A stretch of DNA of 64,000 bases from Candidatus Cloacimonadota bacterium (GTDB lineage Bacteria > Cloacimonadota > Cloacimonadia > G963667145). The translations under genes and the position numbers were made by a program. Under the pieces are notes generated by a model. The model made no database searches, was not told the origin of the DNA, and saw only the letters and a program-made list of their open reading frames with translations. The stretch spans positions 1,175,702 through 1,239,701 of the forward strand of contig OY762940.1 in NCBI GenBank assembly GCA_963667255.1. The letters are read 5' to 3'. This document shows positions 1 through 64,000 of the stretch, piece by piece (positions within the stretch are counted from its first letter, which is position 1; every line of letters begins with the position of its first letter).

Positions 1-351
1 CGGAACTTTGATGAGTTTAGCCCCTTTGCTGATGACAACATCGATAGTGCGAAATCTTTTTACCAAAGAGCTGTCTTTTGGATTTTGTTCGATAACACAC
101 CCTTCAGGATAGGCACTGCTATACTCTCTTTTCAAATCTTGTATGTAGAGTTTGTTATCTTTGCAGATGTCAGTAGCTCGTGAGTAGGTGAGCCCTACCA
201 ATTGCGGAACTCTAACCTCTTTCCCGTGATCGACCACCAACTTCATAACGATATCGGTGGAGAATAAGCCCAAGAAGAAGAGGACAATAACAATGCCGGC
301 TACAAGGAAAGCGGCAACAATTTTTTTAATAAGTTTCTTTCTATTTTCCAC
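1..351 (-). CDS. PASTA domain-containing membrane protein (N-terminal part; gene continues beyond window start)
   Basis: Minus-strand frame from GTG at 351-349 (AGGAAA about 9 nt upstream, in-frame TAG stop just upstream). It encodes VENRKKLIKKIVAAFLVAGIVIVLFFLGLF (TM helix) followed by a PASTA-like motif VPQLVGLTYSRATDICKDNKLYIQDLKREYSSAYPEGCVIEQNP. The frame is open to position 1. Not in the ORF track because it is partial. Confidence 0.55.
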   Translation of the reverse strand, partial: MENRKKLIKKIVAAFLVAGIVIVLFFLGLFSTDIVMKLVVDHGKEVRVPQLVGLTYSRATDICKDNKLYIQDLKREYSSAYPEGCVIEQNPKDSSLVKRFRTIDVVISKGAKLIKVP

Positions 352-371
352 AGCACAAATTTCCTATTTTT

Positions 372-2582
372 TTATGATCTTTTTACTCTTTTTTCAATAT
401 GCCTTATCGCACCCATTTTTTCCAGCTCTTGCGTAGCATTATTAAGGGCTTGAGGAGTATCGCCTATCACAAACAAAGAGATTTCCAAATCGTGATCTTT
501 ACGCAACTTGCTGCTCGTCTTTTCCACTATTAAATCAAATTTCGCCATAACAGAAAGAATGTCGATTAAAATATTGTTTTTATTCTTACAAACTATCCTG
601 AGCCGGCTTTTTTGACCCTTTTTGTTTTTCTGTCCTCCGGAATAATCCCACTCAACGGCAATAAACCTTTCGGGAGATTGCTCTTTCATCAATAAAAAAT
701 TTGGTTCGTGGCAATCTTTGCGATGAATAATTATCCCTCTACCTTTGGTCACAAAGCCGATAATCTCTTCGTCCGGCACAGGCGAACAACATCCGGCATA
801 TCTTATCATCAGATTTTTTTGCCCGTCCACCATCACGCCACTTACGACTTCTACTTTTACTTCCTTCTTCTTATCAGCTAATTTTTTGGTATTTTCCGGA
901 ATATTTGCTGTCAGTTTTTCGAGAACTTGTTGGAAAATAATGTTACCTTGTCCTAATCCTGCGTAAAAATCTTGAGCGTTGGAGATATGAAATTTTTTGG
1001 CTAAATCGACAATCTCTTGTTCAGAATTGAATTTTAGATGATATTTTCGGCATTTTTTTATAAAAATCTCTTTCCCCAGTTCTATAGCATCTTCCAGCCG
1101 TCTTTTCTTGATGTAGGAGCGGATTTTGGAGCGAGCTTTTGAGGTTTTGACAAACCTCAGCCAGTTTTCGCTTATATTGATTTTGTTGGAGGTTTCCACT
1201 TCGACTTTGTCGCCAGTATCCAATTCTGTTTTCAGAGGCTTGATGACACCGTTGATTTTCCCGCTGACACAGCAAGAGCCGACTTGCGAGTGGATGGCGA
1301 ACGCAAAATCCAAAATGGAAGAGCCTTGAGGGAGCTCGACTAAGTCTCCCTGTGGAGTCATCACGATGATAATTTCGGGATACAAATCCATTTGCAGGTT
1401 GTCCAAAAAGTCCTCACTCTCCAACTCAATATTGTTCATCAAAAATTGTCGAACAAACCCTATTTGCGATTCAAAATCTTGGTTCACTCCATGAGAAGCC
1501 AATTTTCCCAAATTTTTATTGGAATAGTTCATATTTTCTTTGTATCTCCAGTGAGCGGCAACGCCTTCTTCAGCGAATTTGTCCATTGTGTGAGTGCGGA
1601 TTTGGACTTCCAATTTCTTATTCTCGGGACCAATCACAACAGTGTGCAGAGATTGATAGCCGTTGGGTTTTGGACTCGCTATGTAGTCTTTGACTTTGTT
1701 TAGTGGTTTGTAAACCGCATGTAAGGCACCGAAAGCGTAGTAGCATTCTTCTTGAGTGTTGACTAATATTCTTATGGCGTTCAAGTCCAAAATTTCTTCG
1801 TAAGGCACGCCTCTGACATTGTGTTTCCTAAAAATGCTGTAAAAATGTTTGCTTCTGGCGAGAACTTTTGCCTCTATTTTGTATTTGGTTAATTGATTTT
1901 TTATTTGGGCACAGACAACATCGTTCAGAAATTTGTCTCTTTGCTCTTTTTTCAGTTGCACCAAGCTGGCAATTCTTTTGTAAGCTTTGGGATGCAAAAT
2001 TTTTAAGCAACGGTCTTCCAATTCGTTTTTTATGGAGGACAAACCAAATCTATTTGCCAAAGGGGCATAAATAGATAGAGTGGACTGGGCAATTTTTTTT
2101 TGCTTGGACTCGGACAAGTATTTGATGGTTCTGATATTGTGGAGTCTGTCCGCCAATTTTATCAAGATAACTCTGATGTCTTTCGTGATGGAAATCAATA
2201 GTTTACGGAAATTTTCGGCTTGTTTTTCCATTTGAGAAGAATCTTTGAAATGGAAATCGGAGATTTTGGTTACGCCTTCCACCAAGTTGGCAACTCTTTC
2301 GCCGAAAATTTCTTTAACATCAGAAAAGTCGTATTTGGTGTCTTCGATAACATCGTGCAATATGCCAGCGATAAGCACCGAGGTATCCATATTGAGTTCG
2401 GCGAGGATATAGGCTGTGTTCAGGGGATGAATTATATAGTCATCTCCCGAGCTCCTTTTTTGTCCTTCATGGGCTTTAGTGGCGAAATCAACAGCCTTTT
2501 TTAGCAAATCTAAATCTACTTTTGCAGATAGCTTTTCTAAATTCACCCAAAAATTTTCGGGTGTTATTTCGATATACTTCAT
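372..2582 (-). CDS. rel: bifunctional (p)ppGpp synthetase/hydrolase RelA/SpoT family
   Basis: 736 aa. HD hydrolase motif (HDVIEDT), RelA/SpoT synthetase region, TGS and C-terminal ACT-like domains. Length and domain order are typical of Rel/SpoT. Confidence 0.9.
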   Translation of the reverse strand: MKYIEITPENFWVNLEKLSAKVDLDLLKKAVDFATKAHEGQKRSSGDDYIIHPLNTAYILAELNMDTSVLIAGILHDVIEDTKYDFSDVKEIFGERVANLVEGVTKISDFHFKDSSQMEKQAENFRKLLISITKDIRVILIKLADRLHNIRTIKYLSESKQKKIAQSTLSIYAPLANRFGLSSIKNELEDRCLKILHPKAYKRIASLVQLKKEQRDKFLNDVVCAQIKNQLTKYKIEAKVLARSKHFYSIFRKHNVRGVPYEEILDLNAIRILVNTQEECYYAFGALHAVYKPLNKVKDYIASPKPNGYQSLHTVVIGPENKKLEVQIRTHTMDKFAEEGVAAHWRYKENMNYSNKNLGKLASHGVNQDFESQIGFVRQFLMNNIELESEDFLDNLQMDLYPEIIIVMTPQGDLVELPQGSSILDFAFAIHSQVGSCCVSGKINGVIKPLKTELDTGDKVEVETSNKINISENWLRFVKTSKARSKIRSYIKKRRLEDAIELGKEIFIKKCRKYHLKFNSEQEIVDLAKKFHISNAQDFYAGLGQGNIIFQQVLEKLTANIPENTKKLADKKKEVKVEVVSGVMVDGQKNLMIRYAGCCSPVPDEEIIGFVTKGRGIIIHRKDCHEPNFLLMKEQSPERFIAVEWDYSGGQKNKKGQKSRLRIVCKNKNNILIDILSVMAKFDLIVEKTSSKLRKDHDLEISLFVIGDTPQALNNATQELEKMGAIRHIEKRVKRS

Positions 2583-3665
2583 CTAACTGATTTTTGATTT
2601 CAAGAGGTTTGAAAAAATCTTGATTAGCAGTCTGTAATTCATCAGCATATTGGTGTAAGCGACATTTGCCAACGGGCAGAAACAATTGATATCTTTTATC
2701 TCTTTTCTGATTTTATCGGCTTTTCCCGAAAACCAAATGTCCGAAAATTTTTCTTTTGTTACATTTCCGATATTTTGTGCTTTCATACAGCAAAACCAAA
2801 CATCGCCGTTGGGAGCAAGTTGCATAGAGGCAATCCCCGCATAGCAATCGTAAACTTTCGTCTCATCCGCCAAGATTTTTTTTACCATTTCGTAGTAGAG
2901 CAATCTGAAACATTGGGTGATTTTGTTAAATCCGTGATAGGTGTCGGTTTTGATTTTGTGGATGAGCAAATCGACAGCCGAGGCGTAATTCCATGGGGCA
3001 GGGGAGATTTGGCTAGTTAGCGTGTCCAGTTCGACTCTATTTTCGGCTATTTCCGTTAGATATGCGTCAGGTTGCATATCCATAAGAGTTTGGCTCACGA
3101 ATGCAAAATTTTGCGAATTAAATCGGGAGATGACTGTGTGAATGCCCACATTCAAATTTTTGCAGGTGTTTTTAACCTCTTTCAAACCTTGGAAAGTGAG
3201 CAAAGCTTTGTTGTAAGCACCGTTTACACCTCTGATGATGTCGTCTTGTTTGCCGATTTCATCTATGGACAAATTTATGTTTATTTGGGTTTTTTTGCAA
3301 TACTGACAGATTTGTTTGGTAAGTGGAGCGATTTTTTCGTGTAGCAATCCATTTGTAGGGATGTTGATGATTGCCGGCTTGGAGATGTCGTATATTATTT
3401 TGATTATCTCAAACAACTCTTTTCGCAAAAAAGGCTCGCCACCCGATAGAGTTATCCAATAAGGAGATTTACCGACTTGCTTGAAAAATCGTTTATACTC
3501 TTCCAAACTCAACTCTTTCGATTTTTTGTAGTAAATCCCGCAAGTTTTACATCGTGAGTTGCATTTGTAGCTTAGGCTGATGGTGTAGTTGATGGGTAAA
3601 ATCCTCGGCCAGCCGAATTTTCGTTGCAGTTTATAAATAAAAGTTTTGAGCAAAACGATTAACAT
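2583..3665 (-). CDS. radical SAM protein with C-terminal SPASM/twitch-like Cys cluster
   Basis: CNSRCKTC (Cx3Cx2C) near the N-terminus. C-terminal Cys-rich segment (CYAGIASMQLAPNGDVWFCCM ... CFCP). Abuts relA with no gap. Confidence 0.75.
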   Translation of the reverse strand: MLIVLLKTFIYKLQRKFGWPRILPINYTISLSYKCNSRCKTCGIYYKKSKELSLEEYKRFFKQVGKSPYWITLSGGEPFLRKELFEIIKIIYDISKPAIINIPTNGLLHEKIAPLTKQICQYCKKTQININLSIDEIGKQDDIIRGVNGAYNKALLTFQGLKEVKNTCKNLNVGIHTVISRFNSQNFAFVSQTLMDMQPDAYLTEIAENRVELDTLTSQISPAPWNYASAVDLLIHKIKTDTYHGFNKITQCFRLLYYEMVKKILADETKVYDCYAGIASMQLAPNGDVWFCCMKAQNIGNVTKEKFSDIWFSGKADKIRKEIKDINCFCPLANVAYTNMLMNYRLLIKIFSNLLKSKIS

Positions 3666-3676
3666 TGAAATATCCT

Positions 3677-4594
3677 CTATTTAGTTTTTAGGTTTTTGGT
3701 TGATTTAGCTATCTCCCAGATTGTTGGGTTTTGCTTGGTGAGAGTGAATTTGATTTTTGCTACCATTCGGTAATAAATTTCCAATAAGATAGTTAGGCAA
3801 ATCTTGTGAAACGACAGCGGGTGTTTTATTAATTGCTTGAGAAAGAGCTTGATGAGCAGTAAGCTATTCCCCGATGCGACTTGGTATTCCCAATATTTTG
3901 CGAGCCATTGATGCCCGATGGCAATCCTGACTCTTTGGATTTTGTAATCGTGAAAATTTTCCGGTCCCTTGTTGTGGATAATGGCTTCGGGCAGATAAAT
4001 TTTCATCAAACCTTTCTCTTTGATTTTTTGCTCGATGGACGCTTCATCGACTGCACTTTCCGTGGGAATAGAATCGAATAAGTGTCTGAAAGCAATCATT
4101 TCTCCCAGTTTTGGGGAAACAAGAGCCATCTCGTGATGCATCTCCCACAGCGTGTGCACACAAAATCCAATCAAAGATTTGCGACTGTTAATCGGCACAG
4201 GACGACCGCCACTTGCTCCGATTTTTTCGTTTTCAAATGCGGAAATCAATATCTCCACAACATTGTCCTCGGGGATGACATCGGCGGAACTAATCAGGCA
4301 ATTGTCGGCAGTGGCTTTTTGCAAAAAGAGGTTGATTGCGGAAGATTTCCCTTCTCTCTCTTTTTGCTTGATGAGAGAAACGATGGGGAATTGCTCTATG
4401 AGTTTTTCCACGATATCGTCAGTATTGTCGTGGCAAGCTGAAGAAACAACAATGATTTCTTTGATTTGCACTTTGTCCAATTTCTGATTTAGAAAAGCAA
4501 AGATAAGGTTTTCGATGTTAGCCTCTTCGTTGTAGGCGATTATCCCGATGCTGACTTCCAAAAGATTTTTATTCATAAAAAATTCCTGCACCAA
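3677..4594 (-). CDS. family 2 glycosyltransferase
   Basis: N-terminal VSIGIIAYNEEANI motif and a DxD-like region typical of GT-A/GT2 enzymes. 305 aa. Confidence 0.7.
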   Translation of the reverse strand: MVQEFFMNKNLLEVSIGIIAYNEEANIENLIFAFLNQKLDKVQIKEIIVVSSACHDNTDDIVEKLIEQFPIVSLIKQKEREGKSSAINLFLQKATADNCLISSADVIPEDNVVEILISAFENEKIGASGGRPVPINSRKSLIGFCVHTLWEMHHEMALVSPKLGEMIAFRHLFDSIPTESAVDEASIEQKIKEKGLMKIYLPEAIIHNKGPENFHDYKIQRVRIAIGHQWLAKYWEYQVASGNSLLLIKLFLKQLIKHPLSFHKICLTILLEIYYRMVAKIKFTLTKQNPTIWEIAKSTKNLKTK

Positions 4595-5381
4595 TTGTCT
4601 TCGCTTCTGCTTTCATAAAAATAGTGTTGTTGAGAATGGAAATATTCAACTCTCCGCCTTCCGCATGGACGGTCATTTCGGAGTTTGTCAGGTTGAGGGA
4701 ATTGGCAATAAAAGCACTGGCACAGCATCCTGTGCCGCAAGCCAAAGTGTGCCCGGCACCGCGTTCCCAAGTGAAAACACTGATATTCTTTTTGTCTGAA
4801 ATTTCGACAAAATTCACATTAATTCCCTCGGGGAAAAGTTCCAACTTCTCGATAGTGCTACCGTATTTTTCCACTAACTCTTTTCCGTTTGGAGCGAAGA
4901 TGACACCTTGCGGAACGCCGACTTGAGCAAGATAGAGATTGAATTTATTGTCCAAAATGGGATAGTTCCAAATATTCTTCCAAGGAGAATAAGTTTCTCT
5001 CAAAAGCGGGACTCCCATCTCAATTTTTACTTGAGAGGATATCTCGTTTTTATCGCCAAAGAGTTCGATTTTTTTTTGTCCGTCGTCAGTCAAAACGGTA
5101 AAAATATTTTCTGTTACCAAGCCTTGGTCGTAGATAAATTTGCCGAAGCACCTGAGTCCATTGCCGCACATAGCTGCGTATGAGCCGTCAGTGTTTAGAT
5201 AGTCCATCTTGAGTTGGCTTTGCTCGGTTTTGCGTAATAGAATAAGTCCGTCGCCTCCTATTCCGAAACGACGGTCACATATTTTTTTGGCTAATAGGCT
5301 GGGATTTGTTATCTTTTTTTCTAAATCCTCGATAACAACGAAGTCGTTGCCAAGCCCAACCATTTTGGTAAAATTTATCAC
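4569..5381 (-). CDS. dapF: diaminopimelate epimerase
   Basis: 270 aa. GNDF motif at the N-terminus (VGLGNDFVVIED). Two catalytic Cys contexts (AMCGNGLRCF, LACGTGCCAS) are characteristic of DapF. Confidence 0.85.
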   Translation of the reverse strand: MINFTKMVGLGNDFVVIEDLEKKITNPSLLAKKICDRRFGIGGDGLILLRKTEQSQLKMDYLNTDGSYAAMCGNGLRCFGKFIYDQGLVTENIFTVLTDDGQKKIELFGDKNEISSQVKIEMGVPLLRETYSPWKNIWNYPILDNKFNLYLAQVGVPQGVIFAPNGKELVEKYGSTIEKLELFPEGINVNFVEISDKKNISVFTWERGAGHTLACGTGCCASAFIANSLNLTNSEMTVHAEGGELNISILNNTIFMKAEAKTIGAGIFYE

Positions 5382-5439
5382 TTTCCCTCGCTAAAAATTA
5401 TGTGCAAGGAATTGTGCTTGTCGATATTGTCAAATATTT

Positions 5440-5700
5440 TAGGTTGGGATTGTTCAGAGTTTAGCACTTCGACTTGCTGTGCAGTCGTTTGAGCCTCTGT
5501 TCCACCTCATTCCCGCGAAGGCGGGAACCCAGTTGGGGGAGCGGACAGGGACATACTTACCGAAAATAAGCAGTTCCTTGGTGGCGTGGTGGTAAAACTC
5601 TGAACGCTAATCTGACCACTAAAATAAAGCTAATCTTTGAGACTGCATTTTAGTGGTCAGGTCCAGTCGGGTCAGGGCAGGGAAATTATCCATTGTAACT
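5440..5700. ncRNA. candidate structured non-coding RNA or leader of unknown class (strand undetermined)
   Basis: GC-rich island in an AT-rich intergenic region between divergent dapF and a small ORF/thrC. Perfect 14-bp hairpin: ctgaccactaaaat...attttagtggtcag around 5612-5660. 7-bp GNRA-like hairpin: ttcccgc-gaag-gcgggaa at 5507-5524. A GGTCAGGTCC stretch is present. No class assignment is possible by eye. Confidence 0.3.
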
Positions 5701-5787
5701 GTCATTTTCCAATTGCATTTATGCTGTTTTCATTTGACAGAGTTGTAAACAAAAAAAACTCTCCTACAATAAAAAGAGGTTAACGAT

Positions 5788-6060
5788 ATGAAAAAGAAAC
5801 TTGTTCTACTGGGAGTTTTGCTCATCGGAGTGCTTGTGGTTTTCGCTATCTTGGACGATAGGATTAAGATTTCAGTTCTCTCTGTTTTGTTCGTTTTTGT
5901 TTTGTATTACATCAATAAAAATCGTAAATCGTGGTTTGACACAGATGTCTCTAAAATCAAGAAAATCAAGAACAAGCTGAAGTTGGAAGCTGCGTTTTAC
6001 CTAAATATAATTTTTTCGATAGCCTACATTGTGGGTTTGAGTGCCATTTTGACAAGATAG
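5788..6060 (+). CDS. small hypothetical membrane protein (two predicted TM helices)
   Basis: 90 aa. Hydrophobic N- and C-terminal segments. RBS-like GAGG upstream (aaaagaggttaacgatATG). Immediately precedes thrC. Confidence 0.4.
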   Translation: MKKKLVLLGVLLIGVLVVFAILDDRIKISVLSVLFVFVLYYINKNRKSWFDTDVSKIKKIKNKLKLEAAFYLNIIFSIAYIVGLSAILTR

Positions 6061-6072
6061 GAGAGTTTTTAG

Positions 6073-7287
6073 ATGTTTAAATTGAAGTGTGTGAATTGCG
6101 GTCGTGAGTTTGCCAAAGGCGAGGTTGAGTATCTTTGCCCGACATGCGAGGCATCCAATGTCGAGGGACAACCGACTAAGGGGATTTTGAAGGTCATTTA
6201 CGATTACTCCAAGATTGACAAAAATTTTGAGAAATTGAAGAAGAACAGTTTTCTTGATTTGCTCCCGATAGATTCAGCCGATAGTTTCCCCAATTTGCGA
6301 GTTGGCAAGACGCCGATGTATAAATACAATAACTTGCCCAAGTATGGCGATTTGGATTTTAATCTGTTCATCAAGGACGAGGGCGTAAATCCGACTTTTT
6401 CTTTCAAAGATAGGGCTTCCTACATCGTTAGTGCTTATGCCAAGGAGAACGGGAAAGAGGTGATTGTTGCTGCTTCGACAGGTAATGCAGGTTCATCTTT
6501 AGCTGGGATTTGTGCGAGCCAAGGTCAAAAAGCCGTGATAATGGTGCCTACTGCTGCACCTATCGCCAAGCTCACTCAAGTGATGATGTATGGGGCGAAA
6601 CTCGTGCCGGTTGATGGGATTTACGATGATGCTTTCGCTTTGTCTATCGCTGCCAGCAAGAAATTCGGTTGGTATAATCGCAATACCGCTTACAATCCGC
6701 ACACAGTTGAGGGCAAGAAGACGGTCTCTTTTGAAATTTATGACCAAATCAGAGCCGTTGACTTGGTTTTCGTCTCTGCCGGAGACGGTTGTATTGCCGG
6801 TGGAGTTTTCAAAGGTTTTGAGGACTTGCTCAAGGTTGGCATTATCAAGAAAGTCCCCAAGATTGTGGTGGTGCAGTCGGAGAAAAGTGCCAACATCTAC
6901 AACAACTACAAAACTGACGCTTTCACATGCGTTAGTGCTACGACTTTGGCGGATTCTATCTCCGTGGATGTTCCTGCCAACTATTATATGATGAAGCAGT
7001 TTTTGAGCGACTACGACAGCGATTGCATTACAGTGAGTGATGAAAAGATTTTGGAAGCCAGTCTCACCTTGAGCCAAAATACGGGAATATTCTCCGAGCC
7101 TGCCGCTGCGTGTGCTTTTGCGGGAATGTTGAAATATTCTCAAGAGGGTAATATTCCGAGTGGAAGCAACGCTTGTGTTCTTCTCACGGGAAGCGGTTTG
7201 AAAGATTTGGCGTCCGTTCGCGAGATTGTGAAAATGCCGAAAGCTATATCACCCAACGAGAAGTCGTTGGATAACATCTCTTTATAA
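6073..7287 (+). CDS. thrC: threonine synthase
   Basis: 404 aa. N-terminal zinc-ribbon (CVNCGREF...CPTC). PLP-lysine motif FSFKDRA. Fold-type II PLP enzyme architecture. Confidence 0.85.
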   Translation: MFKLKCVNCGREFAKGEVEYLCPTCEASNVEGQPTKGILKVIYDYSKIDKNFEKLKKNSFLDLLPIDSADSFPNLRVGKTPMYKYNNLPKYGDLDFNLFIKDEGVNPTFSFKDRASYIVSAYAKENGKEVIVAASTGNAGSSLAGICASQGQKAVIMVPTAAPIAKLTQVMMYGAKLVPVDGIYDDAFALSIAASKKFGWYNRNTAYNPHTVEGKKTVSFEIYDQIRAVDLVFVSAGDGCIAGGVFKGFEDLLKVGIIKKVPKIVVVQSEKSANIYNNYKTDAFTCVSATTLADSISVDVPANYYMMKQFLSDYDSDCITVSDEKILEASLTLSQNTGIFSEPAAACAFAGMLKYSQEGNIPSGSNACVLLTGSGLKDLASVREIVKMPKAISPNEKSLDNISL

Positions 7288-7306
7288 TTTTGCAAAATTT
7301 ATATTT

Positions 7307-8080
7307 ATGTCAAAAAAAATAAAACGCAAGAAAGGGTTTTTGCAGGAATGGATTGAAGCCATTTTGTTTGCTTTGGTCGTTGCGATGATTATTCGCAATT
7401 ACACATTCCAAAACTTCAAGATTCCTTCCGGCTCGATGGAAAAAAGTCTTTTGGTCGGGGATTATCTTATTGCGAATAAATTGAAGTTTTATTTTGATGA
7501 ACCCAAAAGATTTGATATCGTCACTTTTCGCAATCCTGCACAAGCTGATGAGCCCGGCTTGCCATGCACACAGAACGAGTTTAGGGACACCAGACGAGAC
7601 TATCTCAAAATTTATCCGCCTTTGTATTGGGACAAAAAAGATTGGTTCTATTTCGGGATTGACAAGATAACTTTTTTGGGGATTTGCTACTACGCTCGGG
7701 CGAATTTGGTGAAGAGAGTGATAGGGATGTCGGGCGACACTGTGGAGATAAAAGACAGGGTTACTTACATCAATGGGCAAGAGATTGCCGAGCCATTTGT
7801 GAACAATATTTTATCCCAAATTTTGCCTCGCTACACTGGAATTGACCAGCTGGATATTTTTTGGGGAGATGAGTTTATGGGGTCGATTGATAATTTTGGA
7901 CCGGTCGTCGTTCCTGACGGGAAATATTTTGTGATGGGAGACAATCGGCAAAACAGTTTTGACAGTAGATTTTGGGGATTTTTGGATAGAGACGACATCA
8001 ACGGAACACCTTATTTGATTTTGTTTTCCGTTGGCGAAAATGGTCTGAGAAGCGGAAGATTTTTCAAAAGAATAAGATAG
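7307..8080 (+). CDS. lepB: signal peptidase I
   Basis: N-terminal TM. Catalytic Ser motif GSMEKSL. Box E GDNRQNSFDSRFWG. Confidence 0.85.
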   Translation: MSKKIKRKKGFLQEWIEAILFALVVAMIIRNYTFQNFKIPSGSMEKSLLVGDYLIANKLKFYFDEPKRFDIVTFRNPAQADEPGLPCTQNEFRDTRRDYLKIYPPLYWDKKDWFYFGIDKITFLGICYYARANLVKRVIGMSGDTVEIKDRVTYINGQEIAEPFVNNILSQILPRYTGIDQLDIFWGDEFMGSIDNFGPVVVPDGKYFVMGDNRQNSFDSRFWGFLDRDDINGTPYLILFSVGENGLRSGRFFKRIR

Positions 8081-8097
8081 TTTTAAGGAGATAAGTA

Positions 8098-9597
8098 GTG
8101 GCAAAGACAGCAATAAATCCAACGAGAGAGCAAAATTATCCGCTGTGGTATCAAGAGGTGATAAAGGCTGCTGATATGGCGGAGAGCAGTTCTGTTAGGG
8201 GTTGCATGGTTATCAAGCCTTGGGGATATGCTATTTGGGAAAATATTCGCAAAGCCTTGGACAAAGAGTTCAAGCGAACTGGTCACAAAAATGCGTATTT
8301 CCCGTTATTTATTCCCAAAAGCTATTTGGAAAAAGAGGCTGAACATGTGGAAGGCTTTGCCAAAGAGTGTGCTGTGGTTACTCACTCTCGATTGGAGAAA
8401 GTCGAAGGTCAAGAAGGTTTGGTTCCCGCAGGTAAGCTGACTCAAGAGTTGGTGGTGCGACCGACATCCGAGACGATAATCGGCGAGTCTTTTTCCAAAT
8501 GGGTAAACTCTTACAAAGATTTGCCTTTGCTCATCAATCAATGGGCTAATGTTGTCAGATGGGAGTTGAGACCGAGGCTGTTTTTGCGAACTGCCGAATT
8601 TTTGTGGCAAGAGGGTCACACCGTTCATTCCACCGCTGACGAGGCTGTCCAAGAGACCTTAATGATTTTGGATATTTACGCCGATTTTTGCAAAGAGATA
8701 TTGGCGATGCCTGTGCTAAAGGGCAAAAAGACGGAATCGGAGAAATTCCCCGGAGCTGCGGATACATATTGTGTGGAAGCGATGATGCAGGACAAAAAGG
8801 CTTTGCAAGCCGGAACGAGCCACTTTTTGGGACAAAATTTTGCCAAATCTTCCGAAATAAAATTTCAGAATAAAGACGGAGAGATGGAATACGCTTGGAC
8901 GACTTCTTGGGGAGTTTCCACGCGTCTGATAGGCGGGCTTATTATGGCTCATTCCGATGATGACGGACTGATATTACCACCGAGAGTCGCTCCAGCACAG
9001 ATAGTTTTGTTGCCCATTTACAAAAATCCTGAGGACGCAAAAAAAGTGCTGAGCTACTTGGAAGAGTTGAAGAAAGATTTGGAAAATATTTCGTATCACG
9101 GCGAAAATTTGGTTGTGATTTTGGATGATAGCGACGCTACCTCTTCCGCTCGCAGTTGGGATTGGATAAAAAAAGGTGTTCCTGTCAGAGTTGAGGTTGG
9201 TTTGCGAGACTTGGAAAAGGACTCTTTGTTTGTTGGCAGGAGAGATAAGGCTCACAAGGGCAAAGAGAGCATTTTGCGGGAGGATTTTTTGTCGCAAATA
9301 GTTTCCACTTTGGACAGTATTCATCACAATATTTACAACAAAGCAAAATCTTTCCTTGATGACAACATAAAGAAAATTGATACAAAAGATGAGTTTTACG
9401 AGATTTTCAAGAGCAAGAACAAGCAACTCTTTGCTTTGTCTCATTGGTGTGGTTGTGCGGAGTGCGAAGAGGCTGTCAAGCAGGATTTAAAAGCGACAAT
9501 TAGGTGCATTCCTTTTTCTTCTGAGAGCGAAGAGGGCAAATGTATTTATTGCGGGAAGCCCAGTAAAAAAAGGGTTATTTTCGCTAAATCTTATTAA
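8098..9597 (+). CDS. proS: proline--tRNA ligase (archaeal/eukaryotic-type short form with C-terminal zinc-binding domain)
   Basis: 499 aa class II aaRS core. C-terminal Cys cluster (CGCAECEE...CIYCGKPS). Confidence 0.85.
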   Translation: MAKTAINPTREQNYPLWYQEVIKAADMAESSSVRGCMVIKPWGYAIWENIRKALDKEFKRTGHKNAYFPLFIPKSYLEKEAEHVEGFAKECAVVTHSRLEKVEGQEGLVPAGKLTQELVVRPTSETIIGESFSKWVNSYKDLPLLINQWANVVRWELRPRLFLRTAEFLWQEGHTVHSTADEAVQETLMILDIYADFCKEILAMPVLKGKKTESEKFPGAADTYCVEAMMQDKKALQAGTSHFLGQNFAKSSEIKFQNKDGEMEYAWTTSWGVSTRLIGGLIMAHSDDDGLILPPRVAPAQIVLLPIYKNPEDAKKVLSYLEELKKDLENISYHGENLVVILDDSDATSSARSWDWIKKGVPVRVEVGLRDLEKDSLFVGRRDKAHKGKESILREDFLSQIVSTLDSIHHNIYNKAKSFLDDNIKKIDTKDEFYEIFKSKNKQLFALSHWCGCAECEEAVKQDLKATIRCIPFSSESEEGKCIYCGKPSKKRVIFAKSY

Positions 9598-9612
9598 AAT
9601 TTTGGAAATTGA

Positions 9613-11181
9613 ATGAAACGATTGGTTATTGGGATGGGGACTTGTGGCAAATCTGTCGGAGCCGGCAAGGTTTTGGAGAAAGCTCGCGAGTTATTGAGCC
9701 GGAATAAAAGCTTGGTTGAGTTGGACACCACAGGTTGTATCGGTATGTGCTATAACGAGCCGTTGGTTTTTGTGGAAGGCGAAGACCATCAACGGACAGT
9801 GTATGCTCGCGTTACTCCAGAAGTTTTGGAAACGATTTTTGAGGAGCATCTGCTGGGTGATAATGTCGTTATAAGTCACAGGATAATGGACCAGCAAGCG
9901 AATTTGGCAAAAGCTTTTTTCCCCAAACAAAAGAGGATTGCCATAAGAAATATTGGGAAACTCAATCCGGAATCTTTCGAAGATTATGAGAATAGGGAAG
10001 GCTTCAGGGCGTTACAAAAGGTCTTAGAAAGTTCAAAGAATGCGATTTTGTCTGTTTTGCAAAGTTGTGGTTTTGAAAATCTCGGAAAATATGAGAATAG
10101 TGCTGTAGATAATATTCCGAAGAAGAAAACGGTCATAATCTGCAATGCAGATTGTTGGGAAAATTCTGCCTTCATTGACAGGTCGCTTTTGGAAGGCAAT
10201 CCGTTTCTAATTATCGAGGGAATGCTGATTGCCGGTTACGCTCTTGGTGCTGACGAAGGCTACATTTCAGTTAGTTCTGAGTTCCCTTACGCAATTGAAT
10301 TTTTGCAAAATGCGATAGAAATCTTAAAAGAAAATAGGGTTCTTGGCAAAAATATTTTTGGAAGTGATTTTAGTTTTGATTTGCATATAAGAGAGGGAGT
10401 TGGAGAGTTTATCGGCATTGGCGACACCTTTTTAGCCTCAAGAGTTGAGAAGAGCGATAGCTTCGTAGAGGTAGAAAATTTTGCTTTCGCCAACTTTGGC
10501 TTGACCAATACTCTTGTTGAGATTGGGACTACCGAGATTTTTGCCAAAATTCCGTGGATAATCTTGAATGGTGCGGAGGAGTGTAAGCAAAATCAGACAA
10601 AAGTTTTGGTCATTTCTGGTAAGATTAACCGCTCGGGATTGATAGAAGCCCCTATTGGAGCAACATTTAGAGAGATAATTTTTGATATTGGCGGTGGGAT
10701 GAAAGATGATGGCATGTTCAAGGCTGCGTTGGTAGGTGGTCTTTCGGGCTTTTGTATTTCGGAGGAACAGTTGGATTTCCCCATAGATTGTGAGTCAATT
10801 GCCCAGATAGGATTTGCTGCGGATTTTAGCAACATCGTTGTGATGGACGAAAGTTCTTGTATGGTTGATGTGGCGAGACATTCGCTTTTATTTGCATTGA
10901 GAGAGAGTTGCGGTAAATGTTTGTCGTGCAGAATAGGGGTAAGAAAACTGTTTGATATTTTAGAAAGAATAGTAGCTGGCAAGGGGAGAAGTGAAGATTT
11001 GGACACTCTTCGGGAGATAGCTGAGGATATCAAAAAATCTGCTTGTTGTGTCGTTGGGAAATCTGCTGCCGATACGGTTTTGTCAACATTGGAATTTTTT
11101 AAAGCCGAATATATTGAGCATATAGAAGGGAAAAAATGTCGTGCGGAAGTTTGCAAATTTGGAGTCACGGAGGTTGTTTAA
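9613..11181 (+). CDS. NADH dehydrogenase 51-kDa subunit (NuoF/HoxF)-like flavoprotein with N-terminal thioredoxin-like NuoE-type domain
   Basis: N-terminal MGTCGKSVGAGKV...CIGMC (NuoE-like 2Fe-2S fold). C-terminal ESCGKCLSCRIG is the 4Fe-4S motif of NuoF. No other complex I subunit genes in the window. Confidence 0.6.
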   Translation: MKRLVIGMGTCGKSVGAGKVLEKARELLSRNKSLVELDTTGCIGMCYNEPLVFVEGEDHQRTVYARVTPEVLETIFEEHLLGDNVVISHRIMDQQANLAKAFFPKQKRIAIRNIGKLNPESFEDYENREGFRALQKVLESSKNAILSVLQSCGFENLGKYENSAVDNIPKKKTVIICNADCWENSAFIDRSLLEGNPFLIIEGMLIAGYALGADEGYISVSSEFPYAIEFLQNAIEILKENRVLGKNIFGSDFSFDLHIREGVGEFIGIGDTFLASRVEKSDSFVEVENFAFANFGLTNTLVEIGTTEIFAKIPWIILNGAEECKQNQTKVLVISGKINRSGLIEAPIGATFREIIFDIGGGMKDDGMFKAALVGGLSGFCISEEQLDFPIDCESIAQIGFAADFSNIVVMDESSCMVDVARHSLLFALRESCGKCLSCRIGVRKLFDILERIVAGKGRSEDLDTLREIAEDIKKSACCVVGKSAADTVLSTLEFFKAEYIEHIEGKKCRAEVCKFGVTEVV

Positions 11182-11638
11182 CATCGTTTTATATCAGCCG
11201 GAAATAGCTCTGAATACTGGCAATATCGGGCGACTTTGCGTTGGTAGTGGCTCAAAGTTGCATCTGATAAGACCGATGAGATTTATGATAGATGATAAGA
11301 GTATTCGTCGTTCGGGACTCGATTATTGGGAGAAGTTGCACTATCGACTTTATGATGATTGGGAAGATTTTTTGAGCTCCAATTCCGGCGGACGGTTCTA
11401 CCTTGCCACAACTAAATCGAGCAGGGTTTACTCTTCCGTTACCTATGAAGAGAACGATTTCTTGATTTTTGGTCCGGAAAGCAGAGGATTGCCGGAAGAG
11501 ATTTTGAACAAGTATTCCGCCAGCACCATTACTATCCCTATGCATCCCGACATTCGCTCTATTAATCTCAGCAATAGCGTGGCGATTGTTTTGTATGAGG
11601 CTGGCAGACAAAGAGGTTTTGAATGGAAAAGTTTGTAA
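11141..11638 (+). CDS. trmL: tRNA (cytidine/uridine-2'-O)-methyltransferase TrmL (SpoU family)
   Basis: FNIVLYQPEIALNTGNIGRLC matches the TrmL N-terminus. The ORF-track start is GTG at 11141. A TTG at 11174 (MFNIVLY...) may be the true start. Confidence 0.75.
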   Translation: MRKFANLESRRLFNIVLYQPEIALNTGNIGRLCVGSGSKLHLIRPMRFMIDDKSIRRSGLDYWEKLHYRLYDDWEDFLSSNSGGRFYLATTKSSRVYSSVTYEENDFLIFGPESRGLPEEILNKYSASTITIPMHPDIRSINLSNSVAIVLYEAGRQRGFEWKSL

Positions 11639-12873
11639 TTAATGGAAAAAAGAAGCTCTCTGGTTCGGTTCGTATCGGAGGAGCAAAAAACGCTGTTTTG
11701 CCTATTATGGCTGCTGCGATGCTTGCCAGAGGCGAGTTTGTTTTGGAAAACATTCCTCAACTCCAAGACATAAAATTTATGTCTCATCTTTTGGAAACCA
11801 TGGGTGTGAAGGTTGAGCATGTTGGCTCCACGATGAGATTGAACACGGGAAATGTGTTTTTTCAGGAAGCTCCCTACGATATAGTCCGCAAGATGCGGGC
11901 GTCTATCTATGTGTTGGCTCCGCAACTTGCTCTGATGGGAAAAGCTGTGGTTTCTTTCCCCGGAGGTTGTGCCATAGGTGCTCGTCCTGTCGATTTGCAC
12001 TTGAAAGCGATGGAGGCTTTGGGGGCTAAGATTCAAATCAATCACGGAAATATTTCGGCTTCAGTAAGCAAATTAAAAGGTTGTTCGTTCTATTTTGAAA
12101 AGATTTCCGTAGGGGCTACAGCCAATATGTTGATGGCGGCTTGTTTGGCTGAAGGAGAAACGATAATAGACAATGTTGCCAAAGAGCCTGAAATTGCCGA
12201 TTTGTGTAACTTCCTGATGAAAATGGGTGCTAATATTTCAGGGATAGGAAGCTCTACCCTAAAAGTGCAGGGCGTTTCTTCTTTGCACGCTTGCGATTAT
12301 GAGGTTATTCCCGATAGAATAGAGGCGGGAACTTTTCTTTTGGCAGGAGCGATTACAAAAAGCGAGATTACTGTAGATAACTGTGTCCCTGAGCAATTAA
12401 AAGCACTTTTGCAGAAGATGGAAGAAACTGGATGCAAATTCACTATCGGCGAAAGGAAAATAACCGTTCATCCACCGAAAAAGATATTGTCGGCAAAAAA
12501 AGTTATAACTTCGGAATATCCGGGGTTTCCCACCGATTTGCAGGCACAATTTATGGCATATATGGGGATTTCCGCTGGGAGTTGCATCATTGAGGATGTG
12601 ATTTTCCCTGACCGCTTTATGCATGTCGCCGAGCTTAGTCGCTTGGGAGCAAATATCCAGATTGATAAGAATATAGCACTTGTGGAGGGCGTGGACTCTT
12701 ATAGTGGAGCCAAAGTTATGGCAACAGATTTACGAGCCAGTGCCGCTTTGGTTTTGGCAGGTCTTGCCAGCGACAATACTACGGAAATAATGAGAATTTA
12801 TCATATCAGAAGAGGTTACGAACAGATAGAAGAAAAACTGCGAAAGTTGGGTGCAGATATCAAAGCCATCTAA
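11623..12873 (+). CDS. murA: UDP-N-acetylglucosamine 1-carboxyvinyltransferase
   Basis: 416 aa. GGAKNAVLPIMAA and catalytic-loop Cys context (FPGGCAIGARPVDLH). Confidence 0.9.
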   Translation: MEKFVINGKKKLSGSVRIGGAKNAVLPIMAAAMLARGEFVLENIPQLQDIKFMSHLLETMGVKVEHVGSTMRLNTGNVFFQEAPYDIVRKMRASIYVLAPQLALMGKAVVSFPGGCAIGARPVDLHLKAMEALGAKIQINHGNISASVSKLKGCSFYFEKISVGATANMLMAACLAEGETIIDNVAKEPEIADLCNFLMKMGANISGIGSSTLKVQGVSSLHACDYEVIPDRIEAGTFLLAGAITKSEITVDNCVPEQLKALLQKMEETGCKFTIGERKITVHPPKKILSAKKVITSEYPGFPTDLQAQFMAYMGISAGSCIIEDVIFPDRFMHVAELSRLGANIQIDKNIALVEGVDSYSGAKVMATDLRASAALVLAGLASDNTTEIMRIYHIRRGYEQIEEKLRKLGADIKAI

Positions 12874-12890
12874 TTGATTTAACTTTAGAT

Positions 12891-12927
12891 AAAAAAAAGA
12901 GGTCGCAAGTTTTGTGACCTCTTTTCC
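12891..12927. terminator. bidirectional rho-independent terminator between convergent murA and amidohydrolase genes
   Basis: aaaaaaaagaggtcgcaagttttgtgacctctttt. A GC stem flanked by an A-run and a T-run. Confidence 0.6.
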
Positions 12928-12943
12928 GGTTTTAAGACTAAAT

Positions 12944-14350
12944 CTACTTTTCTCTTTTCGTAAAATCTATGCCTGTGGACTTGCAAGCTTTTTCCAAAAT
13001 TCTTCCAGCTAACTCATTTTGTCGTTTTATTAAGTTGTTAATATCAAAATTGTGTTTACCGTTTTCGATGATAATCTCTCCATTTATGATGGAAGTGTCC
13101 ACGGAATTGGTGTCTTGGCAGAAAATCAAAGCGGCAACAGGGTCGCTCATCCCACCGGCATAAGCAATCCTATTCATATCAAAAGCAACGATATCTGCAC
13201 ATTTGCCTTCTTCCAAGCTACCAATATCGTCTCGACCCAAAGCCAAAGCTCCGCCTTTGGTAGCCATCCACAGAACATCGCGGGCAGAGAGCCAATTTTT
13301 CTTATCTTCGCGGAGTCGAGACAACAACATAGCAAGTCTTGCTTCAGCCAGCATATTCGAGGAATCGTTGGAGGCAGAGCCGTCCACGCCCAGCCCTACG
13401 CTCACTCCGGCATCTAACATCTCTCTTATTCTGGCAATTCCCGAGCCAAGACGCATATTGGACGAGGGGCAATGGGAAATTCCCATTCTTCTTTCTCCCA
13501 TTAGGCTTATCTCTTCATCACTCAGGTGGATTGAGTGAGCTGTCCAAGAGTTTTGGGCAATCCAACCCAAATCGTCCAAGTATTTTGCTGGACGAGCACC
13601 AAATTTTTCCAAGCAGAAATTCTCTTCATCTTTTGTCTCAGCAAGGTGAGTGTGAATCATCAAATTATGCTCTTTGGCAAACTTTGCGACATCTTTCATT
13701 TGCTCGCCTGTAACAGAAAACGGAGAGCACGGTGCGAGGCTAATTCGGAGCATAGAGCCGTATGATGAGTCGTGATAGAGATTGAGAAGCCTTTTGCTAT
13801 CTTCCAAAATCTCGTCAGTATTTTGCACCACATTGTCGGGTGGTAGCCCTCCGTCTTTGTCGGAAAGTGTCATGGAGCCTCGTGTAGGTTGGAAACGGAT
13901 TTTTAGCTCTTTCGCAGCACGGATTTCTTCGTCAATCAGTTTCCCGTCAGTGTCTTTTGGGAATAAATACATATGGTCGGAAGAGGTCGTGCAACCTGTT
14001 AGCATCAATTCCAATAGCCCGACTTTTGCGGAGATGTAAACGCATTCGTTATCAATCCCTTTCCACACTTTGTAGTGGTTTGTGAGCCAAGGGAAAAGCT
14101 CTTTATCTTGCATTCGGGGGACATTGCGGGTCAAAGTCTGAAAGAGATGATGATGGCAATTCACCATACCCGGCATTACCAATTTGCCACTGGCATCGAT
14201 TACCTTATCAAATTTTTCGTCAGCTTTCGGGGAATAGTTCATAGATTTGATAATGTTGTTCTCTATCAAGATGCAAACATTTTTCAATTCGTCTTTGTTC
14301 TGATTTTGGGTTATCACAATCAGTGGATTTTTAATTAAAATTTTACTCAT
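12944..14350 (-). CDS. amidohydrolase-family nucleobase/nucleoside deaminase (MtaD / 8-oxoguanine deaminase-like)
   Basis: 468 aa. HxH metal site (VNCHHHLFQT). HTHLAETKDE. Conserved late-His and Asp regions (SSNMRLGSGIA, GVDGSASNDSSNM). Confidence 0.7.
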   Translation of the reverse strand: MSKILIKNPLIVITQNQNKDELKNVCILIENNIIKSMNYSPKADEKFDKVIDASGKLVMPGMVNCHHHLFQTLTRNVPRMQDKELFPWLTNHYKVWKGIDNECVYISAKVGLLELMLTGCTTSSDHMYLFPKDTDGKLIDEEIRAAKELKIRFQPTRGSMTLSDKDGGLPPDNVVQNTDEILEDSKRLLNLYHDSSYGSMLRISLAPCSPFSVTGEQMKDVAKFAKEHNLMIHTHLAETKDEENFCLEKFGARPAKYLDDLGWIAQNSWTAHSIHLSDEEISLMGERRMGISHCPSSNMRLGSGIARIREMLDAGVSVGLGVDGSASNDSSNMLAEARLAMLLSRLREDKKNWLSARDVLWMATKGGALALGRDDIGSLEEGKCADIVAFDMNRIAYAGGMSDPVAALIFCQDTNSVDTSIINGEIIIENGKHNFDINNLIKRQNELAGRILEKACKSTGIDFTKREK

Positions 14351-14446
14351 TTTGTCTCCTTGTCAAAAAACTCATCCGCAATAGCCACAAATTTGAATTT
14401 TTTTGTCAAATTTTTTATGTTTTTGTGTAATAAATAAACAAAACTG

Positions 14447-14514
14447 TTGACATTTTCATTATAACTATAATAAAGTCATTTAAAATCACAAAAAGTCATT
14501 ATTCAGGAGAGAAT
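14447..14514 (+). promoter_or_regulatory. putative mraZ/dcw promoter with two direct repeats (possible MraZ operator)
   Basis: TTGACA at 14447-14452. AT-rich -10 candidates at 14466-14474. aaagtcatt repeated at 14472-14480 and 14492-14500 (20-bp period) just upstream of the mraZ ATG. Confidence 0.3.
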
Positions 14515-14949
14515 ATGTCCGGAAGGTTTAATGGAATTTCAGAGGTAACGCTAAACCAATACAGGATTGTTATACCTACTCAGATGAAAGAAAAATTTTC
14601 TCCAGAATCTTTTGGCAGAGTGGTTTTGACAATCGGTGTAGGCAAGTCTATCGCTCTATATCCGCTGGATAATTGGGACGAATATTGTGCGAGAATGGAA
14701 GAGGGGACGGACGAGCAAGTTGCGATTATTGACTATTTGGCAGATTATGCAAAAGAGCAAAAAATTGAGGCTTCAGGTCGTGTTAAAATTTGCCAAGAGC
14801 TTTTGGAATATGCAGGCATAGATGAGAAGGCTATTTTAAAAGGGAACGGTAACTACATTTCACTTTGGTCGCCAGAAGAGCACAAACTGAAAATTGAAGA
14901 AGGACTTAAAAAATTCCCGAATTTAACCCCAAAAGATTTGAGAGGATAA
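14515..14949 (+). CDS. mraZ: transcriptional regulator MraZ
   Basis: 144 aa. Duplicated MraZ/SpoVT-AbrB-like halves. First gene of the dcw cluster. Confidence 0.8.
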   Translation: MSGRFNGISEVTLNQYRIVIPTQMKEKFSPESFGRVVLTIGVGKSIALYPLDNWDEYCARMEEGTDEQVAIIDYLADYAKEQKIEASGRVKICQELLEYAGIDEKAILKGNGNYISLWSPEEHKLKIEEGLKKFPNLTPKDLRG

Positions 14950-14950
14950 T

Positions 14951-15847
14951 GTGACTAAACATATACCTGTGTTGTTGGACGAGAGTATTGATTTGTTAAA
15001 TATCAAATCTAACGGCGTTTATGTTGACCTTACGCTGGGCGAAGCCGGACACACCAAGAAAATTTTGGAATCTAATCCTGATTGTTTTGTTTTTGGCATC
15101 GATAGAGACCAAAGAGCCATTGACTACGGGACAAAAGTTTTGTCTGACTTTATGGGAAGATTTACACTAATCAAAACTGACTTTGCATCTTTCCGCTCGG
15201 AATTGGCTTTGCACAAGGTTGGCAAAGTTGACGGAATTTTATTGGATTTGGGGGTTTCGACTGTGCAAGTGTTATCAGCGGAGAGAGGGTTCAGCTACAC
15301 CAACGACGGACAATTGGATATGCGGATGGACACTTCGTCTGAGTTGAGTGCGAAGAAGGTGATTAACACTTTCAGCAGAGACGAACTAAAGCGAATAATT
15401 TATGAATTTGGCGAAGAGAAGAAAGCTGGATATTATGCCAGTCAAATTGAAAAAAATCGACCGTTGGAGACTACAGCCGAGTTGGCGGAGATAATTGGCA
15501 AGCACGACAAAAAATCTTTGTCCAGAGTGTTTCAGGCGTTCAGAATATTTGTAAACAAAGAGTTGGAGCAGATTTCCGAAGTTATCCCCAAAGCGATAGA
15601 TGCGTTAAAAATAGGTGGCAGATTGGTGATAATTTCCTACCACAGCAAGGAAGACAGAATTGTGAAGTCGCTATTCAAACAATATGCAGAGAGTTGTATC
15701 TGTCCGCCTGGGTTGCCCGAATGCACTTGCGGGCATCAAGCCAAATTAAAGATTTTAACCAAAAAACCTATAACACCATCTGAATTGGAAATTGAAAAAA
15801 ATAACAGGGCAAGAAGTGCCAAGTTGAGAGTGGCAGAAAGGAGATAA
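14951..15847 (+). CDS. rsmH: 16S rRNA (cytosine1402-N4)-methyltransferase
   Basis: HIPVLLDE, DLTLGEAGHT and DLGVS motifs. Follows mraZ. Confidence 0.9.
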   Translation: MTKHIPVLLDESIDLLNIKSNGVYVDLTLGEAGHTKKILESNPDCFVFGIDRDQRAIDYGTKVLSDFMGRFTLIKTDFASFRSELALHKVGKVDGILLDLGVSTVQVLSAERGFSYTNDGQLDMRMDTSSELSAKKVINTFSRDELKRIIYEFGEEKKAGYYASQIEKNRPLETTAELAEIIGKHDKKSLSRVFQAFRIFVNKELEQISEVIPKAIDALKIGGRLVIISYHSKEDRIVKSLFKQYAESCICPPGLPECTCGHQAKLKILTKKPITPSELEIEKNNRARSAKLRVAERR

Positions 15848-15849
15848 AG

Positions 15850-16149
15850 ATGAGGAGATTGATGATAGCTTTTTCGGTATTGTTGCTGTTTTTTGTGGTA
15901 ATTGGGGAATTGAACAAGCAAGTTTTGCGTGAAAACACGAAAAAAATTAATATGTTGGAAAATTCTAACAGTCTTCTAATTGCGGAAAATAAGGACATTG
16001 AAAGCAAGGTTAATCAGTTGACACAGGAAGTTAAAGAAAAAATATTGTCGAATGGGAGCTTGAGTATGATTACTCCCAAAGAGATTTTTTATGCTAAAGT
16101 TGAAAAAGAGGAAGTTAATTTGGTATTTGTATTTACCGATAAAATATGA
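15850..16149 (+). CDS. ftsL: cell division protein FtsL-like
   Basis: 99 aa. Single N-terminal TM plus coiled coil. Conserved position between rsmH and ftsI. Confidence 0.55.
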   Translation: MRRLMIAFSVLLLFFVVIGELNKQVLRENTKKINMLENSNSLLIAENKDIESKVNQLTQEVKEKILSNGSLSMITPKEIFYAKVEKEEVNLVFVFTDKI

Positions 16150-18230
16150 AATTCATTAAGGTCGCCAATTTTACAATTCTTATTATTATGCTTGTTTATT
16201 TGTTTATAATACAGGTTTTTGACCCGTTTGATTTGGCAAAAGTATGGCGATCGCGACACATTCCGCACAAAAAAATTCTAATCGCTAAAAGAGGCGATTT
16301 TTTGGATCGTTCCGGACGAGTTTTGGTTAGTTCGGACGATTTTTATCAAATAGACATCGACAAAAACCTCTTGAGCATTCATTCACGCAGAACAGGGGAC
16401 GATTTATTGTCTATCTACTATTCGGTTGCCAGGATTTTGGACGATAATCTCAAAATGAGAACTCATCCGCTGCTCACTAAATCTTCGAGTCTTGAGTCGG
16501 TTTATATCAAAAACATGGTGCCAGCAACAGTTGTGAAGAGTATTATTGATGAGTTTAACAAGGCGAATTTGCCTTTGCCCTTGATTTCCTACAACGGCTC
16601 TAAACGGAATTACCTTTCTCAATTGGATTTGGAACCGATAATCGGAGAAGCTAAAAGTGTGAGCAAAATGGTTACAGATAGCAGGATTATTCGTGAAAAT
16701 TTGGTTGGTCTCAGTGGTCTGGAAAAGTTTTTTGAAACAAATTTGCATGGGGAAGACGGATGGCGAAAATTTTATGTAAACGGAACTCCTTACATTAGAA
16801 AGAACTACGAGACAGAAGCCAAAGATGGTGCAAACATTGTCTTAACTATTGATGGGGAAATTCAAAAAATTTTGACTTCGACTTTGCGAGACGGAATAAA
16901 AAAGTATGGTGCTAAATCTGCGATGGGGATAGTGATGAACCCCAATACCGGTGAAATCTTGGCGAGCTGCGGATACGACAATAAAAACGGGAAAGTTTCC
17001 TTGCCGTTCATAAATTATTCGATTTCTTACCTCTTCGAGCCGGGTTCGACTATCAAGCCATTCATTTTGCAGTTGGCACTGGATAATGGGCTTTTTGACT
17101 TAAATTCCAAGATTGATTGTTCTCCTTACAAAGTGAAAGGCGAGACTAGAACTATCAGAGACCATGAGTCCGATAGCAGAAAAAGCGACACCTTAAACTT
17201 GGAGCAAATTTTACAATATTCGTCTAATGTGGGCGTGATGAAGATTGTGGAAAAAGTAGGTGGAGAGTCGCTCTATAACAGACTGAAAAAGTTGGGGTTT
17301 GGCTCATATCTTCTGACGGATATGTATGGCGAGGAACCGGGGATTTTACGCGACCCATCTCAATGGAGTGGATACACGCTGACCTCTTTGTCCATCGGTC
17401 ATGAGATTGCCCTTACACCCGTGCAATTGGCGAGTGCTTATGCCAGTATCGCTAATGGTGGTTACCTTCTTCGACCTTATATCGTAAAAAGGATTGAACT
17501 ACCCAATGGGAAATCTATTGTTAAAAGCAAAAAAATTCTTTCAAAAATTTCCACCAATGAAAACATTAAGACAATCAAAAGTATGATGAGTAAAGTTGTG
17601 GAGGGCGGAACTGCTGTCCAAACCAACATCAAAAATATGCATATTGCGGGGAAGACGGGAACTGCTGAAGAATTGGGAAGAAGTCAGAAAGATAATTTGG
17701 TGCATTCGTCTTCGTTTTGTGGTTTTTTCCCTATCGCAAATCCGAAGTATCTAATTCTTATTGTGTATGAAGGGGCGAAGGGGAAATATCGTTACGCTGC
17801 ACAGTCTGCCGTTCCGACATTTCGCCAAATCGTAACCAAGATGATGGTTGACCCCGATATCAATGTTGTGGGCAAGGAGAAGATTTTGGAGATGCCTAAT
17901 TTTATTGGACTGAACAAAGCTGAAGTTAATCGTATTTTGGAAGAAAAGGAAATATTTGGCAAGATAATCCAAAAGCAAGTGAAAGACTCAATTGTGGTTG
18001 ACCAGTTTCCTAAGTCGCACTTGAAGTTTGCCACCGGAATACCCATATCGATAATTATGGGGAATGAAAAAGATTTAGAGGTAAAAGATTCGCTGAATTT
18101 TGTAGGATTAACAATGCGTGAGGCTTTTAGTTTAGCAAAAGAGCAAAACATCAACATTGAAGTTACAGGCTCAGGTGTTATCAAATCCCAAGACGATTTT
18201 GGATTTATATTTGATTTGAGGGCAGAATGA
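16146..18230 (+). CDS. ftsI: penicillin-binding protein 2x/FtsI-type transpeptidase with two C-terminal PASTA domains
   Basis: STIKP (SxxK), SSN and KTGTAE motifs. Two PASTA-like repeats at the C-terminus. Confidence 0.85.
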   Translation: MKFIKVANFTILIIMLVYLFIIQVFDPFDLAKVWRSRHIPHKKILIAKRGDFLDRSGRVLVSSDDFYQIDIDKNLLSIHSRRTGDDLLSIYYSVARILDDNLKMRTHPLLTKSSSLESVYIKNMVPATVVKSIIDEFNKANLPLPLISYNGSKRNYLSQLDLEPIIGEAKSVSKMVTDSRIIRENLVGLSGLEKFFETNLHGEDGWRKFYVNGTPYIRKNYETEAKDGANIVLTIDGEIQKILTSTLRDGIKKYGAKSAMGIVMNPNTGEILASCGYDNKNGKVSLPFINYSISYLFEPGSTIKPFILQLALDNGLFDLNSKIDCSPYKVKGETRTIRDHESDSRKSDTLNLEQILQYSSNVGVMKIVEKVGGESLYNRLKKLGFGSYLLTDMYGEEPGILRDPSQWSGYTLTSLSIGHEIALTPVQLASAYASIANGGYLLRPYIVKRIELPNGKSIVKSKKILSKISTNENIKTIKSMMSKVVEGGTAVQTNIKNMHIAGKTGTAEELGRSQKDNLVHSSSFCGFFPIANPKYLILIVYEGAKGKYRYAAQSAVPTFRQIVTKMMVDPDINVVGKEKILEMPNFIGLNKAEVNRILEEKEIFGKIIQKQVKDSIVVDQFPKSHLKFATGIPISIIMGNEKDLEVKDSLNFVGLTMREAFSLAKEQNINIEVTGSGVIKSQDDFGFIFDLRAE

Positions 18231-20863
18231 CAGAGATAGAAAGAGTAGACATTTCGCTATATTCGGGCATCGCATCCGACTCGAGACAGGTAAAGCAAAA
18301 CTATATCTTTATTTGCATAAAGGGTTTATTGCAAAATGGACACGATTTTGTCAATGATGCTATCAAAAACGGGGCATCGTTAATTATCGCCGAAGATAAA
18401 ATCGAGACAAAAGTTCCTGTAATTGTGTGTAAAGACAGTCGTTTGGCAGCCGTCTATTTGTCAGACAAGTTTTACAGCAACCCGTCAGACAAGTTGAAGA
18501 TAGTGGGTATAACCGGAACTAACGGGAAATCGAGTTGCTCTTTCCTAACTCACAGAGTTTTAACTAAGTTAGGGTATAAAGCCGGCGTGATAGGAACCGG
18601 TAAATATCTAATAGGGACGGAAGAGTTCACGAACGAACGGACGACTCCCGACATTATAGAATTGCGGTATATTTTGTCCAAGATGGTAGAGGCTAAGGTT
18701 GAATTTGTTTTGATGGAAGTTTCTTCACATGCTATTGCTTTACAAAGAGTTGCAGGGATTAAATTTGATTTTGTTTGTTTCACAAATTTATCTCAAGATC
18801 ATTTGGATTTTCATAAGACTTTTGAAAACTATGTAGAAATTAAAATTAATTTTCTCAAAAATGCGATTTTTTGTGGGAGCATTGCTCTGATAAATTGGGA
18901 TGACGAGCAAGGTAAGATACTTGATAGCAATAAAATACTAAAGATTTCCTCAATAGATAAGAAAGCCGATTATTATTATAAATGTGAGAAAAGCGATTTG
19001 TCAGGGATTAAATTTTATCTAAACGATTTGAGCTGTTCCTCATCACTTTTAGGCGAGATTAATCTTTTCAATTCGGCTTTTATTTTGTCGCTGTTGGATG
19101 TTATGCTGGGTAAAGTTTTTACCGATGTTTTACAGGGAATAAAGCCTTTGGAAGGCAGATACAATCTTATTAGGGACAATGTTTTGGTCGATTACGCTCA
19201 TAGTCCGGACTCGTTGCAGAAAGTGTTGCAATTTGCAAAAAAGTTAGGCAGGAAACGGATAATTACTTTGTTTGGCTGTGGTGGAAATAGAGACCGCGAT
19301 AAACGCAAAAAAATGGGCAAGATTGCCGTTGGAAATTCAGATTTGGTGATAGTGTGCGAGGACAACTCCCGCAAGGAAAATGTGGTTGATATTGTCTCCG
19401 AGATAGCTGATGGTAACGATATGTCTAAAATAGTTATTATAAAGTCTCGTAAAATTGCTATAACTTATGGATTGTCAATCAGTAAGGAAGAAGACATTTT
19501 TTTGGTTTTAGGGCGAGGAGCAGAAAAAAAGATTGATAGGGGGTTTGAGGTTTTGCCGTTTTCTGATTTAGAATATTTATCAGGAAATTTGGACAATTCG
19601 TTCAAACAAGTTTTTGATCCGCTTTGGGTTGAGAAAGTTCTCAATTCATCTTTTGGAGGAAATTTTTCCTTGGATTTTGTGTTTGAGAGAGTTGTAACGG
19701 ACTCAAGAAATTTAGAGGAAAACTCTTTGTTTATAGCGTTACCTGGGAAAAATTTTGACTCAAATCAATTTGTAAGACAAGTGCTGGAAACTCAAGGGTG
19801 CTGTGCAGTTGTTAATAAAGAATGCGAAATTGAAGATGACAGGGTGTTGGTCGTTGAAGATACAGTGGATGCTTACCAATCTTTGGCTAAAGCTTATTTA
19901 TCGCATTTCGATCCTGTGAAAATCGGCATTACCGGTAGTGTGGGAAAAACCACCACGAAAGAGATATTAAGCAATGTGTTGAGCCAAGACGGGAAAGTGT
20001 TGAAAACTTTTGCCAACGAAAATAATCAGATTGGAGTCCCTAAGACGATTTTTCGCCTAACCCCTTCGCACAAATATTTGTTGATAGAAATGGGAACTGA
20101 TCACCCGGGGGAAATAGAAAAGCTTGCATCGGTTGTTTGCCCGAATATCGGGATTATTACCAATGTGAGTGCCAGTCATCTGCAAGCTTTCAGGACAATT
20201 AAGGGCGTTTATCAAGAAAAAAAGAGGTTGTTTGATTATAGCGATATAAAGTTGACATTGGCAAAGGAATTTTTTGATGAGAGTTTGGATTTTGATATAA
20301 TTGAGAAAGATGAAAATGTTTTTGTCAAAATCGATAAACAGATTTTTGAATTGGGGAATCAACCGAGATTTAGAGCAGATGCAGCAGCTATAGCTGTAAA
20401 AGTGGGAATGATTTTGAGTGTCGATAACTCTAAAATCTCCAAAGGTTTATCTCAGTTTCTTGACTTGGAAAATAGGTTAGAAATCAAAAATATTGATGGC
20501 GTTGATTTTATTTTCGATTGTTATAACGCAAATCCATTGTCCATGAGAGAATCTATAAAATTTTGGAAAAATTATAAGAAAAATAGAAATCATATTGCAA
20601 TTTTGGGAGATATGTTGGAGTTAGGAGACAAGGAAATCGATTTTCACGCAGAAATTGGCAAATTTGTTACAGGCTATACAATTTTTGGTGTTGGCAGGCT
20701 CTCTAAGCACTACAATCCGACATATTATTATGGGAATGTTGACAGATTTTGCGAAAATCTCCCAAAGTTTTCTTCGGGAGATGTTGTTCTGATCAAAGGT
20801 TCAAATGGAGTTGGGTTGACAAAACTAAAGAAGATTTTGGAAAGTAAATCAAAGGAATTATAA
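18227..20863 (+). CDS. murE-murF: fused UDP-MurNAc-tripeptide synthetase MurE / UDP-MurNAc-pentapeptide synthetase MurF
   Basis: Single 878-aa ORF with two Mur ligase modules. Each has a P-loop (GITGTNGKSS; GITGSVGKTT) and Mur ligase middle/C domains. Uninterrupted frame in the sequence. Confidence 0.8.
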   Translation: MTEIERVDISLYSGIASDSRQVKQNYIFICIKGLLQNGHDFVNDAIKNGASLIIAEDKIETKVPVIVCKDSRLAAVYLSDKFYSNPSDKLKIVGITGTNGKSSCSFLTHRVLTKLGYKAGVIGTGKYLIGTEEFTNERTTPDIIELRYILSKMVEAKVEFVLMEVSSHAIALQRVAGIKFDFVCFTNLSQDHLDFHKTFENYVEIKINFLKNAIFCGSIALINWDDEQGKILDSNKILKISSIDKKADYYYKCEKSDLSGIKFYLNDLSCSSSLLGEINLFNSAFILSLLDVMLGKVFTDVLQGIKPLEGRYNLIRDNVLVDYAHSPDSLQKVLQFAKKLGRKRIITLFGCGGNRDRDKRKKMGKIAVGNSDLVIVCEDNSRKENVVDIVSEIADGNDMSKIVIIKSRKIAITYGLSISKEEDIFLVLGRGAEKKIDRGFEVLPFSDLEYLSGNLDNSFKQVFDPLWVEKVLNSSFGGNFSLDFVFERVVTDSRNLEENSLFIALPGKNFDSNQFVRQVLETQGCCAVVNKECEIEDDRVLVVEDTVDAYQSLAKAYLSHFDPVKIGITGSVGKTTTKEILSNVLSQDGKVLKTFANENNQIGVPKTIFRLTPSHKYLLIEMGTDHPGEIEKLASVVCPNIGIITNVSASHLQAFRTIKGVYQEKKRLFDYSDIKLTLAKEFFDESLDFDIIEKDENVFVKIDKQIFELGNQPRFRADAAAIAVKVGMILSVDNSKISKGLSQFLDLENRLEIKNIDGVDFIFDCYNANPLSMRESIKFWKNYKKNRNHIAILGDMLELGDKEIDFHAEIGKFVTGYTIFGVGRLSKHYNPTYYYGNVDRFCENLPKFSSGDVVLIKGSNGVGLTKLKKILESKSKEL

Positions 20864-21964
20864 ATGTTTTATTTTTTATATAATTATATTGGGCAAAATA
20901 ATGTTTTACTTAATGTTCTTCGATATGTAACATTTCGCTCTGCAGCTGCTTTCGTGACGGCGTTTCTGTTCTCATTTTTGGTCGGTCCTTGGACTATCAA
21001 ATACTTGAAGAGAATGAAAATTGTAGAGAGCATCAACTCGTTTATGCCTCAGCACAACACCAAGCAAGGCACGCCCTCAATGGGTGGAGTTATAATAATT
21101 TGTGGACTTATGCTCTCGTCGCTGTTGTGGAACGATTTGAGTTCTCCGTATATTCTTATTCTGTATTTTGTTGCGATTTGGTTGGGGGCTTTGGGATTTA
21201 TAGACGATTACCTAAAGAACATAAAAGGCTATGGAGAAGGATTGGTAGCCAAGCATAAGCTATGGGGGCAGATATCTTTATCTCTCTTGACTTTTTGCTT
21301 CCTTTATATAATTCATCCCGATTTTTCAGTTTTGGGCAAAATTTCTGTTCCTTTTTTGAAAAACACTTTTTGGGAACTAAACTTTTTCTTTATTCCTTTC
21401 TTGATTTTTTTGATTGTCGGCTCGTCTAACGCTGTAAATATAAGTGACGGTTTAGACGGCTTAGCCGGAGGTTTGGTCTGCATTTGTCTGATACCTATAG
21501 GCATTTTGGCGTATATGAAAGGCAATGTCATTTTGTGCAATCACTTTCATTTGGAGTTCATTCAAGAGGGCTCAGAGATTTGCGTGTTCGTTTTTGCAAT
21601 AATTGGCACAACGCTGGGTTTTCTGTGGTATAACGCAAATCCGGCACAAATTTTCATGGGTGATACCGGTTCTCTTTGCCTCGGTGGTTTGCTGGCGGTG
21701 ATTTCCATAATCATTAGGGAAGAATTGTTATTAGGAATTACGGCTTTTGTTTTGGTAGCGGAAACGCTTTCCTCTTTCTTGCAAACCTCATATTTTAAAT
21801 ATACCAAGAAAAAATTTGGAGTAGGCAAACGACTGTTTTTATGTGCTCCGCTACATCACCATTTCGAGAGAAAAGGGTTGTCAGAGGAAAAAATAGTTAT
21901 TAGATTTTGGATAATTGCGGTTATTTTTGCCGCCTTGGCATTGATGACGATAAAACTTCGGTAG
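20864..21964 (+). CDS. mraY: phospho-N-acetylmuramoyl-pentapeptide transferase
   Basis: Polytopic membrane protein. NAVNISDGLDGLA and DTGS motifs. Confidence 0.9.
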   Translation: MFYFLYNYIGQNNVLLNVLRYVTFRSAAAFVTAFLFSFLVGPWTIKYLKRMKIVESINSFMPQHNTKQGTPSMGGVIIICGLMLSSLLWNDLSSPYILILYFVAIWLGALGFIDDYLKNIKGYGEGLVAKHKLWGQISLSLLTFCFLYIIHPDFSVLGKISVPFLKNTFWELNFFFIPFLIFLIVGSSNAVNISDGLDGLAGGLVCICLIPIGILAYMKGNVILCNHFHLEFIQEGSEICVFVFAIIGTTLGFLWYNANPAQIFMGDTGSLCLGGLLAVISIIIREELLLGITAFVLVAETLSSFLQTSYFKYTKKKFGVGKRLFLCAPLHHHFERKGLSEEKIVIRFWIIAVIFAALALMTIKLR

Positions 21965-21967
21965 ATT

Positions 21968-23248
21968 ATGGATTTTAAAGATAAAAAAGTTTGTGTTCTC
22001 GGTTTGGGGATTTCAGGACTTGCAGCCACAAAGAGACTTTTGCAATTGGGTGTGAAAGTTTTTGTGTCCGATAAGAGCGAAAAATCTTTGACCGAGTTGC
22101 AACGATTAGGTTGTGAATTTGAATTGGGAAACCATTCGGATAAGGTTTTGGATAACGATTTTATCGTTGTGAGTCCCGGAATAAGGCTGGATATTCCCAT
22201 TCTGAAAAAAGCTCGTAAAAATGGCATCAACATCTTGTCTGAGATTGAGTTAGGTTATCTATTGAAGCCTGAAAAAACCAAGATTATTGCAGTGACAGGA
22301 ACGAACGGGAAAAGCACTGTCGTTTCGCTAATTAAGCACATTTTGGATGTTGGAGGAGTCAAAGCTGGATTGGCAGGGAATATTGGTTTTCCTATAACCT
22401 CTTACGATTTGCAGAAAGAGCAGTTTGACTATTTGGTTTTGGAGCTCTCCAGTTTCCAGTTGGAATTATTGGAAGCCTTCAAAGCTGACATAGCTATTTT
22501 GTTAAACATTACACCCGATCATCTTAATCGTTATTCTTCGTTTGAGGAGTATGCTCAAATCAAATATAACATTTTTAAAAATCAATCAAAGCGAGATAAA
22601 GCTATATTTTCAAACGAGATAAATAGACCACAAATAAGTTCATCTTGTTTGACAATGGAAGATTTTTTATATGGAAATGAAATTGTTGTAAATGGATTTG
22701 CATTCAAAAATTGTAACAAAACCCTTTTGGGAAACCATAATCTAAAAAACATAACATTCTCTGTTCTCGCTTGTTATAATATAGTTCCTAATAATTTAAT
22801 TCAGAAAGCTATAAACAGTTTTTCGCCTTTGGAGCATCGTTTGGAGAAGTTTTATGAAAGCAAAGGGATTGTCTTTGTTAACGATTCCAAAGCTACCACA
22901 GTGGATTCGACTTTGTGTGCGTTGCAAGCATTCAGCCAAAAAATTGTTCTGATTTTGGGTGGTTCGGATAAGGGCGAAGATTTTAATAGACTTTTACCTC
23001 TTTTGAAAGAAAAATGTAAAAAAGTTTATTTGATAGGGGAAACTGGTAAAGTTATGTTTTCGTCTTTCCAAAACGATGTTGATTGTGAGTATGTTCTTGA
23101 GTTTGAGGATTGTGTAAAAAAGTCAATTTCATCTGCTCTAAGTGGAGATATTGTGCTTTTGTCGCCCGCTTGTGCGAGTTATGATATGTTCGACAATTTT
23201 GAGCAAAGAGGCAGAAAATTTAAAGATTTGGTTAAAAATTTAGTTTAG
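21968..23248 (+). CDS. murD: UDP-N-acetylmuramoylalanine--D-glutamate ligase
   Basis: Rossmann N-terminus GLGISGLA. Mur ligase P-loop GTNGKST. Confidence 0.85.
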   Translation: MDFKDKKVCVLGLGISGLAATKRLLQLGVKVFVSDKSEKSLTELQRLGCEFELGNHSDKVLDNDFIVVSPGIRLDIPILKKARKNGINILSEIELGYLLKPEKTKIIAVTGTNGKSTVVSLIKHILDVGGVKAGLAGNIGFPITSYDLQKEQFDYLVLELSSFQLELLEAFKADIAILLNITPDHLNRYSSFEEYAQIKYNIFKNQSKRDKAIFSNEINRPQISSSCLTMEDFLYGNEIVVNGFAFKNCNKTLLGNHNLKNITFSVLACYNIVPNNLIQKAINSFSPLEHRLEKFYESKGIVFVNDSKATTVDSTLCALQAFSQKIVLILGGSDKGEDFNRLLPLLKEKCKKVYLIGETGKVMFSSFQNDVDCEYVLEFEDCVKKSISSALSGDIVLLSPACASYDMFDNFEQRGRKFKDLVKNLV

Positions 23249-23252
23249 AGAT

Positions 23253-24356
23253 ATGTTTGATTTTTTTAAAAAAGCGGATAGATTTATAACGATAGCCTAC
23301 ATTTTTCTTGTGTGCATTGGGTTATATTTTGTGATGAACATAGCTTCATACGGGCATATGGCTAAGTTTATGAAGCAGATTGTTTGGGTTTTGATATCAT
23401 TTGTTGCTGTTTTGGTATCTTTTGAGTTGGATTTGGAGAAAATCAAAAAACTAATTCCTTTTATGCTCATTTTTGTCTCTTGTTTGCTCATTCTGGTTTT
23501 GCTTTTTGGAGTGGAAATCAGAGGAGCGAGAAGGCTTTTCCATTTCGGGTTCATCTCGTTTCAACCGAGTTTGTTGGCACGGCTGGTTTTGATTTTGTAT
23601 TTCGCCTATATTTTGGACAAAAAAAAAGAATGCAAAATTAGCGGGCTAAAAGATTTTTTTACCCATTATAAGCAGCTTGTTTTGGTTTCTGTTGTAATAT
23701 TTTCTCTTATTTTAGCCGGAAGGCATTTAAGCATTCTGATTATTCTCGGCTTGTCCCTTCTTATGATGTTAATTGCTGCAGGGATTAGCAAGCGAATTGT
23801 TTTTGTTCTTATCTCCACTCTGGCGGTTTTATTGGTTTTAGTTGTAAGTTTTGGAGCCAGCTTCAGATTGCAAAGAATTGGCGTTTACCAAAAATACAAT
23901 CTTTTGATGAGTGAAGACACCTCTTTCGTCCTCAGGGAAGGAGCGGACTATTCTACCAAGCAGAGCCTTATGGCTTTGGCTTCCGGCGGATTTTTTGGCG
24001 GAGACGGCAGAGCAAAAGACTCAAATCTCCCCGAGGCAGACACGGATTACATTTTTTCGGTAATAGCCGAAGAGTTTGGATTTTTTGGGGCTTTCATCAT
24101 AATTATCGCTTTTGCTATCATCTACTTTAGAGCCCTAAAACTTCTGAGTTCGGAAACAAATCTTTACAAGAAACTTATGGGAGTTGGCTTAATTCACAAT
24201 ATTTTTTACAATGTCATAGTCCATATAGGGGTAACTATTTCCATGCTACCGCCGACAGGGGTTACTTTGCCATTCATCAGCTATGGAGGGACTTCGATGT
24301 TGGTCAACTCTTTGTCCATTGGCATAATTCTTAATCTTACCAAAAAAGAGATTTGA
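23253..24356 (+). CDS. ftsW: peptidoglycan glycosyltransferase FtsW (SEDS family)
   Basis: 10-TM SEDS protein. PEADTDYIFSVIAEEFGF motif. Confidence 0.85.
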   Translation: MFDFFKKADRFITIAYIFLVCIGLYFVMNIASYGHMAKFMKQIVWVLISFVAVLVSFELDLEKIKKLIPFMLIFVSCLLILVLLFGVEIRGARRLFHFGFISFQPSLLARLVLILYFAYILDKKKECKISGLKDFFTHYKQLVLVSVVIFSLILAGRHLSILIILGLSLLMMLIAAGISKRIVFVLISTLAVLLVLVVSFGASFRLQRIGVYQKYNLLMSEDTSFVLREGADYSTKQSLMALASGGFFGGDGRAKDSNLPEADTDYIFSVIAEEFGFFGAFIIIIAFAIIYFRALKLLSSETNLYKKLMGVGLIHNIFYNVIVHIGVTISMLPPTGVTLPFISYGGTSMLVNSLSIGIILNLTKKEI

Positions 24357-24357
24357 A

Positions 24358-25401
24358 TTGGTGAAAGTTGTAATATCGGGAGGTGGGACAGCTGGTCATA
24401 TCATCCCCGCTTTAGTGATAGGTAACGCTCTAAAAGAAAAAGGCAACGAAGTCGTTTTTGTGGGGAACGCAGACTCTATGGAAGAAAAACTTGCAGTTGA
24501 TTTTTCTTATTTTCCCATAGCTGTCCAAAAATTGTATAGGAAATTTACCTTCAAACACATTTTATTTCCCATTAAATTATTTTTCAGCTTTTTTAAGTGC
24601 TTGCTTTTTTTCTTCAAGTTTAAACCGAATATTTTTGTGGGAAGTGGGGGATTTGTTTGTGCTCCACCGGCGTTAGCAGCCATTTTTTACAATAAATTGG
24701 CTAAAAGAAAAATTCTCATCTATTTCCATGAGCAAAACTCATATCCGGGCTTAGTTACGCGAAAATTGGGGAAATATGCTAAAACCGTTTTTTTGGGAAA
24801 CGAAAAGGGAAACACTTATTTTCAAAGAAGTTTATTCGTAGGCAATCCAATCCAAAGTCAATCTGTTTCCAAAGGGAATAACATATTGGTTGTTGGAGGG
24901 TCGCAGGGCTCAGAGTTTCTGAATGAGAAATTTTTGGGAATTTTGGATTTTCTGTTGGAGAGAGAGTTTCAAATAGATTGGCAGGTTGGAGAGAAAAATA
25001 TTGAGTTGTATTCCTCTTTCAAAAGCGAAAAAGTCAATATTTTCGGGTTTTCAAACAAAATGCCCGAGATTTATAATAGGGCAGGATTGGTTATTTGCAG
25101 AGCTGGAGCTTTGACCATTGCGGAGCTACAAGCTCGCGGAGTGCCCGCCATTTTGGTTCCGTTGGGGATTTCAGCAGGCAATCATCAATATCAGAACGCT
25201 CTTTCTTACACCGAATCGGGAAGGGGAATTGTGTTGAAGGAGACGGAGTGCACAGAAGAGAGTTTGAAAGATGCTGTTCTACAAATTTTGGGAAATTACG
25301 AGCAGTATAAAAATTTTGCCGAAAAAAATAGTTGCAAAGCTGACATCGGAAAAGTAATTAGCGAAAAAATTTACGGAGATTTTGAGAGAGGGAGGAAATA
25401 G
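24358..25401 (+). CDS. murG: undecaprenyldiphospho-muramoylpentapeptide beta-N-acetylglucosaminyltransferase
   Basis: GGTAGHIIPAL N-terminal motif. GT-B C-terminal domain. Confidence 0.9.
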   Translation: MVKVVISGGGTAGHIIPALVIGNALKEKGNEVVFVGNADSMEEKLAVDFSYFPIAVQKLYRKFTFKHILFPIKLFFSFFKCLLFFFKFKPNIFVGSGGFVCAPPALAAIFYNKLAKRKILIYFHEQNSYPGLVTRKLGKYAKTVFLGNEKGNTYFQRSLFVGNPIQSQSVSKGNNILVVGGSQGSEFLNEKFLGILDFLLEREFQIDWQVGEKNIELYSSFKSEKVNIFGFSNKMPEIYNRAGLVICRAGALTIAELQARGVPAILVPLGISAGNHQYQNALSYTESGRGIVLKETECTEESLKDAVLQILGNYEQYKNFAEKNSCKADIGKVISEKIYGDFERGRK

Positions 25402-26863
25402 TATGGAAAAACTAAAGGCTTTTGATTTAAACAAAAAAACACTTAGCTTCATTTTGTTCAAGGCGTATTATTCATTAACGGACAAACAAAGACGATTGGT
25501 GGTAGAAAATTCCGTGAAAGACGGTTTGTATATAGAGGATTTTCGTCGTAACTATGTGTCTCGCAGTATGGTTGAGACGATTCAGACGAAAATGCAAGAG
25601 ATTATCGATAGCGATTTGCCTATCGTGAAGAAAACAGTGTCGGTGGAGGAAGCCAAAGAAATTTTTAGTGAACGAAAAGATGTTTTGAAAAACATTGAGT
25701 TCTTGAAATTTGAGGAAGTAGATATTTATTGCTGTGAAGAGTATTGTGATTATATTGTGGGAGATTTGTTGGATAGCACAGGCAAAGTGGGGGAGTTCAA
25801 ACTTTCCGATTATAGTCCCGGGTTTATTCTGCGGATGGCATCGTGGGAGACGGGAGAGTTCAACTCTAATTTCGATATATCAAAACGGCTGTTCAATGCT
25901 CATCAATCTTACAAAAGATGGCTTCTTCTCACTAAAATGTATAATTTGGGGTATCTAAATCAGGCGGTTGACAATGGCTCTATCAAAACACAAATTTTGA
26001 TGGATGAGACACGAGTTGAGCAGGAAATCACTAAAATTGCTTCCGCCATTCAGTGCGACAAATTGGTGAAATTGGTTCTTATTGCCGGTCCGTCTTCTTC
26101 GGGCAAAACGACATTCGCTTCCAAGCTGAGACTGCATTTGTCTGTTTTCGGGCTGAAGCCCGTGGTAATCAGTTTGGATGACTATTTTTTACCGCGAACT
26201 CTCACTCCGCGTAAGCCTAATGGCGATTTTGATTTTGAGTGTTTGCAGTCGATAGATTTGCAGTTTCTGAATAAGGATTTAAACAAAATTTTAAGAGGGG
26301 AAGAGGTTGAACTCCCTAAATATGATTTCAAATCGGGAACACGAGAGAAAAGCGGACACACTATCAAACTTGGTTCTAAGCATATCCTAATCATTGAGGG
26401 CATTCATGCTCTGAACAGGGAACTTACTTATTCCATACCTTTTTCGCAAAAGAAGAGCATTTACATCAGCCCGCTGTTCCAACTAAATCTTGATAGACAC
26501 AATCGCATAACCACAACGGAAATTCGACAGTTGAGGCGGATAGTGAGAGATAAATACTATCGTGGATACTCTGCCGAAGACACTCTTGGTCGTTGGGAAT
26601 CCATCAGAGAAGGCGAAGACAAAAATATATTCCCATTCCAAGAGGAAGCGGATTTTATTTTTAATTCGGCTCTGACCTATGAATTGGCAGCCCTGAAATC
26701 CCATGCTATCAGACCGCTATTGGAGGTTGAAAAAGAGTCTGCTAATTATCCAAAAGCTTGCAAACTGCTGGCTATACTGGAGCATGTAAAAGAGATAGAC
26801 GACACATTTATTCCCCCGACTTCGGTTTTGCGTGAGTTTATCGGGGGCAGTATTTTCCGTTAA
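25382..26863 (+). CDS. uridine/cytidine kinase-family P-loop kinase fused to ThrRS-like N-terminal (TGS-type) domains
   Basis: C-terminal Walker A LIAGPSSSGKTTFASKL with a Udk-like region. About 220-aa N-terminal extension resembling threonyl-tRNA synthetase N-terminal domains. Confidence 0.55.
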   Translation: MREGGNSMEKLKAFDLNKKTLSFILFKAYYSLTDKQRRLVVENSVKDGLYIEDFRRNYVSRSMVETIQTKMQEIIDSDLPIVKKTVSVEEAKEIFSERKDVLKNIEFLKFEEVDIYCCEEYCDYIVGDLLDSTGKVGEFKLSDYSPGFILRMASWETGEFNSNFDISKRLFNAHQSYKRWLLLTKMYNLGYLNQAVDNGSIKTQILMDETRVEQEITKIASAIQCDKLVKLVLIAGPSSSGKTTFASKLRLHLSVFGLKPVVISLDDYFLPRTLTPRKPNGDFDFECLQSIDLQFLNKDLNKILRGEEVELPKYDFKSGTREKSGHTIKLGSKHILIIEGIHALNRELTYSIPFSQKKSIYISPLFQLNLDRHNRITTTEIRQLRRIVRDKYYRGYSAEDTLGRWESIREGEDKNIFPFQEEADFIFNSALTYELAALKSHAIRPLLEVEKESANYPKACKLLAILEHVKEIDDTFIPPTSVLREFIGGSIFR

Positions 26864-26978
26864 TTGTAGAATATAACAAGAAGACAAAAAAATCTTGTCA
26901 AATAGGATTTAGATGAAAGTTTTGTCAGGATTGATTTATTGATGAAAGAGTTTGTAATTATATTTTAGGAACACAAAT

Positions 26979-27380
26979 ATGGGTTTAAGAAGAAAGGGTC
27001 GGGAAATTGCTATGCAGGCACTCTATGGTGATGATTACGACAAACAAAGGGTTTTTGATACTTTGGAGCAGATAGGCAATGACGAACAATTGGCTTCAAA
27101 TAGTTCTATCATTTTGTTTGCCAAAGAGTTAGTTTCTGGAGTGTTGGACAATTTGGAGCAAATTGACAGGATTATAATTACGAAATCGAAAAATTGGGAA
27201 TTTTCCAGAATTTCTCCCGTAGATAAGGCATTGCTGAGGATAGGAATTTTTGAACTTCTAAACACCAGTGTTCCTCGAGCCGTTGTCATTAATGAGGCTA
27301 TAGAGATTGCCAAAGTTTTTTCGACCGTGTCTTCGGGAAAATTTATCAATGGAATTTTGAATCAAGTTGAAGCGGATTGA
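26979..27380 (+). CDS. nusB: transcription antitermination factor NusB
   Basis: 133 aa all-helical. RREIAMQALY N-terminal signature. Confidence 0.8.
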   Translation: MGLRRKGREIAMQALYGDDYDKQRVFDTLEQIGNDEQLASNSSIILFAKELVSGVLDNLEQIDRIIITKSKNWEFSRISPVDKALLRIGIFELLNTSVPRAVVINEAIEIAKVFSTVSSGKFINGILNQVEAD

Positions 27381-27428
27381 AATAGTTTTTTAAGTTAGTT
27401 ATTATTGCACTTTGGGAGAGTTAATAGT

Positions 27429-28268
27429 ATGAATTTTCAGGATATAATAAAAAATCTTAATAATTTTTGGGCAGATTGCGGTTGCAATATTTTGCAACCT
27501 TATGATGAGCAAGTTGGAGCCGGGACATTTCATCCTGCAACTTTTTTCGGCTCGTTGTCCGATAAGCCCACTTCTGTTGCTTATGTCCAGCCTTGTCGCA
27601 GACCGAAAGACGGCAGATATGGCGAAAATCCGAACAGATTACAGCATTATTATCAATATCAAGTCATTATCAAGCCTTCTCCAGATGATGTTCAAGAGTT
27701 GTATATCAAGAGCCTTCAGCATATAGGAATTGACACATCCAAGCACGATATTCGTTTTATTGAGGACGATTGGGAGTCTCCGACTTTGGGTGCTTGGGGA
27801 TTGGGATGGGAAGTTTGGCTTGACGGTATGGAAATCACGCAATTTACCTATTTTCAACAAGTTGGTGGCATAAATCTTTCCCCGATTAGTGTGGAACTAA
27901 CCTACGGTTTGGAGAGAATAGCCATGTATATTCAGAAAGTTGACGATTATCGAGACATTGCTTGGAACGACAAAACGACCTACGGCGATCTTTTCTACCA
28001 GAGAGAGGCACAATTCACAAATTTCAACTTTAACTATTCCGCACCTTCCATTTTATTTAAGCAATTTGATGAATATCGGGAGCAAGTTTTGTTTTTGTTG
28101 AAGAATGATTTGGTTTATCCTGCATACGATTATTTGTTGAAATGTTCACATTTATTCAATCTTCTTGATGCTCGAGGCTCTATTTCGGTCACACAACGAA
28201 CCGCCTATATCAAATCCATTCGGGATATGGCGAAGGGTTGTGCTCAAAAATATATCCAATTAAATTAA
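27429..28268 (+). CDS. glyQ: glycine--tRNA ligase alpha subunit
   Basis: [36 protein letters not shown] matches the GlyQ N-terminus. GGGAGAG RBS 8 nt upstream of ATG 27429. The ORF-track start 27405 is a TTG extension. Confidence 0.85.
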
Positions 28269-28275
28269 ATAGGAA

Positions 28276-29010
28276 ATGCTTATGTTATTTAGATTTTTGA
28301 TTTTTATTTGTCTGCTTTTCTCTTTTACTCTTGGTTTTGGTGAGGATACTGAGAAGGTTGAGGTAAAACAAGAAGAAGTAGAGAACACTGTAGAAGAGGA
28401 AAGTTCATTCAAGATTTTTTCGAATTGCGAAGGGAATCTAAAAGAAGTGCAAGTTGTAGATGGTAATAGTGGAAAAAAAGACAGCAGTTCTCTTGATGTG
28501 ATTGACGAAAAAGCTGCTGGAAACCTATACGATATGGAATTCCCAATAAAAGCAACTTTTGACTTTAATAAGCACGAGTTGCAAACCAAAGGGGTCTATG
28601 TTCTCTACACAATGAGAAGAATATATTTTATTATCGGTGGCAGAGTTTATGGTCCGGTATACGACTCCAAAAAGGAGTTTTGGGAAAATAAGTGGGTAAT
28701 GCCGAAAGACTTCCAAAAAATTGCAAAAGATGAAGATTATGAAATTTATTATTTTGGTGATGTGCCTTACATACAACTAAAAAAATTCCATATCTATTGG
28801 CTATCTAAGTATAATACCAAAAAATATAAAGAGGCTACTACGAACGAATGTTATTTCACAGATATTTTGCTTAAAATGACCAATTACAAAATTAAATTTT
28901 ATTCAATGTCTGAGGGGATGAGATTGTATGTGAAAGTTCCGCAAATAATGAAGAAGACCGAAAAATATTTCCCTCCTATAAAAGAAGTTTTTGAAGGCGA
29001 ATTTCTTTAA
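28276..29010 (+). CDS. hypothetical secreted protein (signal peptide)
   Basis: Hydrophobic N-terminus MLMLFRFLIFICLLFSFTLGFG. No recognisable catalytic motifs. Confidence 0.4.
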   Translation: MLMLFRFLIFICLLFSFTLGFGEDTEKVEVKQEEVENTVEEESSFKIFSNCEGNLKEVQVVDGNSGKKDSSSLDVIDEKAAGNLYDMEFPIKATFDFNKHELQTKGVYVLYTMRRIYFIIGGRVYGPVYDSKKEFWENKWVMPKDFQKIAKDEDYEIYYFGDVPYIQLKKFHIYWLSKYNTKKYKEATTNECYFTDILLKMTNYKIKFYSMSEGMRLYVKVPQIMKKTEKYFPPIKEVFEGEFL

Positions 29011-29016
29011 ATAATA

Positions 29017-29523
29017 GTGATGAAATTAAAGCTAAGAGATTTGACCATTTTGGCTTGTTTGACGGGATTTGCCATTTGCGGATATGCATTTGAATCTTTG
29101 ATTCCCAAGCCTTTACCTTTTTTCAGATTGGGCATTGCCAATATACCGGTTCTTTATCTGATTATTAAAAACAAATTTTTGCTTTCTTTTTTTGTGGCAA
29201 TAGGAAAGGTTGTCGGCGGTAATTTGCTTGTAGGAACTTTGTTTTCTGTTCAATTTGTTTTTTCTTTTTCGGGAACTGTTGTTGCTTGCCTATTTATGAT
29301 AAATTCTCGAATTTTCCTGAAAACCCTTGGCATTGTGGGCGTTAGTGTTATTGGGGCATATGTTTCATCTCTCGTGCAATTATATTTGGCATCTATAATG
29401 CTGTCCGACAATTTATTTTATCTGTTTGCTCCGTTTTCTCTTACTTCCATTTTTTCCGGCATAGTTGTTGGGATAACTGTTTTTTATATTGATGACAACT
29501 TGGAGATGAAATTGACATGGTAA
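29017..29523 (+). CDS. small polytopic membrane protein (Gx-transporter/DUF1393-like)
   Basis: 168 aa, 4-5 TM helices, Gly-rich membrane segments. Family call is tentative. Confidence 0.35.
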   Translation: MMKLKLRDLTILACLTGFAICGYAFESLIPKPLPFFRLGIANIPVLYLIIKNKFLLSFFVAIGKVVGGNLLVGTLFSVQFVFSFSGTVVACLFMINSRIFLKTLGIVGVSVIGAYVSSLVQLYLASIMLSDNLFYLFAPFSLTSIFSGIVVGITVFYIDDNLEMKLTW

Positions 29524-31937
29524 GAAAATATTTAAGAAACTATTTGTTTGTGCTTTTGGGTTTTCTTTCTTTGGGAATTGGGGTTGTTGTCAGTATTTTT
29601 TCCTTTTATAATTCCCAATTGCCACCATTGACAGCCATAAAATCTTTCGATTTTAAAACAGGCTCTGAGGTTTATGATAAGGATGGGAATCTTGTCTACA
29701 CTTTTGCTTATGAATCGAGAGAATATTTACCCATTAATGAAATCCCCGAGTATGTGAGCAAAACTTTGTGTGCCGTAGAGGACAAGAAGTTTTATGACCA
29801 CTGGGGCGTAGATATTTTGGGAATCATCAGAGCTTTGGTGTTTGGGGTAGTAGGAGGACAAAGAATCTCCGGGACCAGCACCATAACTCAGCAATTGGCA
29901 AAAAATATGTTCCTCTCTTCAGACAGGTCTTTCGGTCGAAAGATTAAAGAGGCTATGTTGGCGATCAAGTTAGAGGGAGCTTTTTCCAAGAGCGAAATTT
30001 TGGAATTTTATTTGAACAAAGTTTATCTTGGAGCGGGACAATTCGGCATTGAAGCTGCATCTCAAAGGTATTTTAAAAAATCTGCCCGTTACCTCAGCAA
30101 GTTGGAAGCAGCTTTTTTAATAGGACTTTTGAAAGCTCCCGAGGGATATTCCCCTTACAAATATCCTTTCGCTTCTATTGAGAGAAGAAACCTTGTTTTA
30201 CGCAGAATGCTGGCTGAGGGCGTTATTTATGAGAGCGAGTATGATGACTTCAGATACAAGTTGTTGCAATTTGCTTCACATAGCAAGAAGAGTAATTCTA
30301 TAGATTACTACATAGATTATGTGAAAAGGGAGTTGCTAAAAAGATATTCGGTTGACCAAATTTTTGGTGGTGGGTTAAAGATTTACACTCCTATGGATTT
30401 TGATTTGCAAAATTATGCCGATACGATTGCGAATGTGGAATTGGCAAAGGTAGAAAATAGGAATAGTTATGAAAAAAAATACAGCGATTATCCGACTGAC
30501 ACCACCGATTTCAATACAGATTATTTGCAGGTTGGGATACTCAGTATGGACCCGCGAACCGGTTATGTTCGAGTTTTAACAGGTGGTCGTAATTTTTCTC
30601 ATAGCAAATTTAACCGAATTATGCAGGCAAAAAGGCAGCCCGGGTCTTCTTTCAAACCGATAGTTTATTCCGCCGCATTGCGTGCAGGTTATACGCTTGC
30701 AACAGTTATCCAAGACGAACCTGTGGAATTTGTTGAGCACGACACGGTATTTTGGGAGCCTGTGAACTATTCCAGAAAGAATTACAGTTATTTGCGAATG
30801 AGGGAAGCTCTGAAAGAATCCAAGAATATTTATACCGTCAAAATGTGCTATGATATAACTCCAAAGAAAATTGTTTATATGGGTCGGAATTTTGGATTAA
30901 CGGGAAGGCTTACTTATTCGCAAAGCGTGGCTCTTGGGTCTCATGAATTGACCCCCAGCGAACTCATTAGTGCCTATTCTACTTTCGCCAACAAAGGGAA
31001 ACGAGTTGAACCGATTTTTATTACTAAAGTGGAAGATTCGCAAGGGAAAATTTTGTTTGAAACTGAGACTAAAGAAATTGAAGTTTTAACCGAACAAGAA
31101 GCTTTTTTGATGAACAGCATGCTTCAATCTGTGATAAAAGACGGGACTGGCACAAGGGCTCTTTGGATGGGATATCGCTGGACTGCCGGAGGTAAGACCG
31201 GAACAAGCAGTGATTTCCGAGATGCTTGGTTTGTCGGGTTTAACAAATTTTTGGTTACAGGAGTTTGGGTAGGATTTGACGATTTTAGTTCTATCGGCGA
31301 AGGGCAGGCAGGCTCTAATGTAGCTTTGCCTATTTGGACTAAAATTATGATAAAAGCCGTTCATGACAACAAAGAGTTCCGAAATGAGAGAAACGAAATT
31401 GATAGCAAAAAAATGGAATTTGAGAAGCCGGAAGGCATTGTAACCAAGAAAATATCCAGAGTTACCGGTCTTTTGCCACGAAGTGCAGGGGAGTCCGTGA
31501 TGCTTGAATACTTCATTGACGGAACTCAACCTACGATTTCTTATCCGTATCGCTACAATTTTGCTCCTACTTGTTACAAAAATAATGAAAAAAATAAATT
31601 GATTATCGATTTTGGTGGTGACCCGTTCGATTGGGAAGCAGCTAAAAATAAAGGGTTTGTTAAAGTTTACCCCGATAGTCTGAAACCTGATTTCTTTGTT
31701 TTGGAAAAATTCAAATTGCCCAAGGCTCCAAGTTATAGCGATGCCGCTGTTATCAGAGACAGAAAATATGTAGAAGATGAAAGACAAGCTGAAGTCGTCA
31801 GACAAGTAAATAAAGAAGACCAACTGATGGATAATCTGTTGGATAGCCTGTTGGTAAAGAGTTACAGAGAAAAGACTGTAGATACACTCGATTCACTCAC
31901 GGAAGAAGATTCGTCTTATTATGATGGACCTTTTTAG
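29517..31937 (+). CDS. mrcA: class A penicillin-binding protein (PBP1A-type transglycosylase/transpeptidase)
   Basis: GT51 motifs (EDKKFYDHWGVD, RQGSSTITQQ). Transpeptidase SSFKP, SKN, KTGT. Confidence 0.85.
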   Translation: MVRKYLRNYLFVLLGFLSLGIGVVVSIFSFYNSQLPPLTAIKSFDFKTGSEVYDKDGNLVYTFAYESREYLPINEIPEYVSKTLCAVEDKKFYDHWGVDILGIIRALVFGVVGGQRISGTSTITQQLAKNMFLSSDRSFGRKIKEAMLAIKLEGAFSKSEILEFYLNKVYLGAGQFGIEAASQRYFKKSARYLSKLEAAFLIGLLKAPEGYSPYKYPFASIERRNLVLRRMLAEGVIYESEYDDFRYKLLQFASHSKKSNSIDYYIDYVKRELLKRYSVDQIFGGGLKIYTPMDFDLQNYADTIANVELAKVENRNSYEKKYSDYPTDTTDFNTDYLQVGILSMDPRTGYVRVLTGGRNFSHSKFNRIMQAKRQPGSSFKPIVYSAALRAGYTLATVIQDEPVEFVEHDTVFWEPVNYSRKNYSYLRMREALKESKNIYTVKMCYDITPKKIVYMGRNFGLTGRLTYSQSVALGSHELTPSELISAYSTFANKGKRVEPIFITKVEDSQGKILFETETKEIEVLTEQEAFLMNSMLQSVIKDGTGTRALWMGYRWTAGGKTGTSSDFRDAWFVGFNKFLVTGVWVGFDDFSSIGEGQAGSNVALPIWTKIMIKAVHDNKEFRNERNEIDSKKMEFEKPEGIVTKKISRVTGLLPRSAGESVMLEYFIDGTQPTISYPYRYNFAPTCYKNNEKNKLIIDFGGDPFDWEAAKNKGFVKVYPDSLKPDFFVLEKFKLPKAPSYSDAAVIRDRKYVEDERQAEVVRQVNKEDQLMDNLLDSLLVKSYREKTVDTLDSLTEEDSSYYDGPF

Positions 31938-31975
31938 TCGTTATTTTAGATTATAATTTGGAAATTGGAGGAAAA

Positions 31976-33298
31976 ATGGAAAAAATCTTCGTTTTGGATA
32001 CAAATGTGATTATTCATAATCCCAACTCAATCTTTGCGTTTAAAGATTCCACGGTCGTTATTCCTATCACAGTCTTGGAAGAAATAGACAAATTCAAAAA
32101 CGGTTTGGATGAAAAAAGTCGTAACGCCAGAGAGTTCGGACGAATAATGGATAGGCTCAGAGAAAAATCTGGCTCCGATTTTAGAAAGGGTGTTCCCATC
32201 AAATCAGGCGGGAAACTTTTTGTCGGATTATCCAGTTTGATTTCTCAAAAGTTGCACGATTTGTTATTGGAGAAAAAAAATGATAATCTTATTATCAGCA
32301 CGGCATTGCATTTCAAAGAGAAAAATCCCGATAAGCGAGTTATTTTGGTTTCCAAGGATGTTAATGTGCGGATTAAAGCTGATGCTTTGGGCTTGGAGGC
32401 ACAAAATTTCAAAAATGATCAGGTGAAGTTTGATGAGATTTATACAGGTGTTAGAGAAATTGATTTGAGCGAGAAAGAGCATAAAGATTATAGCAAAAAC
32501 AACTATTTTGAACCACCAAAAAAAGCAAATGTTAAACCCAATGAATTTGCTGTTTTCAAGACCGAAGGTCGCAAGTCTTTGGCACGATACAGTGCCGAAA
32601 ACAAGCTTTTTTATCCTCTAAATTTTTATAAGGGCAGTGAATCTATATTTGGTATAGTTCCTCGCAATACAGAGCAAAGGATGGCGATGGATTTATTGCT
32701 TGATCCCGAGATAAAATTGGTAACTCTTTTGGGAACAGCTGGAACTGGTAAAACTTTTTTGGCATTAGCAGCGGGTATGGAGCAAGTTGTGCAAAAAGGC
32801 TTCTACAAAAAAATGGTCGTGTCCAGACCGATTTTCCCTATGGGTAAAGATATTGGGTATTTGCCTGGTTCCAAAAAGGATAAGTTCAATCCTTGGATGC
32901 AACCTATTTATGACAATATGGAAAAAATTATAGAGGATACGGAAGAGTCCAACAAGAAGCAAAAGAGAATTGATGATTATATCGATTTTGGATTGTTGGA
33001 ATTGGAGCCTCTCACATACATCAGAGGTCGAAGCCTTACCAATCAATATTTGGTGGTGGATGAAGCACAAAACTTGACCGCTCATGAGATAAAGACGATT
33101 ATTACCAGAGCGGGGGAAAAGACGAAGATTGTCTTCACGGGCGACCCTTATCAGATTGATGTTCCTTATCTCGATTCCGAGTCCAACGGATTGTCTGTTG
33201 CAGTGGAGAAACTGAAAGAAGAAAGTGCTGTCGGGCATGTAACTTTGGTGAAAGGCGAACGGTCGGAGCTTGCCAATATAGCAGCGAGAGATTTTTAG
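31976..33298 (+). CDS. PhoH-like ATPase with N-terminal PIN domain (YlaK-type)
   Basis: PIN-like N-terminus (IFVLDTNVIIHNP). Walker A GTAGTGKT. PhoH C-terminal region. GGAGG RBS before ATG 31976. The ORF-track start 31958 is TTG. Confidence 0.8.
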   Translation: MEKIFVLDTNVIIHNPNSIFAFKDSTVVIPITVLEEIDKFKNGLDEKSRNAREFGRIMDRLREKSGSDFRKGVPIKSGGKLFVGLSSLISQKLHDLLLEKKNDNLIISTALHFKEKNPDKRVILVSKDVNVRIKADALGLEAQNFKNDQVKFDEIYTGVREIDLSEKEHKDYSKNNYFEPPKKANVKPNEFAVFKTEGRKSLARYSAENKLFYPLNFYKGSESIFGIVPRNTEQRMAMDLLLDPEIKLVTLLGTAGTGKTFLALAAGMEQVVQKGFYKKMVVSRPIFPMGKDIGYLPGSKKDKFNPWMQPIYDNMEKIIEDTEESNKKQKRIDDYIDFGLLELEPLTYIRGRSLTNQYLVVDEAQNLTAHEIKTIITRAGEKTKIVFTGDPYQIDVPYLDSESNGLSVAVEKLKEESAVGHVTLVKGERSELANIAARDF

Positions 33299-33304
33299 AA
33301 AAAT

Positions 33305-34342
33305 ATGGATATTCCTCAATGTCGCAGTTGGGTAGAGGTAAATTTAACCAATTATCGCCAAAATATAGAGAAGCTAAAAAAGTTCATCCCGAAAGGGACT
33401 TCTATTTTGCAGATTGTGAAGGCTAACGCTTACGGTCACGGCTCTGTTACTATAGCCAAAGAGGCTTTGAAAGTCGGAGCTTCGCTTTTCGGAGTGGCAA
33501 ATTGTTGGGAAGGTGTGGAGCTTCGCAAAGGCGGAATCTTTGACACTCCTATTTTGGTTTTGTCTCCTTGTTTTGATTTTGAGATTCCTATTCTTAAAAA
33601 ATTCAATCTTACGCCTTCTGTTTCTACTCTGGAATTTGCTCGGGAATTTTCTGGCAAAGTGCATATAAATTTGGAGACGGGGATGGGTAGAAGTGGATTT
33701 GATGGGAGTTTGGCAGAATTGGAAGAAATCTGTGCTCTCCCCAATATTGAGGTTGAGGGAATTTATTCTCATTTGGCAGCATCTGAAGACGATTTTGATT
33801 ATACCGAGAACCAGTTAAAAAAATTTGAGGATATTTTGTCCAAATTGTCGTTTAAGCCCAAATACATTCATATTGCCAATAGTGGTGGCATTTTTTCTAT
33901 CAAGTCGCCCATTACCAATATGGTGCGGATTGGTTTGATGAGTTTCGGCGGACAAATTGGCTTTTTTGACAAGATTGATTTAGTTCCAGCTCTGTCTTTT
34001 AAAAGTAGAATTGCTATGATAAAAACCGCTAAAATTGGTCAGACAATTGGCTACAATAGAACATATAAAGCTATGACAGACATTACTTATGCCATTATTC
34101 CGGTTGGTTATGCCGACGGGTATAATTACCTTTTGAAAAATAAAGGCAATGTTCTTGTTAATGATAAGTTATGCCCTGTAATAGGCAAAATATCTATGGA
34201 TATGATTACGGTAGATGTAACAGATTTGAAAGTTTGTGTGGGAGATGAAGTCGTTTTGCTCGGCTGGCAACACCTCAAATTGTATCCCCAAAATGTAGCA
34301 GGTCTGTATGACGGCTCTGGTTACGAAATCCGTGTGCTGTAG
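33305..34342 (+). CDS. alr: alanine racemase
   Basis: PLP-lysine motif VKANAYGHG. 345 aa. Confidence 0.85.
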   Translation: MDIPQCRSWVEVNLTNYRQNIEKLKKFIPKGTSILQIVKANAYGHGSVTIAKEALKVGASLFGVANCWEGVELRKGGIFDTPILVLSPCFDFEIPILKKFNLTPSVSTLEFAREFSGKVHINLETGMGRSGFDGSLAELEEICALPNIEVEGIYSHLAASEDDFDYTENQLKKFEDILSKLSFKPKYIHIANSGGIFSIKSPITNMVRIGLMSFGGQIGFFDKIDLVPALSFKSRIAMIKTAKIGQTIGYNRTYKAMTDITYAIIPVGYADGYNYLLKNKGNVLVNDKLCPVIGKISMDMITVDVTDLKVCVGDEVVLLGWQHLKLYPQNVAGLYDGSGYEIRVL

Positions 34343-34405
34343 GTAGAAGAGCCCAGTGGGTGTATGTTGAGTAGTGAATATGTTAAATTTGTAGGTAATT
34401 GCTTT

Positions 34406-34434
34406 AAAAAGAGCCTCGAAAGAGGCTCTTTTCT
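34406..34434. terminator. rho-independent terminator downstream of alr
   Basis: aaaaagagcctcgaaagaggctcttttct. 7-bp GC stem, GAAA loop, flanking A/T runs. Confidence 0.65.
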
Positions 34435-34477
34435 GTTGTAAACTAGCTAAAAAAACAAAATTTAGGGGAGCGTGCAT

Positions 34478-35624
34478 TTAATTGGGTCTAATTTCCACTC
34501 CTTTTGAATAATTATTGAACCAAATTTTCAAAAAATGATTCATATTTTTTTCAGATTTAAATCCGTCTAAATTTTTTAATTTCCTATTCAATTGTCGATT
34601 AATATTTTCAATTTTATTTGTTGTTTTATCCAAAAAATCGTAATGAAAATGAGCAGTTAATAAACCAAAGTTTCGATTAATTGATTTAATAAAACGCTTA
34701 TGAATTTTTAGGCGAAAAAATTTTTCATAGTGATTAAGCGAACTTAAATTATTTTCAGCTTCTTGTAAAGTTTCAGCATTTAAAATGCTCTTAATCAAGT
34801 TCTTAAAGAAAATATTTCGTCTAAAAAACTTACTCTTTTTTGTTTTAGGAACATTGATATTAACGCTTCTTAAATAATGAACCAAGCAAATTTGATGTGG
34901 AACATCTTCAAAAAGTTGGTTAACTGGCTTAACAAAGCACATTGATATTAACGCTTCTTAAATAATGAACCAAGCAAATTTGATGTGGAACATCTTCAAA
35001 AAGTTGGTTAACTGGCTTAACAAAGCACTTCCCTCGCCCAAAATCTGACACAATCCCAATTATTTTGTTGTCATACATTTTTTTTAGTCTATTCAAAAAG
35101 TCTTCAGATGAACTACTATGTTCTCTATCATAAATCTTGTAATATATTGGTTTATCAAGTAGTTTGCTACTGGCGACTAAGACAACTTTTCGCTTACCGT
35201 TTATCTTAATTTCCTTGCCATCAATATAAATTGTTGTCTCATCTATATTGCTGTGTAACACATTATCCTGATATAAATTAGCTCGCTGAGGTATCCAATT
35301 AAGAATACTATTTTTACAAATCCCATGTCTTTTAGCAACTTCAGAAAGAGAACTTTTGGTTGAAATATAGTCAGTAACAACCTTATCTTTGAATTTTGGT
35401 GCAAAATGAGTTCTCTTATTATATCCAAAATTGGTAAAACTTATTTGGCAATCTTTACAATAAAATCGTTGAGTTTTGACTTTAATTTTCCCACGATTAG
35501 TTGTTCTTTCAGAGAAAATATATCCCTTCTTTTTTGTGTTTAAGCTATCACAATTTGGACAGTGTTTTTTTTGATTATACTCATGGCATTTTAATAAATG
35601 TTCATAACTTATTCTGTCAAACAT
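34478..35624 (-). pseudogene. DDE transposase with N-terminal zinc ribbon, disrupted by an 88-bp tandem duplication (frameshift)
   Basis: Two overlapping minus-strand ORFs (34929..35624 and 34478..34942). Both contain the same peptide GRGKCFVKPVNQLFEDVPHQICLVHYLRSVNINV. CPNCDSLN...CKDCQ zinc ribbon at the N-terminus. Confidence 0.7.
34851..35026. repeat. perfect 88-bp direct tandem duplication inside the transposase gene
   Basis: acattgatattaacgcttcttaaataatgaaccaagcaaatttgatgtggaacatcttcaaaaagttggttaactggcttaacaaagc occurs at 34851-34938 and again at 34939-35026. 88 is not a multiple of 3. Confidence 0.9.
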
Positions 35625-35685
35625 AATTAGGTCTTATTTCAGACCCAGTTATTTGCACACTCCCAAATTTAGTTGACGAGTTGTC

Positions 35686-36052
35686 TTGCAGGACAACAAT
35701 TTGAGTGTGAAAAAGATTAAATATTATGTTGATAGTAATGGCAAATGTCAAGTTTCAGAGTTTATAGAGAAATTGGAGACAAAAGTTAAAACAAAAATTC
35801 TTTGGACATTGAAGATTATCAGTGAAGAGAATAGAGTACCTGACAAATATTTTAAGAAATTGCAAAATACTGACGATATTTAGGAAGTAAGAGTTGGCTA
35901 TAATGGCAATGCTTTCAGGTTTTTAGGGTTTTTTTGATAATGGAGAATTGATTAGTCTAAATCATGCTTTTACGAAAAAGAGTCAAAAAACACCTGCAAT
36001 AGAGATAAAGATTGCCGAGAAGAGAAAGGAGGAATATTATGAGTGCTACTGA
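35686..36052 (+). pseudogene. HigB/RelE-superfamily (phage Gp49-like) type II toxin, inactivated
   Basis: MQDNNLSVKKIKYYVDSNG...KKLQNTDDI, then TAG (35884-35886), then EVRVGYNGNAFRFLGFF. After a 1-nt slip in the T-run near 35925 it continues DNGELISLNHAFTKKSQKTPAIEIKIAEKRKEEYYE. The reconstructed sequence matches the family signature. The TAG sits where a Trp (TGG) is expected. Confidence 0.65.
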
Positions 36053-36332
36053 TAGATGCATAGATTTTGATGAGCATTTAGAGCAAATGAAAAAAGATGA
36101 TCCGGTATTCAAAAAGGAGTTTGAAGAGGGTTATGAGGCTTTTAAAATTGGTGCTTTGCTCAAGGGAAGTAGACAAAAAGCTAATCTCACTCAAGAGCAA
36201 GTAGCCAAAAGGGTTAATACAACTAAAAATTTCATTTCACGCTTGGAAAATCATGCTAAGGATGTTAAATTTTCCACCTTGTGCAAATATGCAGAGGCTC
36301 TTGGAAAGAAAATCGAGATAAGAATTGTTTAA
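36039..36332 (+). CDS. HTH XRE-family antitoxin (HigA-like)
   Basis: AGGAGG RBS 7 nt upstream of ATG 36039. LTQEQVAKRVNTTKNFISRLEN helix-turn-helix. Overlaps the end of the toxin frame by 14 bp (toxin-first higBA-type layout). The ORF-track start 36012 lies upstream of the RBS. Confidence 0.7.
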   Translation: MSATDRCIDFDEHLEQMKKDDPVFKKEFEEGYEAFKIGALLKGSRQKANLTQEQVAKRVNTTKNFISRLENHAKDVKFSTLCKYAEALGKKIEIRIV

Positions 36333-36413
36333 TTATTGAAGGTTGAAAATCCCGCAAATACAGGAAAATAACACATATCCCTCAAAATATTGATCGAAAA
36401 TTTATAAATTATA

Positions 36414-36452
36414 CCGTTGTAATGAGCAAATGCTTGTCACAGCGGTTTTTTT
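36414..36452 (+). terminator. putative rho-independent terminator after the antitoxin gene
   Basis: ccgttgt...acagcgg stem (one G-U pair) followed by ttttttt. Confidence 0.4.
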
Positions 36453-36767
36453 ATTGTTCTGGCTGTCAAAATCAATGTGCAGAATACGAAGTTGACACAA
36501 AAACAAAAAAATAGAAGTGGGAAAACGCTAAAACAGGAATTCAGGAGTGTTTAGACTAAGGTCAAGTAAAAATCGGCTCTAAATGAAGCTATTGTAGCAT
36601 TCCGCAAAAAACCCTTGACCAAGAGTATCTCAAAATTATGTTAAGCGAGAGTTTGCTTATTTGGGTTCAATCTCTGATAATATATATTATGTAAACTTGG
36701 AGATATGACAAGCATCCTCTTTCATTTGAATGAGTTACGGATATTTTAAAATAAAAGGTTAAAACTT

Positions 36768-37625
36768 ATGAAAAGCATGACAGGTTTTGCGTCGGGAGAG
36801 TTTCAAATAGGCGAATTTAGAGGGCCTATTTCTATCAAGAGTGTCAATTCCCGCAATTTGGATATTATTGTAAAATTGCCGGCATTTATGGTCTCGTTGG
36901 AATCAAATCTCGTTCAGCTTGTAAAATCACGGATAAATCGAGGTCGATTTGTTGCTACGATTGATATTGATGTATCTAACTCCATTTCTTTAAAGCTAAA
37001 TACAGCCCTTTTTAGTCAATATTTGGACATTTATGAAAAGGCAAAAAAGATGTCGGGTCTTCCCTATAGTTTGGATTCTATTTTGCACAATAGCGAACTT
37101 GTTGGTACTCGGTTCGATATGGATAATGTTGAGCCTATTTTTTTGCAAGAGTTCGAGAAAATATTGGATGAGTTCATCGCTTCAGTGTCTGCTGAGGGCG
37201 ATAGTATGCGTAGTTTTTTTGTTGAGTCAATGCAAAAAATAGAGATATCCCTTGAAATTGTTGAAGGTCTCTTCCCTATTTATAGAGAAAAAAGATTTTT
37301 GCGATTGAAAGAGAATTTGCAAAACACATTGGAGCGTAATTTGGAACCGGACGAATTGTCGAAATCGTTATCCGAGGTAGCTTTTCTGATGGAACGGTCG
37401 GATGTTACGGAAGAAATTGAGAGATTGAAGCATCATATTAAGACTTTTAGCGAAAATCTGGAGGTTGAAAATTGCGGTAAAACCTTAAATTTCGTAGTGC
37501 AGGAGATGCAAAGAGAAGCAAATACTATGGGTTCTAAGTTTGCTTCCGAAGATGCTTTCCCCCATATTTTATTAATAAAAGAAGAGATAGAAAAGTGCAG
37601 AGAGATGGTTGCCAATGTTGAATGA
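36768..37625 (+). CDS. yicC: YicC-family stress-induced protein
   Basis: MKSMTGFASGEF N-terminus. C-terminal DUF1732-like helical region. 285 aa. Confidence 0.75.
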   Translation: MKSMTGFASGEFQIGEFRGPISIKSVNSRNLDIIVKLPAFMVSLESNLVQLVKSRINRGRFVATIDIDVSNSISLKLNTALFSQYLDIYEKAKKMSGLPYSLDSILHNSELVGTRFDMDNVEPIFLQEFEKILDEFIASVSAEGDSMRSFFVESMQKIEISLEIVEGLFPIYREKRFLRLKENLQNTLERNLEPDELSKSLSEVAFLMERSDVTEEIERLKHHIKTFSENLEVENCGKTLNFVVQEMQREANTMGSKFASEDAFPHILLIKEEIEKCREMVANVE

Positions 37626-39603
37626 AAATGATGTTTTAGAAGCAATTTACAATGTTGATGGCTGTAACTTGCAAGAATTAAGTAAATTATGCAATATAAG
37701 TAAACATGAACGCAAAGACTTGCTCAAAATTCTTCGCAAATTAGAGAAAGACAAGTCAATATCTTATTCAAATAGCAAGTATGTTAAGGGTATAAACTCT
37801 GTTGAAACAGGAAGATTTGATGCTCTTGCTCTGATGAAAGGGCATCAGTTTGGCTTTGTTATTACTGAATCCGACCATATATTTGTAAACATTGAAGATA
37901 CTTTAGGTTTGTTTCATAACGACCTTGTTGAAGTGCAAGTTACAGGCATTAAGAAGAATGGGAAGGTTGGGAAAGTAATTAGGATTGTGGAAAGAGGCAG
38001 AAAGGTTTTGGTGGGAACTGTAGCTAAATTAGGCAATCAAGCGATGTTGACAGGCATAGGTGGTCATTTTCATAGGGATGCACAAATTATCAATCCGGAA
38101 ATTGCAAATTCTGGAGACAAAGTTGTTGCTTCCGTTAGTTTTTGGGGTGATTTGGAAGTTTACCCTCGGGTAAAAATAACGGAAGTTTTGGGTCGTAGCG
38201 GTGATATTCAGACGGAAATTTTATCTGTTATCTATTCTTACGAGTTGCCTCTTGAGTTTGATGATAAACTTGTGAAGGAAGCAGAAAAACTCAACGAGAG
38301 CTTTGATGTTGAAGATGATATGAAGGAGCGGAAAGATTTGCGGGAATTACACACCTTTACCATTGATCCTGCCAGTGCCAAAGATTTTGACGATGCCGTT
38401 TCCGTGCAAATCAATCATAATGGAGAATATGAACTTTTTGTGCACATCGCTGATGTTTCTCACTTCGTCAAACTGGGCTCTGCCCTATTTGAAGAGGCTC
38501 TATCACGGGGGAATTCCTACTATTTTCCCAAGAGAGTCATTCCAATGCTTCCGAAAATTATCTCCAATTCTTTATGCAGTTTGCGTCCTAACGAAGACAA
38601 ATATACAATTACCGTAAAAACTGTGCTCAATAAAAATTTTGAAATTTTGGAGCAAAGTGTTTTTAAATCGGTAATTTGTTCCAATGTGCGATTTAATTAT
38701 GAGCAAGTTGATGAAATTTTTGAAAAAGGGAATTTGGAAGAGATAACTAAGGAAGATAAAGATGCTTTGTTGTTGGCCGATAGGCTTTCCAAGGGTTATT
38801 TCAAAAAAAGAAAGACCTATATTCAATTTTCGTTGCCTGAGGCTGAATTTGAGTTTGATGAGGACGGTTTACCGATAAATATTTTTAGGTCTGAAGAGAC
38901 GGCTTCGCACAAACTGATTGAGAATTTTATGTTAATCGCTAATGAGTATGTGGCCAAATTTTTATCCTCAAAATCAAGCATTTATAGGGTTCATGAGCCT
39001 CCTGAATATGCTGATGTGCAAAAGGTAAAAAAAGAGCTTGAACAAAATAGCATTGAGGTCCCAGCATACAAAAATCCGACGGAATTTTATCAAAGAACAT
39101 TGAAAGTATTAGATTCCGATGATAAAAAGAGGACTTTCGAGCGAAAAATTTTGCGAAGTATGAAAAGAGCTGAATATAGTTTAACCAATTCACATCATTT
39201 TGGGATAGGAATCGATTTTTATACGCATTTCACTTCCCCCATCAGAAGAATTTGTGATTTGGGGATACATTTGTTGATAAAAAACGCAATTAATTCCGAA
39301 AAATTACTAAAAAAAATAGTCAACAATGCGAACGAGAAGGAACAAATTGCTACAAACGCTGAAAATGATGTGCAAAAGCTTTATTACTTGCAATTTATGA
39401 AGAAAAGATTGGGCAATGAATATACGGCTACTATCGTTGACATAAAAAGAAATGTAATCAAATTGGAATTGGTTAAATATCCTATTTTTGTTAAGGTTTT
39501 CAGTGAAAATAATGCGTTGCGAAATAAAAAAATTAAACTTACTCAAAGAAAATCGGTTAAAATTATTAAGGTAACCGATGAAATAGAAGTAAAAATTATT
39601 TAA
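37609..39603 (+). CDS. rnr: ribonuclease R / RNase II-family 3'-5' exoribonuclease
   Basis: N-terminal HTH and cold-shock-like region. RNB catalytic domain (DPASAKDFDDAVS...HIADVSHFV). C-terminal S1-like domain. Confidence 0.85.
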   Translation: MPMLNENDVLEAIYNVDGCNLQELSKLCNISKHERKDLLKILRKLEKDKSISYSNSKYVKGINSVETGRFDALALMKGHQFGFVITESDHIFVNIEDTLGLFHNDLVEVQVTGIKKNGKVGKVIRIVERGRKVLVGTVAKLGNQAMLTGIGGHFHRDAQIINPEIANSGDKVVASVSFWGDLEVYPRVKITEVLGRSGDIQTEILSVIYSYELPLEFDDKLVKEAEKLNESFDVEDDMKERKDLRELHTFTIDPASAKDFDDAVSVQINHNGEYELFVHIADVSHFVKLGSALFEEALSRGNSYYFPKRVIPMLPKIISNSLCSLRPNEDKYTITVKTVLNKNFEILEQSVFKSVICSNVRFNYEQVDEIFEKGNLEEITKEDKDALLLADRLSKGYFKKRKTYIQFSLPEAEFEFDEDGLPINIFRSEETASHKLIENFMLIANEYVAKFLSSKSSIYRVHEPPEYADVQKVKKELEQNSIEVPAYKNPTEFYQRTLKVLDSDDKKRTFERKILRSMKRAEYSLTNSHHFGIGIDFYTHFTSPIRRICDLGIHLLIKNAINSEKLLKKIVNNANEKEQIATNAENDVQKLYYLQFMKKRLGNEYTATIVDIKRNVIKLELVKYPIFVKVFSENNALRNKKIKLTQRKSVKIIKVTDEIEVKII

Positions 39604-39639
39604 AGCTATTTATTAGAAGTATTTAGACAACTTGCTTAT

Positions 39640-41445
39640 TTGCTGTATGTTATATTACGCAAGATAAAGTTAATTATTTTGGGAGAAGATATGAAAGTTA
39701 AAAAGAAACTCAAATATTTGGTTTGCTGTTTTGTTGTTCTTTTGGTTGGTTTATATTTTTCTAGGAATATAATTTTTGCTTACATATTTGAATTTGGAGC
39801 TGAATCGGTATTTGGAGCTAAAGCAGAAATTAAAAAGTGTAATCTGCAAATTTTTTCCGGCAAGTTGTCTTGGGAAGATTTTGAGGTTGCAGACAAAAAT
39901 AAGCCTATGAAAAATCTTTTCCAGACAGGATATGTAGAATTAGATTTTGGCTTGTCTGCCCTATTCAAAGGGCAATTTGTCTGTGAAAATGTTCTTATTG
40001 ATAGATTGGAATTTGGAACTAACAGAACAACTGATGGTAGTTTACCCAAGAAAGCGGATAAAAACGAAAAGTCAGCTTTTGCTGGGGCTGCTGTCAATTA
40101 TTTGGAGAATAAGAAAAAATCAATTCCTATCTTGGAATATCAATCTTTGAATGTAGATTCTATTTTGAGTGTGGCTAAATTTATTACTCCCGCGAAAGCA
40201 GATTCTTTGCGGAAAGAGATAGAAGATGCTAACGAATTTTGGACAAATGTGTTGGCTGATAAGGAATATAAGCAAAGAATAAACGGAATTAAGCAAAAAT
40301 TTGATGATTTGGATTTATCAAATCCCGATATAGATATCAAAGAGTTGGGTGTTTTATACAGGGAAAGCAGTGCTTTATACAAAGAGATTAAGGAGAATAA
40401 AGCTGAATTTGAAAAGCAAATTGCATTACTCAAGACGGCAAATGAGCTGAAAGATTGGGCTAAACAAGATTACGACAATGCTATGAAAATGGTAAAATTC
40501 CCTGATACGCAGGGTAAACAAATCGGAGAATTGCTGTTCGGTGATTTTGTTTATGATTTGATATTGAAGGGCGTTACAGCTATCAAAACAGTTAGAACTG
40601 CGTCTTCGGCAGAAAAAAAGAAAGAAAAGCAAAAATTGCGGTTTTGGTTGAAAGAAGCACAAATAAATTCAAGGCTAAATAACGGAATCACCATAAAAGG
40701 AAATATCAAAAATATTTCCAATGCCCAAAAGTTAACGGGAGAACCGACAATCATATCTCTTTCGCTAACTTCCGAAAAAATTGAATTTATCAAAATTGCG
40801 GGTGAACTCAACTATTTGAGCGACAAATCAACGGAAAGCTTTCTTGTTGATATGAAAGGTGTTGGGTTGAGTAACATAAAGTTAAATCAAGAAGTGTTGC
40901 CACCTAAAATTAAGTCATGCTCTCTAAATGGTAAAACATCGCTGAGGGTCGTTGGTGACGATATTTTGGTTGATAATTTTACAAATATTAATGATATTTT
41001 GTATTCATACGAATATGAAAAACCTGTATCCTCTCAAATGAAAGAGATAGCAGAAATAGTTGGAAGTTCTGCAAATGCCGTATGGGTAAAGGTTAATTGT
41101 GAATTTACTTCCGATAAAAATGTGAGTGAAATTAGCTCCAATCTCGATGAAATTGTAAAAAATGCTTTATACAAAAAGTTTTCCAAAGAAAGCAAAAAAT
41201 TGGAAGAAAAAATACGAAAAAAAATAGGTTTACAAAAAGAGCAAAAGGAATTAAGTTCACTATTCGAAAAGTTGGATAGTAGAGTGCAGTCTATCTTGTT
41301 TACATCAGAGCCGATTAGTGCCGAGGAAAAAGGCAAAAAAGAGAAAGAAATTAATGACAATTTAATAGAAAAAGGAAAGGAAATAATAGACAACAACGAG
41401 ATTAAAGATAAGGCTAAAGAGTTAATAAAAGGAATAAAATTTTGA
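39640..41445 (+). CDS. hypothetical membrane-anchored protein (AsmA-like / Lys-Glu-rich coiled-coil C-terminus)
   Basis: N-terminal TM (LVCCFVVLLVGLYF). Long low-complexity K/E-rich C-terminal region. No catalytic motif. Confidence 0.35.
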   Translation: MLYVILRKIKLIILGEDMKVKKKLKYLVCCFVVLLVGLYFSRNIIFAYIFEFGAESVFGAKAEIKKCNLQIFSGKLSWEDFEVADKNKPMKNLFQTGYVELDFGLSALFKGQFVCENVLIDRLEFGTNRTTDGSLPKKADKNEKSAFAGAAVNYLENKKKSIPILEYQSLNVDSILSVAKFITPAKADSLRKEIEDANEFWTNVLADKEYKQRINGIKQKFDDLDLSNPDIDIKELGVLYRESSALYKEIKENKAEFEKQIALLKTANELKDWAKQDYDNAMKMVKFPDTQGKQIGELLFGDFVYDLILKGVTAIKTVRTASSAEKKKEKQKLRFWLKEAQINSRLNNGITIKGNIKNISNAQKLTGEPTIISLSLTSEKIEFIKIAGELNYLSDKSTESFLVDMKGVGLSNIKLNQEVLPPKIKSCSLNGKTSLRVVGDDILVDNFTNINDILYSYEYEKPVSSQMKEIAEIVGSSANAVWVKVNCEFTSDKNVSEISSNLDEIVKNALYKKFSKESKKLEEKIRKKIGLQKEQKELSSLFEKLDSRVQSILFTSEPISAEEKGKKEKEINDNLIEKGKEIIDNNEIKDKAKELIKGIKF

Positions 41446-42371
41446 GAAAATTACTACTTCTCACTATAACTTTTTTTTGTGCTGTTCTTTTTGCGGATGA
41501 GATAAAAAACCTGACTGATAATTTGCAGGACGAGAAATCATCTTTTTGGGATTCGTTGCAAAAAAAGCAACCGGAAAAGGATACCGAGCGGTTTTTGGTC
41601 TTGGCGAATGTCTATTTTGATATGGGGCATTACTACTCTGCAAGGAAGTATTATAAGCTCTATTTTCAAAAAGGTGATGACCATAAGGCTAAGTTTAAGA
41701 TGGCTTTGTGTGACTTTTATATAGCAGGCGGGAAAAACAAAATCACTTTTGTGAAAAGTTTTGTTAGTGACAATCCGGATAACCTTTTGAACAAATATTT
41801 AATTTTAGAAATGGGGAAATATTATTTAGAAAATAAACAGTATTGGGATGCCTGCAAAGTGTTGGAGAACAACAATCCTCATTTCCCCTATTTAAATTAT
41901 TTCAGAGCTGTTGCGTTTAAGAATTTGGATAAGCCATCCAGCAGTGCTTATCTTTTTGGCTTGGTTATCAAAAATGCCAACACTTCCAAAGTGTTATTGA
42001 AAAATGCGACAGATTTGTATATGGAAGAGATTGCCAAATTGCCTTGGCAGAGAGCAGCCAGCAGAACGAGCAGAGTGATTATGTTTATGCCGTATAGCGA
42101 AAATAAGGTGGAGTTGCTTCTGTTTTTGGCCGGAATTTATGATAAAAATTACTTTTATGCTCAATCGAACGAAATCTATTACGATTTGATTAATACCGAA
42201 AAAATGTATAAGTTATATAAGTTTACCATCAACAATAATGTGGAGTCGAAGAATTACAAAAAGGCTTTACAGGACATTGATACATATTTGGAGCTTTTGG
42301 GTGAATCCAAAGAGAAAAAGGGAATTCTAAAGATAAAAAGCGAGATTGAGGACTTGACCAAGAGTGAATGA
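41442..42371 (+). CDS. hypothetical secreted TPR-like repeat protein
   Basis: Signal peptide MRKLLLLTITFFCAVLFA. Helical-repeat-like composition. Translationally coupled to neighbours. Confidence 0.4.
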   Translation: MRKLLLLTITFFCAVLFADEIKNLTDNLQDEKSSFWDSLQKKQPEKDTERFLVLANVYFDMGHYYSARKYYKLYFQKGDDHKAKFKMALCDFYIAGGKNKITFVKSFVSDNPDNLLNKYLILEMGKYYLENKQYWDACKVLENNNPHFPYLNYFRAVAFKNLDKPSSSAYLFGLVIKNANTSKVLLKNATDLYMEEIAKLPWQRAASRTSRVIMFMPYSENKVELLLFLAGIYDKNYFYAQSNEIYYDLINTEKMYKLYKFTINNNVESKNYKKALQDIDTYLELLGESKEKKGILKIKSEIEDLTKSE

Positions 42372-44067
42372 TATTTATTCTAAGGTGCTTGACCGTGTTG
42401 ATATTGTCGATGTTGTTAGCAAATATTTGCCTCTAAAAAAAAATGGCTCCAATTACAAAGCGTGTTGCCCTTTTCATCAGGAAAATACACCTTCGTTCGT
42501 TGTAAGTCAGACAAAACAGATTTTCAAATGTTTTGGTTGCGGTGTCGCCGGAAATGCAGTCAGTTTTGTCAAAGAATACGAAAAAATCTCTTATTATGAA
42601 GCTGCTCTCAAGCTGGCACAGCAATATGGGATTAAGGTAAATGTTGATAAGTTTTCTCGACAAAAAGAGTCTAAGACGAGTTTAATTTTACAAATTTATT
42701 CGTTAGCAAAAGATTTTTATCGCGAAAATCTTTCTTTGCATGGGAAAATGGCTGTCGAATATTTAAAGAGCAGAAGTATTTCCGAAAACACAATCAAAAC
42801 TTTTGAGTTAGGATTTTCACTAAACTCGCAAACCGCTTTATACAATTACCTGCGAAAAAACAATGTGAACAAAGATATCTTGTTGGAATCAGGTATAGTT
42901 AAGTCCAATAATAAAGGTTATTACGATTTATTTTCCAATAGAGTGGTCTTCCCTATCGTTTCTTCGACCGGTGTTACCGTTGCGTTTGGAGCTCGGGCGA
43001 TGGATAATGCGATGCCCAAATACATAAACTCTCCGACCACCGCTGTTTACCAAAAAAGCAAGGAGTTATACGGTTTCTACATTACTAAGCATGAGATAGC
43101 GAAACTTGACAAGGTGATAATTTGCGAAGGTTATTTGGATTTTTTGCGACTATATGAAAATGGTTATCACAATGCTGTGGCATCTTTGGGAACTTCTCTG
43201 ACCGATGAGCAGGTCTCTTTGCTCAGGAGATATTGCAAGAATTTTTACATCCTCTATGACGGCGATGATGCGGGATTAAAGGCGACTTTGCGTGCTGCTT
43301 CCAAAGTGCTTTCTCAATCAGGGGAAGCAAAAATTGTTCGTTTGCCTACGGGAGAAGACCCCGACAGCTTTTTGCTCAAAAAAGGCAAAGAGTCTTTGGA
43401 TGGATTACTCGAGAACTCCCCTACTTATCTGCAATATTTGAAAGACAGTTTGGAGCTGTCGGAAGCGATGGAGGTTCTTTTGGAGGTTGCTGGCTCTATC
43501 ATCAACCAATTGGACAGATTTGTTTTTATCAAAAAAGTTTCGGAAATGTTTGGAGTTGAGGAGTCTGTTTTTTCCTCTCAAGTAAAAACCAAAAAAGTTT
43601 ATTTTGAAAAAGACAATAATGCAAGTAAAAATCAGCTTGAAGGCTTGGAAGAAAGGTTGCTCTTGATGGTGTGTATGTCCGAGAAAAGCAAACTACAAGC
43701 TATGGTTTCGGCGTTGTCCTCGACCGATTTTTTGGTTTCTGAGTATAGAAATATCTTTGAAGAGTTGGTGACAGCGAGTGCAGATGAGACTCTCAATCTC
43801 AATGCTTTAGCTTGTCAGAGCAAATTCCCGCAGATATTTAACGAGCTTATTGTGGAGAGTGAGCAAGGAAAGAGCGTGGATTTCGAACAAGTTCTCAACG
43901 GTTTTCGGATAAAAAAAGAGGTCAATGCAATAAAAGATTTGGACGAAAAGCTCGTCAGCCATTTGAATAGCGAAACCGATAACTCTCTAATGCAAGAGAT
44001 TTTGACGCAAAAAAAGAATGCAAAACAGAGATTGGTTGATCTTGGATATAACAAAACTAAAATTTAA
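42364..44067 (+). CDS. dnaG: DNA primase
   Basis: CHC2 zinc finger (CCPFHQENTPSF...CFGCG). Toprim domain (EGYLDFL...YDGDDAG). Confidence 0.9.
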   Translation: MNDIYSKVLDRVDIVDVVSKYLPLKKNGSNYKACCPFHQENTPSFVVSQTKQIFKCFGCGVAGNAVSFVKEYEKISYYEAALKLAQQYGIKVNVDKFSRQKESKTSLILQIYSLAKDFYRENLSLHGKMAVEYLKSRSISENTIKTFELGFSLNSQTALYNYLRKNNVNKDILLESGIVKSNNKGYYDLFSNRVVFPIVSSTGVTVAFGARAMDNAMPKYINSPTTAVYQKSKELYGFYITKHEIAKLDKVIICEGYLDFLRLYENGYHNAVASLGTSLTDEQVSLLRRYCKNFYILYDGDDAGLKATLRAASKVLSQSGEAKIVRLPTGEDPDSFLLKKGKESLDGLLENSPTYLQYLKDSLELSEAMEVLLEVAGSIINQLDRFVFIKKVSEMFGVEESVFSSQVKTKKVYFEKDNNASKNQLEGLEERLLLMVCMSEKSKLQAMVSALSSTDFLVSEYRNIFEELVTASADETLNLNALACQSKFPQIFNELIVESEQGKSVDFEQVLNGFRIKKEVNAIKDLDEKLVSHLNSETDNSLMQEILTQKKNAKQRLVDLGYNKTKI

Positions 44068-44085
44068 GGATATCGACCAAATAAA

Positions 44086-44694
44086 GTGAAAGAAATTTTA
44101 ATAACTCTTTATAATTCAAATGTTTTTGACTATTTCATCTTGCCTCTATTTATTTTTTTGGCGAAAATAACGGAAGTCTCTATTGGAACATTGAGAATTA
44201 TTTTTGTATCCAAAAACAATAAACTTTTATCTGGAATTACTGGCTTTTTTGAGGCTTTGATTTGGCTTATTGTTATAGCAAAAATCTTTGAAAATGTTAG
44301 TAATGTTTACAGTTATTTGGCGTATGCTACGGGATTTGCTGCCGGCGTAGTTGTGGGAGTGATGGTCGAAGAAAAGCTTGCCATGGGGACTGTGCTGGTA
44401 AGGATTATAACGCAAAAAGAAGCGGATTTATTAATCGATTACTTCAAGGAAAGCAATTTTAGAATAACTTATTTTGAGGCAATATCTAATAAGGACGAAA
44501 AATCAAACATCATCTATGTTGTTGCTAATAGGATAGATATAGGGTTTTTGGTTAAGAAGATAAAGACACTAAATCCCAAAGCTTTTTACACAATTGAGGA
44601 TATAAAATTCGTGAGCGAAAAATTGGTCAAACACCACTTCATTTTTAATAAAGTTTTTAAAAGAAACTCGCTAAAGTTTTTCAAGAAGAAATAG
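44086..44694 (+). CDS. DUF2179/YitT-like membrane protein
   Basis: Three TM helices followed by a soluble C-terminal domain (RIITQKEADLLIDYFKESNFRITYFEAIS). Confidence 0.45.
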   Translation: MKEILITLYNSNVFDYFILPLFIFLAKITEVSIGTLRIIFVSKNNKLLSGITGFFEALIWLIVIAKIFENVSNVYSYLAYATGFAAGVVVGVMVEEKLAMGTVLVRIITQKEADLLIDYFKESNFRITYFEAISNKDEKSNIIYVVANRIDIGFLVKKIKTLNPKAFYTIEDIKFVSEKLVKHHFIFNKVFKRNSLKFFKKK

Positions 44695-44705
44695 GGCGGA
44701 AAAAA

Positions 44706-45362
44706 ATGAAAAAAATTATTATTGTAGTTGGAGCTTATGGTAGCGGGAAAAGTGAATATTCTGCCAATTTAGCATATAGAGAAGGGAAATCGGTTATTGT
44801 TGATTTGGATATAATGAATCCTTACTTTAGAACTAGAGAATTAACGGAAAGATTTGCTGCCATTGGGATTGAAGTTGTTGCTCCCGAAGGTTCATTTCGC
44901 CATACTGAACTTCCCATGCTTTCACCGAGAATACAAGCAAAAATCGAAGAAAAAGATAAGATGATTATAATGGACATTGGTGGAGACCCTTTAGGGATGA
45001 AAGTGCTCGGACGCTACAAAAAAAATCTCACTAATAGAGGTTACGATCTCAGGATGGTTGTTAACACCAAGCGTCCTCAAACCTCTTCTGTAAAAGCAGT
45101 CTTAGAGATGTTTGATGAATTTGAATACTATTCTAAAATGAAAATAACAACTTTGGTTTCCAATACAAATTTGATGGAGTATACTAATTTGGAAGTTGTC
45201 ACAGAAGGAGTAAGAATTGTTTCGGAAGTTGCCAAAATGAAAGGTGTAGATTTCTTTGAATACTGTGTCTTAAAAAAGAATTGCAGGGGCATTCCAGATA
45301 AAATTGGTGAACAAAATATTTTTATAATGGATTATTTTTTGGGCAAGCCTTGGGAAAGATGA
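44706..45362 (+). CDS. uncharacterised P-loop NTPase
   Basis: Walker A GAYGSGKSE at the N-terminus. Putative Walker B region IIMDIGGDP. Family unclear. Confidence 0.4.
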   Translation: MKKIIIVVGAYGSGKSEYSANLAYREGKSVIVDLDIMNPYFRTRELTERFAAIGIEVVAPEGSFRHTELPMLSPRIQAKIEEKDKMIIMDIGGDPLGMKVLGRYKKNLTNRGYDLRMVVNTKRPQTSSVKAVLEMFDEFEYYSKMKITTLVSNTNLMEYTNLEVVTEGVRIVSEVAKMKGVDFFEYCVLKKNCRGIPDKIGEQNIFIMDYFLGKPWER

Positions 45363-46552
45363 ACTTACCTTTTTTTTTCTCGTTAAGATACTTAAAAGGG
45401 AAAAGTAGATTTCCAATCAGTTTATGGTCGCTATTGAGTTGTGTGGGGATTTTCTTCGGAGTGTTTTCGATTTTGGTCTCTTCCGCCTTCATGGACGGAC
45501 TCAAGCAAGTAATGATGGATTCGTTGCTACAAAGCAGAGCACATATCACTATCAAAAGCAACGCAAATCAAGTTTTTGAGCAAAACTTTATAGAAGAATT
45601 GCAAAACGATAACGACATCCAATTTTTTTCTTTTGTAATTCGCACCCAAGGCGTCATAAAGGTAGGAAATAAGTTTCAAGGAGTGCAAATTCAAGGAATT
45701 GATTTTGCTAAACATAGAAAAATTTTGCCTTATCTAAATTCTCTATCAATAACCAAGTTGTCTGACAATCAAATTGTTCTCGGAAATACTCTTAAAACTC
45801 GTTTGAATATTTTTGACGGAACTCCGATTTACTTTTATTCGTTGCAACACACTCAAATTACAGCATTTGGAACATTGCCTGCGATTTATAAATTTAGCTT
45901 GTCAGATGAGTATTTCTGTGATGACAAAGTTTCGGAAGGCAATTTAGTGTTTGTTAACTTATCTACAGCTCAAAGGATTGCAGGCAAAAAGCGTGCAAAA
46001 TCTTTGGAAATTCATCTGAAGAGTCCGGATAACGCTGAAGTTGTGGCGGAGAGGTTGCAAGCGAAGTTAGGAGAAGGATTTACGGTGAGCGGTTGGTATC
46101 AGGAAGATAAAACTATTTACAATTCATTGAAGATAGAAAGTATTGCTCTCAACTTGGTTCTTTTCTTGATAGTTATTTTGGCGATTTTTAATATGAGTGG
46201 TAATTTTTTGCGGTTGGTGAGCGAAAAGAGCGGAGAGATAGGCATTTTGAAATCGATGGGACTTCAGCAATCGCAAATAAAGAAGATTTTCATCTATTGC
46301 GGACTATTGATAGCCGGCATTGGAGTTGTGGTTGGTATTTTGGTTGCCTATGTTTTCTTGCATCTGCAATACAATTATCATCTAATAAAAATTCCTATTC
46401 AAGGATTGGGTTTTGACTATTTGCCTGTAGAGATTTCGTATGTTAACGGAGTTTTTATCTTTTGTGCGGTAATACTGTCCAGCCTGTTTTTTAGTTATTA
46501 TCCGTGCCAAAAATTGAAAAAGATTGAACCGATTAAAGTGATAAAAGGATGA
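45350..46552 (+). CDS. FtsX-family ABC transporter permease (LolC/E- or MacB-like)
   Basis: N-terminal TM, large periplasmic domain, and C-terminal three TM helices typical of FtsX/LolE permeases. 400 aa. Confidence 0.7.
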   Translation: MGKMNLPFFFSLRYLKGKSRFPISLWSLLSCVGIFFGVFSILVSSAFMDGLKQVMMDSLLQSRAHITIKSNANQVFEQNFIEELQNDNDIQFFSFVIRTQGVIKVGNKFQGVQIQGIDFAKHRKILPYLNSLSITKLSDNQIVLGNTLKTRLNIFDGTPIYFYSLQHTQITAFGTLPAIYKFSLSDEYFCDDKVSEGNLVFVNLSTAQRIAGKKRAKSLEIHLKSPDNAEVVAERLQAKLGEGFTVSGWYQEDKTIYNSLKIESIALNLVLFLIVILAIFNMSGNFLRLVSEKSGEIGILKSMGLQQSQIKKIFIYCGLLIAGIGVVVGILVAYVFLHLQYNYHLIKIPIQGLGFDYLPVEISYVNGVFIFCAVILSSLFFSYYPCQKLKKIEPIKVIKG

Positions 46553-47523
46553 AGAATTTGAGACACAAGAAAAGAAAATTACTGTTTTTATTCGCTCTGA
46601 TTGTTTTGCTAACGGCTTTTTGGATGCCCGATTCGTCTTCGCACAAGATTAAATACATAGAGCGAAGCTCCGACAAAGTAAAAGTAGAAGAGGTTGCCGG
46701 CGAAAAATGGCTGATTTGGCTATACAATAACCCAGTCGGGAGGCTATCTACAAAAGCTATCGTTAAACGAAAATTTGTTTCCGGCTGGTATGGCAAGATG
46801 ATGGACAGTCCGAAATCGCAAGAAAAAATTTCCTCTTTCATTTCCACTTATGACATCGACACCTCGATAGCAATAATGGAAGATTTTTCCAATTTCAACG
46901 AGTTTTTTATCAGAAAATTGAAAAAATCCGCTCGCCCGATTGATGCGATGGAAAATTCCGTTGCTTCTCCGGCTGATGGCAAAGTGTTGGCTTGGGAAAA
47001 TCTGGACGAAAGCGATTTTATCGTCAAAGGTTACAAATTTAATCTCAGCGAATATTTGCAGGATGATGAACTTGCCAAAAAGTTTGCAGGTGGCTCAATG
47101 ATGCTTTTCCGCCTTTGCCCTACCGACTATCATCGCTTTCATTTTCCTGTGAGTGGAGTTGTCGAAGAGAACAAGAAAATTGACGGGGATTACTATTCTG
47201 TATCCCCTATTGCCATAAAAAAAATCGTCGAGCTTTTTTGTTTAAACAAAAGAGAGTTGACATTAATCGGGACAAAAGATTTTGGAGACATTATCATGAG
47301 TGAGATTGGTGCCACGATGGTTGGGAGCATCATCAACACTTATGTCGGCGACACTGTTGCCAAAGGTCAAGAAAAAGGCTACTTCAAATTTGGCGGTTCT
47401 TCAGTTTTGCTTATATTTGAAAAAGGCAAAGTTACTATTGACCGAGATATTTTGGAGAATACCAAAAAAGGCTTTGAGACGAAAATTTTTATGGGAGAAA
47501 GAGTAGCTATTGGCAAAGAATAG
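46549..47523 (+). CDS. psd: phosphatidylserine decarboxylase proenzyme
   Basis: FFIRKL...SPADGKV, LCPTDYHRFHFPVSG and the C-terminal GGSS self-cleavage motif (FKFGGSSVL). Confidence 0.8.
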   Translation: MKNLRHKKRKLLFLFALIVLLTAFWMPDSSSHKIKYIERSSDKVKVEEVAGEKWLIWLYNNPVGRLSTKAIVKRKFVSGWYGKMMDSPKSQEKISSFISTYDIDTSIAIMEDFSNFNEFFIRKLKKSARPIDAMENSVASPADGKVLAWENLDESDFIVKGYKFNLSEYLQDDELAKKFAGGSMMLFRLCPTDYHRFHFPVSGVVEENKKIDGDYYSVSPIAIKKIVELFCLNKRELTLIGTKDFGDIIMSEIGATMVGSIINTYVGDTVAKGQEKGYFKFGGSSVLLIFEKGKVTIDRDILENTKKGFETKIFMGERVAIGKE

Positions 47524-47529
47524 CAATTT

Positions 47530-48798
47530 ATGGAGAGAAAGATGAATTTTGATCAAATTAGCAGAGAGAGTGAGTTTTACGGCAACACTTCCGCCGTGGA
47601 ATTGATAGAGAAGTATGGTTCGCCATTGTATGTATATAATGAGAATATTCTGAAAAAACGCTGTCGTGAGATGATGAATCTTGTCAGATATCCGAAGTTT
47701 AAGGTGCATTATTCGGTCAAAGCTAACTCCAACTTGGAGTTAATGAAGATAATCCGCAACGAAGGTCTGTATGTAGATGCGATGTCCCCTGGGGAGATGT
47801 ATGCGGAGCTAAAAGTCGGATTTAAGCCTGAGCAGATTTTGTTTATTTGCAATAATGTGTCCGCTGAAGAGATGAGATTTGCCATAGACAGAGATATCAG
47901 AGTCAGCGTTGATTCCTTGTCTCAACTGGATTTGTATGGACAATTAAATCCCGGTGGAGATGTTTTTGTGAGGATTAATCCTGGAATTGGTGTTGGTCAC
48001 AGCGAAAATGTGATTACCGGTGGCAAGAAAACCAAATTTGGTATAGAGATGAAATCTATCCCCGAGCTCAAAAATATTTTGGCAAAGCATAAACTCAATC
48101 TTATCGGCATCAATCAACACCTCGGTAGCCATTTTATGAGTTGGTTCGAGTATATCAACTCCGTGAATGTTGTTTTGAGGATTGCCCGAGAGTTTGAGGA
48201 TTTGCAGATTATAGATTTGGGTGGTGGCTTTGGTGTGCCCTATCACAAGCAAGACAACGAACAAAGGCTCAATCTTTCCGAACTTGGCAGTGAGCTTAAC
48301 GCTCGACTTTTGCAATGGGCTAACGAATATAATAGAGAAATCGAGTTTCGTGTAGAACCTGGTCGTTATATCGTGGCGGAATGCGGTATTCTGCTTGGCA
48401 CAGTGTTTACCAAAAAAGAGAACGATTATCGGAAATACATCGGGACAAATCTTGGCTTTAACCAATTCAAAAGGAAAGTGATGTATGATTCATATCACGA
48501 TATTGAAATTTATCGCAAAAGCGAAGACATCGACCTCAATGACAGAGAAAAAGTGATTATCGTCGGCGATATCTGTGAATCGGGAGATATCATAGCTTCC
48601 GACCGCTATTTGCCGAAAATCGAAGAAGGCGATATTCTTGGCGTGATGGATGCCGGAGCCTACGGCTTCAGTATGGCATGCAACTACAACAATAGATTGC
48701 GACCAGCTGAGGTTCTCATCGATTCCGAGGGTAATGACAGATTGATAAGAAGACGCGAAACATTTGAAGATTTGATGGCGTGCTTTGTGGAAGAGTAA
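47530..48798 (+). CDS. lysA: diaminopimelate decarboxylase
   Basis: Fold-III PLP decarboxylase. PLP-lysine context (YSVKANSN). GGGFGVPY. C-terminal EPGRYIVAE and CESGD motifs. Confidence 0.85.
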   Translation: MERKMNFDQISRESEFYGNTSAVELIEKYGSPLYVYNENILKKRCREMMNLVRYPKFKVHYSVKANSNLELMKIIRNEGLYVDAMSPGEMYAELKVGFKPEQILFICNNVSAEEMRFAIDRDIRVSVDSLSQLDLYGQLNPGGDVFVRINPGIGVGHSENVITGGKKTKFGIEMKSIPELKNILAKHKLNLIGINQHLGSHFMSWFEYINSVNVVLRIAREFEDLQIIDLGGGFGVPYHKQDNEQRLNLSELGSELNARLLQWANEYNREIEFRVEPGRYIVAECGILLGTVFTKKENDYRKYIGTNLGFNQFKRKVMYDSYHDIEIYRKSEDIDLNDREKVIIVGDICESGDIIASDRYLPKIEEGDILGVMDAGAYGFSMACNYNNRLRPAEVLIDSEGNDRLIRRRETFEDLMACFVEE

Positions 48799-48816
48799 AA
48801 TAGCTGATTAATTTTT

Positions 48817-48851
48817 AAAAAACGGAATTGAAACTCAATTCCGTTTTTTTT
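48817..48851. terminator. strong bidirectional rho-independent terminator between lysA and the low-GC cassette
   Basis: aaaaaacggaattgaaactcaattccgtttttttt. 9-bp perfect stem cggaattga/tcaattccg with A-run and T-run. Confidence 0.75.
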
Positions 48852-48932
48852 GTTATACTTGATTTAGTTTAGATATTTGGGTGGAGGGCGTTATTGGCTG
48901 TTGTATGTAGTTTAGCTTATTATATATTTTAC

Positions 48933-50216
48933 TTACTCTCCCTCATTTAGGTTAGTCTCTCTCAATAAACCTATTTCGCTTGGAATATCAAAATCATCAA
49001 CGGTTTCATTGTCATATAAGAACACAATTTTTTTTCCGCATTTATAAGCATATCCGATTTCAAGAGAGGTTTTTGTTCCTACATATTTGTCAAAGTTGCA
49101 AACTATAATCATGTCACATGTTTCAATTGCTTTTAAGTGAAGTGCTTCAACAGACCAAGTGCAACGGTTAATAATTTTATCATTTTTAAAAAGAATAAAA
49201 CCTTTCTCAGACCCAACCACTTCAGTATTTAATGGACTATCTACAGTAATACCTTGAGTTTTGAGCACGCCAATTAGCTTTGTAATTTTATCAAGTTGTT
49301 TATTAAAACTTCCGCAAATTACAACATTTTTTACCTCTTGAACATTTATTCCATCAATTAAATTTGAGTCTGAGGGAATTATTTTGTTTATCCCATATTG
49401 CATACAAATAGCTTGAGCTATTGCGGAACAAGCTCTTGCTCCATTCATCCAAGCCGGATTATTAGGCATCATATTACGCAAATCAGCAATTGTTATTTCA
49501 GAAAATATACGTTTATTCTGAATACAATAATTATCAATTGTAATCATTGATGGATGATTTTCATCATCAAAAATATTGTTTTTCTCTAAATAATATCCTG
49601 CAACGTTCATATATGTTAATTCTCCACCTGTATATATTGCAGTATCATATCTTCTATCAACAAAAGGAAGCATATTTGAAATATACTCAACTACTTCGCT
49701 TAAAGGAGTTGGGCTGTACTCTTCATTTATCGCGTTATATTTTTTTAGTATTGTTCCAACACCCAAAGATAACATTTTTCGTTCCGTTACGAAACCGTTA
49801 TTGTAAAAAATCAATTCCGTTGTTTTTCCTCCTATATTTATAATCACTAACTTATTCTTATAATCACAATTTCCTATCCATGCTTTTTCCAAATAAAATG
49901 CCTCTAATTCATGTGAAACAATATTAAAAAAAAGTCGAGTCATAGTATAAAATTCTTCAATAAAAGCTTGCTTATTAGTAAGCTCTCTAAAAATTCCTGT
50001 AGCAAACAACTTAGTATTACTACGTGTAAGTGATAATTCTTCTATCGTTTCATTAAAAAACGAGTACATGTTTTCTTTATTCAGACTTGATAAACCTATC
50101 GCTGAGTCAAATTCATCCTTAAAATCAAATGTTTTCGCTTTAATAAGTTTTACTCTTACCCCATCATGTGTATATATTTTTACAGTTGAAGATCCTACAT
50201 CAATTAAATATTTCAT
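48933..50216 (-). CDS. two-domain protein: Ppx/GppA-like ASKHA domain + C-terminal nucleoside 2-deoxyribosyltransferase (NDT/Rcl)-like domain (cassette gene B)
   Basis: ATG 50216 with AAGGA RBS; the ORF-track TTG 50261 is less likely. Ppx/GppA phosphate-1 motif YLIDVGSSTVKIY. Phosphate-2-like VIINIGGKTTELIF. AIYTGGE. C-terminal GTKTSLEIGYAYKCGKKIVFL resembles the DSGTAFEIGYA...GKP motif of NDT-fold enzymes. GC visibly lower than flanking genes. Confidence 0.6.
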   Translation of the reverse strand: MKYLIDVGSSTVKIYTHDGVRVKLIKAKTFDFKDEFDSAIGLSSLNKENMYSFFNETIEELSLTRSNTKLFATGIFRELTNKQAFIEEFYTMTRLFFNIVSHELEAFYLEKAWIGNCDYKNKLVIINIGGKTTELIFYNNGFVTERKMLSLGVGTILKKYNAINEEYSPTPLSEVVEYISNMLPFVDRRYDTAIYTGGELTYMNVAGYYLEKNNIFDDENHPSMITIDNYCIQNKRIFSEITIADLRNMMPNNPAWMNGARACSAIAQAICMQYGINKIIPSDSNLIDGINVQEVKNVVICGSFNKQLDKITKLIGVLKTQGITVDSPLNTEVVGSEKGFILFKNDKIINRCTWSVEALHLKAIETCDMIIVCNFDKYVGTKTSLEIGYAYKCGKKIVFLYDNETVDDFDIPSEIGLLRETNLNEGE

Positions 50217-50253
50217 TTTTTCATCCTTAGTTATTGTTTTTTTCCGTAATAAG

Positions 50254-52371
50254 TTAATCAATATTTTCTATTGGCCAATATTCTTTTGGAATGAATGATA
50301 ATTGCACATCCTCAATTGGCTTTTGCCAAAATGCAATTGTTTTCCTTAAGGCATATGCATAATATATTTCGCATTTTGTCGATTCCCCTATATATCCATT
50401 ATTATATTTATTACATATAAAAAGGACATCACAATCATCTATTGCTGTTAAGTGTTCATACTCTGTGTCGGGAGAAATATCTTTTTTTAACTTTCCCTTT
50501 CGATCAAATTTTGGGCTTAATACCTTAACATCTTTCATTTCTTCCATTTTTTTACTGGCTTTATACAAGTATTTAGTTCCTTTATCATGAGTAGTCCCAC
50601 TAATTACAATATTAAAAACATACGCATTTATATTTGCACTAATAGTTAAATCGTCTTTCGGAATTACTATCTTATTATTTAGCTTATCAAGAATAGTTTC
50701 AATAATTATATGTCCAAATTTGAAGCCATGTAGTCTTTTCACCATTGTTTCATCGTCATACTCTTTTTTTAAGGACTCTAAATAATTTGCAGAAAATAAC
50801 GCTTCTCTATTATGAATTTTATATTCATCTTGAGAAAGACATTGCTCATTTGCATTTTGCTTTAGTCGATATCCCATTTCATTCATAAATTTCAATTCAC
50901 CCTTTAGTATAATCGCTTGATTAATCTTTACTCCATCTAGCGATGATTCTATTTTATTTTCTATAAATTTCTTTATTTTATTAATTGAGTTATCATCCCA
51001 TACTTCCGATGCAATATTAGTGGATACATAAGTTTGAACATCTTTTATCGTTACTAATAAATTGTACTCATGATATTCTTTTCCAGAATAATATAAAATA
51101 TCTGTGCAATGAGAACCTATATTAATTATTGCCGTCCCATCACTTAAATTTCCAAACAAACGATCAATGTTTTCAGTTGTTTTCTCTTTAGAGATAATAT
51201 TAAAATACAGATTTGTTTCTTTATAGAATTTCCGGATAACATCTTTTAACTTTTTAGGCTCATTTTCGTTAAATATTTCCCCAAATCTATAATCTACGAA
51301 AACTTTTCTCAGCATTTGAGAATCATTTTTATGTACTTTCTCTGATTGTAATAAGGATTTTACGCAAGCTATAATTTCATCGAGATGAAAATTGTCTTTA
51401 AAAACATCACAGTTATAGCTTATCATCTCAAGTTCCTTAGAATTATCTTTGTCTATAATTTCAAAAAGACGACATGATGTTGTTCCAATGTTTATAAAGT
51501 AACCTAATGGTCCAGCTACTTTTTTAGGTTTTTTATTCATATTATTTTGTTGTTTTTTTTTTTGCGTAATGCTTCCTGTTGATATGTTTCTTTTTTTGGG
51601 CAATTTATCAAATGCATTTTTTTTTAAAAACACGTGTTCTAATAATGATACAGCTGCCTTTGAAGCCATAATTTGATTTTTTTCTTTGTTCGGATTTTCT
51701 TTATTTACTCCCCAATCACAAATCGCTTTTACAATTATCCATTCGTCCATTCTTGCTTTTTTGCATGCAGCATAAGCCCCACGTCCTTCCATTTCTCCAC
51801 CAATTGCACGTGGTGCATCCTTAAAAAGTTTTTTCTTGTAGACAAGATCATCTACAACTTTATTTCCTGATAGAATCATTCCAAATTCACATTTTAATTT
51901 TCTTGAGCCACTATAGTTCTCCCATGTTTTTGAGTAATTCTTAAAAACTGATAATAATGTTTCTCCTGCCTCTGCTCTTACTCCATCAGATAGGAATTTT
52001 CCATTTGTTATTTTACCACTTTCACAATCTACCATAATTTCTGATATTAAAACATCTCCAATATGTTGCTTAGGGTTTTTTTCATTTCCGTTCTCTTTAC
52101 CAAATGCAATTCCAAGCAAAATTACAGCATCTGGTTCCCACCCTTTAATAGCCGCATTAATTGAAAATAATGCAGCTCCTGTTTTTGCTGTTCCTTTATT
52201 TTGCAATTCAAAATGAATTATATCATAATTCCCTATTTCCCCAACATTATAAAAATTGTTATCATCGGTGGCTTTAGCCCGCTGATTCTTTTCGTAATTA
52301 AAATTTTTACAATTTAGTAATGCATTTGTTTCATGATTGTTCGCCGTTACAAGTAGAAATCGTTTCTTCAT
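50254..52371 (-). CDS. three-domain protein: N-terminal PNP/MTA-nucleosidase-like domain + Ppx/GppA-like ASKHA domain + C-terminal NDT/Rcl-like domain (cassette gene A)
   Basis: ATG 52371 with AGGAG RBS; the ORF-track TTG 52389 would add 6 aa. PNP_UDP_1 signatures: FLLVTANNHETNALL, DAVILLGIAFG, AIGGEMEGRGAYAAC and IIVKAICDWG. Compare MTAN AVEMEATAIAHVC/VVRAISD. Mid-domain GYFINIGTTSCRLF and IINIGSHCTDIL (Ppx/GppA-like). C-terminal GESTKCEIYYAYALRKTIAFW (NDT-like). Confidence 0.6.
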   Translation of the reverse strand: MKKRFLLVTANNHETNALLNCKNFNYEKNQRAKATDDNNFYNVGEIGNYDIIHFELQNKGTAKTGAALFSINAAIKGWEPDAVILLGIAFGKENGNEKNPKQHIGDVLISEIMVDCESGKITNGKFLSDGVRAEAGETLLSVFKNYSKTWENYSGSRKLKCEFGMILSGNKVVDDLVYKKKLFKDAPRAIGGEMEGRGAYAACKKARMDEWIIVKAICDWGVNKENPNKEKNQIMASKAAVSLLEHVFLKKNAFDKLPKKRNISTGSITQKKKQQNNMNKKPKKVAGPLGYFINIGTTSCRLFEIIDKDNSKELEMISYNCDVFKDNFHLDEIIACVKSLLQSEKVHKNDSQMLRKVFVDYRFGEIFNENEPKKLKDVIRKFYKETNLYFNIISKEKTTENIDRLFGNLSDGTAIINIGSHCTDILYYSGKEYHEYNLLVTIKDVQTYVSTNIASEVWDDNSINKIKKFIENKIESSLDGVKINQAIILKGELKFMNEMGYRLKQNANEQCLSQDEYKIHNREALFSANYLESLKKEYDDETMVKRLHGFKFGHIIIETILDKLNNKIVIPKDDLTISANINAYVFNIVISGTTHDKGTKYLYKASKKMEEMKDVKVLSPKFDRKGKLKKDISPDTEYEHLTAIDDCDVLFICNKYNNGYIGESTKCEIYYAYALRKTIAFWQKPIEDVQLSFIPKEYWPIENID

Positions 52372-52508
52372 AAGCCATTCTCCTCTCAAAATATAGTACC
52401 TGTCTATTTAATTTCAAATTAAAATATTTTGCATTTATGTTGTTTTGTTTTTTAATATTTATCTTAATTTCCCTTCCAAATTGTACACAACATTTAAATA
52501 ACCTCAAC

Positions 52509-52544
52509 TGTGTTTATTTATCCAAATTGGGAGGGATAAACACA
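52509..52544. repeat. inverted repeat in the divergent intergenic region upstream of cassette gene A
   Basis: tgtgtttat (52509-52517) and ataaacaca (52536-52544) are perfect reverse complements. The arms extend to tatcc/ggata with a 3-nt bulge. Confidence 0.5.
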
Positions 52545-52675
52545 ATTGCCTTTATTTTCCTTTATATTTTTATTCACAATAAAAAAGTTAAGTTTTCTTT
52601 GTCAACTCATATTTCCTTGACTGATTTTTCCTTTTAATCTTCTTAAAATCACTATCTAAATCAAGGAAAATTTAA

Positions 52676-53215
52676 ATGAATTGTATAGAAATTGCCCTTA
52701 AACACATTCGCCAAGATTTGTGGGATTCGTATTTTGTTCATTCTGTTTTGGTTACGCAGATGTCTTTGGAGATTGCGGAGAATTTGAATTTGGACGAAGC
52801 AATCAAACAGTTTATCCGAGAAGCTGCTATGCTCCACGATATAGGTATCGGAGAAGTGAGTATGGACAAGAAAAATCCGCAAAACAAGCCACCATACATC
52901 ACTCACGGACTCGTTGGTTTTCGGATTTTGAGCGAATTGGGCTACCCCAAGCACGCACTCGTCTGTCGCAATCACATCGGTGTAGGGCTTACCAAGGAGA
53001 TTATCTTGCGGAACGGATTTCCTTTGCCTGCTGAGGATATGACACCATCTACCTTACCTGAAGAGATAATCACTTATGCGGACTTGTTTTTTAGCAAAAG
53101 CAATCCTTTCAAAAAGAGGAGTTTTGCCGAGGTTGTGAAGAAAATAGAAACCTACGGGCAAGAGCAATTAGACAAATTTCATCAACTGCATAAAAAATTT
53201 TCTTCGCTCAAATAA
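52676..53215 (+). CDS. HD-domain phosphohydrolase
   Basis: 179 aa. H...HD motif (AAMLHDIGIG). Downstream His residues (ITHGLVGFRIL, CRNHIGVGL). Host-like GC. Confidence 0.65.
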   Translation: MNCIEIALKHIRQDLWDSYFVHSVLVTQMSLEIAENLNLDEAIKQFIREAAMLHDIGIGEVSMDKKNPQNKPPYITHGLVGFRILSELGYPKHALVCRNHIGVGLTKEIILRNGFPLPAEDMTPSTLPEEIITYADLFFSKSNPFKKRSFAEVVKKIETYGQEQLDKFHQLHKKFSSLK

Positions 53216-53267
53216 AAAAGGCTTTCTCATCTTTCGATAAAAAAGCCTAAACTATTTTAAAAGCTAA

Positions 53268-55346
53268 TTACTTTTTAGCCTCTTTGTTTTTTTGGATTTC
53301 AGCCAAAATGTCATCTTCCAAGTTTCTCGGCACTCTCTCGTAACGGTCAAACTCGATAGAAAGCTCGGCTTTACCTTGGGTGTTAGACCTCAGAGCAGTT
53401 CCGTATCCGAAGATTTCTGACAAAGGAATCTCGCCAACTACGATGGCAAGGTGCTCCTCGTCTCTTGTCTCCAACACGGTTCCTCTTCTTTGGTTGATAC
53501 TTGTCAGCACCGCACCGCGAAATTCGATAGGAACATCGATGGAAACTTTCATCATCGGCTCAAGGATAGCAGGAACAGCTTTCTTGTAATTCTCTCTGAT
53601 GGCAGATTTTGTGGCAAGCTCAAAAGCAAGTTGTGAAGAGTCAACCGGATGGAAATCACCATCGTTGATGATCATCTTGATGCCAACAGCAGGGAAACCT
53701 GTGTAGTAGCCTTCTTCCATCATTGCATTAAACCCTTTTTCACAGCCTGGGAAATAGTTGGATGGAATAGCACCACCTTTGATATCTGTCTCGAAAACAT
53801 TGTCATCGCTACCACTTGGCGAGATAATTCCCATAATTTTAGCGTATTGACCGCGTCCACCAGATTGTTTTTTGTGGATGTATTCAAAAGGAATTTCTTT
53901 GGTAATGGTCTCACGATAAGCAACTTGAGGCTTGCCCACTTCCAATTCCACGCCATATTCTCGCTTCATTCTCTCGATGTAAACATCCAAGTGAAGCTCG
54001 CCAATGCCTTGGATAATCGTCTCGGAAGTCTCTTCGTCAAGGTAAGATTTGAAAGTCAAATCCTCTTTGGTAAACCTGTTCAAAGCCTTTGCCATATTGG
54101 TTTGAGACTTGTTGTCTTTTGGCTTGATAGACAAAGAGATAATCGGCTCAGGGATGTGAGAGGCACGCAATCTGTAGTGAATGCTTGGGTCGGTAAAGGT
54201 GTCGCCCAGTGCACAATCAACCCCGAAAATAGCACCGATATCGCCGGCTTTGAGCTCGTTCAACTCTATCATCTCGTCAGCGTGCATTTTGGCAAGTCGT
54301 CCGACTTTCACTTTTTTTCTGGTTCTGTTGTTGATAATCTCGTCGCCTTTTTTGATAGCACCTTGATACAGTCTGATGTAAGTCAGCTGACCGTATTGTT
54401 GGTTTTCCAATTTGAAAGCGTAAGCGACAGTAGGGTCGGACTCGTTCATACTTAACACAACGGTAGCATCATCGTTGTTCACATCGAAACCTTCGTTGCA
54501 GATTTCCGTAGGGTTTGGCAAATAACTTGTGATAGCCTCAAGAAGTGGTTGCACACCTTTGTTTTTGAAAGCGGAACCCATGAAAACAGGAGTAATCTTA
54601 TCGTTGATAACACCAAATCTAACGACTTTTTTTATCAGCTCGGGAGTTTCCGTCCCTTCCAATATGGCTTCTGCCAAATCGTCGTCCAACATGGAAAGTT
54701 CATCCAACATTTTTTCGCGATACTCTGCAGCTTGGTCAGCCAAGTCACTGGGGATATCTTCGTAGCGGATTTTTTCACCGTTTTCACCGTCAAAATATGT
54801 TGCTTTCATTTTTATCAAATCAACAATACCTTTGAAGTCATCTTCTTTGCCGATAGGGATTTGCATCATTATGGCGTTTCTTCCCAATTTTTCGCGTAAC
54901 ATCTCTGTCACACGGAAAGGATTTGCTCCGATTCTGTCTAATTTATTGATAAAAGCTATATTTGGCACATTGTTGCGGGACAATTGTCTATCCACAGTAA
55001 AAGACTGAGATTGCACTCCACCAACTCCGCAAAGCACTAAGATAGCACCGTCCAAAACCCTAAGAGCGTTTTCCACCTCCACGGTAAAGTCCACATGCCC
55101 GGGTGTATCGATAATATTGATGTCGGTCTCTCCCCAACTGACATAGGTAGCCGCAGAAGCTATCGTAATTCCTCTCTCTCTCTCCAACTCCATTGAGTCC
55201 ATTTTTGCTCCGACGCCGTCTTTGCCCTTAACCTCCGAGATTTTGTGTATCTTATTGCAATAGAACAAGATTCTTTCGGTAAGGGTAGTTTTGCCGGAAT
55301 CAATGTGAGCACTAATACCAATATTTCTAGTTTTTTCTAAGTTCAT
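53268..55346 (-). CDS. fusA: elongation factor G-family translational GTPase (standalone, not in a str operon context)
   Basis: 692 aa. G1 [10 protein letters not shown]3 DTPGHVDF, G4 NKLD. Domains II-V of EF-G. Could be an EF-G2 paralog. Confidence 0.7.
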
Positions 55347-55441
55347 ATAGCTTTTCCTTTTTGATTATCCATTATGTTGACACAACTTTTTTTTGAGGTC
55401 TTAAAAGTCAAGAGAAATTGCCGACTAATTTGACAGCGATT

Positions 55442-56287
55442 TTATTGATTAACAGTCCTTTTGGCAGTAAAAGGTGTGGCAAATTTCAACGCTCCGGTCG
55501 GGCAACTTTTTACGCAATCCCCACACCTTATACATTCAAAGTTTTTTTGATTTTCCCTTATGTCGATGTCCATTTTGCAAACGCTTTCGCATTTATGACA
55601 GTCTATACACTTGCTTTGTGAAAAATCAATTTGCAGAAAGGAGATTTTGTTGGTCAAAGCATATAGAGCTCCCAGCGGACAAACGGTTTTGCAAAAAAAT
55701 CGGTAATATCTGATGCTGAGCAACGAGAACATAACTAAGAGCGACACCTTGAAATAAAACAGCACACCGATTAATCTTTGCAGATTAGGGATTAGAAACA
55801 ACAGTGGAATGCCGGCTTCCAGAGTGCCTGCGGGGCAAATGTATTTGCAAAATGTTGGATTGCTGAGCCCAAACTCGTCTTGCCAAAAAATTGGTAGAAT
55901 GATAACAAAAATCAGCAAAATCAAATATTTGAAATAAGACAGTTTTTTGTTGAGCTTACTCTTAGCAGAGGGTATTTTATACAGCAAATCCTGATATAGC
56001 CCAAACGGGCAAACCCATCCACAAATTGCTCTTCCCAAGATGCCGCCAAAAAGCAGAATAAAACCCGAAGCATAAAAACTGAAACTGTATTTAAAGTTGG
56101 TGACAACCGATTGAAAAGCTCCGATTGGACAAGAGCCGGTAGCAGCAGGACAACTATAACAATTAAGCCCGGGAACGCACACTTTTTTGAAAGAGCCTTT
56201 ATAGATAAGCTTGGTAAAAAATCCTTTCAGATGCAAATTTTGCAAGAGAGCAAAGAAAATTTGAACAACCGTTCTTCTATCCGACAC
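55442..56287 (-). CDS. NapH/MauN-like polyferredoxin-type membrane protein (4Fe-4S binding)
   Basis: GTG start. CxxxCP motif (NCYSCPAATGSCP). 4 TM helices. Two C-terminal ferredoxin motifs (CIDCHKCESVC, CIRCGDCVKSC). Confidence 0.65.
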   Translation of the reverse strand: MSDRRTVVQIFFALLQNLHLKGFFTKLIYKGSFKKVCVPGLNCYSCPAATGSCPIGAFQSVVTNFKYSFSFYASGFILLFGGILGRAICGWVCPFGLYQDLLYKIPSAKSKLNKKLSYFKYLILLIFVIILPIFWQDEFGLSNPTFCKYICPAGTLEAGIPLLFLIPNLQRLIGVLFYFKVSLLVMFSLLSIRYYRFFCKTVCPLGALYALTNKISFLQIDFSQSKCIDCHKCESVCKMDIDIRENQKNFECIRCGDCVKSCPTGALKFATPFTAKRTVNQ

Positions 56288-56408
56288 CGATGCACTCCAA
56301 GCAGATATTGATTGCCTTCAAAAATACAGAGAGATGTTCAAGCCTGTAGAAACCGAAAACAACGAAGAGAAGAGCAATCAGAAGAAACAGAAAACCTCTT
56401 TTCATTAT

Positions 56409-57395
56409 CTATTTTAAAAGTTTCTCTATGTTTCTTTTGTATCCTTCGACATCCGCTCCAACAATTATCTCTCCTACAACAACGCTGTTTCTATTTACAA
56501 AAAAAGTGGTAGGGACAGCAGAAATAAATCTCAAAACTTTATCGTTCATGCCACTGTTCGGGACAAGGTTAGTGAAGTCAATCTTGAGCTTCTTCACCAT
56601 TGATATAGCGGTTTCTTCGTTATTGTTGGCATCGATTACTATTCCCACGATAGCAAAATCTTCATATTCGTCGTTTAGCTCGATTAGCTCCGGCATCTCT
56701 TTTATACACGGATTGCAATAAGTCCCCCAAACATTTACCATAGTGATTTTGTTTTGTTTGAACAAATCCAAGGAGTTTACCGCATTTCCCTCTAAATCTT
56801 CAGCCTGAAAATCTATTTTGCCACTGAGAGAATTAGCTGGGTTTCCAGGTTGCTCGGGATTTTTCGGAGTAAATGTTTTCACAGACTTTCTTATTTTATC
56901 AAAAATCGAAAAATATTGTTTGTATTTTTCTCCGTAATTTTCGTCTATCCCTTGGGAATTATCGGCTTTGCAAAAGAGGATATTGTATTTTTCGTTTTTT
57001 CCAATTTTTTTCAATTTGTCCCAGTTTTCAGTCTTCAAATTTTCAAATTGCGAAGAGCTATTTTCACAAACAACAATTCTACTCAAACTATAGGATTCCG
57101 CCAAAATCTGAGGTAGTGTTTCAAGACTTAACTTGTTGTCTTTCGCTAGATTTTCTCTTATTTTTTTGGCATCGTCTGGCATAAAATAGAAAGCAATCTC
57201 AAAATAATCGCCGTTGTTATCCGATTTCTGAATGGGAACGATGATGATATCTTGTGCTTTGTTCCACTCTTCGGGAATCTCAAAACTAAACCCCATGACA
57301 TCAACGGGAATTTTGGTCATTTTGATATTGTCCGCTTTTGAGCTACAGCCCAACAAAAAAAGTAAAAATATCGAGAAGATTCTTAAAAATTTCAT
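56409..57395 (-). CDS. TlpA/ResA-like thiol-disulfide oxidoreductase lipoprotein
   Basis: Lipobox LLGC. Thioredoxin CxxC active site (WGTYCNPC) in the C-terminal domain. Confidence 0.7.
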   Translation of the reverse strand: MKFLRIFSIFLLFLLGCSSKADNIKMTKIPVDVMGFSFEIPEEWNKAQDIIIVPIQKSDNNGDYFEIAFYFMPDDAKKIRENLAKDNKLSLETLPQILAESYSLSRIVVCENSSSQFENLKTENWDKLKKIGKNEKYNILFCKADNSQGIDENYGEKYKQYFSIFDKIRKSVKTFTPKNPEQPGNPANSLSGKIDFQAEDLEGNAVNSLDLFKQNKITMVNVWGTYCNPCIKEMPELIELNDEYEDFAIVGIVIDANNNEETAISMVKKLKIDFTNLVPNSGMNDKVLRFISAVPTTFFVNRNSVVVGEIIVGADVEGYKRNIEKLLK

Positions 57396-57417
57396 AACAC
57401 CTCTTTTAAATAAAAAT

Positions 57418-57732
57418 TTACATCAACCCAGGGATGTTCATTCCGCCGGTAATTGCCGACATGCTTTCCTGCGATTTCGCTTCGATTTGCGATTTGGCAT
57501 CATTTATAGCCGTGATTATCATATCTTGCAACATCTCCACATCGCTGGGGTCTACAGCCTCAGGGTCTATTTTTAGCCCTGTAATGTCAAAACTTCCGTT
57601 CATGGAAACCTCTATCATTCCGCCACCGCTGGTAGCAGTAACAACGGTATTCTTGGTTTCCTCTTGAGCTTTCAAAAGTTCTCGTTGCATTTTTTGAGCT
57701 TGTTTCAGCATCTTATTTATGTTCTTATTCAT
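57418..57732 (-). CDS. ybaB: nucleoid-associated protein YbaB/EbfC
   Basis: 104 aa. MLKQAQKMQ N-terminus and GGMNIPGLM C-terminus typical of YbaB. Confidence 0.8.
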   Translation of the reverse strand: MNKNINKMLKQAQKMQRELLKAQEETKNTVVTATSGGGMIEVSMNGSFDITGLKIDPEAVDPSDVEMLQDMIITAINDAKSQIEAKSQESMSAITGGMNIPGLM

Positions 57733-58737
57733 CAGAAACTCTCCTTTTCATTTTTTCAAATAAATCCATATTTATGTCCAAATAGCGTTTCGCATTATAC
57801 TCCACATATTCGCAACTAACACCGTCACGGGAAATATCCACAAAATTTTCTTTTGGCAATCGGGGATTGTTGTCAACCGATTTATTTACCGGATAAAGAT
57901 TTAATTCGCTCGTTATTATTTTTTGAACTCTCTCCGAAAGAAGCAAATCAATAAATTTTTGGGCAATCTCTTTATTTGGGGAATTTTTGTATATTCCCAT
58001 ACCGAAAACTTCTCTAATGCCCAAATCTTTTAACAAAATTGGCTTTAGTTTCGGATTGTAAAACGAATAACTGACACCCCCTATCCAAAGTCCGGCTTCT
58101 CTTGCCAAAACCATTCTGTGAGCGAACGACGGACTGGGAGCAATTTCGCGGATTTTATTTTGCATACTGTGCCAAAATTGCCTATGACCGCTCTGTGTGA
58201 ACCGAGCGAGAGTTTTGATATAAAATCCCCTGCTGTATGCAAAATTTTCGGGATTGCACAAGATGAGTTGGTTGTTGCAAAAATCTTCTTGAAGATTTCC
58301 GAGAGTCCGAGGAACGCTTTTAATCTGTGTCGTGTCAGCCAAAATGCAAACATAATCGTAAAACAAGGGCGTGAAGTGATGAGAATTGTTAAAATCCAAA
58401 TCTTTCATACTATTGGTTTCTTCGGATTTATACACATTAAATTTATTGCTCTTAATAGCTTCTTTCAGGAACGGGTTGTTTATCCCTATTGCCACATCAA
58501 AATCCTCAGAAGAGGTGATGAGGTCGTTTATGCCTTCAAAATAGTAAAATGCCGGCTTGTATTTCAAAGAGTTTTCAACTATCTCGGTTATGGAATTTGG
58601 AAACCATTCACCAATGATGTTTTTAACGATGGCGATTCTCAATATGGGCAAGTTTTCTTGTTTTTGAACGCCTTTATTTGTTTTGGAGTTGCAACCAAAA
58701 ACTATGATAAAAAGAAGTGGAAATAAAATTTTTCTCA
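57725..58737 (-). CDS. periplasmic substrate-binding-like lipoprotein
   Basis: GGAGG RBS 7 nt upstream of TTG 58737, giving MRKILFPLLFIIVFGC (lipobox). The ORF-track extension to 58897 lacks an RBS and overlaps mlaE. PBP2-fold-like composition. Specific ligand family unclear. Confidence 0.5.
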
Positions 58738-58739
58738 AT

Positions 58740-59492
58740 CTAACCTCCAAACATTGCCGAAGCAACGATAAAATCCATAATAAGAATGGCAATGCTGGAA
58801 TAGACCACGGTGGCAGTAGCGGCAATGCCCACTCCTTCTGCACCATTTTTTGTCCTGCTACCCACGAAGCAGCCCACACTGGTGATTGCCACACCAAAGA
58901 ATAGGGATTTTATCAATCCGCCCCACAAATCAAAAGGCAAAAATTTGTCCCGCATACCGCCAAAAAAGATATAGAGGCTAATACCATGATTTAGATACGA
59001 CAAAAGAAAAGCGGAGATAATGCTAACAAAATTGGACAGAATGGTAAGAATGGGGAAAACTATGGCACCTGCGACTATCTTCGGCATATAGATGAAGTTT
59101 ATGGGATTTATAGACATGCTGTGTAGAGCGTCCAATTGTTCGGAAATTTTCATTGAGCCTATTTCCGCTGCGACAGATGCTCCGACTTTTCCGCTCAAAA
59201 CCAATGCTATCAATACAGGTCCCAATTCGGTTAAGGTTGTTTTTTCTATGAAAATTCCTATCATACCTTTTGGAGCTAATCCTGCTGTCTGATAGATGGT
59301 TTGCACGGCGGTAACAAAGCCCATAAAAGCGGAAGTTACGACTATTAACAAAAACGAATCGTAGCCGATAGATTTCATCTGTTTCAGGATGTAGTATTTA
59401 CGAACGGGCAGGTATTTTAAAGATTTTATAAATTCAAAGAAAAAAAAAACGAACTCTCCAAAATTATAAAAAAGCAGATATATCTTTTTCAT
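58740..59492 (-). CDS. mlaE: MlaE-family ABC transporter permease
   Basis: 250 aa, 5 TM. EQLDAL...SM.I.P signature (ISEQLDALHSMSINP). Confidence 0.75.
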   Translation of the reverse strand: MKKIYLLFYNFGEFVFFFFEFIKSLKYLPVRKYYILKQMKSIGYDSFLLIVVTSAFMGFVTAVQTIYQTAGLAPKGMIGIFIEKTTLTELGPVLIALVLSGKVGASVAAEIGSMKISEQLDALHSMSINPINFIYMPKIVAGAIVFPILTILSNFVSIISAFLLSYLNHGISLYIFFGGMRDKFLPFDLWGGLIKSLFFGVAITSVGCFVGSRTKNGAEGVGIAATATVVYSSIAILIMDFIVASAMFGG

Positions 59493-59509
59493 TTTAGTCT
59501 AAAAACATA

Positions 59510-60928
59510 TTAATCAAAGTCTGGTTCAGACTCCAAATTCATTTCGTCAAAATCGGATAAAGAAGTAGGTTCTGCAAAATCTTCAAATTCGTTGTGTTGC
59601 TGGTCGAGAGTCAAAAATCTTGTTTTCTCGCCCTGGAATTTCAGCCTCGTAAATCCTACTGCTCCATGACGATTTTTTGCTACTATAATCTCGGCAGTCC
59701 CTGGATATTCACATTTCTCTTTGTTGTAGTAATCGTCACGATAGATAAAAATTACTTGGTCGGCATCTTGCTCTATAGAGCCAGACTCACGCAAATCGGA
59801 GAGGAACGGTCTTTTATTGTCTCTGCTCTCTACGCTACGGTTGAGTTGAGATAGAGCTATCACATTGATGTCCAAATCTTTAGCCATAATTTTCAGACCT
59901 CTGGAAATATCGGAAATTTGTTGATATCGTTGTTCGCGTGAATTTGAACTCATCAATTGCAGGTAGTCGATAATAACCATGTCTAAACCGCCAAGTTCTG
60001 CTTTTAGTCGCATAACCTTGGAGCGAATAGAACTCAAAGTGTTTGCTCCGGCATCGTCAATATACAAATGGGATTTTGATAATATCATAGCCGCTTGGGA
60101 GATGCCTCTGAGTTTTTCGGCGTTCATTCCTTTTCCTCTATTCATGCACTCCACATCAACATTGGCAGGACCGGAAAGCATCCGTATCAAAAGCTCTTCT
60201 CCTTCCATCTCCATACTAAAAATAGCAACTTTTCTGTCAGACATATTAGTTAAATTATGGGCAAAATTCAAAGCAAGTGAAGTTTTCCCCATCGCTGGTC
60301 TTGCAGCCAAAACCAAAAATTGTCCCTTGCTAAAACCGCCGATAAGTTTGTCGATATCAGGAAATCCTGTGCTCATACCCGAGAGTTGACTTTTGCTTAA
60401 AGATTTTTCGTTTATTGTCTGGACTACTCCACCCAAATAAGATTCAGCACTTCGGAGTCCGTCACCAATTTTATTGTCTGCAACCTTGAAAACCAAAGAC
60501 TCAGCTTTTTCCACAATCTCATCAACAGGCTCATCATCAGCGTAACATTTTTCTAAAATTGTGTTGGAGACATTTATCAGTTGTCGTAGCCTTGATTTTT
60601 GGAGAACGATTTTGGTGTGATATTTTAAATTGCCACCACTCATCACCACATCGGAGAGTTGATTTAGAAAAGCTAATCCACCAATTTTCTCTAAATTTGC
60701 CTTGCTTTTAAGTTTGTTGGCAATAGTGATTATGTCCACTTCCGTGTTCTCATCAAAGAGTTCTCTAATGGCATTAAAAATCAGACGATGAGAGTTCTTG
60801 TAAAAATCCCATTCTTGTAGTTTTTCGAGAGCAATGGCAACATTTTGATTGTTAATCATCATTGCCGAGAGGATGCCAGATTCGGCTTCCAAATTGTGCG
60901 GTAAGACCTTTAAAGAGTTTTCTTCCAT
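59510..60928 (-). CDS. dnaB: replicative DNA helicase
   Basis: Walker A ARPAMGKTS. RecA-like motifs. N-terminal DnaB helical domain. 472 aa. Confidence 0.9.
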   Translation of the reverse strand: MEENSLKVLPHNLEAESGILSAMMINNQNVAIALEKLQEWDFYKNSHRLIFNAIRELFDENTEVDIITIANKLKSKANLEKIGGLAFLNQLSDVVMSGGNLKYHTKIVLQKSRLRQLINVSNTILEKCYADDEPVDEIVEKAESLVFKVADNKIGDGLRSAESYLGGVVQTINEKSLSKSQLSGMSTGFPDIDKLIGGFSKGQFLVLAARPAMGKTSLALNFAHNLTNMSDRKVAIFSMEMEGEELLIRMLSGPANVDVECMNRGKGMNAEKLRGISQAAMILSKSHLYIDDAGANTLSSIRSKVMRLKAELGGLDMVIIDYLQLMSSNSREQRYQQISDISRGLKIMAKDLDINVIALSQLNRSVESRDNKRPFLSDLRESGSIEQDADQVIFIYRDDYYNKEKCEYPGTAEIIVAKNRHGAVGFTRLKFQGEKTRFLTLDQQHNEFEDFAEPTSLSDFDEMNLESEPDFD

Positions 60929-60937
60929 AATCTCAAG

Positions 60938-61567
60938 TTATACAGTTTCTAAAAATTTTTGTAGGTTTTGCAAATCAATCCAAGCCAACTTTTTCCACTC
61001 ATTTCGCCTCAAAAGAGCGGACGGATGATATGTAACAAAAGTGGGAATATTGCTGAAAGAGTGAACTTTTGTTCTCAAATCTTGCATTTTGTCGTCCAAC
61101 CCCAACAGAGAACTTGCAGGAACTTTTCCCAATAAGAGCAAAGCTTTCGGTTTAATTTGTTCTAATTGAGCATACAAATTTGGAATACATTTTTCGACCT
61201 CTTCCGGGAAAGGATTTCTATTTTCCGGAGGACGACATTTGACCACATTGGAAATAAAAACATCCTTTCTATCGATGTTTATTGCCTCCAACATTTTTGT
61301 AAGCAATTTACCGGACCTTCCCACAAAAGGCTTTCCCGAACGGTCTTCTTCTTCGCCAGGAGCTTCCCCAATTATAAACAAATCGGCATTAGGATTGCCC
61401 TCTCCAAACACAATATTCGTCCTTGTTTTAGCCAAAGAACACGCTTGGCAAGCACACTCCGCATTCTTGGATGGAGAAAAATGCCAATGATTGACCCCGG
61501 CGAGTTTCAGCTCTTCAAAATACTGCAAAAATTGTTTGTTAGGATTCAACAATTTCCTCTTCGGCAC
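60938..61567 (-). CDS. uracil-DNA glycosylase family 4 (4Fe-4S)
   Basis: GEGNPNADLFIIGEAPGEEEDRSGKPFVGRSGKLL matches the family-4 UDG motif. Cys ligands present (CACQAC). Confidence 0.8.
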   Translation of the reverse strand: MPKRKLLNPNKQFLQYFEELKLAGVNHWHFSPSKNAECACQACSLAKTRTNIVFGEGNPNADLFIIGEAPGEEEDRSGKPFVGRSGKLLTKMLEAINIDRKDVFISNVVKCRPPENRNPFPEEVEKCIPNLYAQLEQIKPKALLLLGKVPASSLLGLDDKMQDLRTKVHSFSNIPTFVTYHPSALLRRNEWKKLAWIDLQNLQKFLETV

Positions 61568-61769
61568 TTTCTACATCATCGATAGAGTATTCTGGAATAT
61601 TATCGAAAGCTACATGTTCTATAGCTGTATGAGCAATTTTCTTCTTAAATTGTTCTCTAATCACAGAAGGTAATTTGCGTAATCTCTCAGCCTCTTTTTC
61701 TGCGGCTATCAAGAAAAGATAGTTCTTGTTAAGTCCTTCCAAAACTTGGCTTACTCTTTTATCAAACAT
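61539..61769 (-). CDS. rpoZ: DNA-directed RNA polymerase subunit omega-like
   Basis: 76 aa. NKNYLFLIAAEKEAERLRKL resembles the RpoZ core. Classic gmk-rpoZ adjacency. Confidence 0.5.
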   Translation of the reverse strand: MFDKRVSQVLEGLNKNYLFLIAAEKEAERLRKLPSVIREQFKKKIAHTAIEHVAFDNIPEYSIDDVESAEEEIVES

Positions 61770-61786
61770 ATTAGGTATCTCCTACA

Positions 61787-62404
61787 TTATTCAAAATGAA
61801 CATCAATTAGATTAGAAATTTTATTCTCTTCGGCTTCGATAATTGAGTTAGTTAATCTCACCGCTTTTGACAGTTCATTATTGATAACCAAATAGTCAAA
61901 CTCTTTTATTCTTTTTAGTTCCGTCATCATACTTTGCTTGCGAACCAAGATATCTTGCGGGGAGTTCTGCCCTCTTTTTTTGATACGAGCAAGCAATTCA
62001 TCGACAGAAGAAGCCATAATAAAAATAGAAACAGAACTTAAATCTTTATGTTTTTTTATTTGCTCCGCCCCTTGCACATCTATGTCGAGCAAAATGTGCT
62101 TGCCGGCATCCAACCTATTTTGAACATACTTTTTTTCTGTCCCGTAATAATCGGAATGAACTTTGGCAAACTCCAAAAAGTCTTTGTTGGCAATTTTTTT
62201 CTCAAACTCCTCTTCAGAGATGAAAAAATAGTCAACACCATGCACTTCATCGGTGCGAGGCTTGCGAGTAGTAAAAGAGATAGAGAACTCCAAATCGTCG
62301 CGAACTTTGAGAAGTTCATGACAAATAGTACTCTTCCCTGCTCCCGACGGAGCGGCTAAAATAAAAAGAAGTTTTTTATTTTTCATTCTTTTATCATCAA
62401 GCAA
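61787..62404 (-). CDS. gmk: guanylate kinase
   Basis: P-loop AAPSGAGKST. SFTTRKPR motif. Confidence 0.9.
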   Translation of the reverse strand: MLDDKRMKNKKLLFILAAPSGAGKSTICHELLKVRDDLEFSISFTTRKPRTDEVHGVDYFFISEEEFEKKIANKDFLEFAKVHSDYYGTEKKYVQNRLDAGKHILLDIDVQGAEQIKKHKDLSSVSIFIMASSVDELLARIKKRGQNSPQDILVRKQSMMTELKRIKEFDYLVINNELSKAVRLTNSIIEAEENKISNLIDVHFE

Positions 62405-62766
62405 TAGTCATCACTTTTGTAAAAAAAATCAAACTCGCTGGGGTCGTCCACTTTGTAACGAAGTAACCAGCCGTTTTCATACGGAGAGGAATTAATTAAC
62501 CCCGGTTCGTTGTCCAAATCTTCGTTTATCCTCTCAATGATCCCGCTAACAGGCGAAATAATTGGCTTTAATCCGTCCTTGGTGCCGATGTATCCGCAGA
62601 CCTCACCCTTTTCAAATTCATAGCCAATCTTAGGTAATTCCACAAAACCGATAATTCCGTATTTCTCTTGAATATATTCAGTTAAGCCTAAATAAACAAC
62701 ATTATCTTCAAAAACTTTAAGCCAATGATGGTTCTCTGTATAAAAGAGATCCTCTCTGATTTCCAT
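62383..62766 (-). CDS. gcvH: glycine cleavage system H-like lipoyl carrier protein
   Basis: YTENHHWLKV and GFVELPKIG motifs. Conserved lipoyl-Lys context (GYIGTKDGL). No gcvT/gcvP nearby. Confidence 0.65.
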   Translation of the reverse strand: MEIREDLFYTENHHWLKVFEDNVVYLGLTEYIQEKYGIIGFVELPKIGYEFEKGEVCGYIGTKDGLKPIISPVSGIIERINEDLDNEPGLINSSPYENGWLLRYKVDDPSEFDFFYKSDDYCLMIKE

Positions 62767-63013
62767 AGGAAATCTCCTTCCCTACACGATGCAAACAAAA
62801 CACAAACAATTAAAATTTTATTTGAGTAAAAATTTTTCGACCTCTTGTTTTGTCAAATTTTAAATCTTTCTCTTTTTTACATATTTTTTAAGTGATTGAA
62901 GACAATGTAAATAAAAATTTAGCTTAAGAGAGAAACAAAATCCAAATCAGCAAAAATTTAAAATTTAGGCTTAGAATGCTTGACATTTTCGACGGCTGGA
63001 TTTTCCCGATGAT

Positions 63014-63625
63014 ATGAGTATTTTAATAAAATTATTGGGAATTCTCCTATTTATCCCACTACATGAGCTGGCACACGGATATACTGCGTATGTTTTGGGA
63101 GATGACACCGCAAAGAGAGCGGGAAGGCTTACGCTAAACCCAATCAAGCATATAAGCGTAGTTGGGGCAGTTTTGCTTTTTTATGCCGGATTTGGATGGG
63201 CAAAGCCCGTGCCAATCAATCCGATGAATTTCAAGAATGTAAAGCGAGATATGGCGATAACAGCTGCCGCCGGACCTCTGATGAATTTTTTCTTGGCTGT
63301 CTTGCTGGCTTTTGTTTTCAATAAACTTCGCTACATTCTTGTGGCAAACACATTTAACACTTACCTGCTAACTTTCATCTATATCGGTATTCAACTGAAT
63401 GTAGGTCTCGGGATTTTCAACTTGATTCCTCTGCCTCCGCTTGACGGGAGCAAAGTATTGGGAGGATTTTTGTCAGATTCCGCTTTCGCTCGATACACCC
63501 TCAACGAAGAAAAGGGGATAATTTTACTTTTGGTGATTTTTGGACTCGACTACTTGTTCGGCATCAACATCCTTCATTATGTGATTTATCCGCCGATTAG
63601 GCTGATAATGTCAGCGTTGATTTAA
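63014..63625 (+). CDS. site-2 protease (M50)-family membrane metalloprotease, short form
   Basis: HELAHG (HExxH) in the first TM segment. Multi-TM. 203 aa. Confidence 0.7.
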   Translation: MSILIKLLGILLFIPLHELAHGYTAYVLGDDTAKRAGRLTLNPIKHISVVGAVLLFYAGFGWAKPVPINPMNFKNVKRDMAITAAAGPLMNFFLAVLLAFVFNKLRYILVANTFNTYLLTFIYIGIQLNVGLGIFNLIPLPPLDGSKVLGGFLSDSAFARYTLNEEKGIILLLVIFGLDYLFGINILHYVIYPPIRLIMSALI

Positions 63626-63626
63626 G

Positions 63627-64000
63627 CTATTTTATTTCCAAATACGCAGTCTCAATTTTTGCAAACCCATACATTTTTTCTAAAATGGCACGGTAAACTT
63701 CCAATTGATTTTCGTTGGTAATCTCGCCGGTTTTATACTCTACCACAAACGCATCCTTGTTGTCGTGAGAAACCATAAGCCTGTCTATCCTATGCTCTTT
63801 ACCTTCAGCTATTATCGGCATTTCACAGAGGATATTCCCCCATTTTTGCTTGTCATACAACCAAGGATTTTTAGAAACTTGCTTATCTAAAACGAGCAAG
63901 TAATTTTTCCATTTCAAACCAAATTTTTTAAGAGTCATTTTGTGGGCTAATCTTTTCTCTTTTTCAGTGTTCCGCTTTATGAAGCTCAAATAGTAGTGAA
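63627..64000 (-). CDS. PD-(D/E)XK nuclease-domain protein (RecB/Cas4-like C-terminal part; frame open to window end)
   Basis: RIDRLMVSHDNKDAFVVEYKTG (D...EYK) followed by QLEVYRAIL (QxxxY), typical of RecB-family nuclease motifs II-III. The frame has no stop upstream of the TTG at 63989 through position 64000. Confidence 0.5.
   Translation of the reverse strand, partial: HYYLSFIKRNTEKEKRLAHKMTLKKFGLKWKNYLLVLDKQVSKNPWLYDKQKWGNILCEMPIIAEGKEHRIDRLMVSHDNKDAFVVEYKTGEITNENQLEVYRAILEKMYGFAKIETAYLEIK

Follow-up and report, generated by a model that had tools for sequence, protein, structure and literature searches.

Two adjacent minus-strand genes, A and B, lying in a 64,000-nucleotide stretch of DNA from a Candidatus Cloacimonadota bacterium (the window), probably constitute a horizontally acquired two-gene immune system of the abortive-infection, nucleotide-depletion kind. 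A preliminary description, made from the sequence alone, had proposed a nucleotide-targeting conflict or defence cassette in which one of two paralogues has gained a PNP domain, and every computable part of that proposal is supported here, defence itself being the step that I infer. The domain combination could not be matched then to any named system and, likewise, PADLOC v2 gave no system-level match to the cassette and no publication describing the A+B system was found in the literature. The pair is most likely a hitherto undescribed anti-phage system. The folds, paralogy, active-site status, borders, mobility, defence neighbourhoods and effector swapping described below were established computationally; most Pfam matches of the window's two sequences alone are weak or under the cut-off, and it is family profiles and predicted structures that support the domain calls.

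A compositionally foreign cassette in a chromosomal hotspot

As previously described, the two genes lie between lysA and an HD-domain gene, and an ORF check of the window indicated that both are real (Table 1). Gene A, counted from its ATG, is identical to database protein P0241. The ORF of gene B spans 48933–50261, whereas P0121, a database record of 100% identity, begins at the ATG at 50216 (MKYLIDVG); with the start moved to this ATG, genes A and B are 37 nt apart and do not overlap.

The borders of the insertion were mapped by blastn against the corresponding locus of a sister genome (L097), which is 81–82% identical to the window on either side of the slot and whose synteny with it breaks exactly at 48799/48800 and 52673/52674. 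In the sister genome, the same slot holds other cargo, namely transposase fragments and a low-GC RelA_SpoT protein that matches the PADLOC candidate PDC-S33 (5.7e-20), and this occupant is a candidate defence gene. The position of the cassette is a chromosomal hotspot. No element genes were found inside the slot, among the window ORFs or by the sister-genome comparison, and neither a reverse transcriptase ORF nor a retron ncRNA was found in or near it. The foreign composition noted earlier was borne out by a GC content of 0.297, versus 0.383 in the remaining window, and by GC3 values of 0.205 (gene A) and 0.206 (gene B), versus 0.38–0.47 in eight flanking genes. The strong bidirectional terminator reported on the lysA side is also present; it is common to the convergent lysA and gene B and, being flanked by an A-run and a T-run, is able to work in both directions. 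The region upstream of gene A contains sigma-70-like sequences on the minus strand (52417–52390 and 52605–52576, consensus matches only) and an imperfect 31-nt inverted repeat at 52496–52557.

Table 1. Coordinates of the cassette and its parts in the window
Feature	Coordinates	Strand	Description or basis
Variable slot (inserted island)	48800..52673	.	Between lysA and HD-domain gene; blastn against sister-genome locus
Bidirectional intrinsic terminator	48817..48849	.	Perfect 15-bp stem, 3-nt loop; A-run upstream, T-run downstream
Gene B, 427 aa	48933..50216	-	Ppx/GppA-type ASKHA, catalytically intact-looking, and NDT-like domain
Gene B residues 294-427, NDT/Rcl/MilB-like domain	48936..49337	-	
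Gene B residues 1-293, Ppx/GppA-type ASKHA domain	49338..50216	-	
Gene A, 705 aa	50254..52371	-	PNP/MTAN-fold, then degenerate Ppx/GppA-fold ASKHA, then NDT-like
Gene A residues 581-705, NDT-like domain	50257..50631	-	hhalign to gene B NDT-like domain
Gene A residues 286-580, Ppx/GppA-fold ASKHA, predicted pseudo-enzyme	50632..51516	-	Foldseek 1t6d, E=7e-14
Gene A residues 262-285, disordered linker	51517..51588	-	pLDDT <50 across residues
Gene A residues 1-261, PNP_UDP_1/MTAN-fold domain, predicted effector	51589..52371	-	Foldseek, PADLOC, invariant site
AT-rich region upstream of gene A, within slot	52372..52673	-	Presumed promoter/regulatory region

Two paralogues with a common ASKHA and NDT-like chassis

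All three folds proposed earlier, PNP, ASKHA and NDT-like, were detected with family profiles and by Foldseek searches with AF2 models. The gene B family profile matches Aquifex PPX/GPPA with E=5.6e-16 (AF2 model of gene B: pLDDT 93.6, pTM 0.86). Its ASKHA domain, which also resembles NTPDases and apyrases, retains the phosphate-1 Asp, the ATxxxR Arg, the catalytic Glu (E105) and the phosphate-2 Glu (E134), while the phosphate-2 Asp is replaced in the family by an invariant Asn (N127). The best structural matches of the NDT-like domains include the nucleotide N-glycosidases MilB and Rcl, and in both genes the Glu and its surrounding motif are invariant or near-invariant. The motifs YLIDVGSSTVK, VIINIGGKTTE and GTKTSLEIGYAY fall on invariant or near-invariant family columns. 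Apart from the start of gene B, the preliminary description was correct.

The suspected paralogy was confirmed by BLASTP (gene A residues 289–699 versus gene B, E=2e-17) and by profile-profile comparison (probability 100%, E=1.3e-42, 385 columns). Gene B is a clear paralogue of the ASKHA and NDT-like part of gene A, and probably represents the ancestral type of this chassis, with the Ppx/GppA catalytic residues and the NDT-like active site retained. In the ASKHA domain of gene A, N294 takes the place of the phosphate-1 Asp (Asp is found in 0 of 46 sequences), an invariant T398 takes that of the catalytic Glu, and a counterpart of the ATxxxR Arg is absent from the family alignment and the profile comparison. 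Devoid of these catalytic residues, the domain is predicted to be a pseudo-enzyme. The earlier statement that both genes carry the same two domains therefore holds for folds and paralogy but not enzymatically, because the gene A copy has lost the Ppx/GppA catalytic residues. The NDT-like domain of gene A is invariant at H640, C647-D648, G662, T665 and A672, with E668 present in 45 of the 46 sequences; PF05014 matches gene A with E=0.026 and its chassis relatives more strongly.

The N-terminal domain of gene A, assigned in the preliminary description to the PNP/MTA-nucleosidase family, matches MTAN 3bl6 by Foldseek (E=1e-15, TM 0.82), and PF01048 is matched by 37 of the 46 members of the gene A family, which includes about 45 full-length homologues at 36–56% identity. 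The AF2 model used (pLDDT 82.4) has a pTM of 0.48, indicating a flexible tether. Invariant columns of the family alignment comprise T9-A10-N11, E14, G87, F90-G91, G191-G192-E193-M194-E195, K215 and C218-D219, and the two motifs originally singled out, GGEMEG (aa 191–196) and KAICD (aa 215–219), lie on invariant or near-invariant columns. D219 aligns with D197 of MtnN and D353 of DtcC, the Asp whose mutation abolishes defence in DtcC. On the evidence of these residues, the PNP active site is intact.

Two PADLOC profiles match the PNP domain, PDC-M60C (5e-12) and the CBASS PN-superfamily effector (2e-7). The family-A PNP profile scored 30.8 bits against DtcC, 20.2 bits against a partial Cap17 and 36.9–51.6 bits against housekeeping MTANs; by profile score, the family is no closer to DtcC or Cap17 than to the housekeeping enzymes. 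What places it in the immune clade is architecture rather than a tree: relatives of the PNP domain at 48–56% identity sit on NB-ARC/TPR, NACHT, TIR, HD and calcineurin proteins, and the domain is most similar to the PNP domains of NLR/Avs-type immune proteins. Rousset et al. 2023 (doi 10.1101/2023.01.24.525353) show that the N-terminal PNP domains of Avs/NLR proteins fall in a clade of immune ATP/dATP nucleosidases.

Effector swapping and a possible mechanism

PNP is the N-terminal module in most A-type chassis members. Others carry a retron III-A-type PRTase module (P0046, PADLOC 3e-38), SIR2_2 (1.3e-20), the caspase Peptidase_C14 (3e-15), SMEK_N (1.7e-32), a dCMP/cytidine deaminase (2e-12), a calcineurin-like phosphoesterase together with PNP, or TIR_2 (a weak match); some have no N-terminal module, and at three such loci a separate TIR-like gene lies upstream. 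On this chassis, other established families of immune effectors can stand in for PNP. Together with the insertion, the conserved pairing and the active sites, this swapping speaks for a modular immune system whose sensor/regulator is an ASKHA+NDT pair.

I infer the following scheme for the trigger, the A–B interaction and the PNP substrate. Gene A would be the effector subunit, with its PNP/MTAN-fold domain on a flexible linker to the ASKHA–NDT-like chassis. Gene B would be the sensor or switch, binding or turning over a phosphorylated nucleotide that becomes more or less abundant on infection; an infection sensor is not recognisable in the domains of A or B. Control could be exerted within an A–B hetero-oligomer formed via the ASKHA and/or NDT-like domains (each dimerises in relatives that have been characterised), or through a nucleotide-derived ligand made by gene B and read by the paralogous chassis of gene A. 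The activated PNP would cleave the N-glycosidic bond of ATP/dATP, as is known for Cap17 and DtcC, draining the adenylate pool and arresting the infected cell.

A different defensive scheme is a catalytic cascade in which B is a co-effector and all enzymatic domains jointly demolish the nucleotide pool: the B ASKHA domain would dephosphorylate (d)NTPs or ribose-5'-triphosphate, the NDT-like domains would cut (d)NMPs into base and sugar phosphate, and PNP would cleave ATP, regulation being supplied by another cue or by expression control. It is consistent with the conserved Glu and motif of both NDT-like domains, with their likeness to MilB and Rcl, and with the catalytic residues and NTPDase/apyrase resemblance of the B ASKHA domain; moreover, A+B pairs without an effector exist, so that the chassis pair must itself have some activity. 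The scheme is nevertheless unlikely, since the same chassis carries caspase, SIR2 NADase, SMEK and PRTase modules, with substrates unrelated to nucleotide degradation, since the gene A ASKHA domain is catalytically degenerate, and since a cascade running constitutively would kill the cell, so that a switch would still be required.

Distribution and neighbourhoods

All 17 distinct paired loci, found in Firmicutes, Actinomyces, a gammaproteobacterium (Thiotrichaceae) and a methanogen (Methanocorpusculum), have an A-type gene directly upstream of B. Single-copy core synteny, named in the preliminary description as the mark of a housekeeping pair, was not observed: the A+B pair is not core and is patchy across phyla, including archaea. 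In 13 of 14 paired loci, the cassette has a lower GC content than its host (mean -0.076, down to -0.155). About ten long contexts were surveyed, and in them the pair lies on mobile elements or beside defence genes; these contexts are mostly conjugative/integrative elements, transposases or known defence genes. Neighbours include a Gabija-like OLD-TOPRIM + UvrD pair with an integrase; Eco57I-type RM, HipA and Abi_2 on a conjugative element; a TrwC relaxase and a T4SS coupling protein; AbiEii with a PRTase-CE + ORC/CDC6-like pair; a Lit-type Peptidase_U49; and transposases. Conjugative elements, on which anti-defence and addiction genes also travel, account for many of the contexts.

Repeated links to conjugative/integrative elements, with pairs beside ParAB, between relaxase and coupling protein, or beside DUF3846/YodL/LPD28-type conjugation-associated genes, would also suit a selfish module of the element. 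Gene B might restrain a toxic A in a toxin-antitoxin-like addiction pair that stabilises the element, or the pair might help the element establish itself by destroying host immune signals (cyclic nucleotides, ADPR derivatives, (p)ppGpp), which phosphohydrolase and N-glycosidase activities could degrade. I regard this as improbable, given that the cassette of the window occupies a chromosomal hotspot in a slot devoid of element genes, that the sister-genome occupant is itself a defence candidate, and that the swapped caspase, SIR2 and NLR-type PNP modules are cell-killing defence effectors rather than signal sponges or signal-cleaving enzymes. Toxin-antitoxin-like behaviour and abortive-infection defence are compatible with each other.

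B-family genes also stand alone in many CPR and DPANN genomes, where they differ in GC from the host by only -0.018, have housekeeping neighbours such as adk, map and recJ, and look resident; they may be metabolic. The chassis may therefore have a metabolic origin or activity, and a salvage role may well apply to these solo genes. For the A+B pair, the nucleotide-salvage or alarmone-processing operon originally offered as the alternative, a metabolic cargo in which PNP/MTAN recycles nucleosides, the Ppx/GppA domain processes (p)ppGpp, polyphosphate or NTPs, and NDT exchanges bases, is very improbable: all three folds stem from salvage or alarmone enzyme families, solo B is common in salvage-dependent lineages and the PNP profile scores as well against MTAN as against DtcC, but the pair is missing from the same slot of the sister genome, is GC-deviant, patchy and on mobile elements, includes a predicted pseudo-enzyme and has its nearest PNP relatives fused to STAND NTPases and TIR domains, and a metabolic PNP is not expected to be interchangeable with caspase, SIR2, TIR-like, SMEK and retron-type PRTase modules.

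Comparison with known systems

Thoeris consists of a TIR signal generator (ThsB) and a protein with a SLOG sensor and an effector (ThsA), whereas the cassette proteins are mutual paralogues; TIR/SLOG membership is not supported for them (ThsB PADLOC E=0.03 only), and Thoeris-like signalling is a hypothesis. The N-terminal 290 residues of gene B share the two-lobed ASKHA fold of Aquifex PPX/GPPA (1t6c/1t6d) and of E. coli GppA and Ppx. Gene B differs from them in having N127 for the phosphate-2 Asp and a fused NDT-like domain instead of the C-terminal helical/HD-like domains of long Ppx/GppA, and the gene A copy in its want of catalytic residues.

The effectors with which retron Ec86 acts against phage include NDT-like domains that dimerise (doi 10.1101/2023.08.16.553469). 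The cassette resembles Ec86/Eco1, where such a domain, with a conserved catalytic Glu and a dimerising tendency, serves against phage, and type III-A retrons through the PRTase effector match of P0046; in contrast to retrons, its slot holds no reverse transcriptase or ncRNA, and the NDT-like domain is fused to ASKHA, not to a winged helix. As in Avs/NLR proteins, one conserved chassis bears N-terminal effectors that can be exchanged (PNP, SIR2, TIR-like, caspase, calcineurin and others). However, this chassis joins an ASKHA-fold pseudo-phosphatase to an NDT-like Rossmannoid domain, has neither a STAND/AAA+ NTPase nor a repeat sensor, and requires a second, paralogous gene.

Immune PNP effectors of the Cap17/DtcC type are ATP/dATP nucleosidases in CBASS, Detocs, Avs/NLR, short pAgo and DRT8 systems (doi 10.1101/2023.01.24.525353). 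The cassette is like them in using the PNP_UDP_1/MTAN fold as a detachable effector at a protein terminus, in keeping the catalytic Asp and the E-M-E motif, and in its near PNP relatives fused to NB-ARC/NACHT/TPR and TIR, with genes in defence neighbourhoods. The partner, by contrast, is not a CD-NTase/SLOG, histidine kinase/receiver, STAND NTPase, pAgo or RT, but a Ppx/GppA-like pseudo-ASKHA and NDT-like chassis, whose catalytically intact-looking paralogue is encoded by the neighbouring gene.

A foreign cassette in a variable slot

Two minus-strand open reading frames, genes A and B, occupy the whole interval between lysA and a gene for an HD-domain protein. The gene A product is identical to a database protein (P0241, counted from the same ATG), which is grouped at 90% identity under a 33-aa JGI fragment labelled 'putative transposase', probably an artefact of clustering or annotation. 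The gene B frame reaches 50261, and the 8-nt overlap with gene A that this would create was rejected, the start being set at the ATG at 50216, where the sole database copy of the protein (P0121, 427 aa, 100% identity) begins. Since gene B starts 17-60 nt downstream of gene A in homologous loci as well, it is taken to follow gene A after a 37-nt spacer.

Coordinates of the cassette, its borders and features of related loci (positions without a locus name are window positions)
Feature	Position	Strand	Remarks
lysA	47530-48798	+	borders the cassette
Hairpin	48817-48849		perfect, 15 bp, A-run and T-run at its sides; between convergent lysA and gene B (the lysA/B terminator)
Gene B	48933-50216	-	427 aa
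Terminator-like segment in gene B	49807-49827		21 nt, matching the lysA/B terminator's 3' arm and T-run (48831-48851) at 90% identity
Gene A	50254-52371	-	705 aa
Inverted repeat upstream of gene A	52496-52557		imperfect, 31-nt arms, 74% complementary, no spacer; AT-rich DNA
HD-domain gene	52676-53215	+	borders the cassette on the other side
Sister-genome slot	L097:12836-15246		Transposase_mut fragments and 357-aa RelA_SpoT-domain gene (GC 0.246)
Genes just upstream of effector-less A-type genes	L098:1370-2185, L099:1-828, L072:4929-5708		259-275 aa; weak TIR/NDT-type effector match, E=1.4e-5 to 4e-3
Long B variant	L011:3522-5147		NDT-like domain duplicated
SLFN_AlbA_2/HATPase_c_4 neighbour, Diplocloster hominis	L001:8263-9594		pAgo-associated (Aga) PADLOC profiles, 1.9e-12
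PRTase-CE and ORC-CDC6-like AAA+ genes	L095:1658-4592		adjoining; stand-alone PRTase-CE gene, PADLOC retron III-A PRTase 3e-35

The inverted repeat upstream of gene A may serve as an operator, form an RNA hairpin or simply be a chance feature of AT-rich DNA, and the resemblance of a segment of gene B to the lysA/B terminator is probably fortuitous. An Rfam scan for non-coding RNAs, riboswitches and retron RNAs returned nothing exceeding noise.

The preliminary description took the two genes for a foreign island rather than core genes, and for the pair this is borne out by both composition and position. The GC content of the cassette is 0.297, versus 0.383 for the remaining window, and the GC3 values of genes A and B (0.205 and 0.206, that is, 0.21) lie far below the 0.38-0.47 of eight flanking genes. 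A sister genome (L097, a 1.54 Mb contig) is syntenic with the window, with 81-82% DNA identity on each side of the slot, and the alignments end precisely at 48799 and 52674. Its identical slot lacks the A+B pair and contains transposase fragments and a RelA_SpoT-domain gene, whose product matches the PADLOC phage-defence candidate PDC-S33 (5.7e-20) and may be a toxSAS/CapRel-like defence protein. The cassette was inserted at a hotspot of variable content. Since the relative carries different cargo in the same slot, the junction between lysA and the HD-domain gene is a cargo hotspot in this lineage, a defined site that should help in finding more cargo. Inspection of the slot borders for att-like direct repeats or IS ends gave none that was convincing. 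The HD-domain gene, considered as a third component, was ruled out because it is conserved in both genomes (it adjoins EF-G in the sister genome, which has no A+B) and host-like in composition (GC3 0.47).

An intact-looking enzyme and its predicted pseudo-enzyme paralogue

Direct searches of Pfam, NCBIfam and PDB sequences with the window proteins gave signals that were largely below threshold, and the domain calls were therefore drawn from family alignments (46 A-family sequences; 79 B-family sequences, among them solo B members, that is, products of B-type genes without an A-type partner) and from AlphaFold2 models. In family searches with the window protein, gene B alone matched Ppx-GppA at 7e-9 and NDT at 2e-4, and gene A alone just NDT at 0.026 and the NCBIfam MTAN family at 7e-8. 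When Pfam was scanned member by member, PNP_UDP_1 (PF01048) was matched by 37 of the 46 A-family proteins, and Ppx-GppA and NDT by 76 and 59 of the 79 B-family proteins, respectively. In the model of gene A (pLDDT 82.4), Foldseek matched the N-terminal PNP domain to the MTAN structure 3bl6 (E=1e-15, TM 0.82) and the middle domain, which keeps the fold, to Ppx/GppA 1t6d (E=7e-14); residues 262-285 form a disordered linker. Residues 289-699 are colinear with gene B (BLASTP E=2e-17; hhalign probability 100%, E=1.3e-42), an alignment by which this part of gene A and gene B are paralogues.

The MTAN-like fold of the gene A PNP domain comes with an intact active site: T9-A10-N11, E14, G87, F90-G91, G191-G192-E193-M194-E195, K215 and C218-D219 are invariant in the 46 sequences, and D219 aligns with the catalytic Asp of E. 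coli MtnN (D197) and of DtcC (D353), mutation of which abolishes Detocs defence (Rousset et al. 2023, doi 10.1101/2023.01.24.525353). The family PNP profile gives SaMTAN 51.6, EcMtnN 36.9, DtcC 30.8 and a partial Cap17 20.2 bits; the EcMtnN score is consistent with the 32.4 bits obtained for E. coli MTAN (1jys, 1z5n) in a profile search of the PDB. These scores do not favour the Cap17 clade over the housekeeping MtnN/DeoD clades. Indirect support for the former comes from architecture, as the same domain, at 48-56% identity, occurs on NB-ARC/TPR, NACHT, TIR and HD proteins, and also on pentapeptide and calcineurin proteins. Rousset et al. 2023 (doi 10.1101/2023.01.24.525353) showed that the Cap17 clade of PNP domains, to which N-terminal domains of Avs/NLR proteins also belong, consists of ATP/dATP nucleosidase immune effectors. 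By analogy, the PNP domain of gene A is predicted to cleave ATP and dATP to adenine and (deoxy)ribose-5'-triphosphate and to be toxic when expressed alone.

The two ASKHA domains differ in their catalytic residues. In gene B, which shows the two-lobed ASKHA fold of Ppx/GppA type, D6 is present in 77 of 79 sequences, K13, T73, R77 and E105 in all, and E134 in 76; D6, R77, E105 and E134 line up with the Aquifex PPX/GPPA motifs, and the phosphate-2 Asp position is an invariant Asn (N127). With this one exception, gene B appears to keep the Ppx/GppA catalytic set. In gene A, position 294 is N, S, Y or H and never Asp, an invariant T398 stands where the catalytic Glu is expected, and the equivalent of the ATxxxR Arg is missing, so that the Ppx/GppA catalytic residues are absent from the middle domain throughout the 46-sequence alignment; the simplest interpretation of this domain is a pseudo-enzyme. 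The NDT-like domains have the NDT-type flavodoxin-like fold and retain, in both proteins, conserved His and Asp residues together with the Glu of a G-x-x-T-x-x-E-hG-x-A motif (E386 in 79/79 B, E668 in 45/46 A). This Glu, which motif position likens to the catalytic nucleophile E98 of LlNDT, falls within a stretch matched to PF05014 positions 55-112, a family for which the window proteins' own scores are below cut-off.

These features fit an immune system in which gene B would be the active sensor or switch and gene A its effector-bearing pseudo-enzyme paralogue, a reading that I consider probable as a whole, its individual steps being less certain. The two proteins might be coupled within a hetero-oligomer or through a ligand derived from a nucleotide, and activation would free the flexibly tethered PNP domain for ATP/dATP cleavage. 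Characterised Ppx/GppA enzymes and NDTs are dimeric. The NDT-like effector of retron Ec86 dimerises through its NDT domains (doi 10.1101/2023.08.16.553469). Defence in the form of a catalytic cascade is unlikely; the catalytic columns of gene B and of both NDT-like domains are compatible with it, and the pseudo-enzyme character suggested for the gene A middle domain speaks against it.

Effector swapping on the chassis

Gene A residues 286-705 only, hereafter the chassis (ASKHA plus NDT-like domain), were used to query 1.84 billion representatives at a cut-off of E<=1e-30. The resulting family comprises 29 clusters at 50% identity, and the chassis is joined to a variety of N-terminal modules.

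N-terminal modules found on the chassis
Module	Members	Match
PNP	most A-type members	
Retron type III-A PRTase	P0046	Pfam PRTase-CE; PADLOC 3e-38
SIR2_2	P0284	1.3e-20
Caspase Peptidase_C14	P0278	3e-15
SMEK_N	P0280, P0283	~1e-32
dCMP/cytidine deaminase	P0261	2e-12
Calcineurin-like phosphoesterase + PNP	P0276	
Weak TIR_2	P0265	3e-5
Unannotated domains, ~200-270 aa	P0262-P0264, L016	
None	A-type forms of 417-464 aa	

Effector-less loci have a separate gene just upstream of the A-type gene. The weak TIR/NDT-like matches of three such genes suggest that gene and effector-less A-type protein together are a split form of the fused architecture. Most likely, the chassis supplies regulation or sensing. 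Long B variants (537-606 aa; P0122-P0125 and P0131 besides the one tabulated) have a duplicated NDT-like domain, and two carry a match to PF27219 among precomputed Pfam annotations, given which part of the chassis/B family may recently have been curated by others.

Mobile pairs and apparently resident solo B genes

Each of the 17 distinct loci examined that carry the pair has the A-type gene directly upstream of the B-type gene. Among the hosts are Diplocloster hominis, Agathobacter, Acutalibacteraceae, Oscillospiraceae, Clostridia MAGs and Enterococcus larvae, and further an Actinomyces sp., a Thiotrichaceae MAG and the archaeon Methanocorpusculum. Of 14 paired loci, 13 have a cassette poorer in GC than its flanks (mean difference -0.076, extreme -0.155 in a 57%-GC host).

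Neighbours of the pair, from a locus-by-locus survey
Locus	Neighbours
L001	SLFN/AlbA protein with pAgo-associated profile matches; polysaccharide locus
L002	Gabija-like OLD-TOPRIM ATPase and UvrD helicase, tyrosine integrase, ParAB
L005	Eco57I-type RM, HNH, HipA, Abi_2, conjugation-associated genes
L007	transposases
L008	TrwC relaxase, T4SS coupling protein
L013	Peptidase_U49 (Lit-like)
L095	AbiEii, methyltransferase, PRTase-CE and ORC/CDC6-like pair, ParAB, giant Eco57I/SNF2 protein, serine recombinase

Contexts of the pair thus vary and are mobile, with no conserved housekeeping synteny. An addiction or anti-defence module of mobile elements would share these contexts; I regard this reading as quite improbable. 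The Diplocloster hominis pair lies inserted among polysaccharide-biosynthesis genes. The PRTase-CE and ORC-CDC6-like genes of L095, which sit beside AbiEii and the methyltransferase in the same integrative element, look like a separate two-gene defence candidate.

A single genome scan found 250 B relatives among 185,579 species genomes. The 80 loci retrieved comprise 8 pairs, about 50 full-length solo B genes and about 20 genes that are ASKHA-only (~300 aa) or truncated. Full-length solo B proteins (L022-L070; ~420 aa, ASKHA plus NDT-like) share 37-45% identity with the gene B product, lack an A-type neighbour closer than 7 kb, and come from Patescibacteria/CPR (Saccharibacteria, Parcubacteria, WWE3 and others), DPANN archaea and some MAGs labelled Gammaproteobacteria. 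They keep every catalytic column, as is seen from their inclusion in the B-family alignment. Their GC is close to that of the host (mean difference -0.018, sd 0.029) and their neighbours are housekeeping genes (adk, map, recJ, yqeY, transporters); the CPR/DPANN loci share no conserved operon, the best neighbour family occurring in 13 of 71. The ~20 loci with ASKHA-only proteins (L075-L094), which lack the NDT-like domain, belong to Woese- and Pacearchaeota, Bacilli, Muribaculaceae and others.

The housekeeping alternative raised in the preliminary description thus fails for the A+B pair and holds in part for solo B of CPR/DPANN. Solo B genes probably encode resident enzymes, perhaps of salvage function, and likely represent the ancestral state of the chassis. 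For the pair itself, plain salvage or alarmone metabolism is very improbable: it would suit the company kept by solo B, but the effectors carried by the chassis act on unrelated substrates (proteins, NAD, ATP, nucleotides), which makes a metabolic coupling of PNP with the chassis unlikely.

A possible new signalling chassis

Beyond the general reading of the pair as an immune system with a B switch and an A effector protein, a more specific version, which I put forward only tentatively, is that it represents a new class of immune signalling chassis. In an infected cell, B would make or trim a small nucleotide-derived molecule through phosphohydrolysis combined with base exchange of the NDT type or cleavage of the N-glycosidic bond. 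Its dead paralogue in A, descended from this enzyme, would have been adapted to sensing the molecule or to assembling with B, and would then free the effector attached to it, be it PNP, SIR2, caspase, PRTase, deaminase or TIR-like. The origin would lie in a resident CPR/DPANN enzyme. If true, immunity would gain its first switch of ASKHA fold, with a receptor that descends from the enzyme making its signal.

Confirmation would link immune activation with chemistry of the Ppx/GppA type (phosphohydrolysis of alarmones, polyphosphate or NTPs) and extend the PNP ATP-nucleosidase effector family to a new context. The evolutionary path would lead from a solo CPR/DPANN enzyme through a duplication, one copy losing catalysis, to the addition of toxic effector domains. 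As the chassis family is small (about 29 clusters) yet architecturally diverse, it offers a compact system for the study of immune-module assembly.

Comparison with known defence systems

PADLOC-DB v2.0.0 gave no system-level match of both proteins: the PNP part of gene A alone matches PDC-M60C and a CBASS effector profile, and gene B matched only ThsB, at E=0.03. The literature search, most subscription-journal papers being beyond its reach, found no account of an ASKHA/Ppx plus NDT chassis, and the Aravind-lab eLife papers are silent on a Ppx/ASKHA/NDT partner. Avs/NLR-like proteins share the PNP domain, but genes A and B have no central STAND (NB-ARC/NACHT) or P-loop NTPase domain. Retrons with NDT- or PRTase-type effectors include a reverse transcriptase and an msr/msd non-coding RNA, neither of which was found at the slot (no RT frame in 48800-52673, nothing exceeding noise in Rfam). 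Detocs combines the sensor histidine kinase DtcA with the receiver-domain proteins DtcB and DtcC, whereas the two genes of the slot have no HisKA/HATPase or receiver domain. CBASS of the Cap17 type pairs a CD-NTase, absent here from slot and neighbours, with an effector carrying a cyclic-oligonucleotide sensor (TPALS/SAVED), while here the PN-superfamily effector profile matches the PNP part only. The pair is read here as a probable modular, effector-swapping, nucleotide-depleting defence system, with a chassis so far undescribed in the literature searched. If confirmed, this chassis, an ASKHA pseudo-phosphatase with an active paralogue and NDT-like domains, would take its place as a new regulatory chassis beside the modular immunity of Avs, CBASS, Thoeris, Detocs and retrons.

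Follow-up and report, generated by a model that had tools for sequence, protein, structure and literature searches.

Two adjacent minus-strand genes of a Cloacimonadota genome, here called A and B, encode proteins that both end in domains resembling those of nucleoside 2-deoxyribosyltransferases (NDTs) and DNPH1/Rcl, and the locus raises the question of what such a pair does. Proteins known to have the NDT/DNPH1 fold are salvage enzymes, sanitisers of the nucleotide pool and a retron effector. An earlier note, made from the sequence, had quoted one peptide from each protein and placed the two domains at 48970-49320 (B) and 50290-50640 (A). We located both peptides in the open reading frames 48933..50261 (B) and 50254..52389 (A) of the 64-kb window (that is, the whole stretch of DNA analysed), which holds no rRNA or tRNA, and the proposed ranges match the domains as delimited here (Table 1). 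The gene A frame extends up to a TTG at 52389 (711 aa); the 705-aa product is present in a public protein collection and full-length homologues exist. The gene B product is 100% identical to database protein P0001 over 427 aa, and its gene starts 37 nt past the gene A stop.

Table 1 Features of the A+B locus (positions in the window)
Feature	Position	Strand	Details
Strain-variable slot with the A+B cassette as sole content	48800..52673		Synteny with sister genome
Hairpin terminator	48817..48849		15-bp stem between A-run and T-run; common to gene B and convergent lysA
Gene B	48933-50216	minus	427 aa from ATG 50216; Ppx/GppA-type ASKHA + NDT-like domain
Gene B C-terminal NDT/DNPH1-like domain	48936..49340	minus	AF2 model, Foldseek, HMMER alignment to BcmB; CGS loop residues 301-303
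Gene B Glu386 codon	49059-49061	minus	NDT-like key residue
Gene B His360 codon	49137-49139	minus	NDT-like key residue
Gene B ASKHA (Ppx/GppA family) domain	49341..50216	minus	Pfam and profile-vs-PDB match
Gene A	50254-52371	minus	705 aa from ATG 52371; PNP head + degenerate ASKHA + NDT-like domain
Gene A C-terminal NDT/DNPH1-like domain	50257..50634	minus	AF2 model, Foldseek, hhalign
Gene A Glu674 codon	50368-50370	minus	NDT-like key residue
Gene A His646 codon	50452-50454	minus	NDT-like key residue
Gene A ASKHA-like domain, catalytic motifs lost	50635..51513	minus	Aligns to gene B ASKHA
Gene A N-terminal PNP/MTAN-fold nucleosidase domain	51616..52368	minus	Presumed effector
Promoter-like site upstream of gene A	52576..52605	minus	TTGACA-18-TATTGT; 10/12 consensus matches only, weak

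Fold of the C-terminal domains

The AF2 models of the B and A C-terminal domains (pLDDT 90.7 each; pTM 0.84 and 0.86) have a flavodoxin-like alpha/beta fold and find their best Foldseek matches in the PDB within the NDT superfamily only (E values of 1e-4 to 1e-3), namely BcmB, BpNDT, CtNDT and DNPH1 for gene B, and TbNDT, BcmB, LmNDT, DNPH1 and MilB for gene A; in a viral structure library, NDTs again rank first. Taken one sequence at a time, both domains stay under the gathering cut-off of PF05014 (Nuc_deoxyrib_tr, 28.8 bits), with 21.9-23.9 bits for B and 15.1-19.2 bits for A, and profile searches against PDB sequences give marginal values (E from 0.005 to 0.39, the former being the HMMER match of the B domain to BcmB), so that we base the fold assignment on the models and on Pfam matches across the family. 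The latter comprise 27/27 B-type and 19/23 A-type domain homologues at E<0.1, and some close B homologues (48-66% identity) exceed the cut-off with 36-44 bits. These low single-sequence scores, the weak profile matches and Foldseek TM values of only 0.5-0.65 are what would be expected if the similarity were due to chance or to a generic Rossmann-like resemblance; as two independent models nevertheless rank only NDT-superfamily chains first in both structure libraries, as the family-wide matches extend above the cut-off and as the alignment is consistent at the level of motifs, we regard this explanation as effectively refuted already and hardly credible. The NDT/Rcl fold that the earlier note had proposed is thereby borne out for both domains. 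We also considered whether the G-x-x-T-x-x-E motif is of SLOG/LOG type; the domain was filed under NDT because the matches to Pfam LDcluster4 are weaker and the structure matches are of NDT type.

A pocket with an unusual set of residues

The glutamate that had been equated with the NDT nucleophile does occupy that position: it matches the nucleophile Glu residues of BcmB and BpNDT in HMMER alignments, as well as E104 of DNPH1 and E98 of LlNDT, sits where the helix following beta4 begins, and is kept in nearly all homologues (108/109 for B and 43/44 for A). It is the only member of the DNPH1 triad (Tyr24, Asp80 and Glu104) that A and B retain, given that the catalytic Asp (DNPH1 D80, LlNDT D72) is replaced by His in 152/153 sequences across both paralogues and that the position of the catalytic Tyr (DNPH1 Tyr24, LlNDT Y7) is Val/Ile in both, as a result of which the label NDT/Rcl-like is apt for the fold and the nucleophile but not in the canonical sense. 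The position of the 5'-OH-binding Asp92 of LlNDT is likewise Gly in both. The beta1 phosphate loop reads C-G-S in B and S-G-(S/T) in A, aligned with the C26-G27-S28 loop of DNPH1 (identical to that of gene B), and its Gly is present in every homologue (109/109 B and 44/44 A); more generally, the pocket residues (that is, the GS loop, His, Thr, Glu and the P-x-E of the tail) are invariant in both paralogues. Neither domain has an Asp six residues before the Glu, which we take, from the Rcl and NDT structures, to predict a 5'-phosphorylated ligand. The shared motif layout around the Glu also stands, although the motif is properly Y-x-G-x-x-T-x-x-E-I-x-(Y)-A...K and not GT-x-x-E, and the motifs of the subfamily are (C/S)GS(F/T), LSP, E-x-x-H, Y-x-G-x-x-T-x-x-E and a tail P-x-E.

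DNPH1/Rcl, BcmB and MilB have the same fold with a Glu at the nucleophile position, whereas the A and B domains carry an extra beta-hairpin, the conserved P-x-E tail and a fusion behind an ASKHA domain. With the NDTs proper (PF05014; the enzymes of L. leichmannii, T. brucei and C. thermalis) they have the fold and an E-x-G-Y-A helix motif in common, yet they fall below the family cut-off and differ at D72 (His), D92 (Gly) and Y7 (aliphatic). The two C-terminal domains form part of a separate, uncurated NDT/DNPH1 subfamily that Pfam misses, whose members also occur alone, in tandem or, recurrently, fused to MazG.

Catalysis is as good a fit as sensing to the strictly conserved Glu and His residues and to the repeated fusions with the MazG pyrophosphohydrolase. 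The NDT-like domains could accordingly be catalytic N-glycosidases, and the whole cassette a multi-enzyme effector with three glycosidase-type domains that destroys nucleotides rather than sensing them: the B phosphohydrolase would shorten nucleoside polyphosphates to monophosphates, whose base the NDT-like pockets would split from the sugar-phosphate. In keeping with this, both paralogues have a nearly invariant Glu and His, the phosphate loop is DNPH1-like, NMP N-glycosidases (BcmB, DNPH1 and MilB) are the top structural matches, the MazG fusions follow a parallel 'dephosphorylate then deglycosylate' logic, and NDT-like effectors are known from retron defence. We nevertheless consider it an unlikely, if serious, alternative, as the Asp and Tyr used in catalysis by NDT/DNPH1 are missing and as further observations on the heads and on solitary B-like proteins (see below) speak against it.

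Paralogous modules and a degenerate ASKHA domain

The two C-terminal domains align far above chance both as sequences and as profiles. BLASTP of the full proteins aligns A295-687 with B16-414 (E 2e-17), covering the ASKHA and the C-terminal domain, and hhalign of the C-terminal family profiles gives a probability of 99.7% (E 6.6e-26, 105 columns). The paralogy proposed earlier is thus confirmed, and it is the entire ASKHA+NDT module that was duplicated. The pair is no recent tandem copy: identity between A and B is 24% and B-like proteins are widespread without A, and the duplication is either old or fast-diverged.

Gene B matches Pfam Ppx-GppA (PF02541) at 35.9 bits (cut-off 27), and its N-terminal 290 residues match the A. 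aeolicus PPX/GPPA structures 1t6d/2j4r at 7e-16 (profile against PDB). Compared with Ppx/GppA (A. aeolicus 1T6C/2J4R), its ASKHA domain keeps most motifs, that is, IDvGSS (phosphate-1), the catalytic-type LE Glu and GG..E, with Asn at the Asp position of PPX phosphate-2 (NIGG, not DQGG); it differs in having no C-terminal HD-like domain and in NCBIfam scores far under the equivalog cut-offs. The gene A copy has lost these motifs: its middle domain has no Pfam match, and the conservation string of the gene A family is without DxGSS, the catalytic-type Glu and GG..E.

Such an arrangement might also suggest a toxin–antitoxin-like pair, in which B would sequester the toxic head of A by heterodimerising, and loss or titration of B would free the toxin without any nucleotide ligand. 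The genes are indeed tightly coupled (gene B always lies directly downstream of gene A, with anything from an 8-nt overlap to a gap of about 50 nt), paralogous modules are suited to dimerise and the gene A ASKHA domain is degenerate. A purely steric antitoxin, however, would need neither pocket residues that are invariant in both paralogues nor an ASKHA domain that keeps most of its catalytic motifs, as that of gene B does, and we consider this reading improbable.

Gene A carries an interchangeable head

The PNP head of gene A matches PADLOC PDC-M60C (5e-12) and the CBASS 'Effector PN-superfamily' (2e-7), and in alignment with S. aureus MTAN it keeps the GGEMEG and ICDW catalytic motifs; its match to NCBIfam MTAN (7e-8) reaches 32 bits against an equivalog cut-off of 169 bits. 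In the nearest PNP homologues, the domain is joined to NB-ARC/TPR, TIR, HD or NACHT. In gene A orthologues, the head is instead TIR-like (P0167), PRTase-CE (P0392), a deaminase (P0393) or SMEK_N (P0292 and P0300), SMEK being a nuclease domain of short-pAgo systems (PMC10810196), and in some A-type cassettes the PNP is a separate gene or the A protein is headless. These comparisons show the ASKHA+NDT-like module as the conserved core of the cassette and the N-terminal head of gene A as its interchangeable part. The sensor-plus-effector pair suggested by the earlier note therefore survives in spirit, but with the PNP head of gene A, which is swapped in orthologues, and not either NDT-like domain as the effector. 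Because unrelated toxic heads alternate over a constant ASKHA-NDT core, the pattern of the core is that of a sensor or regulator rather than of the killing part, which argues against the N-glycosidase alternative.

Conserved Rossmann-like nucleotide-binding modules beside interchangeable toxic domains are also found in ThsA SLOG (Thoeris) and in SAVED/CARF effectors, to which the gene A core with its swappable heads is analogous in logic; unlike these, the A+B cassette has no dedicated signal synthase, and its constant module is a pair of paralogues, presumably an enzyme and a pseudoenzyme. Cap17-like PNP ATP-nucleosidase effectors occur in CBASS, Avs, short pAgo, DRT8 and Detocs (Rousset et al., bioRxiv 10.1101/2023.01.24.525353). 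The gene A head shares with them the MTAN fold, intact catalytic motifs and the PADLOC CBASS effector match, and its nearest relatives likewise sit on immune-type proteins (NLR, TIR or HD); it differs in its partners, an ASKHA+NDT-like module in the same protein and a paralogous second gene, an architecture that the same paper does not mention. We infer that the head belongs to the Cap17 clade from the fusion partners of its nearest homologues and the PADLOC match rather than from a tree.

A mobile cassette of patchy distribution

The sister genome (83-84% nucleotide identity) is syntenic precisely up to 48799 and again from 52674, and the same slot in that genome holds transposase fragments and a different defence candidate, a RelA_SpoT protein matching PADLOC PDC-S33, with A+B absent; GC drops to 0.289 at 50-52 kb. 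Elsewhere the cassette occurs patchily (in Clostridia, Actinomyces, Thiotrichaceae and Methanocorpusculum), with neighbours that include SLFN/AlbA_2-HATPase, Peptidase_U49 and an integrase. B-like proteins occur alone, without A, in about 40 CPR/DPANN genomes, which indicates that the core module functions outside any defence cassette; clustering of the neighbours of these solo-B genes gave no conserved partner (at most 6/49 loci). Retention of a solitary B in such minimal genomes implies that B is not obviously toxic, which again disfavours the N-glycosidase alternative.

A housekeeping nucleoside-salvage operon (PNP phosphorylase, deoxyribosyltransferase and ASKHA kinase/phosphatase) could be imagined in this small genome of ~1.6 Mb, considering that all three domain families include salvage members and that B-like proteins are common in salvage-dependent CPR/DPANN genomes. 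We consider it very improbable: the cassette is missing from the slot in the sister genome, its GC content is low and its distribution patchy across domains, the PNP head is replaced by TIR-like, deaminase, PRTase-CE or SMEK nuclease heads, the nearest PNP relatives sit on NLR-type proteins, and gene A scores far under the MTAN equivalog cut-off.

No system catalogued in PADLOC v2.0.0 matches both genes, the gene A match being confined to the PNP head; among the PADLOC models, the gene A core has no match and gene B none beyond a ThsB-like one at E 0.03. The architecture was not described in the literature searched on GppA/Ppx, deoxyribosyltransferase, SLOG, MazG and antiphage systems, nor was A+B mentioned in two recent papers on systematic defence discovery, and the sole literature match for PDC-M60 was a survey.

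Proposed model

A constant core with interchangeable toxic heads on a mobile cassette most likely points to an undescribed candidate anti-phage system that would read nucleotides, as judged from sequence comparison. We envision that gene A is a copy, turned pseudoenzyme, of a B-like bifunctional enzyme of nucleotide processing that joined a Ppx/GppA-type phosphohydrolase to an NMP-binding NDT-like pocket. A and B would then pair, and the pockets would bind a nucleoside 5'-phosphate that changes in level upon phage infection, and might also turn it over; this ligand event may free the PNP head of gene A (a putative Cap17-type ATP nucleosidase), leading to ATP depletion and an aborted infection. 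For this reading, in which A+B is a mobile two-gene cassette with an ATP-nucleosidase effector under the control of an enzyme/pseudoenzyme heteromer that binds or processes a nucleoside 5'-phosphate, we see an even chance of being right. More tentatively, and with some doubt, we suggest an undescribed anti-phage family in which an A/B enzyme/pseudoenzyme pair, derived from a bifunctional enzyme that is solo in CPR/DPANN, senses an infection-linked nucleotide (for example, hm-dCMP, hm-dUMP or an alarmone) and activates the heads. The source enzyme in this broader proposal would be a Ppx/GppA-type ASKHA with a His-variant DNPH1-like NMP pocket, the ligand a nucleotide that appears or disappears upon infection (hm-dCMP and hm-dUMP being phage-modified dNMPs), and the heads an ATP nucleosidase, TIR-like, PRTase-CE, a deaminase or the SMEK nuclease.

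The His-variant NDT/DNPH1 subfamily, sub-threshold in Pfam, makes up the unchanging core of a cassette whose effectors are swapped in the classic manner. Should the system be validated, it would represent a new type of sensor, an enzyme/pseudoenzyme ASKHA+NDT pair, in bacterial and archaeal immunity, would provide thousands of small NDT-like proteins that lack annotation, and their fusions to MazG, with a function, and would show one way in which defence recruited a housekeeping nucleotide enzyme from organisms with minimal genomes.

As to how A and B would pair, NDT and DNPH1/Rcl are dimers whose active site is completed by the partner subunit, and by likeness to these dimers the A:B heteromer probably forms through the NDT-like domains. 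The pairing has indirect support in the strict adjacency of the two genes, in tandem-NDT proteins and in one chain that fuses an A-NDT to a B-like NDT; long gene B variants also hold two NDT-like stretches.

Paralogy and fold of the C-terminal domains

Genes A and B of the cassette are co-directional, with 37 nt between the stop of A and the start of B. Called mechanically, the ORFs open at TTG 50261 (B) and TTG 52389 (A), which are unlikely to be the true starts; the database products begin at the ATG codons listed in the table.

Features of the cassette and its surroundings (window positions)
Feature	Position	Strand	Remarks
Adjoining ORFs	34478-35624	minus	two ORFs with repeated peptide CFVKPVNQLFEDVPHQICLVHYLRSVNINV
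lysA	ends 48798		flanks cassette on one side
Hairpin terminator	48817-48849		after B
Gene B	ORF 48933..50261	minus	start ATG 50216, 427 aa; database protein P0001 100% identical
Gene A	ORF 50254..52389	minus	database product from ATG 52371, 705 aa
HD-domain gene	starts 52676		flanks cassette on other side

The earlier note, whose quoted peptides and coordinates are correct, had proposed that both proteins end in paralogous NDT/Rcl-like domains that retain a conserved Glu. When only the C-terminal domains are aligned by family (27 B-type, A1; 23 A-type, A2) and compared with hhalign, the paralogy is borne out, with a probability of 99.7% and an E value of 6.6e-26, and A and B also align over the ASKHA plus C-terminal domains (BLASTP E 2e-17, 24% identity). 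As single sequences, the two domains of the window fall under the Pfam NDT cut-off; PF05014 is matched by 27/27 B-type and 19/23 A-type domains, and longer B homologues exceed its cut-off (36-44 bits). AlphaFold2 modelled the two domains with high confidence (pLDDT 90.7; pTM 0.84 and 0.86), and in Foldseek searches of the PDB with either model the first-ranked chains (E 1e-4 to 1e-3, TM 0.5-0.65) belong only to the NDT superfamily (that is, the CMP N-glycosidase BcmB, bacterial and trypanosomatid NDTs, DNPH1/Rcl and MilB); in a viral library, NDT-annotated proteins likewise rank first. The family Pfam matches, models and Foldseek ranks confirm the NDT/Rcl-like fold of both domains, and chance resemblance to NDT is effectively excluded.

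Conservation of the pocket

In HMMER alignments, ...TSLEIGYA of B pairs with ...THIEIGWA of BcmB, and ...TKCEIYYA of A with ...TAWELGAS of BpNDT. Reference sequences of DNPH1 and Lactobacillus leichmannii NDT (LlNDT) were checked against PDB chains (which for DNPH1 include the mutants E104Q, D80A and D80N) and then aligned to the family profiles. In these alignments, whose hhalign statistics are weak for single-sequence templates and which are consistent with the structure matches rather than independent proof, the family Glu falls on DNPH1 E104 and LlNDT E98, the invariant His on DNPH1 D80 and LlNDT D72, and the C-G-S of B on C-G-S in the GSIRGG loop of DNPH1, while Val stands at the position of Tyr24 (DNPH1) or Tyr7 (LlNDT).

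The pockets are strictly conserved in A and B alike. The B family (n = 109) has Gly in 109 members, Ser in 107, E357, His and Asp in 108 each, Gly380 in 106, Glu386 in 108, Lys in 107, and a tail Pro and Glu in 108 and 107, respectively; all 44 members of the A family share Gly, His, Asp, a further Gly, Thr, Lys and the tail P-x-E-x-W, and 43 have the Glu. The nucleophile-position Glu is therefore retained in 108 of 109 B and 43 of 44 A domains, but the domains do not fit the catalytic triad that defines NDT or that of DNPH1. In Rcl and NDT proteins, a G-S loop without the Asp that binds a 5'-OH indicates a 5'-phosphorylated ligand; given the G-S loop and the missing Asp, we infer that the NDT-like pockets would accept such a ligand. 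The main rival to the sensor role proposed below is that the NDT-like domains act as NMP N-glycosidases in their own right and contribute to the killing; it seems to us unlikely, if worth serious attention. Both could hold at once, with catalysis as a step in sensing.

Domain architecture and interchangeable heads

The N-terminus of A is a PNP/MTAN-fold domain (PADLOC PDC-M60C, 5e-12; CBASS 'PN-superfamily' effector model, 2e-7) that scores 7e-8 against NCBIfam MTAN, far under the model cut-off, and whose catalytic motifs EME and ICD align with Staphylococcus aureus MTAN; a Lys-rich linker, an ASKHA-like domain and the C-terminal domain (~125 residues) follow. In B, the C-terminal domain (~135 residues) follows an ASKHA domain of the Ppx/GppA family (Pfam 35.9 bits against a cut-off of 27; profile against Aquifex aeolicus PPX/GPPA, 7e-16), which resembles PPX in keeping IDvGSS, a Glu aligned to the PPX catalytic Glu and GG..E, but differs from it in having Asn at the phosphate-2 Asp position. 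The ASKHA domain of A is without these motifs, with Thr/Gln in place of the Glu and the conserved GG absent. Most simply, a bifunctional enzyme like B would have been duplicated, after which one copy lost ASKHA catalysis and acquired an effector head.

Among orthologues of A, the ASKHA-NDT core is constant and the N-terminal head varies. Most carry the PNP head; others have a TIR-like (P0167), PRTase-CE (P0392), cytidine/dCMP deaminase (P0393) or SMEK_N head (P0292 and P0300; SMEK is one of the nuclease domains listed for the partners of short pAgo, PMC10810196), and L012 and P0394-6 have heads without an assigned family. At locus L010 the PNP is a separate gene, and some A proteins have no head. 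One of these (L014:3375-6510, a Clostridia MAG) is preceded by a tyrosine-recombinase-like gene and by two predicted membrane proteins of 308 and 196 aa, without a match in Pfam or PADLOC, which might stand in for the head as a membrane effector carried by a mobile element. The closest relatives of the A PNP head are fused to NB-ARC/TPR, TIR, HD or NACHT, and in these fusion partners the head appears to agree with the ATP-nucleosidase effectors of Cap17-like type known from CBASS, Avs, pAgo, DRT8 and Detocs (bioRxiv 10.1101/2023.01.24.525353). Such head swapping looks like the signature of a conflict system whose constant part senses or regulates; a salvage operon is less likely than our best explanation, and very improbable.

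Long B variants of 500-606 aa (P0002-P0005, P0011, P0013, P0018) have 100-180 extra residues, which look like a second NDT-like stretch, and a PF27219 match. From matching lengths of the longest contigs, some of them appear to be paired with non-PNP A proteins (P0004 with the PRTase-CE protein P0392; P0011 with the deaminase protein P0393).

We found no description of an ASKHA plus NDT-like pair with swappable heads in the open-access literature or in PADLOC v2; an earlier one may exist outside these. Effector-swapping cassettes are themselves a known kind; what would be new is an NDT-superfamily subfamily as the core of one.

The wider NDT-like subfamily

Searched exhaustively with an HMM of the B-type domain, the representative library yielded 3722 matches at E<=1e-3, of which 495 reached E<=1e-10. 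The top 147 include 25 ASKHA fusions, 56 stand-alone proteins (110-170 aa), 45 with a C-terminal extension, 11 tandem pairs and 7 with an N-terminal extension. Stand-alone members carry the motifs GSFRK, VLSP, E..H and GY.G.S...E.G.A and score only ~20 bits against PF05014; both they and the tandem members are common and score under the Pfam NDT cut-off. A class of ~250 aa joins the NDT-like domain to MazG, which was above cut-off in 9/9 tested. Through the MazG and ASKHA fusions, the subfamily is repeatedly coupled to a phosphohydrolase of nucleoside polyphosphates, which is MazG in one lineage and a Ppx/GppA-type ASKHA domain in the other.

The fusions to the MazG NTP pyrophosphohydrolase (245-260 aa; P0274, P0282, P0299, P0302, P0305 and others) form a large class, with a LuxR HTH added in P0340 and an 8xMP membrane domain in P0310. 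B-like proteins (40-45% identity) also occur solo in ~40 Patescibacteria/CPR, DPANN and small-genome MAGs, at loci where neither an A gene nor a conserved neighbour was found; the carriers (within L017-L068) include small 'Gammaproteobacteria' MAGs, and ~10 further MAGs have an ASKHA-only version of ~295 aa. At 6 loci, the next gene downstream resembles a 3-methyladenine glycosylase, as judged by eye.

A possible mechanism

Wherever the contig shows it, a separate A-type gene has B directly downstream, with the SMEK_N fusion as the exception. In the SMEK_N proteins, a single chain unites ASKHA and NDT domains of the A type with another NDT that is B-like, and no B gene was seen at their loci. 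NDT and DNPH1 form dimers whose subunits share active sites. A heteromeric A:B complex, which the earlier note had suggested, is put forward on the basis of this gene coupling, the dimeric enzymes, the tandem-NDT proteins, the two NDT-like stretches in long B variants and the SMEK_N chain as a Rosetta-stone-type fusion. A steric toxin-antitoxin pair is less likely than the heteromeric sensor and, in our view, rather improbable.

We suggest that A and B may form a heteromer through their paralogous modules, that the NDT-like pockets would bind a nucleoside 5'-phosphate (with the B ASKHA possibly trimming phosphates), and that a change of ligand on infection would release the PNP head, which would then degrade ATP. 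As a joint explanation, this is the best that we can offer, and we give it an even chance. The fold, the paralogy, the conserved pockets, the modular build and the mobility of the cassette are established by the data, whereas the complex, the class of ligand, sensing, ATP nucleosidase activity and a part in defence are proposed.

Mobility and distribution

The flanks of the cassette are 83-84% identical in a sister genome (1.54 Mb), and synteny breaks exactly at 48799 and 52674. The slot there (L069:11836-14246) is occupied by Transposase_mut fragments and a RelA_SpoT-domain protein of 357 aa, which matches the PADLOC candidate PDC-S33 (5.7e-20), on which basis the lysA/HD-gene slot looks like a small defence hot spot. 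Within the cassette, GC drops to 0.289. Carriers of an A+B pair include Diplocloster, Agathobacter, Oscillospiraceae, Acutalibacteraceae, Actinomyces, Thiotrichaceae and the archaeon Methanocorpusculum, and the surroundings of the pair are unrelated (polysaccharide loci, beside SLFN/AlbA_2-HATPase, near Peptidase_U49 and beside an integrase).

In the 64-kb window, neither a tRNA nor a tmRNA was found, nor any Rfam family that reaches its gathering score; its contig measures 1.59 Mb at about 37% GC. Elsewhere in the window, GC dips to 0.308 at 34-36 kb, where the two adjoining ORFs with a repeated peptide look like an IS transposase that has been disrupted or duplicated in part.

Follow-up and report, generated by a model that had tools for sequence, protein, structure and literature searches.

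A candidate two-gene abortive-infection module in a Cloacimonadota genome: a predicted ATP-nucleosidase head on a Ppx/GppA-NDT chassis

Two adjacent genes, here called A and B, were examined in a 64,000-nucleotide stretch of contig OY762940.1 from a Candidatus Cloacimonadota bacterium (the window). We think it probable that they constitute a modular abortive-infection system, apparently undescribed, in which the N-terminal head of Gene A acts as an ATP-nucleosidase effector. A two-protein module with swappable cell-killing enzymes suggests a new anti-virus defence system. The head itself appears to be a new member of the known immune ATP nucleosidases; the more interesting part is the chassis that carries it, a Ppx/GppA plus NDT-like enzyme/pseudo-enzyme pair with at least six alternative effector heads. 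If the pair is a true defence system, it would represent a new sensing logic in prokaryotic immunity, probably one based on nucleotides or alarmones.

The A-B cassette in the window

The cassette measures about 3.5-3.7 kb and consists of two genes in a tight operon with B downstream. Its features, in coordinates of the window, are as follows.

48817..48849, unstranded: bidirectional terminator, a perfect 15-bp hairpin between A and T runs, which closes both the A-B operon and the convergent lysA-like gene
48933..50216, minus strand: Gene B, 427 aa, with a Ppx/GppA domain (49341..50216) and an NDT-like domain (48936..49340)
50254..52371, minus strand: Gene A, 705 aa, with a PNP head, a linker, a degenerate Ppx/GppA domain and an NDT-like domain
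50257..50634, minus strand: NDT-like Rossmannoid domain, Gene A aa 580-705
50635..51507, minus strand: Ppx/GppA-type ASKHA domain, predicted to be catalytically degenerate, Gene A aa 289-579
51508..51597, minus strand: Lys-rich flexible linker, Gene A aa 259-288, with pLDDT below 50 throughout
51598..52371, minus strand: PNP/MTAN-fold nucleosidase domain, the predicted effector, Gene A aa 1-258
52372..52675, minus strand: AT-rich region 5' of Gene A, with a promoter-like site and a Shine-Dalgarno sequence, at the upper edge of the low-GC island

The open reading frame of Gene A is intact. Called mechanically it begins at a TTG at 52389; the real start is the ATG at 52371, which has a Shine-Dalgarno sequence (AGGAG) 8 nt on its 5' side, and public gene calls also give 705 aa. 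The segment 51463..52371 (minus strand) on which the earlier note was made therefore corresponds to Gene A aa 1-303, comprising the PNP domain (1-258), the linker (259-288) and 15 aa of the next domain. A promoter-like TTGAAA-16-TATATT lies upstream, at 52417-52390. The full-length family comprises 44 homologues of 38-56% identity, among which the linker differs in both length and sequence, and the AF2 model of Gene A has a pLDDT of 81.

The GC content is 0.275-0.32 over 48.9-52.6 kb as against 0.38-0.44 in the flanks. The flanking genes (EF-G-like, lysA-like and PS decarboxylase) are housekeeping genes, so there is no defence island in the window itself. At the bounds of the low-GC island, a search for direct and inverted repeats and for att or dif-like sites gave nothing convincing, and the window contains no Rfam family and no tRNA. 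When the neighbouring HD protein was looked up by exact match to find an empty-site allele, only two short contigs of the same lineage were returned, both with the cassette context. Among 185,579 species representatives, full-length Gene A was present in only 4, and IS elements adjoin the A-B cassette. On the strength of its low GC, its rarity and these IS elements, the cassette is horizontally acquired and mobile. It is apparently not phage-borne, since the viral contigs of IMG/VR held no relatives of Gene B.

The predicted nucleosidase head of Gene A

The head of Gene A has the MTAN/PNP fold. Its AF2 model matched the S. aureus MTAN structure 3bl6 with a Foldseek E-value of 5e-16 and a TM-score of 0.84; over 3bl6 and 1nc1 together the E-values ranged from 5e-16 to 4e-15 and the target TM-scores from 0.81 to 0.84, across ∼250 columns. 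The Gene A family profile also matched 3bl6 in a profile search of the PDB (E 2.9e-12), and hhalign aligned the head with E. coli MtnN at 95% probability. The Pfam profile PF01048 gave no match at E<1 on Gene A's own sequence. In our view this miss does not tell against the fold, given the agreement among the profile search, the fold search and the homologues. Most homologues have a precomputed PF01048 match, and PF01048 scored 59 bits in P0258 and 35 bits in P0046.

The earlier note had named four motifs in this head, all of which are present at the following verified coordinates.

52330..52332, minus strand: codon of E14, within NNHETNALL; equivalent of MtnN Glu12, invariant in alignment A2 and in 44/44 family members
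52099..52113, minus strand: GIAFG loop, aa 87-91; equivalent by hhalign of MtnN G75-S76-A77-G78-G79, with G87, F90 and G91 in 44/44 homologues and I88 in 42/44
51784..51801, minus strand: GGEMEG, aa 191-196; E193-M194-E195 correspond to MtnN E172-M173-E174 and occur in 44/44 family members
51715..51729, minus strand: KAICD, aa 215-219; D219 corresponds to MtnN D197 and DtcC D353, and the K, C and D occur in 44/44

In the hhalign alignment with MtnN, GIAFG pairs with GSAGG, EME with E172-M173-E174 and KAICD with RAISD. The equivalence of E14 to Glu12 rests on a MAFFT alignment and on its beta1-loop-alpha1 position in the AF2 model, where strand 1 is followed by helix 1 and E14 lies in the first turn of that helix, and not on residue-level superposition. 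All 44 homologues share E14, G87, F90, G91, E193, M194, E195, K215, C218 and D219, and three ATP nucleosidases proven by biochemistry also have E14, E193-M194-E195 and D219 unchanged. At the position of GIAFG, the immune PNPs show the pattern G-[IV]-x-x-G in alignment A2, whose members include MtnN, DtcC, NLRN and DDAN. D219 also fits the 'ISDFGD' motif of Cap17, which contains D472, a match made by motif only: the motif was taken from the D472A primer and that part of Cap17 was not aligned. The mutated Asp residues (DtcC D353 and Cap17 D472) are identified by the primer sequences listed in Table S7 (Rousset 2023, 10.1101/2023.01.24.525353), and mutation of the Cap17 PNP site led to loss of defence (Rousset et al. 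2023, 10.1101/2023.01.24.525353).

As judged from its sequence, the N-terminus of Gene A is thus a nucleosidase with intact catalytic residues, E14, E195 and D219 being the positions pinpointed. This agrees with the earlier proposal that the domain is catalytically competent and not decayed: the equivalents of the Glu/Glu/Asp set are unsubstituted in alignment A2 and invariant in the family, and the model has the PNP fold. Two of its labels needed trimming. The GIAFG loop is there, yet 'phosphate-binding' is a loose name for it because MTAN is a hydrolase; and 'MTA/SAH-nucleosidase-type' holds for the fold and the Glu/Glu/Asp set and does not extend to orthology. Gene A scored 32.2 bits against the 169-bit cut-off of the NCBIfam equivalog PRK05584, and we rejected its assignment as an MtnN orthologue.

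The residues in which the head departs from MtnN include Ser76 (Ile in Gene A), Arg193 (Lys) and Phe151 (Val); the Ile and the Lys are as found in the immune PNP clade. By its sequence relationships the head appears closest to that clade (Cap17/DtcC-like) and not to housekeeping MTAN. The Gene A family HMM scored the sponge protein DDAN at 113 bits, NLRN at 42, MtnN at 36, DtcC at 31 and a partial Cap17 at 21; since the last two do no better than MtnN, placement in the clade draws on DDAN and NLRN together with the domain-architecture neighbours, and not on a tree. Among such neighbours, the heads of P0048 (NB-ARC/TPR) and P0050 (TIR-bearing) share 56% identity with Gene A aa 1-290, and the fusions found among the matches include STAND, TPR, TIR, HD and NACHT domains. 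PADLOC matched the head to PDC-M60C at 5e-12 and to the CBASS PN-superfamily effector at 2e-7, and its matches in the operon were confined to the PNP domain.

Purified sponge DDAN was reported to cleave only ATP/dATP (Rousset 2023, 10.1101/2023.01.24.525353), and NLRN and DDAN were described as preferring ATP over dATP and cleaving other adenylates poorly (Rousset et al. 2023, 10.1101/2023.01.24.525353). By analogy with these relatives, the head of Gene A most likely cleaves adenine from ATP/dATP.

The Ppx/GppA-NDT chassis, its heads and its distribution

The earlier note had recognised an ASKHA domain downstream of the head. It is of the Ppx/GppA type, its model matching 1t6d_B (Foldseek E 9e-14) and its sequence aligning with the Gene B family at 100% hhalign probability (E 3e-41). 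Beyond that claim, the ASKHA domain appears degenerate, an NDT-like third domain follows it, and the two together resemble Gene B throughout: Gene A aa 289-698 (295-704 in ORF numbering) align with Gene B aa 1-415 (hhalign 100%; BLASTP E 3e-18), which indicates that the C-terminal module of Gene A and the entire Gene B are paralogous. The note had also not seen the fusion described, and no description of it was found in the searchable literature; that search excludes Burroughs et al. 2015 (NAR), the likeliest place for an earlier in-silico mention.

Gene B has the Ppx/GppA plus NDT fold. Most of the Ppx/GppA catalytic residues are retained in it: both the phosphate-1 Asp and the catalytic Glu, as well as the GG motif and the second Glu, with Asn at the phosphate-2 Asp. 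It also keeps the NDT-type Glu, and D6 and E105 were pinpointed as its putative catalytic residues. In the ASKHA domain of Gene A, the phosphate-1 Asp is replaced by Asn (34/44 homologues), the catalytic Glu by Thr (44/44), the phosphate-2 Asp by Asn and the GG motif by K-[D/G], a pattern from which this domain is predicted to be catalytically dead. The NDT-like domain of Gene A aligns with that of Gene B, and its Pfam Nuc_deoxyrib_tr match is weak. In its motifs H..A..CD and G..T..E..A, the H, C-D, G, T and A are present in 44/44 homologues and the Glu in 43/44. The C-terminal domains have the NDT fold with the catalytic Glu motif present. No PADLOC v2 model matched Gene B or the C-terminal module of Gene A.

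The A-B pair is kept in 20+ loci, including Diplocloster, Oscillospiraceae and a Methanocorpusculum MAG, with a sporadic occurrence across Firmicutes, Actinomyces and one methanogen. In place of the PNP head, the same chassis can carry a TIR head (P0047, at locus L093) or a caspase, SIR2, cytidine deaminase, Metallophos+PNP or SMEK head. The caspase, deaminase and TIR versions are followed by a B gene. For the SIR2 and SMEK variants, whose contigs are short, no downstream B gene was present, and we excluded them from the same two-gene system. In one locus (L180) the system is split, with the PNP, the A-module and B encoded as three separate genes. At another (L111) there is a complete Gabija system 0.9 kb downstream, and an RM methylase, PDC-S04 and SoFic are found at other loci; known defence genes were near only ∼4-5 of 18 distinct loci. 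More distant, solo homologues of B adjoin kinase-like (P-loop), Nudix and Ham1-like/ITPase-like genes, which suggests that the chassis derived from a nucleotide-metabolism enzyme and might still act as one.

Proposed mechanism, rival explanations and comparison with known systems

We propose that the paralogous modules of A and B would bring the two proteins together as a hetero-oligomer of enzyme and pseudo-enzyme, and that this assembly would monitor or process a phosphate-rich nucleotide ligand, for which an alarmone, an NTP/dNTP and a phage-modified nucleotide are candidates. As long as the ligand is in its normal state the assembly would hold the PNP head off; infection would alter the ligand state and release the head, which would then deplete ATP/dATP and so abort the infection. 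A wider and more speculative idea, which we put forward tentatively and would not rely upon, is that the Ppx/GppA-NDT module descends from a nucleotide-salvage enzyme and represents a kind of immune sensor not recognised before, in which a hetero-oligomer of active B and the dead body of A surveys the nucleotide/polyphosphate pool, for example alarmones, dNTPs or phage-modified nucleotides, and on infection fires whichever head it carries, be it an ATP nucleosidase, TIR, SIR2, caspase, deaminase or metallophosphatase; it would then define a multi-effector defence family across bacteria and methanogenic archaea.

The head might be active without depleting ATP. It could release a base as a signal, or its substrate could be a different adenine nucleotide with a link to the Ppx/GppA module; (p)ppApp, pppGpp-like alarmones, NAD-derived molecules and MTA/SAH are examples. 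Base-releasing signal generation has been predicted for PNPase domains of conflict systems (Kaur et al. 2020), the GppA-like fusion points to polyphosphorylated nucleotides, the DtcC and Cap17 scores are modest, and there are no known triphosphate-specifying residues, so that sequence cannot fix the substrate. We nevertheless consider this reading unlikely: the tested PNPs of the immune clade (Cap17, DtcC, NLRN and DDAN) are all reported ATP nucleosidases, the closest tested relative of the head is one of them (DDAN), and a swappable N-terminal head that alternates with TIR, SIR2 and caspase occupies the position of a terminal effector. It seems extremely improbable that the PNP domain has decayed into a binding module without catalysis. 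The PF01048 miss and the changes at Ser76, Arg193 and Phe151 could be read in this way, but the equivalents of Glu12, Glu172-Met173-Glu174 and Asp197 are retained in every one of the 44 homologues, and active ATP nucleosidases also have Ile/Val in place of Ser76 and a small hydrophobic residue in place of Phe151.

Two further explanations concern the pair as a whole. It could behave like a toxin-antitoxin system in which A, with its PNP head, is toxic at all times and B counteracts A, whether by binding it or by hydrolysing what it produces, and in which loss of B is the trigger. The tight two-gene operon with B downstream, the toxicity of isolated immune PNP domains in E. coli and the direct A:B contact suggested by the paralogous modules would all suit such an arrangement, which overlaps our main model rather than excluding it; B is, however, large and enzyme-like with conserved catalytic positions, unlike typical labile antitoxins, and B-type proteins also occur alone, and we regard this version as rather improbable. 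The pair could also be a multi-enzyme for nucleotide salvage or sanitation in ordinary metabolism, with a nucleosidase, a Ppx/GppA-type phosphohydrolase and NDT/Rcl-type N-glycosidases working in series. All three folds do come from families of nucleotide-metabolising enzymes, the solo B homologues have P-loop kinase-like, Nudix and Ham1/ITPase-like neighbours, and the genes flanking the pair in the window are housekeeping ones. Exchange of the PNP head for TIR, caspase, SIR2 or deaminase would nonetheless make no sense in a fixed metabolic pathway; the ASKHA domain of Gene A is without catalytic residues, the pair is rare, patchy, low in GC and found near IS elements or Gabija, and its PNP is nearest to immune-type PNPs. 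This explanation is accordingly, in our view, very unlikely. The preferred reading remains an abortive-infection module with an ATP-nucleosidase effector.

Membership of CBASS, Detocs, Avs or PDC-M60 was considered and rejected because their signature partners are absent, the operon consisting of A and B only. The head of Gene A shares with the clade of Cap17, DtcC and the PNP-headed Avs/NLR proteins the PNP/MTAN fold, the motifs [TC]-A-x-x-x-E, G-[IV]-x-x-G, E-M-E and [KR]-[AG]-[IV]-x-D, and use of the domain as a modular head or tail of an immune-type protein, sponge DDAN being its closest tested relative (113 bits). In contrast to Cap17 (the TPALS-PNP effector of type III CBASS), DtcC (Detocs) and Avs, the A-B cassette has no CD-NTase, histidine kinase/receiver or STAND NTPase, its regulatory part being a putatively dead Ppx/GppA domain, an NDT-like domain and a paralogous partner protein. 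With the MtnN (Pfs) of E. coli and S. aureus the head has in common the fold (TM 0.84) and the equivalents of Glu12, Glu172-Met173-Glu174 and Asp197, but it is fused to 450 further residues and is encoded in a mobile low-GC cassette outside any methionine-salvage context.

Gene B and the middle of Gene A have the two-lobed ASKHA fold of the Ppx/GppA proteins (A. aeolicus 1T6C/1T6D, H. pylori PPX/GppA and E. coli GppA), whereas both lack the C-terminal HD-like domains III/IV of the long PPX/GppA enzymes and have an NDT-like domain instead, for which the nearest known relatives are in the nucleoside 2-deoxyribosyltransferase/Rcl (DNPH1)/MilB N-glycosidase superfamily. In overall organisation, a fixed sensor/regulator chassis with interchangeable killing or arresting heads and a sporadic, mobile distribution, the A-B pair resembles Thoeris, short pAgo, Avs and Panoptes-type guards; among these, only A and B use a Ppx/GppA-NDT enzyme/pseudo-enzyme pair.

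The PNP head of Gene A

The earlier note had read an intact signature of MTA/SAH-nucleosidase-type PNP enzymes in the interval 51463..52371. The mechanical ORF of Gene A (50254..52389, minus strand, 711 aa) opens with TTG, and inside it an in-frame ATG at 52371 is preceded 8 nt 5' by an AGGAG Shine-Dalgarno sequence. Promoter-like TTGAAA-16-TATATT (window 52417-52390) lies 5' of the gene, and the identical protein in public gene calls has 705 aa. With this start and length, the interval corresponds to residues 1-303. We number residues on the 705-aa protein; ORF/alignment numbering is 6 higher. A Lys-rich linker (aa 259-288), modelled with low confidence, directly follows the PNP domain.

Motifs of the Gene A PNP head, verified on the translation
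52330-52332, minus strand: E14, in NNHETNALL
aa 87-91, minus strand: GIAFG
aa 191-196, minus strand: GGEMEG
aa 215-219, minus strand: KAICD

As a single query against the PDB, Gene A returned only MTA/SAH nucleosidases (3bl6, E 7e-4), and a profile of 44 full-length homologues improved the MTAN match to E 2.9e-12. Alignment of the family to E. coli MtnN by hhalign (95% probability) paired PDAVILLGIAFGK with PDVIINTGSAGGL, AIGGEMEG with AIAVEMEA and VKAICD with VRAISD (Gene A first). The AlphaFold2 model (mean pLDDT 81) matched MTAN crystal structures in Foldseek with E 5e-16 and TM 0.84 over ∼250 columns. We also aligned the domain with MtnN and with the DtcC PNP domain, fungal NLRN and sponge DDAN, the last three being biochemically proven ATP nucleosidases whose sequences were taken from Table S8 of Rousset et al. 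2023 (10.1101/2023.01.24.525353). Invariant positions included E14 (MtnN E12), G87, G91, E193-M194-E195 (MtnN E172-M173-E174) and D219 (MtnN D197). The Gene A family, whose overall identity is 38-56%, shows no variation (44/44 sequences) at A10, E14, G87, F90, G91, E193, M194, E195, K215, C218 or D219. The motif position of D219 is that of the Asp in 'ISDFGD' and 'VVDMGD' targeted by the Table S7 mutagenesis primers for Cap17-D472A and DtcC-D353A, respectively, and mutation of the Cap17 PNP site abolished defence (Rousset et al. 2023). Compared with MtnN, the head has Ile for Ser76, Lys for Arg193 and Val at the Phe151 position, departures that it has in common with active immune PNP enzymes. 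The signature proposed in the earlier note was thus recovered to an extent far beyond chance, with the expected MTAN/PNP fold and with catalytic Glu and Asp positions unsubstituted relative to both MtnN and DtcC. That the head is catalytically competent is a reasonable reading of these residues.

Several comparisons bear on whether the head is of housekeeping or immune type. The MtnN equivalog model scored 32 bits on the domain, far short of its cut-off of 169. Its PADLOC matches were PDC-M60C and the CBASS 'PN-superfamily' effector. The family HMM gave 113 bits for sponge DDAN, 42 for fungal NLRN, 36 for MtnN, 31 for DtcC and 21 for partial Cap17. For the purified DDAN and NLRN domains, Rousset et al. 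2023 showed toxicity in E. coli and a preference for ATP over dATP, with other adenylates cleaved poorly; among NTPs and dNTPs, DDAN is active on ATP and dATP only. Outside the full-length family, the domain is most closely related to N-terminal heads found on other proteins: those of P0048 (NB-ARC + TPR) and P0050 (C-terminal TIR) are 56% identical over Gene A aa 1-290, and many more fusions, to STAND, NACHT, TPR, HD and TIR domains, were found among the matches. Occurrence as a head in fusions of this kind is the pattern reported for the Cap17 clade (Rousset et al. 2023), to which, strictly, the head likely belongs.

Paralogous bodies of Gene A and Gene B

Past the linker, the Gene A model matches A. 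aeolicus Ppx/GppA (1t6d_B, E 9e-14), so that the ASKHA domain previously noted downstream of the PNP head holds and can be refined to the Ppx/GppA type. The C-terminal Rossmann-like domain gives a weak Pfam match to Nuc_deoxyrib_tr.

48933..50216, minus strand: Gene B, 427 aa, beginning 37 nt past the Gene A stop with its own Shine-Dalgarno sequence
48817-48849: perfect bidirectional terminator closing the A-B cassette

Gene B clearly belongs to the Ppx/GppA family (Pfam 35.9 bits; PDB profile E 8.9e-16), and its AlphaFold2 model is very confident (pLDDT 92.6, pTM 0.86). Since Gene A residues 289-698 (ORF numbering 295-704) align to Gene B 1-415 (hhalign probability 100%, E 3e-41; BLASTP E 3e-18), Gene A amounts to a PNP head joined to a Gene B paralogue. 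In Gene B, D6 is the phosphate-1 Asp, and E105, which aligns with the Glu of 'EQEG' in A. aeolicus, is the catalytic Glu; E134 and the GG motif are also kept, but Asn occupies the position of the PPX phosphate-2 Asp. At the phosphate-1 Asp, catalytic Glu, phosphate-2 Asp and GG positions Gene A has Asn, an invariant Thr, Asn and K-[D/G], from which we infer that its ASKHA domain is a pseudo-enzyme. The NDT-like domains of both proteins keep the H..A..CD and G..T..E..A motifs, the latter containing the nucleophilic Glu of NDT/Rcl enzymes.

Head exchange, pairing and genomic context

The key result is that heads are swapped on one chassis, the Gene A body. We searched 1.84 billion representative proteins with the Gene A C-terminal module and scanned the matches with Pfam. 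N-terminal heads differed, PNP being the commonest; two unknown heads and headless forms also occur.

Other heads on the chassis, by homologous protein (Pfam scan)
P0254: Metallophos + PNP
P0256: caspase Peptidase_C14
P0263: SIR2_2
P0245: cytidine/dCMP deaminase
P0259, P0262: SMEK_N
P0047: TIR_2, marginal (27 bits against a 28-bit cut-off)

A B-type gene lies 3' of the A-type gene in the caspase, TIR and deaminase versions alike, and one locus (L180:176-3591) carries a split form, in which separate genes for a 266-aa PNP protein, a headless A-module of 419 aa and a B protein of 430 aa stand in a row. PNP, TIR, SIR2, caspase, deaminase and calcineurin-like phosphoesterase domains are the standard terminal-effector repertoire of prokaryotic conflict systems (Kaur et al. 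2020; Rousset et al. 2023). Interchange of such heads on one scaffold argues for a role of the PNP domain as output, with paralogous Ppx/GppA-NDT modules making up the sensor/regulator.

Individual loci showed further features. The split form adjoins Tad/Flp pilus genes. The deaminase variant (L177:969-5876 and L178) has as partner a B-type protein of 601 aa that includes an additional NDT/MJ0874-like region; 3' of its gene lies a conserved third one, for a 297-aa protein. A 98-aa Pepco-domain protein (L175:423-719) precedes a caspase-headed A-type gene, whose start its gene overlaps.

In a profile scan of 185,579 species-representative genomes, full-length Gene A turned up in only 4, namely Diplocloster hominis and three MAGs (Oscillospiraceae, Acutalibacteraceae and Clostridiales); protein searches added an Actinomyces sp. 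and a Methanocorpusculum MAG. Where upstream DNA is available and the B protein is at least 50% identical to Gene B, nearly every locus has an A-type gene directly upstream on the same strand, which makes more than 20 paired loci; L105 has only a short fragment there. B homologues at 40-44% identity, from environmental metagenomes (L113-L172), are solo; several have 3' of them a P-loop kinase-like gene (7 loci, 4-nt overlap), a Nudix hydrolase (6) or a Ham1/ITPase-like gene (5), as at L170:1717-2409, L156:8227-8778 and L169:9187-9780.

In the window the A-B cassette stands out sharply by its low GC (0.275-0.32 over 48.9-52.6 kb; flanks 0.38-0.44), as an island among housekeeping genes. Elsewhere it adjoins IS elements, and Eco57I-type methylase, PDC-S04 and SoFic matches lie near it. 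On a 334-kb metagenomic contig a complete Gabija system (L111:8143-11327; GajA E 6e-242, GajB E 6.5e-197) lies 0.9 kb 3' of an A-B pair. No A-B cassette was found on viral contigs (IMG/VR, searched for relatives of Gene B).

Cumulative GC skew over 1-64000 rises steadily to ∼48.9 kb and falls thereafter, and gene orientation turns from plus to minus at this peak (48800-49000), so that transcription converges there. The site, exactly where the low-GC cassette is situated, looks like a replication terminus or other skew switch; no dif-like repeat was recognised. Divergent from Gene A, a gene for a 179-aa HD-domain protein (52676-53215, plus strand) has host-like GC (∼0.38-0.41), adjoins the cassette in a related strain's contig too, and is probably outside it. 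In a second low-GC patch (0.31 at 34-36 kb), two overlapping ORFs of 231 and 154 aa (34478-35624, minus strand), the first with a zinc-finger-like N-terminus, have a common duplicated ∼30-aa segment, CFVKPVNQLFEDVPHQICLVHYLRSVNINV, and look like an IS transposase that has been disrupted or duplicated. Adjoining this remnant is a small ORF (36012-36332, plus strand), possibly for an orphan regulator or antitoxin, whose C-terminus is an XRE/HigA-like helix-turn-helix. The 64-kb window has no tRNA genes or Rfam matches, and its proteins are singletons at 90% identity, indicating a very poorly sampled source lineage.

Proposed mechanism, alternatives and relation to known systems

These comparisons show what is predicted to be an intact immune-type nucleosidase head on Gene A, and the loci surveyed demonstrate A-B pairing, head swapping and horizontal mobility. 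The Gene A body is a paralogue of its partner B, and the catalytic residues predict a dead enzyme in the first and a live one in the second. A and B would associate via the modules that are paralogous between them; enzymes of the Ppx/GppA and NDT families form oligomers. The assembly might bind or turn over a phosphate-rich nucleotide, an infection-dependent shift in which would free the PNP head. The freed head would then hydrolyse ATP/dATP, giving adenine plus (deoxy)ribose-5'-triphosphate, and so abort infection, as demonstrated for Cap17 and DtcC (Rousset et al. 2023). We consider it likely that the head serves a defence-type system as its immune ATP-nucleosidase effector; the specific model of nucleotide surveillance by an enzyme/pseudo-enzyme pair is tentative and less likely than not.

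Alternatively, though improbably, A and B could form a salvage multi-enzyme. The kinase-like, Nudix and Ham1-like genes adjoining several solo B genes hint at an ancestry of the Ppx/GppA-NDT fusion in nucleotide metabolism or sanitation; however, a metabolic pathway is hard to reconcile with terminal-effector heads that interchange on one scaffold. A decayed PNP domain would not be expected to keep catalytic E14, E193-M194-E195 and D219 identical in all 44 homologues. Other, less probable explanations accept an active head but have it act on a different substrate, generate a signal, or stand under toxin-antitoxin-like control.

Assignment of A-B to CBASS, Detocs or Avs was ruled out, since it lacks their signature partners. 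No PADLOC v2 model covers Gene B or the Gene A body (nor homologues P0122, P0123 and P0131), and full-text searches yielded nothing relevant linking Ppx/GppA, exopolyphosphatase, ASKHA or NDT to phage defence. The PNP-ASKHA fusion, which the earlier note had not seen described, has no description in the literature searched: PNP-Ppx/GppA goes unmentioned in Rousset et al. 2023 and its supplement, in the modularity-network preprint and in the Kaur et al. 2020 survey, although an earlier in-silico mention (e.g. Burroughs et al. 2015) is possible. As judged from its sequence, the Gene A head is probably a member of the Cap17/DtcC/PNP-Avs clade and is predicted to work like the heads of those systems, a known effector on what is apparently an undescribed chassis.
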